A stretch of DNA of 64,000 bases, taken from positions 136,427,109 through 136,491,108 of the forward strand of contig NC_068983.1 in NCBI RefSeq assembly GCF_001194135.2. Direction: 5' to 3'. This document shows, piece by piece, positions 1 to 64,000 of this stretch. Origin of the DNA: Octopus bimaculoides. Taxonomy: Eukaryota. Below the pieces are notes generated by a model. It was not told the origin of the DNA. It saw only the letters and a program-made list of their open reading frames with translations, and did not search any database. How positions within the stretch are numbered: position 1 is the first letter of the stretch; each line of letters begins with the position of its first letter. A program made the translations under genes and the position numbers.

Positions 1-720
1 CGATTTGGACTCGAAATGTGGCTTTTTGCCACATTCGAAGACATAGAAAGAATTCCCTACCAGATAGAAGTGGAGGACGAGAAAACGTTGAATGTCGTAG
101 TCGAGGGAAGAAAACCAAATTGTTATCTATGCGGGGAGAGAGGTCATATGAAGACCAAATTCCCCCTATATGAGTTCACACAGCCACAGCAAGAGAAAGC
201 ACAAACAGGGGAGGAAAAATTGTAGACCACACTGAGGAAATAAAAGAGAGACAGAAGTGTGAAACAGAGAAAACAAAGAAGAACGAAAATGGAGCTACTA
301 GCCCTAAAAAGGGAAGGAAAAATAAGTCAAAGGAACGGTCAACAGAAAAAAAAAAGAGACAAAAAAAAGCCAGAAACTAATAATGTACAAGAAGAGGAGG
401 AGAGAACGGAGAAAGATGTGAAATACAAGGGGCTTTTGATAAAGTACGAAAATTGCGAGCAGATGGAGAGAAAAGTCGAGAGGTTAAAAGAAATAATAAG
501 AGTGAAAATGCCAGAGAAATGTGCTGAAAAATGCATTTTGATACGTGAGGAAAGGTGCATAAAAGAACTTGGTGAAAATTTAATAACGAAACGGATATGG
601 TTGGTGGAGACACCACCCCCTAGAACTGATTATTTGCAGTTGTTAAAGTCGGACGTAACAATGATTAATGGAAGAAAGGTAACACGAGTGTTTGGATTTT
701 TTGAGTTACAAAACCGTTAA
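1..720 (+). mobile_element. 3' part of a gag-like/ORF1-like retroelement protein with a degenerate CCHC zinc knuckle (pseudogenised)
   Basis: ORF 16-225 reads VVVEGRKPN-CYLCGERGHMKTKF, a CX2CX4HX4C knuckle with the last C changed to F. It is followed by a K/E-rich low-complexity ORF (259-720). Confidence 0.6.
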
Positions 721-934
721 AATGTTTACATGACGTTGAACGTAAAAGTGAAAAACTAGATAAATGTAACCACCCGACTTCGGGGATTGAGTGGACATTG
801 CGCCTCATTTTTTTCATTCTTGCATATTATCATTTTATTTTAATTACCCCGATTTTATGTTTGCGTTTTGTACTGTCTTTATGTTTTGTGGTGTCTTAAA
901 AATTCTTTGTATAGCTCTTTATGGGTAATAAAGA

Positions 935-1075
935 AATCGGTATTTCGTCTGAGTTCAAATTCCGATGAGATTGACTTTGCCTTTCATCCTTTCGGGGTCG
1001 ATAAATTAAGTACCATTGCGTACTGGGGTCAATCAAATCGACTGGTCCTCTCCCCCCAAATTTCGGGCTGTAGTG
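935..1075 (+). mobile_element. tRNA-derived SINE fragment (octopus-type)
   Basis: B-box-like GAGTTCAAATTCC followed by GACTTTGCCTTTCATCCTTTCGGGGTCGATAAATTAAGTACC. Related copies at about 53620-53780, 55680-55830 and 63600-63790. Confidence 0.75.
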
Positions 1076-1161
1076 AAAAACCTCTCGCTCGGGCATTCAA
1101 TGATAACGAAGCTGTTAACATCTAGCCTTCGGTTGCCTTGGACCTTCTATCCATTATCCTG

Positions 1162-1326
1162 ATTGGTTCTTATTTTGCGCGGCAATTGTCCCCGTGTTCT
1201 GCTTGCTAAGGGGGCATTACATCCAATCGTGGCTTTGGGATAAAGTCACGTGAGATAGAGTTTTTCTGGGTTTCCGGTGAGCCTTTTTTCGCCTATAAAT
1301 AAGCCCGATCCAACGACAGCATTCGT
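1162..1326 (+). promoter_or_regulatory. Candidate RNA polymerase II promoter (CCAAT x2, E-box, TATA, Inr-like)
   Basis: ATTGG 1162-1166, CCAAT 1223-1227, GTCACGTGA 1245-1253, TATAAATA 1294-1301, GCATTC with A at 1321, in CpG-retaining sequence. Confidence 0.45.
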
Positions 1327-2250
1327 CTTCGATTTCAAATCTCTCACAGGTCTGTTCGTTCACCACACACCTACAGCCAGTTTCAACGCCAATGCACTGT
1401 CTACCATTGTCGTCGCCAGCAACATCAACAAGCGCGGTTTTATCTCGACCCTGTTTGAGTGGATGTTTCCACAACGGTTGAGTTTGTCCTAAGTTCTTTT
1501 ACTGGCACCACGGCTCGTATCTCACGATGAGCCTTCTATCATATATATCTTGTTTTGTGTTCGACCGTGCGACATGGTAAAAAGGAGCCTTTACCGTCTA
1601 CGTCGCCATCTCCTTTGGTTCGCACGGTCGAAGTATTGCAGGGCTTTGTGCCTAGAGAAGAAACGAATATTTCCACTATTTTCTGATCATAAAACGAAAG
1701 AATTCCGTCAAATAATATTCTAAGTATCTGGCGAGAGTCATCCTGTTCTAATGCCTTATTAATTAACACACTCACCGGTTCTATTTCCATTCATTTACTT
1801 CTAAGTGTTTTCTTATCAAACAATGAAGTGCAATGATAACGCAATTGTTTGGGTGTCACGCTACTAACAACTAATTATAGAACGAAATTTATGACATAAT
1901 CTAAATTTTCAGCATTATGATACAATGTTATGCTGTTCTATTACTTTATACCTATAAATGTATACATCAAAACGCAAATGACAACATTTATAAAACGTAA
2001 TTATTCTATGGGTCCCGCTAGGTTATGTAGATTATACCTATGCTGAAAAATCATGTTTAGTCAACATCTTTAATAAAACAAGCAAAAATCACATTAAACC
2101 AGTTATTTATTGAAGCTTTCCAGTTTCAAGGGTTCGTTAGCCATGCATATTGTCAAATGAAATTAGAGAAAGACTTCCTTATGTACCCCCGATAAGTTTT
2201 TTTTTTTTAATATTACACATGGTGGAAAATTGATTTCTTACCATGTCTTA

Positions 2251-2462
2251 TAATGATGAGACAGTCATAAAAATAAAGAATTTCTTATTAAAAAGACTTC
2301 ATTTCTGTATTATGTATATTCATGTCCCAATTTGCTTTAACGTTAAGACCAAAATTGCCAAACTCTACGAAATTTGCCTAACCTTGGGACATGAATATAC
2401 ATAATACAGAAATGTAGATTTTTTAATAGAAATTCTTAATTTTTATGACTTTCTCATCATTA
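2251..2462. repeat. Foldback/MITE-like inverted repeat with about 80-bp arms
   Basis: 2251-2330 is the reverse complement (a few mismatches) of 2384-2462, with a 53-bp spacer. Confidence 0.85.
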
Positions 2463-2529
2463 TTATTATAGGAGGATCTTTTTTAAAACGGGGGCCACAT
2501 TTTTCATTAACGAAACACTTTGAATTTAA

Positions 2530-3063
2530 AATAGATCCCTGGGAATTCGTATTTTTACATTTCTTCCTCCTCTATAACAATGCTATTTTCTCACTTCTTA
2601 ATATGTTGGTTGCATGCTTGGTTGCCTCTTCTATAGTGGCGAACCTCACCTCAACCGTACCGAACTTTCTTCCTATGTTGATGTACGTGGCTTCATTGAC
2701 AATTTCACCCAGGCACTCCTCGATTTCTTCTTCCGTCACCATTTCAATTTTACCGGTTTCGACAGCCTGTGTTCGATACACTACTGTCCTCAGAATCTTA
2801 TTTTCTTTAGTCTCTTTTGGGGGACACAATTTGTACGAGTCTCCCTCAACTTCTATCAAATTCCTGCTTCTGGTCACCTCCTCTATANNNNNNNNNNNNN
2901 NNNNNNNNNNNNNNNNNNNNNNNNNNNNNNNNNNNNNNNNNNNNNNNNNNNNNNNNNNNNNNNNNNNNNNNNNNNNNNNNNNNNNNNNNNNNNNNNNNNN
3001 NNNNNNNNNNNNNNNNNNNNNNNNNNNNNNNNNNACCGAGACAGTTTTCACAAAGTAACACAA
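2530..3063 (-). mobile_element. 5' part of a gag-like/ORF1-like retroelement protein (RRM-like region), gap-interrupted
   Basis: Minus-strand ORF ...EEIEECLGEIVNEATYINIGRKFGTVEVRFATIEEATKHATNILRSEKIALL, continuing after a frameshift as YRGGRNVKIRIP. It resembles non-LTR ORF1 RRM segments. Confidence 0.5.
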
Positions 3064-3086
3064 CAGTATTCACAATAATTCACAGA

Positions 3087-3201
3087 GCCGTTATACCGCT
3101 AAGCAGTTCGACCGGCGTGCTAATTTTTCTGCCAGCTCACCACCTTAAAATAGTGGAAATTCAATATTTCCACTATTTTAAGGTGGCGAGCTGGCAGAAA
3201 A
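3087..3201. repeat. SINE 5' head (minus strand) plus its inverted copy, forming a 36-bp hairpin
   Basis: 3125-3160 pairs with 3166-3201 (1 mismatch, loop TCAAT). The arms contain the SINE start AAGGTGGCGAGCTGGCAGAA. Confidence 0.85.
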
Positions 3202-3429
3202 GTTTCGGCAGTCTTCCTTAAAAAAAATTAGTTTTTTTTTTTACTTCAATTTTTTTTTTCTTTAGAGATAACGATTCTGAAAAAGTAAAAATTCTAATTA
3301 CCAATTTTTTTGTTATTACCGATTGCATACGATCATTTTCACTTTCATTTTGTGATCATAAAACTAAAAAAAAAACCTTATTTGACTATTATTTATGGTA
3401 TTTAAATGAAGTATGACATCTTTTCCTTT

Positions 3430-4060
3430 TGTGATATTTGTGTTCTACTTCAGTCTGTTTCTTCTGTTGTTTTCTTCCTTTCAATTTTCCAGTTGTCACT
3501 AAATGTTCCGAGCTTTGACTTCTTACATTAAGAAAATTTCTACTGATTTCTACTCCTCTGAAAACTTCAGACGTGTGTTACTTTATTTGTATAGGACATT
3601 TTTAACATTCGTTTGAGAAACATCTCTGTAGCGTTGATAATAAGCCTTTGTATTTGTTTCCATATGCAAAGATGGGTTCTGTTGCATTCCTTCAGGACAC
3701 TTTTCCACCACCCTCGCTCTTAGTGACAACAGTTCATATATGTTTGATCTTACCGAAAGCAACCTTGTTCTGTCTAATCTTTGACGTAATTTCTTTGATG
3801 CTTCCCTTTTAAGAAATAAATATTAGATTTTCATTTCTACCCAATATAACGCAAATTTGACAAAAACGATGTACTGCTTTCACTTTACCCAGATACATTC
3901 AGTTTACCAAAAGCGTTTGTCGAGATGCCTATATTTCCTGTTTTCCAATAGATGACTAAGATGATGTCTCTATTTTCCCAATGAAGATGAACTACTGTAG
4001 GAGAAATAGCTTCGAGTGGAAATCAGGACTGTTTTGCAAATGCAGTTCGTTGGAAGCCTC
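3430..4060 (-). mobile_element. Old, degraded RTE-clade LINE ORF2 C-terminal fragment
   Basis: Minus-strand frames give GSIKEITSKIRQNKVAFGKIK, INATEMFLKRMLKMSYTNKVT and EHLVTTGKLKGRK, typical RTE post-RT motifs, broken by stops and frameshifts. Confidence 0.65.
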
Positions 4061-4911
4061 ATGTATACTAGTGTGTATCAAATTGATTAATTGAAAAAGA
4101 ATTTAGTAATAATATCTATCACTATAAAATATCTTTACAAGTGATCTGTATATGTAATTATTTGATGCTGAAAGGAATAATAGGTATACGTCAACTTGCA
4201 TTCAGACTACACACAGTATTGATGTCAGCGAGTATTTGATGGCAACGAAATCTAAGCTTTTGCTAGACGACGAGCAGAAAATATTTATATAAAGAAAGAT
4301 TTAATGATCTGTAATATTTAATCTTTCTGGGGTAGAATACTCCATTATCTAGTCGCTTTTTCATGTGTTCGTGCGTGTATATATGTATGTGTGTATATAT
4401 ANNNNNNNNNNNNNNNNNNNNNNNNNNNNNNNNNNNNNNNNNNNNNNNNNNNNNNNNNNNNNNNNNNNNNNNNNNNNNNNNNNNNNNNNNNNNNNNNNNN
4501 NNNNNNNNNNNNNNNNNNNNNNNNNNNNNNNNNNNNNNNNNNNNNNNNNNNNNNNNNNNNNNNNNNNNNNNNNNNNNNNNNNNNNNNNNNNNNNNNNNNN
4601 NNNNNNNNNNNNNNNNNNNNNNNNNNNNNNNNNNNNNNNNNNNNNNNNNNNNNNNNNNNNNNNNNNNNNNNNNNNNNNNNNNNNNNNNNNNNNNNNNNNN
4701 NNNNNNNNNNNNNNNNNNNNNNNNNNNNNNNNNNNNNNNNNNNNNNNNNNNNNNNNNNNNNNNNNNNNNNNNNNNNNNNNNNNNNNNNNNNNNNNNNNNN
4801 NNNNNNNNNNNNNNNNNNNNNNNNNNGTTCCGGAAAATTGCCAAAAATCGGCATTATTAAATTCCTCCCTTCCTCCACCAATTTTTTCAATATTGACTTT
4901 TTTCCCCAACA

Positions 4912-4952
4912 CTAACCCTAATCCTAACCCCCTAACCCTAAAACCCTAACTC
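4912..4952 (+). repeat. Degenerate (CCCTAA)n telomere-like tract within a gap-adjacent repeat
   Basis: ACTAACCCTAATCCTAACCCCTAACCCTAAAACCCTAACTC. Confidence 0.7.
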
Positions 4953-6132
4953 TATCCGTAACTACAGAAAATTTTGTCCGAATCATAATGTCCATATTTT
5001 TCTGTATATTTAGAAAAAAAAATTCTTAAAAAAAAGTTTTACATAAACGTTTGGAAATTTTTTTCCGTATCATAATCTCCATATTTTTCCACATATTTTG
5101 AAAAAAAAAAAAGAAGGAAATGGGTGTGGGGTGGTAATTTTAAAATGCCGATTTTTGCCAATTTTTTTCCAGATTTGTATTCCCTGTAGTTGAAAAGGGG
5201 GTTTGGGGTTGAAAAAAAAATTTTTTTTAAAGGGTGGTTTTTAGACAGGGACGGGCGGAAGTCTTGCCAATTACGATTCTGGGAAAAAACCGTTTTATTC
5301 ATAGTTTCAGTTTTTAAAAAAATCTCTCAGCTTTCAGAACATATGCCTGACATTAACCTTCTTGAAGTTTTAGCATGCATCTATGCATTCGCGTGCATGC
5401 ATAAATGTATGCTATGCAGCAAATAGCAGACGACACTTGGATCAGTATGGTTGCTCAACCCAACTGAACTTCTCCCTCAAACTTCAACCACCTTATAAAA
5501 GGAGGGATACAATAGACAATGTAGCCCTGAATAAACAAAAATATAATTCTGAACAAAATTTTTCTTCAACATGTCAATATTTTTTTAATCTACCTTCCCT
5601 CAGCATTCAGAATATGAACATCTGCCTCAAAGAAGTAAGGAATGAACAATCAGTGAAATTTACTGGTATTTTATATTCTGACATTGAAACCCTTTCTTTG
5701 AGACCTCATGTTCAACCTTCTTCATGAGCTACTAAACTACAAATGAAAAATGAAATTTAGTTATTCTTCAGCCCATTCTGCAGAGAACCTAATGTATACA
5801 TATTTAAACTACACAGGCAAATTTGTTCATAACTAATTCTTGAACATGTCCAATGGTGGATTGAAGTGATACAAGTCACCACCTATCATTGACTAATAGA
5901 AGTCAGGTGGTGAGTTTTGGTGCTTGAGCATATAAACTTTTCCAGTTACCTTAACATTCATCTTTTTGTTCCATCAGTGTATGAAGAGTCATTGTCAATT
6001 ATACTCCAGGCTATAATGATGTTTTTAACTGTACTTATCTCCCGGTTTCCAAAATGAGTTGATTCTTCTCTTGAAGGCATGTTCTAAATTTGATATAATT
6101 TCTTTGAATATCATCATATTGTGTTAGTGATT

Positions 6133-6138
<6 letters not shown>

Positions 6139-6182
<44 letters not shown>

Positions 6183-6204
6183 ACACACTATATCATGATT
6201 TTTA

Positions 6205-6240
<36 letters not shown>

Positions 6241-6250
6241 GTATATATAC
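6139..6250. repeat. (CT)n, (GT)n and (AT)n microsatellites
   Basis: Directly visible dinucleotide runs. Confidence 0.95.
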
Positions 6251-7184
6251 TCATGTGTATATGCTTACTCTTTATGCATTTTCTACATTATACATTAAAC
6301 TGGCACTCTCATTTAAGAAAAGAATATATATATATTTTAAGTTAGCCTAATCCTCATCATCATCATTCAATATCCATTTTTCATGCTGGTAGACTAAATG
6401 TAATGTTATCGAAATCCTGAGTTTGTACTCATGCTATGCTAGTTATTTTAATAGTTTGTATTTTGTAGTTTGAAAGAAAATGAAGCCAGCATGCTCCACT
6501 GGATGTGTATGTCTTTGTGCACAAACAATGCAGTACAAATGATCTGAGAGAAAAACTGTGTCTAAGAGGAATTTGATGTAGTTCACCAGAGAGAAAACTG
6601 CAGTAGTATACTGTCATTATCCATATGCAATGCATACGGATGATGATAGTGGATGCTGTCTGTGGAAGAGGAAAATTTAGAAATATATAGGACAGTGTGT
6701 TGAAATCTCTTCTCAAGATATTAATCCTCACAATTGGTGACATTCTGTCTAAGAGAAAATCCACTTTATCGAACAAGCATGGCATAAAAAAAGCTAACAA
6801 GAAGAGTTACTTGGGTGCTCTAATTGCATCAACCTACTTCTTCCCCACCTCCCTTTCTGTCTACGATGCATTCACTGTATTCATCCTCTGCTCTCCTCTC
6901 TGTTCATGTAATCTCCTCTCTGTTCATGTAATCTCCTCTGGCGTCACTTTTTTCTCACTGCTCTTGCTACACCCACTGCTCTCCTAACTTCTCCCTATTT
7001 CTCACCCTCTCTGGCCTTCCCATTACCTCCCACGCCTCTCTTCATCTGCAATGACCCTCCTCTTACATCCTTCCTGGTTCCTCATTACCCTCATCTCTTT
7101 CATGCTCTCTTCCTCCTATTTTTTCACAGTCATAACTCTTTCTCTTAGTCTCCTTTCAGTCACGACAGGATTTTGGTCTTGCTC

Positions 7185-7430
7185 GGAGGCGTGTAGCTTT
7201 GTGGTTAAGGTGTTGGACTCATGATTGTAAGATTGTGGTTTCAATTCCAGGACTGGCCAATGTGATGTGTTCTTGAGCAAAACATTTCATTTCACATTGC
7301 TCCAATCCACTCAGCTAGCAAAAATTAGTAAGCCTGCAATGGACCGATGTCCTGTCCAGGTGGGGAATATATATGCCATGGAAACCAGGAAACCGGCCCC
7401 TTATGAGTCAGAGGCAACTTTAGAACTTTA
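7185..7430 (+). mobile_element. tRNA-derived SINE, second family
   Basis: A-box-like TGGTTAAGG and B-box-like GGTTTCAATTCC, then core TTCTTGAGCAAAACATTTCATTTCACATTGCTCC. A homologous copy lies at 36950-37140. Confidence 0.75.
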
Positions 7431-10400
7431 GTCTTGCTAGTTACAGTATGACCTCACTAGTTTTGGTGTCATGAGAAAGCACCTAATACAGTCTATACAG
7501 TGGTTGTTTGTTTGGAAGGACATCCAGCTATAGAACACATGTCAAAACTGAAGCATCAAAGCATGATGTGGTCCTCCAATTCATCAGTTCCTATTGAACC
7601 ATCCAATCCATACCAGCATAAAATGATGATGGTGATAAAAAGTAACCAATAATCAAATCAATTAGATAACAGTATTTAACATATGAATATAGTTTGCAGC
7701 ATTGATAAATGTAATTTTGTAAGTGTGTGTGAAGATGAGGAGTAAAATATTTCAATAATTTCCTTATTCTAAGGCATGTTTTAATGACAAATTTGTGTGC
7801 ATTTTAGAATTCTTTATTTCAAATTTTAGGTATGTTGATCTCTGTATATACTTTCATGGTAGGAAATAGACAGACACTTTGTTTTCTGTTTACTTTTGCA
7901 TAAATAATCAATTGTTATATTTCTAAATGGAATGTCTCTGGCGTTCTGTTTTTTAATTTTTGAAGTTCTTTTGATTTAAAGCTCACAAATAGTTTTTTTT
8001 TTCTTGTAAACCATACTGGCTTATTTTATGTGTATTTATTTTTTCTGGTTTTGTTTGTCTTCCTTGTTTGTTTGTGTTTTTTTTCACCTATCCTAACTAT
8101 ATAAGTTTATTTCTAAAGTTCAAAGAGAAAGTTGTAATATAACAATTTATCAGAAACATTGCATGATAAATAGTTAGACTGAGGGAAAAAGAGGATGAAA
8201 GGGCTACAATATGTGATTTTGAGAGTGTTGCTGTCTTTCTTTTATTCTCCTTTCTCTACTGCACATTCCACCACTTATACATCATCATCATTGAAAGGTT
8301 AACTTGTATATCTCCATAATGAAATGAGTTAAACAGAATTGAAGTACAATTTTGCTACTTCACTTTCTGTTCCATGTCAGTTTCTCTGTAAACTTTATTA
8401 ACACTTAAATCTATTTTTCACTACTTTGTTCTTTCATATTTATTTTAGTTTCTATCATTATTTGAAACAGCACTTATAGTTTCTTGTATCCATGAAGAAA
8501 TGATTCCAATGCTTATCAGCATTACAATAGCACTCATTTCTCAAACTTACTTCACATATCCAGTAAATTGTACTGATTTCAGTACTACCTTCAGAAAAAT
8601 TTTACCTATAAAGGCCATAGCTCATTATCAAACAGCATCATACATTCCCACTGGACAATATCAACTCTGTAATAGGGAAACAGTACCAGTTTTGTACATG
8701 AATTCTTATCTATTTAATACTCTAGTTACTGTGTTTAACTGATATTTTATTCTGACATTGAATCTGTTACTTTGATCATTTCTCAATCCAAACTGCTCCT
8801 ACATCATGAATCTATTTGTTTTATAGTATATATATTTTTTTGTGGTGAATTTTACATTTTGTGCATAAGACTATTTCTCAGAAGTTGTGTTGACTCTTGA
8901 AGACCAAAAATACTTTGACCTCAGATAGTGGCACACCCTTGCATGCAAGTACACCTTATCCTAGAGTACTATTCACATAGCTTCTATACACATGTACATT
9001 AATTTCTAAGTTGCATCCAAGAAAAGACTCCATCCTCCTAATAAGTAAGCCTTTACTTATTTAACACAATAGATCTTGTACTTAAATATTCTATTTTTTC
9101 TGTAAATGCAACTTTCTGGAATTTTCACCTTACATAACTTTTCCTCTAAATAAATATTAACAGCATTATAATCTTGTGTGGTCTAAATTGTTAGTCTTGT
9201 GTGATTAATGCAATTAATGTTCAGTTTTAACTTTATAGCTTAATATCTATGGGAAAATCATGGGCGGGGAAGAAATTCTTGAGTGGGGAAGTTTGGGGAT
9301 GGAAAAATTGAGCAAAGTCATTAGTGGGTGCGACTCCATGGGAGTGATGAGAGAAGAGGTGAATTCAACTACTGTGCTTGGACAGATGTAATTACTTTCA
9401 AGATCAAAACAGCTGGAGCCATTGTAGCAACATTGACAGAGAAGGTTACTATGTGTAATGGTTTTTGTGTGTTAATGAGTAAATCCTTTCTCAATCAGCT
9501 CAGTATCTTTTCAAATACAGTCTAGGATGTTTGTATGTGCAGTAGCAACTTCAGTCTATATATTTATGAGCAATACCTTAATGTGCGCCTTTCCTGAGTT
9601 TTCTAGAGTGTTAGCTATTAATGTGTGCTGAAGTATTTTCTTCTGAAGAACAAGCTTAGTTATTGGAAGGCAGTTTCATAATGTTATATTTGTGTGGTTA
9701 CTATGTAAACTCATCAGAAATTGTGAAGACTTAGATTTGGAGCAGTATTAATGTTTTTTGTTGCCTGTTGTATATGTACAAAGAAGATATGACATGTTGA
9801 GCTCAGAGTTCAATACTAAGGCCAGTTAGGTTGTGCAGAGACTACTGAAGATTTTAGGTTGTAGAAAGCCCACCAGTTTCTTAAAGTCCTCTCCTCTTTA
9901 CACACAGGAAGCATTTGACTCAGAACTGCAGGCTATCAAAATACTTGTAGATTTATTGTGCTCTCACTGATTGCAGTGAAAGATACATTACCCTGTGCTA
10001 CCTATTTATATGAGTGAGAAATGTGCTATTAAAATTTGAGACTTCGTAATCTTGTGATAATCTTTCATTTAAGCCAGTTGCAATTCATTTTGAGCATTAC
10101 AACTTTCTTAATGATCAGTCTCATTAGCACCATCATATTTTCCCCCTTTTGCCCTTTAGCTGCTTTATACTGAATCAGTTTGTGAATTGGCTTAGCATTG
10201 AAATTTCTATGAAATGACTTTTGTGAACATCCCATCATAAAAACTGCTGTTAATGCTTTAAAGCCTGAAACAAAAAAAGAAGAGTGGAATAAAATCCTTA
10301 GTGAATATGATAGTTTTCTATAAATTTCTCCAAAGAAACATGAAGAATAAGGTTTTAGAAGAAACAGAAATGTATTTTGTAATATTCATGCCTTTTATAT

Positions 10401-11288
10401 ATATATATGCTAGCAATGTGAAAAATAATTAAATAGTTGCCACTAGAAATTGAAACCATATAATGAACTCAGGTTCCCTGATGCTTAGAACTTGCCTTCT
10501 ACCATAAAATGCTTGCTTATCACATCCTAGATTACTAGATTAGTACTATTTGCATTCAAATAGAAACAATATTAATAGTTGCTAAATAAAGTGATTGTTT
10601 TAGCTAAGAAAGTTACCTATTGATTATTTCTACTAGACTTGGAATATACTGAACAGAAATATTTCTGATGAGACGGCGCCAATAGTGTCTGATGGAAAAG
10701 TTGGTTGAGGCCAAGTGATTCTGAAATATTGCAAACAATAACAATTGTGTTTGGTTGACCTCTAAAGGCAGGGGCTTGCTAACTATTACAAATGTTTATA
10801 TTTTGTTTGAATATGTTAAACATGAGTTGTAGCTGGCCATGTCGATAGGATATTGACTACTTGAAGAACGATCAATGATCTGTATCCTGTGTCCATAGTA
10901 AAGGCACTTGTTTCTTACTGGTTCAGACAACCTGGCCAGAGTAGGTGTATGGTACTTGATATTAAAACAAGACTTCATAAACTTCAGTGCTGAAAATACC
11001 TGGCAGGTGTTTCTACAATTGTACACATTTGGAAATAGATATATATATATCCTTATTTGCTTGCTCTAGAACAGCAGTTGATAGCTAATGGAGTGGTATC
11101 AGTCTGTGGATTACTATATCATCACTGTTGATGTAAGAAAAACCAGAAAAGCCATGAAGAAAACTGTGCATTTATTGAGCTGTTATTATCTTAGATCAGT
11201 GAGTTAACATTAACTCCTATTAAATTTCATTTTAGTGGGGAATTTTTATCTAAGTACTAAAAAATTTGTGTATCATCTATACATGCAT

Positions 11289-11325
<37 letters not shown>

Positions 11326-11480
11326 AGCCAGCCATATCTATCTATATCTATATACTCTACTGCTCTCCTTCAGATTTATGATTTACTGAAGATACATATN
11401 NNNNNNNNNNNNNNNNNNNNNNNNNNNNNNNNNNNNNNNNNNNNNNNNNNNNNNNNNNNNNNNNNNNNNNNNNNNNNNNN

Positions 11481-11514
<34 letters not shown>

Positions 11515-12099
11515 GATAGATAGATAAGATCAGTTTGATTCAAATTTGTTGATACTCTTGAGTTTCAAGCATGATGCTAGTCATCAGCCATTTTGAATTT
11601 GGATGACAGAAGTTGATTGTTATTGTCGTAAGGTGAGCTGCAATTGGTCGAGGAAGGTCACACAGTGTTGCGGTTTGATGTTGGTCTATGGGTAACAGTT
11701 AGTTGGAAAATACTGCATGGTGAACAGGAAAGGGACCACGTGGAGATCAGGGAATAGAGTGCATGGCAATTAGAAATCAGTCAGATTGTTGGGGGCAGAA
11801 GTAGGAAGGGGCAGCATGTGCAAGTATATAGTTCTATATGTAGGTGTGTAGACACGCTCATATAGTTTTGCATGCATGTGTATATTGGTATGAGCGTGCA
11901 CATCTGTGCGTGAGTATGCACGCATATGCACATGAATGCACACACATACACACATGTGTATTCATTCATATGTAAACTCATGCATACCAGTGTGCATGCG
12001 CATGAATACATGTACTTGCACATGTTTGTGTGCAAGTATGCACCTGCAAAACAAGCGTTGAGAATTGGTAAGCACTGGGGATTGGTATGTACTGGGGAT

Positions 12100-23680: not shown

Positions 23681-25989
23681 GTAAGCTAATGACGTTCATA
23701 AGATAACCATTTATTCCTTTGTCATCTCACTTTCTTATATATATATATATATATATATATATACGTCATTAGCTTACAATTGTTTCTGCTATAAGATGTA
23801 GTGAACTCATATTTGAGTACCTGAATAACACCTTATAACTTCATTGGGGCCTTGAATATGAAGTGCAATTTATTTGGAAAAGAATTATATTTGTGCCTGT
23901 ATAGTGAATGGCATCAAGAATGAGAAAATCAATACAAATGTATATAAGAAAAGTGTATGCCCAAAATGTGATAACATTTATTAGTGGAAATATATGTATA
24001 TACATATATATATGTATGCATGCACTCTTAGGTACCTGCAGATACAGAAAGACACACATATGCAAAAACCTAACTTGAAGACACACAGACATGCACACAC
24101 ACACATATGTATATGTATATATGTATGTATATATCTGTACATTTCAAAGAGCAATACCACTGCTCTCATCTTTATTAGGGATACTGCTGTTTATTGGTGA
24201 TGGTTAGGCTTCCAAACTTAAAAAGAATAAATGTTTAATTCAGAAACACCATTCACATGCAAAACTATAGCTAGTGTTAACATAACTGATGCAATTCAAA
24301 AGATATTAAACAGTCAATGAGAAATGATTATGTGCTAAGTAAAAAAAAAAAACTATTTTGTCAATGTTTATATAATTGTCATTTTATTGACATATATGGA
24401 AGACAACTCTATAAATTTTTCCTTATTCTGGCCTTACCAGAAAATTTCATTTGAATCATAAAAAATAAGATTCAATTGCCTCTCAGAGAAAAGTACTTCA
24501 ATCTTTAAGTTAGTAGAGCTGCTGAGCTGTGATGGTTAATTCTTGGAAACTGACTTCACTATCTAGTTTAGGTTCCTGCATATAGCTTTTCCAAAGTCAT
24601 AAATATCAATTTTGTCTCTGACAGAGAAAGAGAGTGGAGAGTGAGACAGAAGGAGAAAGACACAAAGTGAGAGAGCAAATAAACTTTCAATATTTTCCCT
24701 TTCTGAACTAAGTTTTTTTAAAGATGCCCATTTCATGCACTCTATCAAAGACAAATTTTTAATTTTAATATATTTTAAAAGAATTTTTCATATGAAAAAT
24801 TTCTCATATTGAAGCATCCTGAAAGAATTGTCATGGATTTCACTTCCCTTCCTCACCTGGGATGGTATTTACAAAGTATGATTCTTGGCTTCATGCCATG
24901 TTGAACATTCCATGTGAAGAAACTTACCATTAATCACTTTCTGTGACTTGTGGGAAAGATTGTAAATTATTCTTGAATTAGTTGCTGTAATACCATTCTA
25001 ATAAATTGCTCAAATTATTGCTCACCTGAACAACAGTTTCTTCTTAACCCTAATCTTAACTAATTTGCCATAAATTTGATATTTTCTTGTGACTGAATGT
25101 ATTTCATTCAGTATTGTTGGTTCATCAATCACTGCATCTTTACTATTAATGATATTCCAGCTGTTGTTCCTATTGTAGTTTATTTAAAATACTTATATTC
25201 ATTGATCTCTTTGAATGTAGTTAGGGCAGTGTCCAAAGGATGAACTATTGAAGGGAAAGTGTTTGGACCATTTAATAAAATTGATGGTAAAAGTGAATTT
25301 CTGTAGGTTATATAACTACAAATTCTGTATGTATTGCATTTCTCTGAGAAGTGTTTGTGTAGTAGGTGTAAAATGTTGAAGTTTATTTCCACTTAAGCAA
25401 TTAAGTAAGTTATGAATAAATTTTAACATTGATACAAAAATATAATGTGAAAGCTTTTTAGATTTGTAACAGTTGCTTCTGAAAAACTTACTTTTTGTTT
25501 GTAATTCTAGAAATTGTGCATATCAGTAGCATTTTATAAACAGAACCTATCACAATCTATACTCAGATACATTTACATTCTGCAGGTAAGCTCTATGGTG
25601 TAGATTCACAATCCACATTTCATAAGACAACCTATATTTGATTCTCTATTGCAGCTATTTCATTTTGTTTATACTTGTTAGCTAGCAGCAGCAGCATCGT
25701 GATGACTGTTTTTGTATGTCAGTATGGGAGTAACCATTTTGAAGTATTGTTCATAACCGAACTTCCAGAGATCAAAACTAACTTCTATTTTTCCTGTGCC
25801 AATTTTGTTGCTCTTTTGCTGTTGGTACATTTTTATTGCACATGGCAATTTTCACCTGCAGAATTGTTTCTCCTGCATGAGTCTGTTGATGTCAGGTCAT
25901 TTGCATCTTTTTATGAAAGTTAATGTTGCACATCCAACAGATTACACTTATATCTCTTCTTGTACCATCTGCATAAATCACTCATAACT

Positions 25990-26240
25990 CCTACATTGCC
26001 ATTGGAAAGAAGACAAACTGTGAACTGCAGGAAATTATGGGAATAGAGCCAGAAATGGGATGAGAAGGTCAAGTCATGTGCTTAGAAAGGATGAAAGATT
26101 CTGGATGAGAGGAGTGATGGAAATGAATGTAGAAGGAGATAGGGAAAGAAAAGACTGAGTATGATATGGATAAAGGAATGTGTACAATGAAAATTTATAA
26201 ACTGGATGGAAGCAGTAGAAGGGCATCTAATATTGGTTAG
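25990..26240 (+). mobile_element. Old RTE-like LINE C-terminal relic
   Basis: HVLRKDERFWMRGVMEMNVEGDRERK resembles the RTE ORF2 terminus. Confidence 0.5.
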
Positions 26241-28279
26241 ATTTTTTTTTAATCCTTTGTCAAAGAGAAGTAAAAGTAATAAGTGAGATAGAAGAAATAG
26301 ATATGATACCAAATTTAAATCATTTGTTTACATTACATGCTTGACATTATAAAGCAATAAGTATCAGCAAGGAAACTAAAAGGCGATCACACTTAAATTT
26401 AAAAGATGGCCTCTGTGCTATTGGTTCCAGCAAATGAGACAGCCCTTTGTCATTCTTACCATCAAATATGCTGAGAGTCAGTGATTAGTCTGCTGGAAAC
26501 TTGTAACCAATTGTTCAATAGCTGCAAAGTAAAATATGTATGTGTATTAATAACTCTGTGTGTGTGTGGGGGGGGGGGTGTATGTGCTTGTATGTATTAT
26601 ACATACATACTTACACATGTCAGTATATGCAATTGCTTTTAGCCTAGAGAAGAGATAAGTATATATTTTACTTAAATCAATCATACTTGTGTTATCATTA
26701 TTTATTTACTGAAGTATTCATTATTCCAGATCTAACCTGTTTTGCTAAAAATCCTCTATGGAAAATTAATTTAATTCTTTTTTAATCTTAAAAGCTAATT
26801 TATAAAAATACAATAAAAAAGATTCTACTATTTTCTATCTTCTTACCTATTTTATCAGATACATTTTTTTTCCTTTTTTACTTATATTCTTCATAAAAAT
26901 TTCTTTAACATCTTTCCCATTTCTTTTCCCTCAGAATCCAATGTTCAATGAGAACTATAAAAAAAAGTACAAATTACAGAAAAAGAAAAAAATAGCTTCA
27001 CAATAGTTACATATGATATGGCTGTGTCATAGAGAACTGTTAGTGAATACTAAATAACTTTTTCTATGAATAGAAAGCATTCAGTGTCTGTGCCTGTAAA
27101 GGTCTGAATGTAATCAATACTCATGTCTTGTTTTATTCTATTTCTTCGATTTTGATATAACCTGGTAACATTTAGTAAGGCCTAGGACATGCAATGACAG
27201 CAGTGATTAGAAGAACTGTGAATAGTCTAGACTGCAACTACATCCTTTGATGTACATTTCTTTTACAAGCTATCCATAAATAAATATTATATACAGGTAA
27301 AAAAAAAAAAGAAAAGAAATAGTTGTCTTTATTTAGATTTCCTTAAACAATAAACTTCTTGATAACGAACACTAATGCATATTTTTTTTAAATCAATAAC
27401 ATGACTATCTGCATAATTTCAATGAATTATTCTAATGGAATAACTATAGCTTTCTATATAATGTTTTAAAATATTTTGTAATTTAAAAAAAAAATGATAG
27501 AACATTTTGTAACCTACAATTAAACAGTAAATATTTGCTTACATTTTATTATATATACACAATACAATTAGATATAAATATATTTACATAACAATTACAA
27601 CACTAAAGCCATTTTGAAAGATATGGCTTTATTGATTACTCATTTTTCTTCATTCTAACTTGAAAGTTTTATATGAGTTTAATAATTTATTATCATTATC
27701 ATCTTTACGCAGGTTTCTTCAGATATTCTTCATATCAGGCTCTTTTCTTGCTTGACATTAGATAGTCACCTGCTTGTTCTTTCACAATTACAGTTGGAGA
27801 AAATTAATATATTCCTTCTTTTGACAGTTATTTGTGACTCTGTTTCACTAATGTCAAAAACATTAACTTGGTTTTTTGGGGAGCAAACATGAGAAATGGA
27901 TAACATCAGCTGTTAATCTACGTTAAATAACTACTAAGAGTTTAGCTGTTTTCAAAATGTGTCATGAGTTACTTGCTAAATAGTTTTTAATTTAGAATTA
28001 GATGAAACTGAAGAAATCCGATAGAAATAATCTTAAATGTTTCCAAGGTAACCTGAAAAAGTTTATGCAAAAGATAGTGTTTAGAAAAGTCTGGAGGATT
28101 AATTTCAAGAAAGTGTTAGAACTACTAGTTTTGTTTCCATTTACATTCAGAATTGCTTGCATTGCAACTAAAACACTGTGCATTCATAGTATTGTGAGAG
28201 GGCAAAACTTGGATGAGACTCAAAGACTAAAAGCGAAGAACAAGTTAAGGTGTGTATGTGTGTGTGTGTAAACAAGCAT

Positions 28280-28430
28280 TACTATGTGGTTAAGAAGTTT
28301 GCTTTGTCACCATATGGTTTTGAATTCAATCTCACTGCACATTACTTCAGTCAAGTGTCTTGTATGACAGCCCTGAGTTGAACAATACCTTGTGAATGAA
28401 CTTCGTATACTGGAGCTGTAGAAAACCCAT
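28280..28430 (+). mobile_element. SINE fragment
   Basis: TGTGGTTAAGAAGTTTGCTT...CAAGTGTCTT...CCTTGTGAATGAA. Same family as 35865-36010. Confidence 0.6.
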
Positions 28431-29383
28431 CGTGTGTGTGTGTGTGTGTGTGTGTGTGTCTGTGAGACAGAGAGCAACACATATATTGACATCCCTCAGC
28501 TACACTAAGTGAAATAGTGATATGTTTACCTACTTAAAAAAAGCATATCCCTGTTGAACCCATGCCAGCATGGAAAAATGGACGCTAAACAAACAAATGA
28601 TACACATATATATATATGCAAGAGAGATGATTGCGCTGGTATGGACATGTAGCAAGAATGGATGAGGATAGCTGTGTGGAAAAGTGCCATTTGTCTATAT
28701 CTTTGCTTATAGTTCCCGATGCACCAATTATTATAGGCACAGCCTTTACAGTTTTCATACTCCAAATTCTTCCTGTTTCAAATTATCATCATCATCATCA
28801 TCACTATTATTTTACTTCTCAGAGCTCTTGGTCACACTTGCTCTGGTTGATTCTGTGAGAGTCGACAGCAACCTGTTATCAGAGGTCTCACAGGGTCTCT
28901 TTCTGCAAATTATAAGCTTTGGTACTTGGATTTTAACTTATTGTGGAAGACACTCAACACTCTGGTTCAGATGATTATTGTAAAAGCTTCCACCATAATG
29001 CTTCAAAAGATACTAGTCTATTAGTGAGAAAGGTAAATTTAAAAGTTGATTCCTATTTATTGTCTGTAATTGATATTTGTCACAGTCAGATATCAGTTAA
29101 AGTTGTCAAAATAGTTTCCCCCCTGTATGCAGAACAGTAGTTTGTTAGCAGAGACAGTTGCACAGTAGACTAAAGTTTTCTCCTCTCCTTGTCTTATACT
29201 TGTGGATCCTATACATAGTTAGCGTAGTTGGAAATTGGCTTACCAAATGCTTTGTAGGTTACTATAATTGTAATTTTATCCTGTCACCTAGTTCTGCTAG
29301 TCAGTGGTTTTAGAATGTTGTTTCTTTGATGAACCCAATCATTGTGTTTGTATTGTGTCATAGTTGTTGCATTATGTCTTTCA

Positions 29384-30372
29384 TGGGCGACCAAGTTAGT
29401 AGTGGGGGTGGGTGCGCTGAAAGTGTAGCTGCTAGAATAAGAATAGCCTGGGCAAAGTTTAGAGAGCTCTTACCCCTGCTGGCGACAAAGGGACTCTCAC
29501 TCAGAGTAAAAGGCAGACTGTATGACGCATGCGTACGAACAACCATGCTACATGGCAGTGAAACATGGGCTGTAACTGCTGAGGACATACGTAAGCTCGC
29601 AAGGAATGAAGCCAGTATGCTCCGTTGGATGTGTAATGTCAATGTGAATACCCGTCAGAGTGTAAGTATCTTGAGAGAAAAGCTGAACATTAGAAGCATC
29701 AGNNNNNNNNNNNNNNNNNNNNNNNNNNNNNNNNNNNNNNNNNNNNNNNNNNNNNNNNNNNNNNNNNNNNNNNNNNNNNNNNNNNNNNNNNNNNNNNNNN
29801 NNNNNNNNNNNNNNNNNNNNNNNNNNNNNNNNNNNNNNNNNNNNNNNNNNNNNNNNNNNNNNNNNNNNNNNNNNNNNNNNNNNNNNNNNNNNNNNNNNNN
29901 NNNNNNNNNNNNNNNNNNNNNNNNNNNNNNNNNNNNNNNNNNNNNNNNNNNNNNNNNNNNNNNNNNNNNNNNNNNNNNNNNNNNNNNNNNNNNNNNNNNN
30001 NNNNNNNNNNNNNNNNNNNNNNNNNNNNNNNNNNNNNNNNNNNNNNNNNNNNNNNNNNNNNNNNNNNNNNNNNNNNNNNNNNNNNNNNNNNNNNNNNNNN
30101 NNNNNNNNNNNNNNNNNNNNNNNNNNNNGTGCGGGTGGCACATAAAAGACACCATTTCGAGCGTGGCCGTTTTCGTGCGGGTGACACGTAAAAGCACCCA
30201 CTACACTCTCTGAGTGGTTGGCGTTAGGAAGGGCATCCAGCTGTAGAAACTCTGCCAAATCAGACTGGAGCCTGGTGTTGCCATCCGGTTTCACCAGTCC
30301 TCAGTCAAATCGTCCAACCCATGCTAGCATGGAAAGCGGACGTTAAACGATGATGATGATGATGATGATGAT
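29384..30372 (+). mobile_element. Young RTE LINE 3' fragment (short-UTR subfamily) with a gap inside
   Basis: Open frame GDQVSSGGGCAESVAARIRIAWAKFRELLPLL...EKLNIRSI, intact CpGs, (GAT)n tail. Confidence 0.93.
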
Positions 30373-31626
30373 AGTCTTTTGAATATTCCAAAAGAAAGCA
30401 GAAGTAATAGATCTGGTATTACTAGATCTAATATGCTTTCTCTTTAAATGCATTTGTCTAAAACTGGGAAAAATTAAAGTTAATCTCTTAAAGATGAGAT
30501 TAAAGTTTTGTATTTTCATATCTTTATGTCACTCACTGCCTCCAAAACATTTAAACAACCATAAATGTTAAGTCAACATGATGAACAAAAACAGGATGTG
30601 CCGTCCAGAAAGACTCTATATGATCATCTAACCTACTAGAAATAGCAACCAAATCTCAAATTTTATCCTACCATCAAAAAACAAAGTCTGCAGTGGTTAA
30701 TTTAGTTTTATGTATACTATGTGTGAAAACATGCAAAAAGAAATGACTGGATGGTTATAGTTTGAATGTCTTTAATCATAAACCTGATTGATCAAAACTG
30801 GCCTGGAGCAAAACAAGAACATCAACAATAGAAGCCGGCCATTGCTTAAATTCAGTTTATGTAGTATTGAGAAAATCAGAAGCAAATTTCATCCTGTTTA
30901 ATAAGTCCATTGTAGGTTACTTCTTTTTTGAAGGCTTGGTATTTATCCTTCAATGAGGTAAGCTGAGACAAAATCAAAAATGTCTTACTTAGATATGAAA
31001 TATATACTGATGGTTTATTATAACTTTCAAGCCTAAAGTAGTATTTGAGACCTCTGCTGTAATCTAATGAAACGCTTGCCTATAATGTAGTGTCCTGCTG
31101 CTTTCAACTATGAAATGTACTATTGGAGGGTTACGTAGAAAAGAAATTTTAGCTACAATGCATGTTTGTTTTTGAAGTTTTAAAATTAGTTTTTCAATAA
31201 GAATAAAAAAATACATATCAATAAATTCACTGTGTTTAGAAATCGTCATCATCATTATCATTTAGCGTCCGTTGTCCATGCTGGCATGTGCCGGACAGTT
31301 TGACAGGGCTGGCAAGCTGCACCAAATTCCAGTCTGATTTGGCATGGTTTCTATGGCTGGATGCCCTTCCTAACTCCAACCACTCCAAGAGTGTAATGGG
31401 TATTTTACGTGCCACTGGCATGACACCAATATCTACCACAACTGCAATTTTACTTGGTTTGATGGATCTTCTTTCCAAGCATGACATAATACCAAAGGTC
31501 TCAGTCATTGACTTCATCGTCCAACCCATGCTAGCATGGAAAGCGGATGTTAAATGATGAAAATGATGATGACTTTGTAAAACTGTATCAGGTAATTTTC
31601 AGAAAGACTTTTAAATAAATAAGAGC

Positions 31627-31670
<44 letters not shown>

Positions 31671-31924
31671 TCGAGAGAGATCGTTTTTTGGCTGCCTAGT
31701 TTAAGAATAGAAACTGTAACTTGGATTTCACTCCAACATTTTTCCTTTGGTTAACATAGCACATAAGAATTTATGTGGTTCATGTGGTCAGCTGTCATTT
31801 TTCTATCTCACCTCTGTAGTTAAGTAGTTCTATATGTCTTATAGGTGGTCCCAGAGTAATATCCCTTTACTAACATATCCAAGTTTAAATTCCACCCACA
31901 CTCATAACTAAATAAATAATATAT

Positions 31925-33192
31925 TGTATTGAAACATCTTATTACTCTGATGTAAGAAAGCAATTTCGTTATATCTACCACAAAAGGTGTATTTTCCATC
32001 ACACAAAAGTACTTAGCTGGAGGAGGAAGAGATTGTTGGAAGTTGGTGAGAAAGGTTATATAAATATATGAATGAAGTGTTTGAAGAAAGTGCAATAATA
32101 ACGGTCACACTCACTGATGGTCACTCTCAGTAATTGCCTTTAGCTTATGGAGTTCTTGTTTTTATAACTATCGAAAAGCAGCCAGAAAGATAGACATATT
32201 GTTGAGAACAAATGATTTCATTGGAAGTCTGTTATCTCCATTCGAGCCAGTGGTGGCCTAGAAGAGGTCAGAAAGGTCAAATGGCAAAGACATTATTCTG
32301 CTTAGTGAAGGCATCTGGGAAATGTATAACTGCTGTCATTCACAGAAAAACTATTGTTTTACTGTGAGAAAAGCGCTGTTGAAGTGTTAAGTAAAATTTG
32401 GCAATCGAGGATCGAATCCATACTATGCCTGCATGAAGACTCTACAAATATGTTGTGGAATAAAAAATTTATCTACTGTCAAGGAAAAAGTGTAACTGTA
32501 AAAATGCAGAATTATCGGAGTAATGGGCATTCAAAAAAGTATATATGAATGAAGTCTTTAAGGTTTAAGATTCAAATTAAGGAAGTGCAATAATAATGTT
32601 TAGAAGTTCAAAACTGTGAAATGCAGAATTAAGTTGGCTGATCATGGGAATCAAATATTGATTGCTTCGCTAAAAACTGCAGGTGGTATGGGATATTTCC
32701 CTTGGGTTGTTTAAATAAAATATTAGTAATATGTAGTAGATAGAAGGATCCATTATAGGAGCCCTGTTATTGATTTTTTTCAACAGTCTAAGTATGTCAC
32801 AAAGTTTCCAGACATGAGTTCTACTCACATGTCAAATAAAGTGATATCATCTGCAAAAATTAGAAATTGGACACACAAAAAATCAGTATTTAAAGTAACT
32901 GAACATAAACAATGAAATGGATTATTTCCCTTGAGTGTTTAAAAAAAATATTATGCAGGTGCTATGGGTTATTTTCCTTAGGTGTTTAAAAAAAGTTAGT
33001 TATATGAGGTAGATATAAAGGTCCCTTCCCGGGGCCGTATCATCGAGTTTTTCAACAATCTAAGTATGTCACAAGGTTTTCAGCCATGAGTTCTATTTAT
33101 GTGTCAAGTTTCATCAAAATCAATAAAACGATGTTGGAGGAGTTAGCTAACAACACCACAAAAACACACCGATTTTCCACATATGTAGTAGA
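31925..33192 (-). mobile_element. Non-autonomous Helitron-like element, copy B
   Basis: 5' end A|TCTACTACATATGTGGAAAATC on the minus strand. Aligns by eye over about 1 kb with 20688-21745. Confidence 0.65.
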
Positions 33193-33352
33193 TATATTTA
33201 TTTATATATAGAGGTGAGAAAAATATAAGTTCAAGTAAAACAATTCAAACTTTTTGAGGAGTTCAAAAAGAAAATAATTTCTAATAAAGATTCATCATAT
33301 TCAGAAATATCTTGCTAGAGAAAGCAATAAGAATATGAAAATAACAATTGAA

Positions 33353-34163
33353 AAAGTTTGTTATAGGTATAAAGATACCATAAACAATTATAAAAATGGA
33401 GAAAAGATGTTAAAAAATCAAAATTAGATTTAATAAGTATATACGAACGTTTCAAGGGCAATACAAATATGTAAGAAAAAATTATAATAATAACAATTAA
33501 AATTAAAATTATGTATTGTCATTTTTGTTAGTGTGAAGAATTTAAGGAAAAAACATCCAAAAAAGTTATTACTAAAAATCAAGAAGGAAAACCAAATGGG
33601 GTAATAGTGAAAATTTAACAGGATATTTACAAATAAGTTGTAAAAGGGAAAATTAAGAGAAACGAAAAAGAGGGACACATCAATGTGTATGCAAGTCTAT
33701 CATGCAAAAAATAGACTTGCATATACATTAACATGTCCGTCTTTTTCATTTCTCTTAATTTTCCATTTTACAACTTATATTCGGTTAAATTTTCACTATT
33801 ACCTCATTTGTTTTTCCTTCTTGATTTTTAGTAATAACTTTTTTGGATGTTTTTTCCTTAAAAATCTTCACACTGACAAGAATGACAACATTCGTACATC
33901 ATCATCATCATCATCGTTTAACGTCCGCTTTCCATGCTAGCATGGGTTGGACGATTTGACTGAGGACTGGTGCAACCGGATGGCTACACCAGGCTCCAAT
34001 CTAATTTGGCAGAGTTTCTACAGCTGGATGCCCTTCCTAACGCCAACCACTCAGAGAGTGTAGTGGGTGCTTTTACGTGTCATTAAATCTAATTTTGATT
34101 TTTTAACATCTTTTCTCCATTTTTATAATTGTTTATGGTATCTTTATGCCTATAACAAACTTT
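33353..34163. repeat. Large foldback palindrome interrupted by an RTE 3' fragment
   Basis: Left arm 33353-33700, loop 33701-33710, right arm 33711-33896 plus 34083-34163. The ORF track shows near-identical peptides on opposite strands (FSFLIFSNNFFGCFFLK). Confidence 0.9.
33897..34082 (-). mobile_element. Short RTE 3' end insertion with (GAT)n tail
   Basis: Near-identical to the 3' ends at 30180-30372 and 53922-54115. Confidence 0.92.
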
Positions 34164-36429
34164 GATAAAAAAAAAAGTCCTGTTTGTTGCATTGAAAGTG
34201 TTTTGAGAATGCTATGTAGTGGACATAAAAAAAGGGAAGAACCAAAAATATGAAAATTTTCTTCACTAAGTTTGTCGTTTTTATTCAAATTTCTTAACTC
34301 ACTAAATCATATATGTCAATACTTATTTTATATTGTATTGAAGTATAGACTGAAGTTCATTTGCTCAGAGGCTTTGTACCATAATCTGATAGTAATGAAA
34401 TTCATTCTAGTGATTTATAAAACTAAAACAAAATACATTTGGCAAATAATAGTCCAGTTCAAGTCTTACGAAGTGTACCAATGCTGGTACTAACAAATTA
34501 CTCAGATATTCAGGTATCTAACAAAATGGAATTGAAAACTTATTAATTTTTCATGAGATTATTATATCTTTCAGAGAATTTCTTCTGATCAAACTTATGT
34601 ATGTGAAGCATTTGGTCAAATCTTAATGTACCTGTAATAGTTTGACCAACCTGAAACCCATTGTAAATGGGTATTTTATGATTGGGGTTAAGAAGGTTTC
34701 TGGAACTATCTTGATGACTGACTGACACAGTCTTTTTCCTGAAGTATTTTTGTGATCTCTTCTATTGCCAGTGATCTATCCCATTGCCAAAGACATGTGT
34801 ATAATATTAATCTCATCTTTATTCTGTTCATTTTTCTTGAAATGAACTATTATTTCATATTACATTGACTTTACTTTGGCTGGCATCATTCCAAGTAGAT
34901 TTGAGATTTTTAGGCAAATTGTAGCCAAAAAGTGCTTTTATGAAGAAAGAAACAATGTGACTTTATTCTTTCTTTCATTTCCAGAGTGAAAAAAAAAAAT
35001 TCTGTTTAACCATAAAGTATTATATTGTTTATTTGTCTGCTCTGTTCATGAAGGTATCTTATGACTAATTTTAGATTTTAATTTTGTATTCAATAAAATA
35101 CTCTGTTCTTCCCAATACAGATGAACATTGTTTAACTATTTTCTATATCTCTTCTAAGAGACTTGATAGTTGATACAGGATCAGGAAGGAAAATGTATTT
35201 CACTGTTTTACTTTGTTAAGTTGTCATCAACAGATAGTATCTAGTTTTAAAATCGACATTAAAGTATATTTCATCTCGAAAGTGTTATATATACTAGCAT
35301 ATTACATGCACTTACAAACGCACACGCTTGCACACACTCACACACATGCTTTTTACCCCAGTTTTCTTGTGATATGAAAGTTATAACCAACCAAGTCAAG
35401 TGGGTCATGAACTTGTGCTCAAAGAAGTATAAATTTATGGCTATGGTATGTGGCACCACTAGTACTCTTTCATACTCTTGATAAAGTTGTTGAAGTAATT
35501 CAGCCTAGCTAGCTGTAAATAAGTATTACAGAGTTATACAACTAATTGTTGTTATTGGCAGTATGAGCATTGCATAACTGATGAATGTTTTGTTAACTTG
35601 CGATACTAGGCTTAAGATTTCTAATAGATTATCAGAAGCAGCAGCAGCAGCAGCAGCAACAACAGTAGCATTATAACCATTACCACCACCTCCACTTTCT
35701 TCTCCTCCATCTACTCCTCCACCACCATTGCTATTTTGACAAAAGTTTATCATTTTGTAATTGGTATATCAGAATATTAAGATAAATGAAGCCACCTCAA
35801 AATTTCTATCTAAAATAATTACATATTGGACCCTACTTACCACTAGAGTATGTTTGTGAATGTGCAGGTATGATTAAGAAATTTGCTTTGTCACCAAGTG
35901 GTTTTGGGTTTGATTCCACTGTGTTGTACAGTGAACAAATAAATATATTCTACCATAGCTTTAGGTTGACCATGGCTGTTTGAATAGAATTTGGTAGACA
36001 CAGAAATTATGTGAAAGTTCATTGTGTATATATATACATGTGTATATCATTCAGCAATGCATATCGCTGAAAAATGTAAAGATCAGTTAGAAGCCAATAA
36101 GCCATTACTTTCAAATAAATTTCTTTGTGACAGTTGTTTCACCTGGTTTTCTCAGACAGTCACTTGTCCCTCTTTCCATTATAAATGCAAAGAACCAATA
36201 ATTAGCCTATTGGAAACATGTAACTAAAAATGGAGTTGTTCACAAAATATGATATGAAATAAATAAGTAAATTAAATAAGTCTGCCATTGTTTAAGTAAC
36301 CACTAGACTAAATATGAGATGTGTACACAGCTTATAATTAAGCTTACATATATCACTTCTTCAAGACACCCATAAGTCTTTGGATGTATATATATACATA
36401 ATGTATGTACGTGTGTGTGTGTGTATTCT

Positions 36430-36845
36430 TTTATTTTTCTTTTATTCTTTTACTTGTTTCAGTCATTTGACTGCAGCCATGCTGGAGCACTGCCTTGAAG
36501 TTGAATAAATCAACTCCAGGACTTAATTTTTTAAATCCTAGTACTAATTCTATTGGTCTCTTTTGCCGAACCACTAACTTTTGGGTTGTCAAGCAGTGAT
36601 AGAGGACAAACACAGACATAAAGACACATACACATAGATATATAAAGAAGCCCATTGTATATATATATATATGTGTATACAACGGGCTTCTTTCAGTTTC
36701 CGTTTACCAAATCCACTCACAAGGCTTTGGTTGGCCCAAGGCTATAATAGAAAACACTAGCCCAAGGTGTCATGCAGTAGGGTTCAACCTGGAACCATGT
36801 GGTTGGGAAGCAAGTTTCTTACTACACAGCCATGCTTGCACCTTA
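36430..36845 (-). mobile_element. Composite SINE
   Basis: TTTTACTTGTTTCAGTCATTTGACTGCAGCCATGCTGGAGCAC...GGGCTTCTTTCAGTTTCCG...CCAAGGTG. Homologs at 47960-48110 and 49960-50350. Confidence 0.75.
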
Positions 36846-36949
36846 TATAGCCCATAAAACAGCCTACCCCACTATAATATTAACTGCTCTATATCTTAGA
36901 GTATGCTTCTCCTCCAGATTTATGTATTTCTACAAACGATATATATATG

Positions 36950-37140
36950 ATCTTAAGATTGTGGTTTCAATTCCTGGACTGGGTGATGCATTCTGTTCTT
37001 GAGCAAAACACACTTCATTTCACATTTCTCCCGTCCACTCAGCTGGAAAAATGAATAATCTTGCAATAGACTGGCATCCTGTCCAGGTGGGGAATATATA
37101 CACCACAGAATCTGAGAAACCAGCTTCATAAGCCTATGAC
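36950..37140 (+). mobile_element. tRNA-derived SINE, same family as 7185-7430
   Basis: AAGATTGTGGTTTCAATTCC...TTCTTGAGCAAAACAC...CCTGTCCAGGTGGGGAATATATA shared with the 7.2-kb copy. Confidence 0.75.
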
Positions 37141-37153
37141 TCAGTAAAGACCT

Positions 37154-37184
<31 letters not shown>

Positions 37185-51039: not shown

Positions 51040-53921
51040 TATCCTTTTCATACTTTGAATACATTAGATTAAAAGTATTACTGTCTTATTTCATTGTATT
51101 TTAACTACATTTTTCTTATTCTTGTTAACATTTGTTTCTTAGGTGACAGCATTGCAGTTTGCAATATTAAAATCCCTGTTTCCTTAGTTTTATTGACCTT
51201 TAAAAATCAGCCTAACCTTTTGTTAAGACACCATATTCACAAGTATCTAAATTTAAGCTTTTGATTGTTGTCAATAATAGAAGCGCTTTCCAGTTATTTC
51301 ACATTAAGTACCCTGGTTATGATTTAGAAACACCAGGTTCTTAATTGATCGATCTTGCTCAGAATGTTTAACTATATTGTAGAAGCTTTGTTTCAGACAA
51401 CTATTTGTATTGTGGATATTTATGATCACTACCTTACTAAACAATGATATAAATGGGTTTTAGAAACTAGATGTACATGTTAATATCAAGGATTTAGTTT
51501 TGCTGTTATTACAAGGGTTCCATCCAGGATGAATGGAAAGTTAGCATTAACTTATGAAATTGAGAAGTTGGCAAATTCCATTCATATATGCCTGAATATT
51601 ACACTTCTTATTTCTATTAAGTATTACTTTTCTCCTTGTTTCATGTTGCATTTTTGGATGGGAACAAAATGAACTTTGTAAGCACAAAAGCTGGTAAACA
51701 AAATGCTAAAAGTATTAATATTCACTATTAATTAGAAATTTATTAAAATTTAAAGCTTTTAATAGTAAAAAAATTGATTATAGTTATTAGTCATTTATTA
51801 GATATCCTCAGAATAATTGTTTGGCTTTGTTTCATAATCTGCTGATAATGTGATGAACTCTTAGCAAGGAATTTAATTCCAGAAAATAAGTTCAGTTATA
51901 AGCACATTTTGGGCATATGAGAGACAAAGAACGGGGAAGTTTAGTTTGGTGTGCGAAATATTCTCCCCGATTTCTCTAAGTTTACTACAGGATGAGATAA
52001 ACTTAGACAAAAATATTTCTGAATGATATTAGGGCTGTTGTTTATTAAAAAATGGGAGGAGAAAGAAAAGAGAAAATATGACTAAATTGACAGGTGCCAC
52101 ATTAGTTTGAGATTTAGAGATCTGCAAAAGAAACAAACAAAACTTTTATTGTTTTAGAGAGTTCACCAATCCTTATGAATGAACAAACCAAATTCTACAT
52201 TCAACTGGCTTTGAAGATAAAAGTAAATTGCTTCAAAATATATGTAGCTATGTTAAGAGTATTTGGTTTCCAGAAGGTCAGTAAAGACATTTTTTAATGT
52301 ATGTCTAATGAAAGATTCTTTCAGTTGATTGTTATTCATGCAGGTTTTTGGTATTTCTTATTTGAGATAAATACAGCTTTTATTCTTGTTAAACATTACT
52401 TCATTATCAGTGTTACTTTAGAATGTAGATAAGGTATTTACTTATGCTGGAAGTGCATAAATAACTTCCATTCTTGCTGCTAAGGAAGACTTGTAGGATG
52501 TTTTATTGGCAAATAAACAGATTACTATAGAAATGGAAATGTGTCTTAGTTCATTTATGTAGGGAAAAGAGTGCAAATGGTATATGGGCCTTGGAGAAAT
52601 AAGGATAATGTAGGTCTAACTTCATGTAAATATAGGAACTGAACTAACAAAGAAAGCTGAATATGGTTAAGTATGATGTCTAGTTATGTTCCATATAGTA
52701 AAATATTTTGCGCCTAATTGTCACTTGTTATGGTTATTATATTTATCCCCTGTAGTGGTACTGTATGTCACAAAATCATACTGAAATTTTTTAATGCTTT
52801 TGTATAAAGTGACAGTAAATTGAATATACGCAATATATGCTTGAATATCTTTGAATTCCAAAAAAGTTTTCTATGGGCATTAATATTGGTGCATTTATAC
52901 ATCTCCCTGGGAAATATTGTCTGGCCTTCTCAGATTATACTTTTCTCAAACAGGAGAACTCATGCCAGCATGGAAAAAAGGATGTTAAATGATGACAATA
53001 ATGATTATGACAACACTGGTTTAGAGAAGATGCAGATGTTATACAAGGAACAGCTAATGTTTCTTTTTAAAATTAGCTTTTCAACATGAGAAAAGTACAA
53101 AAATGTAGGTGGAAAATGTGAAGAAAAAATGTTGCAAGCAGTTTGATTACCAATAAAACAGCAAGTCATTCTAAATATTGACTCAGCATCATGCAGTTAT
53201 ATTCTTGCATTGCTTGGTAAGTAAGTAGGTATGAAAATAATTAAGCAGCAAGGTATGAAATAAACTTCACTTGTTAGTTGTAATTTCGTTTATACAAGCT
53301 ACACAATATCTGCCAATGTATGACTAAATATTCATAATTATGAAGCATTTTGTAATATCCTGAATATACTTACATAAATGCCAGTTCATTATAGATAGCA
53401 ATTTAGCTGAAAATATTACTCATTTATTCTCAAAATCTTAAAAAACATTGAATGTATGGAAAAGAAATAAAAAGATATTTTAACTAAAGCTATATATCCT
53501 TCTGAACACATTATACCATTTAATCAAATAACAGATTTAAACTTCCTGTATTGTTATCAGTCTAGTAAATAGATATTGGATTACATTGTTTGGTGGTGGA
53601 TAAATAACATGAATTATAAGGTAGATGATTTGGCATAAAGAGCAGAACCAAATGCTTAAACATTCGTTGTTGTCTAGTTTGATTCATTATATTTCTGAGC
53701 TCAAATCTTGTTGGGTCAGATTTTGCCATTTTGTGTAGATTTAGTAAAATAAATATCAGCCAAGTAGCCTAAGTATTAAAAAAATCATTGTTATTGATTA
53801 TTAATACTGAACTATAACAGTGGTTATAAATATAATCTTTTAGTATAAAATAAACTTGTGATCAAATTCCATCAGCTTTGAACTTAAAGTCTATATAATT
53901 GATTGTTTAATTCACATAAGA

Positions 53922-55142
53922 ATCATCATCATCATCATCATCATCATCGTTTAACGTCCGCTTTCCATGCTAGCATGGGTTGGACGATTTGACTGAGGAC
54001 TGGTGAAACCGGATGGCAACACCAGGCTCCAGTCTGATTTGGCAGAGTTTCTACAGCTGGATGCCCTTCCTAACGCCAACCACTCAGAGAGTGTAGTGGG
54101 TGCTTTTACGTGTCACCCGCACGAAAACGGCCACGCTCGAAATGGTGTCTTTTATNNNNNNNNNNNNNNNNNNNNNNNNNNNNNNNNNNNNNNNNNNNNN
54201 NNNNNNNNNNNNNNNNNNNNNNNNNNNNNNNNNNNNNNNNNNNNNNNNNNNNNNNNNNNNNNNNNNNNNNNNNNNNNNNNNNNNNNNNNNNNNNNNNNNN
54301 NNNNNNNNNNNNNNNNNNNNNNNNNNNNNNNNNNNNNNNNNNNNNNNNNNNNNNNNNNNNNNNNNNNNNNNNNNNNNNNNNNNNNNNNNNNNNNNNNNNN
54401 NNNNNNNNNNNNNNNNNNNNNNNNNNNNNNNNNNNNNNNNNNNNNNNNNNNNNNNNNNNNNNNNNNNNNNNNNNNNNNNNNNNNNNNNNNNNNNNNNNNN
54501 NNNNNNNNNNNNNNNNNNNNNNNNNNNNNNNNNNNNNNNNNNNNNNNNNNNNNNNNNNNNNNNNNNNNNNNNNNNNNNNNNNNNNNNNNNNNNNNNNNNN
54601 NNNNNNNNNNNNNNNNNNNNNNNNNNNNNNNNNNNNNNNNNNNNNNNNNNNNNNNNNNNNNNNNNNNNNNNNNNNNNNNNNNNNNNNNNNNNNNNNNNNN
54701 NNNNNNNNNNNNNNNNNNNNNNNNNNNNNNNNNNNNNNNNNNNNNNNNNNNNNNNNNNNNNNNNNNNNNNNNNNNNNNNNNNGCGTCATACAGTCTGCCT
54801 TTTACTCTGAGTGAGAGTCCCTTTGTCGCCAGCAGGGGTAAGAGCTCTCTAAACTTTGCCCAGGCTATTCTTATTCTAGCAGCTACACTTTCAGCGCACC
54901 CACCCCCACTACTAACTTGGTCGCCCAGATAGCGGAAGCTATCGACTACCTCTAGTTTTTCACCCTGGAATGAGATAGAAGTTGTTTCCTGTTTGTTTGC
55001 AGTCTTTATTGCACCTGAACATCTGCCACAAACAAAAACTAACTTGCTAGTTAACCTGCCTTTGATGTTGCTGCACCTCTTATGTGTCCATAGCTTGCAC
55101 CGGGTACATCTTATAGAGTTACTACCTACTCCTTTTCTACAT
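53922..55142 (-). mobile_element. Young RTE LINE 3' fragment (short-UTR subfamily) with a gap inside
   Basis: Open frame CRKGVGSNSIRCTRCKLWTHKRC...LRVKGRLYD and (GAT)n tail. The sequenced parts appear identical to 29384-30372. Confidence 0.93.
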
Positions 55143-55964
55143 AATGTTAAAATGTAATTAAAATGAATAAGAAATACAAGTTGAACATGCAGCAAGGATT
55201 CATGATGGAAATATAAACAAATCCTAGAGACAGTTTCATTGGTATCATTCTTATTTAATCTGACCCTTTTTGAATTACAAGGATACATATAGACAAGTAC
55301 TCAACTCAGGTTTTTGTAGTATTATGATGATATACACCTTCTCTTGATTGAACTCAGCATCTTCAATTCCACAAAACTATTATTATTTCTACTCTGAAAT
55401 ATATCAGTCAGTGGTGTCTATTACAGGTAGATGAATTGGAAGTTATATATTTTAGCCAAATACCATAGACTTTTGTGCTTCTTTACTCATAAGACTACAA
55501 GAGAATTAACATTATTAAACTACTCTGATTTATTATTAACCAGTGCTTACCTTTTGCAAATCTCAAGTAAGACACAGTGGATTCAAAGGTACTGCTGCTA
55601 CACACAAAAGTTTTGAAGACAATATGAGAGAAAAAGGTGGTCTGACTGGTTGGCAAAAACTCACTCAATAGAAGATTCAGTAGGCAATACATAAAATTAT
55701 TAGTGGTTTTTAGTTAAACCCCACTGCATTCTGAATTCAAATCCTACAATGGCTGATTTTGCCTTTGGTCATTTTTGAGGTTGATAAAATTAGTGGTAAA
55801 GCACTGGAATTAATTGTAATTATGTAAAACACAAATCAAGTTGTACTTTTCTGCTTTGCCTAAGTTAAAAATCTTTATTCATACTCTTACAAGTGCCAGA
55901 TTAAATGCTTTAAACTGTTTTGTTTTGTCACTATATTGAAATAATGCAAAGTTGATTTTGCCAT

Positions 55965-56031
<67 letters not shown>

Positions 56032-58679
56032 GTTGGATAAAGTAAATATCAAGTATGTACTGGAGTTGAAGTCAATCAAAAATATCTTTCCTTATAAATA
56101 TATATCAATGTAAGAAATCATGATTAGTTTTCTTAGATCAGCAAACCAAAGAATTGTTTTTTTAGATACATTCGTTCCAATTTCTAGCAATAACATTTGT
56201 TAATGCTCTCTAAACTTTCTTTTAGCATTGTTAAGTAAACAGGTTTTCTTGTTTCTAAATATTAGAAAATGTAAACTGTGCAAGTTAGAAGTATCAACAA
56301 TCTCAACAAGCAAATGTTGATCAATTAGTGATTCTAATTTCAATATTAACAAATATTAAATAATCAGATTTTGGCAAATTAATAGAAGTTATCATGCAAT
56401 ATTCATCAATAATTGATTATTCAGGATTGTATGCTTCTACTTTGAATGGAGGTGTACTAAATAGCCTAAATAAATAGTATTAAAGGAATAATTTGTTGTT
56501 TATAAAGGATCTAATTAATATCACCAATATATAATCAGTGTTACTTATACATGAGTGTACTATTTCTGTCAATTTTCTTGTTAATATGTTTATAGTTGAT
56601 AACCTAAAGGGTGGTGTGTAGGCACCCAGCAGATTGAAAATAAGACCTGGCAATGAGTAGAAGAGCATTTTAAAGAAAAGCCAATGGCCAACCATACCTA
56701 AAGACAAAATTGGCAGCATCAGATTATCTGCTTATTGAACAGCACATTGTTGTGCACTTACAGCATCCTTGATCTATAGATATTAGATGGATGCTATGTA
56801 TGAACATAGTATATTGTCCTTTAAAAGTATGACATATAATGTATATATAATGCTTAAGTTGATCTTATTAAACATTCAAAATACTCTGCGTCAATGTCCA
56901 TGATAAAATAGTAGTAGGTGCTATAGCTGTGTATCATTGTTCATTAACATTATCCTGGCAGCACATTAAACTGTTCTATTCTGATGTTCAGATATAAGCA
57001 ACATACATGATTTATTTATGCCTAATGCCTACTTAGTATGAGTACGCATGTGCGAATGTGTGCGTGTATGTATAAGCAAAATAGGCTATCCACTTAAGTG
57101 CTAGCCTAATTCATGACTGCTTTATATTGCAGCTGACCTAGGCCATTGACTGGGGAAGGAAGCCAGGTGCATCAACAGATCATGAAACAGTTTGCCCGAA
57201 GAACCCTCATTCTCTTTCTTTTATCCATATATCAACACCAAAGAAAAAAAATATTTTCATTCTTATTCCCACAGTGTAGCTTTTTAATATTTGAAATTAT
57301 TTTAAAGTTACAATGAATTAGGTATAAAATAGAGATATATTATACAGCATATGTAAATTAAGGCTACCCTACATGTATCTCTATTTGGTTTCAAAAAATT
57401 GTAGCTTAATGTGTAAGTGTATGATGTGCATATATAAGTATATACTTTCATACTTAGGTATATATTCATACATTCTTTGGCTAACCAGATTTTATGTACC
57501 TTCCTATTTCTCTGAGTTTCAAGTATAACAATGTCTTCTAACCTCTGACAGCACTTTTTGTGCCTCACAACACCTCCTCTTACTTTATCTCACTACCCAC
57601 TCTTACACCTCTAGGATACTGTCTAGCCTATCTTTCCATTATTGCACCCACTCAATGTTTTACCCCATCCCCCTCTCTCTCTCTCTTCATCCTTGTCACT
57701 GCCTTTTTATCTGTGACACTTTCAGGCATTCACATTCTGCTCTTTCTCTTCTTCCTACCTCTTGTGCCCTCTAGTATCTACTTCTTGACCTTCTCATTGA
57801 CTTCTTCACAGCTTTTCTTCCTCCTCAACACCCTTCTTTTTCCCTCTCTGACCTAACCACATGATCTTCCACCCTGCACATTCAATTCAATGACTCAAGA
57901 TTCTTCTCTCACCTTCTGTTCATACGCTTTACCATGTTGGATAAACCTAGAACTTTCCCTGCCTTACATAACCTATTCTATCATCTCTCAATTCCATCCC
58001 TCCTTTTTTCTCAATAATTCCTGTCACAAATTCCTTCTCCTCTGTTCCCTGACAAACTTCCTCATCCTCTCCTCTTATTATCCTTTGTCCCTTTGCCTAG
58101 AATCATCACTCACTCTCTCTTTTATTTTCTTTCATTTATAGAGGACATTTTAGGAGTTCAGCCCTGCAAATTAAGAGGCAATCACCACTAGTGCAGGTGT
58201 CACACAAAAAGTACACTACGTAAAGTGGTTAGCGTTAGGAAGAGCATCCAGCTATAGAAAAATAGACAGCCAAAGCAGTCAGTGTTGCATGACACAGTTC
58301 TCTGACTCATCAGACCCTGTTAAACCATCCAACCCATGTCAGCACAGAAACCAGATGTTAATGAATGATAATGACGATTTGCTGACCATCATTTATGTTA
58401 TGATTTCTTTTACCTATCCTTTCAGTCACTCTTACAAGTACCCAACCATGATTATTGGTAGTAATTCACACTACCTTTGTTTCCTTAGTGGATACAGTTC
58501 TTTGGATGATCTGCCATAAGACATAAATTTCAATTAGAGTTTTGGTAGTAGGCTTTAAGGTCCAAATAACTGAGCTTCAGAAGAAGGTATATACTCTGAT
58601 CTATATGTATTCTTGTAGTGCAAAAGAGTAATATTTGAATCATTTGCTTTCATTTGTAGTGCTTTCAAGATTCCAACAG

Positions 58680-58727
<48 letters not shown>

Positions 58728-58749
58728 TGCACACACACACACGCACTCT

Positions 58750-60316
58750 TACACACCATTAGATCAGATATATGAGGGTGCGAAATTCTAAGTTCAAACT
58801 GCCAAGTGTTCAAGAATTCTTTAACCAGCTTGCATCTGAATTGCAACACATAATTTGTCACAATTTTCATTGAAATACCCAAGTCTTACAGGCTGGGATC
58901 GTTTATAATTGTTTAGCTTTTGTCTGTGACAAATTGCAATTTCAAAGAAATCCTCTGTTATAGTTCTCAAGAATGAGAAACTGAAAATTCTTGCACTGAA
59001 ACAAATCTACCCTGGTATTTGGCCTTGGCGTCTTTGATACTGGTTTGGTTCAAGTCCGTCATTTTGCTAGTTTCTTTGGTGCCTTAAAGCAGTATCACAT
59101 TTGCCAATCAGTCTAATGACATTAGCTGACATTTCAGGCCACTTACAGTAAATTTCATATTTAAGTCATTGTAAATAACCTAAATATGACTAGTTTTACC
59201 TAGTTAAGCATCAGCTGTCATTATCCACGGAATAACATTGTTGCTTGAACTTTGTCTCAGAACTCCTGGTATTGGCAATTTTCAGACCAATCTTGTTCCA
59301 GAACTTGAATTAAATTTAGCCCTTTGACTATCGGTTTTCAGTTCAGCAATTTTTGAATTGTCCCTCTGAAGTGTTTGCAACAAATCAGTTTTATAAAACA
59401 GATTGTCTGCCTCACAAATGAAAGCTTAGTTTGACTTTACTGTAGACAAACTAAGTGTGTTCATAATTTTTCATTCTTACCACTTTATGTATTTTAGAAA
59501 GCAATCTCAATTCCACAGTCATTTTCTGTAACCTCTGAGGAGCCTTGTAAAGGTGTTTGCTAAGCATGTTTATCATTACCTTATGATCTGTCTCAACTAA
59601 GAGTGACATACCATATACACACTTCTAAAAGTGCTCAGCACCAAAATCTACAGTTTCTTTTTCAAATGAACTCTTATTTGTGACTCAGTCAGAGTCAATG
59701 AGATGGATAACTAGATGGTCAGCTTATTTATAGATTTTCTTATATCCAGTGATGTTAGTACAGGCTTTTTTGTCAAAGTATCCTAATACTGGTGAACTGC
59801 TAACAGCAAGTTTTATACTGGCAAATGCTTTTTGTTCTACTTTAGTTCAATTCCATACATTTGGTCTCTCTGTAAGCTTTCTAAGGTTCACTCACCTCTG
59901 ACAATGAAGAATAAACTTGGCCAAGTTTATTACCATCGCTTAGTATATGTCTAGTGCACTGCATTCAGTAAATGCTTGTAATGTATGGATAGCAGAAATT
60001 TTATCTGAATCTGGTTTCATTTCTTTCTTCTTTGGTTAGTAGATATTCATTATATTTTACTTGGTCAACATAAAGCTTAGTTTTCCTTGAAATTATTTTT
60101 AGAGTTTTGCCTCTGTATTGTTTTGCAATGCCAACAAGTTGCCTGTACTACAAACACCTTCCAGACCCCCAGACAAATGCGTCATACCTACTTGGGATAC
60201 CTCAGGAATTGATCTCACTGCAAAAGAAGGTTTGTCACAAGCATACTTACCTGTTGAACTTTGTTTACTACTCTCTTTAGATAGCTTTATTTGTCAAGCA
60301 CATCTAACATTGAAAT
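58750..60316 (-). mobile_element. Old Ty3/Gypsy pol relic (RT, RNase H, integrase), 3' part
   Basis: Minus-strand fragments: QIKLSKESSK..IPEVSQ..GGLEGV; KPDSDKISAIH; LAKFI..LRKLTE..W..EQKAF..SSPVLGYFD; EKE..FGAEHF..LVETDHK..KAPQRLQKM; WPEMS..CD; VDLFQCKNFQFLIL; GISMKIVTN..QF...KEFLNTWQFE. Many stops and frameshifts. Confidence 0.85.
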
Positions 60317-60318
60317 TT

Positions 60319-60712
60319 TAGTAGAAAAGTGGGTTATACATCTTTAGACGTATACCTGACTTTCCTACTATAATATTAAGGAATATAACGGAACGCTGAA
60401 CTCCAGACTATCAACTTAAACAACATTTATTCAGGTGGTAAATATATACATCTTTAGTTCTTGTTGTTACAGCTTCTGTTGTTGGGACGTTGTCATGTAG
60501 GTGTGAGCGAGCTGTCGAGCGTAAGTCCGAAAGATGTAGAGAGACAGCTTAACACATAAAGAGGCCGTCTCCAGAGTTCGAATGTTAGAGACTCTCTTGA
60601 CACGTCCATTGCTCTATGCTGGCCAGCAAGAAAGAGAATGAATTGAGTGGGAACGCTTGGTTGTTTAATTTTACGCATGCGTGAGACTACACATGCGCAC
60701 GGCGTTACTACA
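60319..60712 (-). repeat. 3' LTR
   Basis: Direct repeat of 62207-62600, preceded on the minus strand by a polypurine-rich tract. Confidence 0.92.
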
Positions 60713-61986
60713 GGGCTCCCTTGCCAGTGCGGAAACGCACGATAAATGAAATCTGTTAGAACACCTGAGGCAGGATNNNNNNNNNNNNNNNNNNNNNNNN
60801 NNNNNNNNNNNNNNNNNNNNNNNNNNNNNNNNNNNNNNNNNNNNNNNNNNNNNNNNNNNNNNNNNNNNNNNNNNNNNNNNNNNNNNNNNNNNNNNNNNNN
60901 NNNNNNNNNNNNNNNNNNNNNNNNNNNNNNNNNNNNNNNNNNNNNNNNNNNNNNNNNNNNNNNNNNNNNNNNNNNNNNNNNNNNNNNNNNNNNNNNNNNN
61001 NNNNNNNNNNNNNNNNNNNNNNNNNNNNNNNNNNNNNNNNNNNNNNNNNNNNNNNNNNNNNNNNNNNNNNNNNNNNNNNNNNNNNNNNNNNNNNNNNNNN
61101 NNNNNNNNNNNNTAAAAGTGTCTGTAGAGACAAAAAAAATCCAATTCGTATAAAAGTTACACAAGTTAATTGGTGTGTCCCTGGTGGTGGGGTTGTTGGC
61201 GCACAACATTGTGGTAGACAGTACATTGATGTTCTGTATGTGTGGTGGTAATGATGTTGACAGTGGTAATGATCTGTTGAAACTTGGCGACGTCAGAGGG
61301 AATGCTTGTAGTTGGTAGTAGTAATTGTTGTCGTCACGGTGGTAATCTTGGTTGGCGCACAACGCTGGTGGCGAAAAGGCTGTTTGGTGATGAGTGTTTG
61401 AAGAGGTACGCTTTTACAGAACGATCGACAGACAAATCTCTGTACGACCATTAGCGAAAACCTCGAAGAAAAATTTTTTTAACCCAAGATGAAAAAACGA
61501 CCATGCAAACTCAAAAAGGAGAAATGGTGACGAATGGAATAACAGAGGACTCCTTTTATCTAAACGTGTCACATGGTCGAAACCAAAATATATATCAAAG
61601 ATGTTATACAAGTAATTACGTTATACTATGAACATTAGTGAATTCGTAAATACCAGTAATGAGACGATAGAAAAAAAAAACAACCGTATGAAATGAATAA
61701 CAAGAGNNNNNNNNNNGAATTCGTAAATACCAGTAATGAGACGATAGAAAAAAAAAACAACCGTATGAAATGAATAACAAGAGTTATTGTGTGGCATAAA
61801 ATATGTATGTATATGTGACAGTGTGAAATGCGACATATAAGAACATAATAAAAAGCAGGCCGTAATTCCTGTCTGTTTTTCGTGAGTGGAAAAATCCACT
61901 CTAACAGAGGCGAGAATAAAAACCGCTCTTGTTGAGTCGTGTTGACTATGGTTGGAGATGTTGGTAATATGTAGTTCGGTCTCCAT

Positions 61987-62203
61987 GGCTGTATTTGTTC
62001 TTTAGTCGGGTTCACCAGTTATAAGTTGGTAGTCCAGAATTCATGCTGCGTTTTTTCTTCGTCGGGGGTCACCACTTTAGTAGAAAGTGGGTTATTGCAG
62101 CTCAGCGGGCTGCGTGTTCGAATCACGTCGGGGTCACCAGTATAGTAGAAAATGGGTATTTGCATTCAGTGGGCTGCGTGTTCGAATCACGTCGGGGTCA
62201 CCA
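61987..62203 (+). repeat. Tandem array of four PBS units (3' half of mature tRNA-Trp including CCA) separated by U5-end-like spacers; not functional tRNA genes
   Basis: GGCTGCGTGTTCGAATCACGTCGGGGTCACCA at 62108-62139 and 62172-62203 (T-arm, acceptor strand, CCA). Decayed units end at 62074 and 62017. Confidence 0.9.
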
Positions 62204-62206
62204 CTT

Positions 62207-62600
62207 TAGTAGAAAAGTGGGTTATACATCTTTAGACGTATACCTGACTTTCCTACTATAATATTAAGGAATATAACGGAACGCTGAACTCCAGACTATC
62301 AACTTAAACAACATTTATTCAGGTGGTAAATATATACATCTTTAGTTCTTGTTGTTACAGCTTCTGTTGTTGGGACGTTGTCATGTAGGTGTGAGCGAGC
62401 TGTCGAGCGTAAATCCGAAAGATGTAGAGAGACAGCTTAACACGTAAAGAGGCTGTCTCCAGAGTTCGAATGTTAGAGACACTCTTGACACGTCCATTGC
62501 TCTATGCTGGCCAGCAAGAAAGAGAATGAATTGAGCGGGAACGCTTGGTTGTTTAATTCTACGCATGTGTGAGACTACGCATGCGCACGGCGTTACTACA
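62207..62600 (-). repeat. 5' LTR
   Basis: Direct repeat of 60319-60712, followed on the minus strand by the PBS. Confidence 0.92.
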
Positions 62601-62800
62601 AAATATTTAGCAGATTGTATTACAGTAATAACTTTAATGCTGAAGACTGTATTATATCTCAGTCCAAAATGTATGATTATTTTTGTGAGATTTGGGGGAT
62701 ATATTGGTGTTGGGTATTTGGTGGAATTTAATAAGAAAAAAATAACAAAATAGCTCATTAAGGATATTAACCTCTTATATAAAAAGTGAGTTAGAAGAGT
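62601..62800 (-). mobile_element. Old Gypsy pol relic, RT N-terminal part (continuation of 58750-60316)
   Basis: IYPPNLTKIIIHF...QSAKYF. Joining across the insertion restores SAKYF..*QIKL. Confidence 0.6.
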
Positions 62801-63131
62801 AATAGATTTGATGTAAAAGCTGTACTATTTAAAAAGCCGAGTTTGGTGTGTCATATTTCCAAAGTCCACTTGAATTCAACTACATTGTTCATCCTTTCTA
62901 GGTTGATAAAATAAGTGATATACAAGAATGAGTTCAGTTCCTTGTAAATTCTTCACAAAACTCATCCAGAAAGTGCCAGACAAAATACCTTTTACTCTAT
63001 AATTTCACCTGTTTTCAAAATTAACTTTGTTTTGTCATGCCTGATATAACATGATTGCTAGGAAAGTACTGGTTAATTCTTTTCAAAGTTTGATCTTGAA
63101 CTAAATTTAAAATTGCTACAATGAGAAATTA

Positions 63132-63570
63132 TTCATCATCGTCGTTTAATGTCCGCCTAGCATGGGTTGGACAAGTTGACTGAGGACTGGCGAACCAGAT
63201 GGCTGCACCAGGCTACAATCTGATCTGGCAGAGTTTCTAAAGTTGGATGCCCTTCCTAACGCCAACCACTCTGAGAGTGTAGTGGATGCTTTTATGTGCC
63301 ACCAGCACGAATGCCGGTCAGGCAGTACTGGCAATGGCCATGCTCAAAACGGTGCTTTTTACGTGCCACCTGCACAAGAGTCAGTCCAGCGGCACTGGCA
63401 ACGACCTCGCTCGAATGTTTTTTCACGTGCCACCAGCACAAGTGCCAGTAAGGCGACACTGTTAACGATCATGCTCAAATGGTGCTATTTACATGCCACT
63501 GGCACGGAACACAGACAACTGTTCTGGCAATGATCACGCTTGGTCGTGCCATTACGATTTCAATTTCATC
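63132..63570 (-). mobile_element. RTE 3' UTR fragment with tail
   Basis: Same terminal motif and UTR repeats as 19696-20200 and 40422-40880. Confidence 0.88.
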
Positions 63571-63599
63571 ATTATTATTATTTTATAGGTGATGAAGGC

Positions 63600-63790
63600 A
63601 ACACTCTGGCAGAATCATTAGAGCATTGGAAAATGCCTTGTGGTATTTCCTCAAAGTTTTTATATTCTGAGTTCAAATTGTGCCAGGGCTTTGATCTTTC
63701 TGGGGATCAATAAAATAAAGCACTAGTCTAGTACTGGAGTTTATGGTATTGACTAAACCTCTCCTCTCAAAGTTGCCTTGTGCAAATTTT
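63600..63790 (+). mobile_element. Degraded tRNA-derived SINE
   Basis: CTGGCAGAATCATTAG...TTCTGAGTTCAAATT...GGGGATCAATAAAATAAAG. Same family as 935-1075. Confidence 0.6.
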
Positions 63791-64000
63791 AGGGCTGGGT
63801 GTTTTAGGTCTTACTCACCTGTAAAATAATTGTTTTATAGGTGATGAAGAAAGGCAACCATGTATTACAGAATCTTTTTCAATAGATAATCATTTTGAGT
63901 TTGGAATCTTCCAGAGTTGATGTTGCATTTTTTTTTTCTTGTCATTGATAAAAGAAATTTTGGGTATTAATTCCATTGATTCTATACCCTGTGCCTCACA

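What the first reader, a model, noticed from the sequence alone, without database searches (positions are those of the whole stretch)
61987..62225. Polarised tandem array of tRNA-Trp 3'-half/U5-end units behind the 5' LTR of a non-autonomous Gypsy element
Seen: four PBS-like units instead of one, with a period of about 57-65 nt. The two LTR-proximal units (62172-62203, 62108-62139) are identical 32-nt copies of GGCTGCGTGTTCGAATCACGTCGGGGTCACCA. Units 3 and 4 (ending 62074 and 62017) are progressively decayed. The 27-33 nt spacers copy the LTR U5 end: one nearly exact (CTTTAGTAGAAAGTGGGTTAT) and one variant (GTATAGTAGAAAATGGGTATT). Units 1-2 also show TCAG two bases further upstream, in register with the tRNA anticodon stem. 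Established: this is the T-arm, acceptor strand and CCA of eukaryotic tRNA-Trp. CCA is added post-transcriptionally, so the copies derive from mature tRNA. A PBS is normally at most 18 nt because m1A58 stops plus-strand strong-stop synthesis, and read-through stops nearer the anticodon loop are known for HIV-1 RT. Inference: repeated read-through past m1A58 followed by aberrant second-strand transfer added one [U5 end + long tRNA copy] unit per event next to the LTR. This would give a chronological array whose spacers may record different family members or helper elements. Possible consequences: multi-site priming that lets a defective element compete for helper RT; a decoy for tRF-3 silencing; or, on the host-sense strand, tRNA-half-like hairpins inside the Cav1 pre-mRNA.
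Basis: partly seen in the sequence, partly recalled or inferred. Interest (0 to 1): 0.82.

Follow-up and report, generated by a model that had tools for sequence, protein, structure and literature searches.

The report
Tandem tRNA-Trp primer sites behind LTR
A retrotransposon sitting backwards in a calcium-channel intron carries, instead of one 18-base tRNA primer site, a row of about four units each made of the end of its own LTR plus a 32-38-base copy of mature tRNA-Trp; I found the same design in many termite Gypsy elements, so it looks like a recurrent, apparently undescribed scar of reverse-transcription errors.

Summary
Window 61987-62203 holds four tRNA-Trp 3'-part units ending in CCA, with unit ends 57, 65 and 64 nt apart. 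Units 62172-62203 and 62108-62139 are identical 32-mers. Two spacers copy the adjacent LTR end.

The array lies next to the 5' LTR of a minus-strand LTR element. Its LTRs are 60317-60712 and 62205-62600, 396 bp each, 98% identical, with target-site duplication AAAT.

"Non-autonomous" and "Gypsy" are unproven. The interior holds a 336-N gap and a 10-N gap, and nothing visible codes for protein.

New evidence comes from a metagenome scan for a 24-nt or longer tRNA-Trp 3' end with CCA. It returned about 30 eukaryotic retroelement loci, mostly termite Ty3/Gypsy. In 13 of about 31 distinct loci there are arrays of two to eight units, most with spacers that copy the LTR end. Related copies differ in unit number.

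Best explanation: reverse transcriptase read past the normal stop in the primer tRNA, then a template switch copied the U5 end and the primer site again. The array predates this insertion, because the two best units differ far more than the two LTRs do. The tRNA parts are held constant while the spacers drift.

The claim of one event per unit in time order is not shown: units 1 and 2 share junction peculiarities. I could not reach other copies in the host genome or the host tRNA-Trp gene. I rate it a new variant of a known kind, of moderate to high interest.

The parts
60313..60316 (.). Target-site duplication AAAT (left copy)
   Evidence: Read; identical AAAT at 62601-62604.
60317..60712 (-). 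3' LTR of the element, 396 bp. On the element strand it starts TGTAGTAAC and ends CTACTAAA.
   Evidence: 97.98% identical over 396 nt to 62205-62600 (8 mismatches).
60713..60725 (-). Candidate polypurine tract next to the 3' LTR (element strand GGCAAGGGAGCCC)
   Evidence: Read. Only a short purine run (AAGGGAG); weak.
60777..61112 (.). Assembly gap of 336 N inside the element's internal region
   Evidence: It hides an unknown amount of internal sequence.
61113..61986 (-). Visible internal or leader region with no recognisable coding sequence. It contains a 10-N gap (61707-61716) flanked by exact 67-bp duplicates.
   Evidence: tblastn with gag, PR, RT and IN of related elements found nothing.
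61987..62017 (-). Unit 4, the innermost and most decayed tRNA-Trp-derived unit (+ strand GGCTGTATTTGTTCTTTAGTCGGGTTCACCA)
   Evidence: local score 22 against a null maximum of 20; 12/13 match to tRNA positions 64-76.
62018..62043 (-). Spacer between units 4 and 3, not demonstrably derived from the LTR
   Evidence: score 12 against a null mean of 11.6. Weak resemblance to termite U5 ends.
62044..62074 (-). Unit 3, a decayed tRNA-Trp unit. GCTGCGT and CGTCGGGGGTCACCA are kept, the T loop is scrambled and there is one extra G.
   Evidence: score 28.
62075..62101 (-). Spacer between units 3 and 2. Bases 62075-62095 copy the linker base plus the U5 end (21/22); a TTGCAG junction follows.
62102..62139 (-). 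Unit 2, a copy of tRNA-Trp positions 39-76 with CCA. The 32-nt core 62108-62139 is perfect; positions 43-44 read CG instead of AA.
62140..62165 (-). Spacer between units 2 and 1, a diverged copy of the U5 end (about 20/24) with the same TTGCA junction
62166..62203 (-). Unit 1, the LTR-proximal copy of tRNA-Trp positions 39-76 with CCA. The core 62172-62203 is perfect; positions 43-44 read TG. It is the presumed working primer-binding site.
62204..62204 (-). Single linker base between the primer site and the LTR end; it is also copied into the spacers
   Evidence: Read.
62205..62600 (-). 5' LTR of the element (396 bp)
62601..62604 (.). Target-site duplication AAAT (right copy)
   Evidence: Read.

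Best explanation
This is the junction between the 5' LTR and the leader of an LTR retrotransposon. The element is inserted antisense in an intron of an L-type calcium-channel gene.

Shown:
- The primer-binding region is a tandem array, not one 18-nt site.
- Each of the two best units consists of the last 21-27 nt of U5, one linker base, and the complement of the 3'-terminal 38 nt of mature tRNA-Trp (positions 39-76, CCA included).

Inferred origin:
- During plus-strand strong-stop synthesis the reverse transcriptase did not stop at m1A58. It copied on into the T arm, the variable loop and the anticodon stem of the primer tRNA.
- The resulting 3' tail cannot pair with the minus strand. It was rescued by a template switch with little or no homology.
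- The switch went to a minus-strand 3' end lying a few tens of bases inside U5. That end could be an abortive tRNA-primed minus-strand product or an overshooting minus strand.
- Copying from there re-made the U5 end and a fresh primer site, which restored a pairable 3' end.
- Each such event places a new [long tRNA copy + U5 end] unit next to the LTR.
- Units can also multiply or be lost when the plus strand anneals to the wrong repeat.

Shown about age: the array was already in the RNA genome when this copy inserted.

Inferred maintenance: the tRNA-complementary parts stay identical to the tRNA for one of two reasons. The site in use is re-copied from the primer at every cycle, or the units are selected as tRNA-binding sites. 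The U5-derived spacers drift freely.
For: 1. The units end in CCA and match tRNA-Trp(CCA) positions 39-76. No whole tRNA is present.

2. LTR pair, target-site duplication and position define the site as the primer-site junction.

3. All 9 gapped-alignment differences between units 1 and 2 (family D6; hand check) fall in the non-tRNA half (p = 0.001). They far exceed the roughly 1.3 differences expected at the 2% LTR divergence (P = 9e-6). So the duplication is older than the insertion and the tRNA part is constrained or refreshed.

4. The design recurs.
- A scan for a 24-nt or longer tRNA-Trp 3' end with CCA gave about 30 eukaryotic retroelement loci.
- Arrays of two or more tRNA-derived units occur in 13 of about 31 distinct loci. 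In most, the spacers equal the adjacent LTR end and the innermost unit is a normal 13-15-nt primer site.
- One such element has PR-RT-RNaseH-IN, the Ty3/Gypsy order.
- Two more long copies turned up in contaminated MAG contigs.

5. Other footprints lack U5. L015, L026 and L031 read LTR-[76>40]-[68>40]-[68>59]-leader. L012 and L036 read LTR-[76>47]-[68>61]-leader. These are hard to explain except by copying the tRNA and restarting inside the primer site.

6. Related copies differ in unit number: L015 against L026 and L031; L025 against L008 and L035.

7. tRNA copy endpoints cluster at 27-28, 38-42 and 45-49. These lie just 3' of m2,2G26, m1G37 and m7G46/D47 as known from textbook tRNA-Trp; the modifications were not tested here.

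8. The tRNA-perfect unit is the LTR-proximal one in 6 of 8 arrays (P = 0.055).

9. Precedents:
- m1A58 and m5Um54 act as stops, and read-through products cannot complete plus-strand transfer (PMC8599865).
- Primer-site and tRNA inserts occur at 2-LTR circle junctions (PMC5618025).
- Long reverse-transcribed tRNA inserts occur in MMLV and HIV-1 (PMC252783 and PMC1456326, cited in PMC12220202).
Against: - Units 1 and 2 share junction states (TTGCA; YG at tRNA positions 43-44) that are absent from the present LTR and from all other tRNA-Trp copies seen. At least the last step may therefore be a plain duplication of an existing unit, not a fresh capture.
- The younger spacer by position is the more diverged one.
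- A58 is copied correctly in every unit, whereas passing m1A58 usually leaves a mismatch. This implies hypomodified primers or later correction.
- The microhomology at the proposed switch is only 2-3 nt.
- The host tRNA-Trp sequence is unknown. C47, G57 and positions 43-44 are unverified.
- No other copy of this LTR family could be examined.
- All termite examples may belong to one broad clade.
- The scan required 24 nt or more, so how common the feature is cannot be judged.
Confidence: 0.7

Rival explanations
1. Plain DNA-level tandem duplication. Replication slippage or unequal exchange, in a master copy, duplicated a segment spanning the LTR end and an already long primer site. Reverse transcription had no role in making the repeats.
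For: - TRF sees an ordinary period-64 array.
- Units 1 and 2 share the same junction and the same two non-tRNA bases. The three distal units of L025 share an extra G. Both show that whole units do get copied from one another.
Against: - It does not explain how more than 18 nt of mature tRNA with CCA got there.
- It does not explain why, in many unrelated families, the repeats consist of tRNA plus U5 sequence only and always straddle this one junction.
- It does not explain the footprints without U5 that restart at tRNA position 68 in two unrelated families.
- It does not explain why the tRNA halves stay identical while the spacers diverge (p = 0.001).
- Duplication in place after insertion is excluded (P = 9e-6).
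Confidence: 0.17
2. A selected multi-site primer region. This concerns function and does not exclude the origin model. The array persists because several tRNA-Trp binding sites, with 32-38-nt pairing, improve primer capture or give back-up priming.
For: - The tRNA parts of units 1 and 2 are 32/32 identical beside 28% diverged spacers.
- L007 has three perfect 24-mers beside differing spacers.
- The array survived at least one round of retrotransposition.
- Arrays are common in termite families.
Against: - Re-copying of the used site from the primer explains the conservation without selection.
- Distal units decay (units 3 and 4; L020, L031).
- Direct repeats are deletion-prone during reverse transcription (established knowledge of retroviral recombination).
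- There is no functional data.
Confidence: 0.25
3. Assembly artefact. A single primer site was expanded by mis-assembly of short reads.
For: The scaffold is gap-rich. About 270 bp away, a 10-N gap is flanked by exact 67-bp duplicates, a clear assembly error.
Against: - The units differ at many spacer positions, and the identical stretches are only 32 nt, so reads can place them.
- The array lies in uninterrupted sequence from 61717 to 64000.
- Equivalent termite arrays were assembled independently and identically in two metagenomes each: L007/L027, L006/L017, L004/L030 and L008/L029.
Confidence: 0.03
4. A cluster of tRNA pseudogenes or a tRNA-derived SINE, unrelated to the LTR element.
For: The units contain a T arm (B-box-like) in tRNA sense on the + strand.
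Against: - There is no 5' half, no A box and no cloverleaf (ARAGORN found 0 genes).
- CCA is present in each unit.
- The spacers are copies of the LTR end.
- The array abuts an LTR with a target-site duplication.
Confidence: 0.01

Closest known systems
Canonical retroviral and LTR-retrotransposon primer-binding site for tRNA-Trp (Rous sarcoma / avian leukosis virus type; Rfam RF00467)
   Same: The 18 nt next to the LTR (element strand TGGTGACCCCGACGTGAT) are identical to the RSV primer-site consensus. The position, one linker base after U5, is canonical.
   Different: Complementarity continues without a break to 32-38 nt. The site is present about four times, interleaved with copies of the U5 end.
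Aberrant reverse-transcription products that carry tRNA sequence. Examples: primer-site and tRNA inserts at 2-LTR circle junctions; a reverse-transcribed tRNA between MMLV LTRs (Colicelli and Goff 1986); hairpin-induced tRNA-mediated recombination in HIV-1.
   Same: Reverse transcriptase copies far more than 18 nt of a tRNA and joins it to viral sequence by non-homologous switching (PMC5618025; PMC12220202).
   Different: Those are rare products in dead-end circles or laboratory variants. Here the product is inherited in the germline, sits at the functional primer site, is iterated in tandem and recurs across families.
m1A58 and m5Um54 stops in plus-strand strong-stop synthesis (HIV-1 with tRNA-Lys3)
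   Same: This explains why a primer site is normally 18 nt, and why read-through beyond position 54 gives a tail that cannot complete plus-strand transfer (PMC8599865).
   Different: In HIV-1 such products are reported as non-integrating dead ends. Here they appear to have been rescued and fixed.
Bipartite or extended tRNA contacts of Ty3, Drosophila Gypsy and Ty1
   Same: The element RNA pairs with tRNA regions beyond the 3' end, including the T arm (PMC1635307).
   Different: Those contacts are separate short boxes, some at the 3' end of the genome. They are not continuous copies of the tRNA, and they are not tandem units with U5 spacers.
Helenus and Cassandra TRIMs (small-RNA-like sequence inside LTRs)
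   Same: These are small non-autonomous LTR elements that carry tRNA- or 5S-derived sequence. Animal Helenus makes 4-bp target-site duplications, and some use tRNA-Trp primer sites (PMC10886601).
   Different: There the tRNA-like part is a gene-like, promoter-bearing sequence inside the LTR. Here it is the 3' part of mature tRNA with CCA, outside the LTR at the primer site.

Membership tests
LTR retrotransposon (structural definition) | Two long terminal direct repeats | tested here: met
   60317-60712 and 62205-62600, 396 bp, 97.98% identical.
LTR retrotransposon (structural definition) | Target-site duplication flanking the element | tested here: met
   AAAT at 60313-60316 and at 62601-62604.
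LTR retrotransposon (structural definition) | TG...CA termini and short inverted ends | tested here: inconclusive
   The element strand starts TGTAGTA and ends TACTAAA. The ends are inverted with one mismatch; it ends AA, not CA.
LTR retrotransposon (structural definition) | Primer-binding site complementary to a tRNA 3' end directly after the 5' LTR | tested here: met
   Complement of tRNA-Trp positions 39-76, one base after the LTR.
LTR retrotransposon (structural definition) | Polypurine tract before the 3' LTR | tested here: inconclusive
   Only GGCAAGGGAGCCC, a short purine run.
Ty3/Gypsy (Metaviridae) | pol with the order PR-RT-RNaseH-IN and Gypsy-type RT and IN domains | not testable with these tools
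   No coding sequence is visible in the internal region. A 336-N gap lies inside it, and tblastn with Gypsy gag and pol was negative. The analogous termite element L004 does meet this feature.
Non-autonomous LTR element (TRIM or LARD) | Complete internal region without gag or pol | tested here: inconclusive
   About 1.1 kb of visible interior is non-coding. Two gaps of uncertain true size interrupt it.
tRNA gene, pseudogene or tRNA-derived SINE | Cloverleaf or 5' half with an A box | tested here: not met
   ARAGORN found no tRNA in the window. The units start at tRNA position 39 and end in CCA.
Product of primer-tRNA read-through by reverse transcriptase | Copy of mature tRNA (with CCA) continuous with the primer site and extending beyond position 58 | tested here: met
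   32 nt are perfect and 38 nt are in register in units 1 and 2. The range is 24-50 nt in 30+ other loci.
Product of primer-tRNA read-through by reverse transcriptase | Sequence identical to the host's own tRNA-Trp isodecoder | not testable with these tools
The unit differs at positions 47 (C) and 57 (G) from the L022 and human genes. G57 is seen in other retroelement copies; C47 is seen only here.
Product of primer-tRNA read-through by reverse transcriptase | Unit number and junctions vary among copies of one family | not testable with these tools
   There is no other copy of this LTR in the window, and none could be fetched. This feature is met in termite families: L015 against L026/L031, and L025 against L008/L035.

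The most novel reading that the evidence does not exclude
Tandem [U5 end + long tRNA copy] arrays may be a recurrent, heritable design of tRNA-Trp-primed Ty3/Gypsy-like elements in at least two animal phyla. On this reading they are made when a read-through plus-strand strong-stop DNA is rescued by end-to-end template switching onto short tRNA-primed minus-strand products. The arrays would then be natural records of where reverse transcriptase stopped on the modified primer (m1A58, m1G37, m2,2G26) and of how long abortive minus strands were. The extra units may also serve as working or back-up primer sites.
Probability: 0.3. Interest if true: 0.8.

Novelty: new variant of a known kind. Interest (0 to 1): 0.62.

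Why it matters
The step in which plus-strand strong-stop DNA stops on the primer tRNA and transfers has been studied almost only in vitro, for a few retroviruses and for Ty elements. Read-through products are regarded as dead ends.

These arrays suggest that such products are sometimes rescued, inherited and even propagated. They leave sequence footprints that can be read in any genome: the endpoint on the tRNA, the length of the U5 piece and the restart point.

That offers a comparative way to ask three questions:
- which tRNA modifications stop which reverse transcriptases in vivo;
- how primer-site switching and leader repeats arise;
- whether several primer sites help or harm an element, including its exposure to 3'-tRNA-fragment silencing.

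In practice, LTR annotation tools that expect one 18-nt primer site will mis-handle such elements.

Tried and rejected
- I translated an open frame inside the LTR and searched the protein collection, hoping that spurious gene calls would lead to other LTR copies. Nothing was found.
- Exact look-ups of the ORF across the array and of a nearby RT ORF found no record.
- The viral contig scan for the 24-mer gave 0 hits.
- The scan of bacterial and archaeal genomes gave only two contaminant eukaryotic contigs, each with a single long unit.
- Rfam gave no tRNA hit, only a sub-threshold RSV_PBS match that is useful for the 18-nt identity.
- BLAST of the LTR and interior found no other copy in the window and no LTR homology to the termite loci.
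- A generic search for other repeats ending in CCA, which would indicate other tRNAs, found none in the fetched loci.
- Nine literature searches found no description of tandem U5-end/tRNA arrays. They also found no published tRNA-Trp with GGCTGCGTGTTCGAATC. This is absence in the searchable open-access set only.
- Rejected: in-place duplication after insertion, a tRNA gene or SINE, and bacterial tRNA look-alikes among the hits (L003, L009, L016, L028).
- I ran no further search on gag or pol of the termite elements. The chance of landing on this window's family was small.

Full report
**What is there**

On the + strand, window 61987-62203 reads as four units that end in ...GGGGTCACCA or a decayed version of it. 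The ends lie at 62017, 62074, 62139 and 62203.

- Units 62172-62203 and 62108-62139 are the identical 32-mer GGCTGCGTGTTCGAATCACGTCGGGGTCACCA. Its 24-nt core occurs exactly twice in the 64 kb, against 0 expected.
- Tandem Repeats Finder reports a period-64 array at 62060-62225.
- Both perfect units have TCAG two bases upstream.
- Units 3 and 4 are significantly related to the 32-mer but decayed: scores 28 and 22 against a null maximum of 20 in 5000 background windows.
- Spacer 62075-62095 copies the sequence that follows unit 1, the LTR end, at 21/22. Spacer 62140-62165 copies it at about 20/24. The third spacer is not demonstrably related.

**Identity of the units**

- The 18 terminal bases equal the consensus of the Rous sarcoma virus primer-binding site in Rfam. 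The hit itself is below threshold. RSV uses tRNA-Trp, which is established knowledge.
- An ARAGORN-called eukaryotic tRNA-Trp(CCA) gene in locus L022 matches the 32-mer at 30/32 positions. A published human tRNA-Trp matches at the same positions (10.1101/400127). The differences are T47>C and A57>G.
- In standard numbering the 32-mer is positions 45-76 and TCAG is 39-42. Positions 43-44 read TG or CG instead of AA.
- ARAGORN finds no tRNA in the window. These are 3' parts of mature, CCA-bearing tRNA, not genes.

**Context**

- Direct repeats 60317-60712 and 62205-62600 are 396-bp LTRs with 8 mismatches, 97.98% identity.
- They are flanked by AAAT on both sides, and on the minus strand they read TGTAGTA...TACTAAA.
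- The element is therefore on the minus strand. Unit 1 is its primer-binding site, one linker base after U5.
- An exon at about 16.6-16.9 kb on the + strand encodes the N-terminus of an L-type calcium-channel alpha-1 subunit.
- The interior contains a 336-N gap, and a 10-N gap flanked by exact 67-bp duplicates. The visible 1.1 kb has no coding potential.
- 'Non-autonomous' and 'Gypsy' therefore cannot be decided from this window.

**Internal evidence on history**

- In a gapped alignment (family D6; hand check), units 1 and 2 differ at 9 positions, all in the 32-nt non-tRNA half (p = 0.001).
- At the 2% divergence of the LTRs, only about 1.3 differences would be expected in 64 nt (P = 9e-6).
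- Hence the duplication long predates this insertion. The array was carried through retrotransposition, and the tRNA parts are held constant while the spacers drift.
- Units 1 and 2 share the junction TTGCA..TCAG-YG-GGCT. The present LTR has TACA at that place, and every other tRNA-Trp copy I saw has AA at positions 43-44. These two units may therefore be copies of each other rather than separate captures.
- The spacer nearer the LTR is the more diverged one. This contradicts a simple chronology in which the newest unit lies next to the LTR.

**Comparative evidence (new)**

A scan of metagenome contigs for GTTCRAATCACGTCGGGGTCACCA returned 40 loci.

- Four are bacterial tRNA genes and one is the tRNA-Trp gene L022.
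- The rest are eukaryotic. Most come from termite-gut metagenomes and are presumably host DNA. In these the tRNA-Trp 3' part with CCA abuts an LTR-like end.
- L004 encodes PR, RT, RNase H and IN in the Ty3/Gypsy order, with an LTR pair 4.8 kb apart.

Thirteen of about 31 distinct loci carry two or more tRNA-derived units. L034 has eight.

- In L004, L006, L007, L008, L020, L023, L025, L035, L037 and L038 the spacers are 12-19-nt copies of the adjacent LTR end.
- In several of these arrays (L004, L008, L023, L025, L035, L038) the innermost unit is a normal 13-15-nt primer site.
- L007 has three perfect 24-mers separated by differing spacers.
- Four arrays were recovered identically in two independent assemblies.

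Across loci the tRNA copy begins at these positions:

| tRNA start position | Loci |
|---|---|
| 27-28 | L002, L021, L005 |
| 32 | L040 (unit 6 nt from the contig start) |
| 38-42 | 13 loci, including the window and L041 |
| 45-49 | 9 loci |
| 52-53 | one related group, at the scan's length threshold |

Two unrelated families show a different footprint without U5. L015, L026 and L031 read LTR-[76>40]-[68>40]-[68>59]-leader. L012 and L036 read LTR-[76>47]-[68>61]-leader. Among related copies there are one or two repeats. The tRNA-perfect unit is the LTR-proximal one in 6 of 8 arrays (P = 0.055).

**Mechanism**

*Established:*
- Plus-strand strong-stop DNA copies the primer tRNA up to m1A58.
- Without that stop the product runs on and cannot complete plus-strand transfer (PMC8599865).
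- The plus-strand copy of the primer site is templated by the tRNA in every cycle.
- Reverse transcriptases switch templates with little homology.
- Long tRNA inserts and primer-site inserts occur in aberrant retroviral DNA.

*Inferred:*
- A read-through plus strand stalled near the next blocking modification.
- It switched to a minus-strand 3' end. In the U5-bearing arrays this end lay 13-27 nt inside U5. It could be an abortive tRNA-primed minus strand or an overshoot. In the L015 and L012 type it lay inside the primer site, at position 68.
- Copying from there regenerated a pairable primer-site end.
- In the window the switch would join tRNA position 39 to about U5 position -27, where only GA(T) is shared.
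- Later growth or shrinkage can occur when the plus strand anneals to the wrong unit.
- The data do not decide how many units arose by fresh capture and how many by duplication.

**Rivals**

- Pure DNA slippage explains the copying of whole units. It does not explain the presence of more than 18 nt of mature tRNA, the restriction of repeats to tRNA plus U5 sequence at this one junction in many families, the footprints that restart at position 68, or the selective constancy of the tRNA halves.
- An assembly artefact is unlikely. The spacers are distinct, the identical stretches are only 32 nt, and the sequence is uninterrupted. It was not independently checked.
- A selected multi-site primer function is possible but untested. 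It does not exclude the origin model.

**Novelty**

The ingredients are known: the primer site, read-through and template switching. I found no description of germline, tandem [U5 end + long tRNA copy] arrays in nine full-text searches. Much of the older virology literature is outside that set, so absence there proves little. I rate it a new variant of a known kind.

**Limits**

- No other copy of this LTR family, and no host tRNA-Trp gene, could be reached.

Noticed in passing
window 61640-61783: A 10-N gap (61707-61716) is flanked by exact 67-bp copies (61640-61706 = 61717-61783). This is an unmerged contig overlap, so the true sequence probably has one copy and no gap.
   Followed up: partly
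window 60777-61112: A 336-N gap lies inside the retrotransposon. The element's real length and coding capacity are unknown.
   Followed up: partly
window 63140-63560; also 58224-58260, about 29548-30294 and about 54003-54155: An abundant SINE-like repeat with internal 62-67-nt tandem units (63289-63481). Copies occur in both orientations, and several abut assembly gaps.
   Followed up: no
window 11781-12617(-), 22659-23033(+), 29326-29700(+), 54783-55288(-): Fragments of LINE-type reverse-transcriptase ORFs, several of them interrupted by N gaps.
   Followed up: no
window 16345-16941(+): This ORF contains an exon for the N-terminal part of an L-type calcium-channel alpha-1 subunit. It matches Cav1.2 and Cav1.3 structures at E of 1e-8 to 1e-9.
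   Followed up: yes
L034 805-1632: A satellite-like array of eight 113-nt units, each ending in a 15-nt tRNA-Trp primer site preceded by about 98 nt of LTR-side sequence. Only the first unit has a longer tRNA copy (from position 49).
   Followed up: partly
L015 1241-1276, L026 5940-6010, L031 1590-1656, L012 4680-4724, L036 4280-4324 (coordinates in tRNA-sense orientation): Tandem or partial re-copies of tRNA-Trp positions 40-68 or 47-68, without CCA or U5. In two unrelated termite families they restart at position 68. Among related copies there are one or two repeats.
   Followed up: partly
window 62018-62043 and 62204-62235; L013 and L032 LTR ends: The window's U5 end (CTTTAGTAGAAAAGTGGGTTAT) resembles the U5 end of L013 and L032 (CTTTAGTGAACTGGGTAAT, p about 0.006). 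The innermost spacer weakly resembles termite U5 ends (TTATAAGT..., p about 0.01, uncorrected). This may reflect clade-level conservation of LTR termini, or chance.
   Followed up: partly
window unit 3 (62060-62074); L025, L035, L038, L008 distal units: Distal units in the window and in several termite arrays carry the same extra G (CGTCGGGGGTCACCA, five Gs instead of four). This is either recurrent slippage in the G run or a shared property of older primer sites.
   Followed up: no
L041 (contig CBDDTI010000523.1) and L042 (JBOFYY010000045.1): Two contigs filed under bacterial MAGs carry eukaryotic retroelement junctions with 39-nt and 32-nt tRNA-Trp copies. They are probably host contamination of the MAGs.
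   Followed up: no
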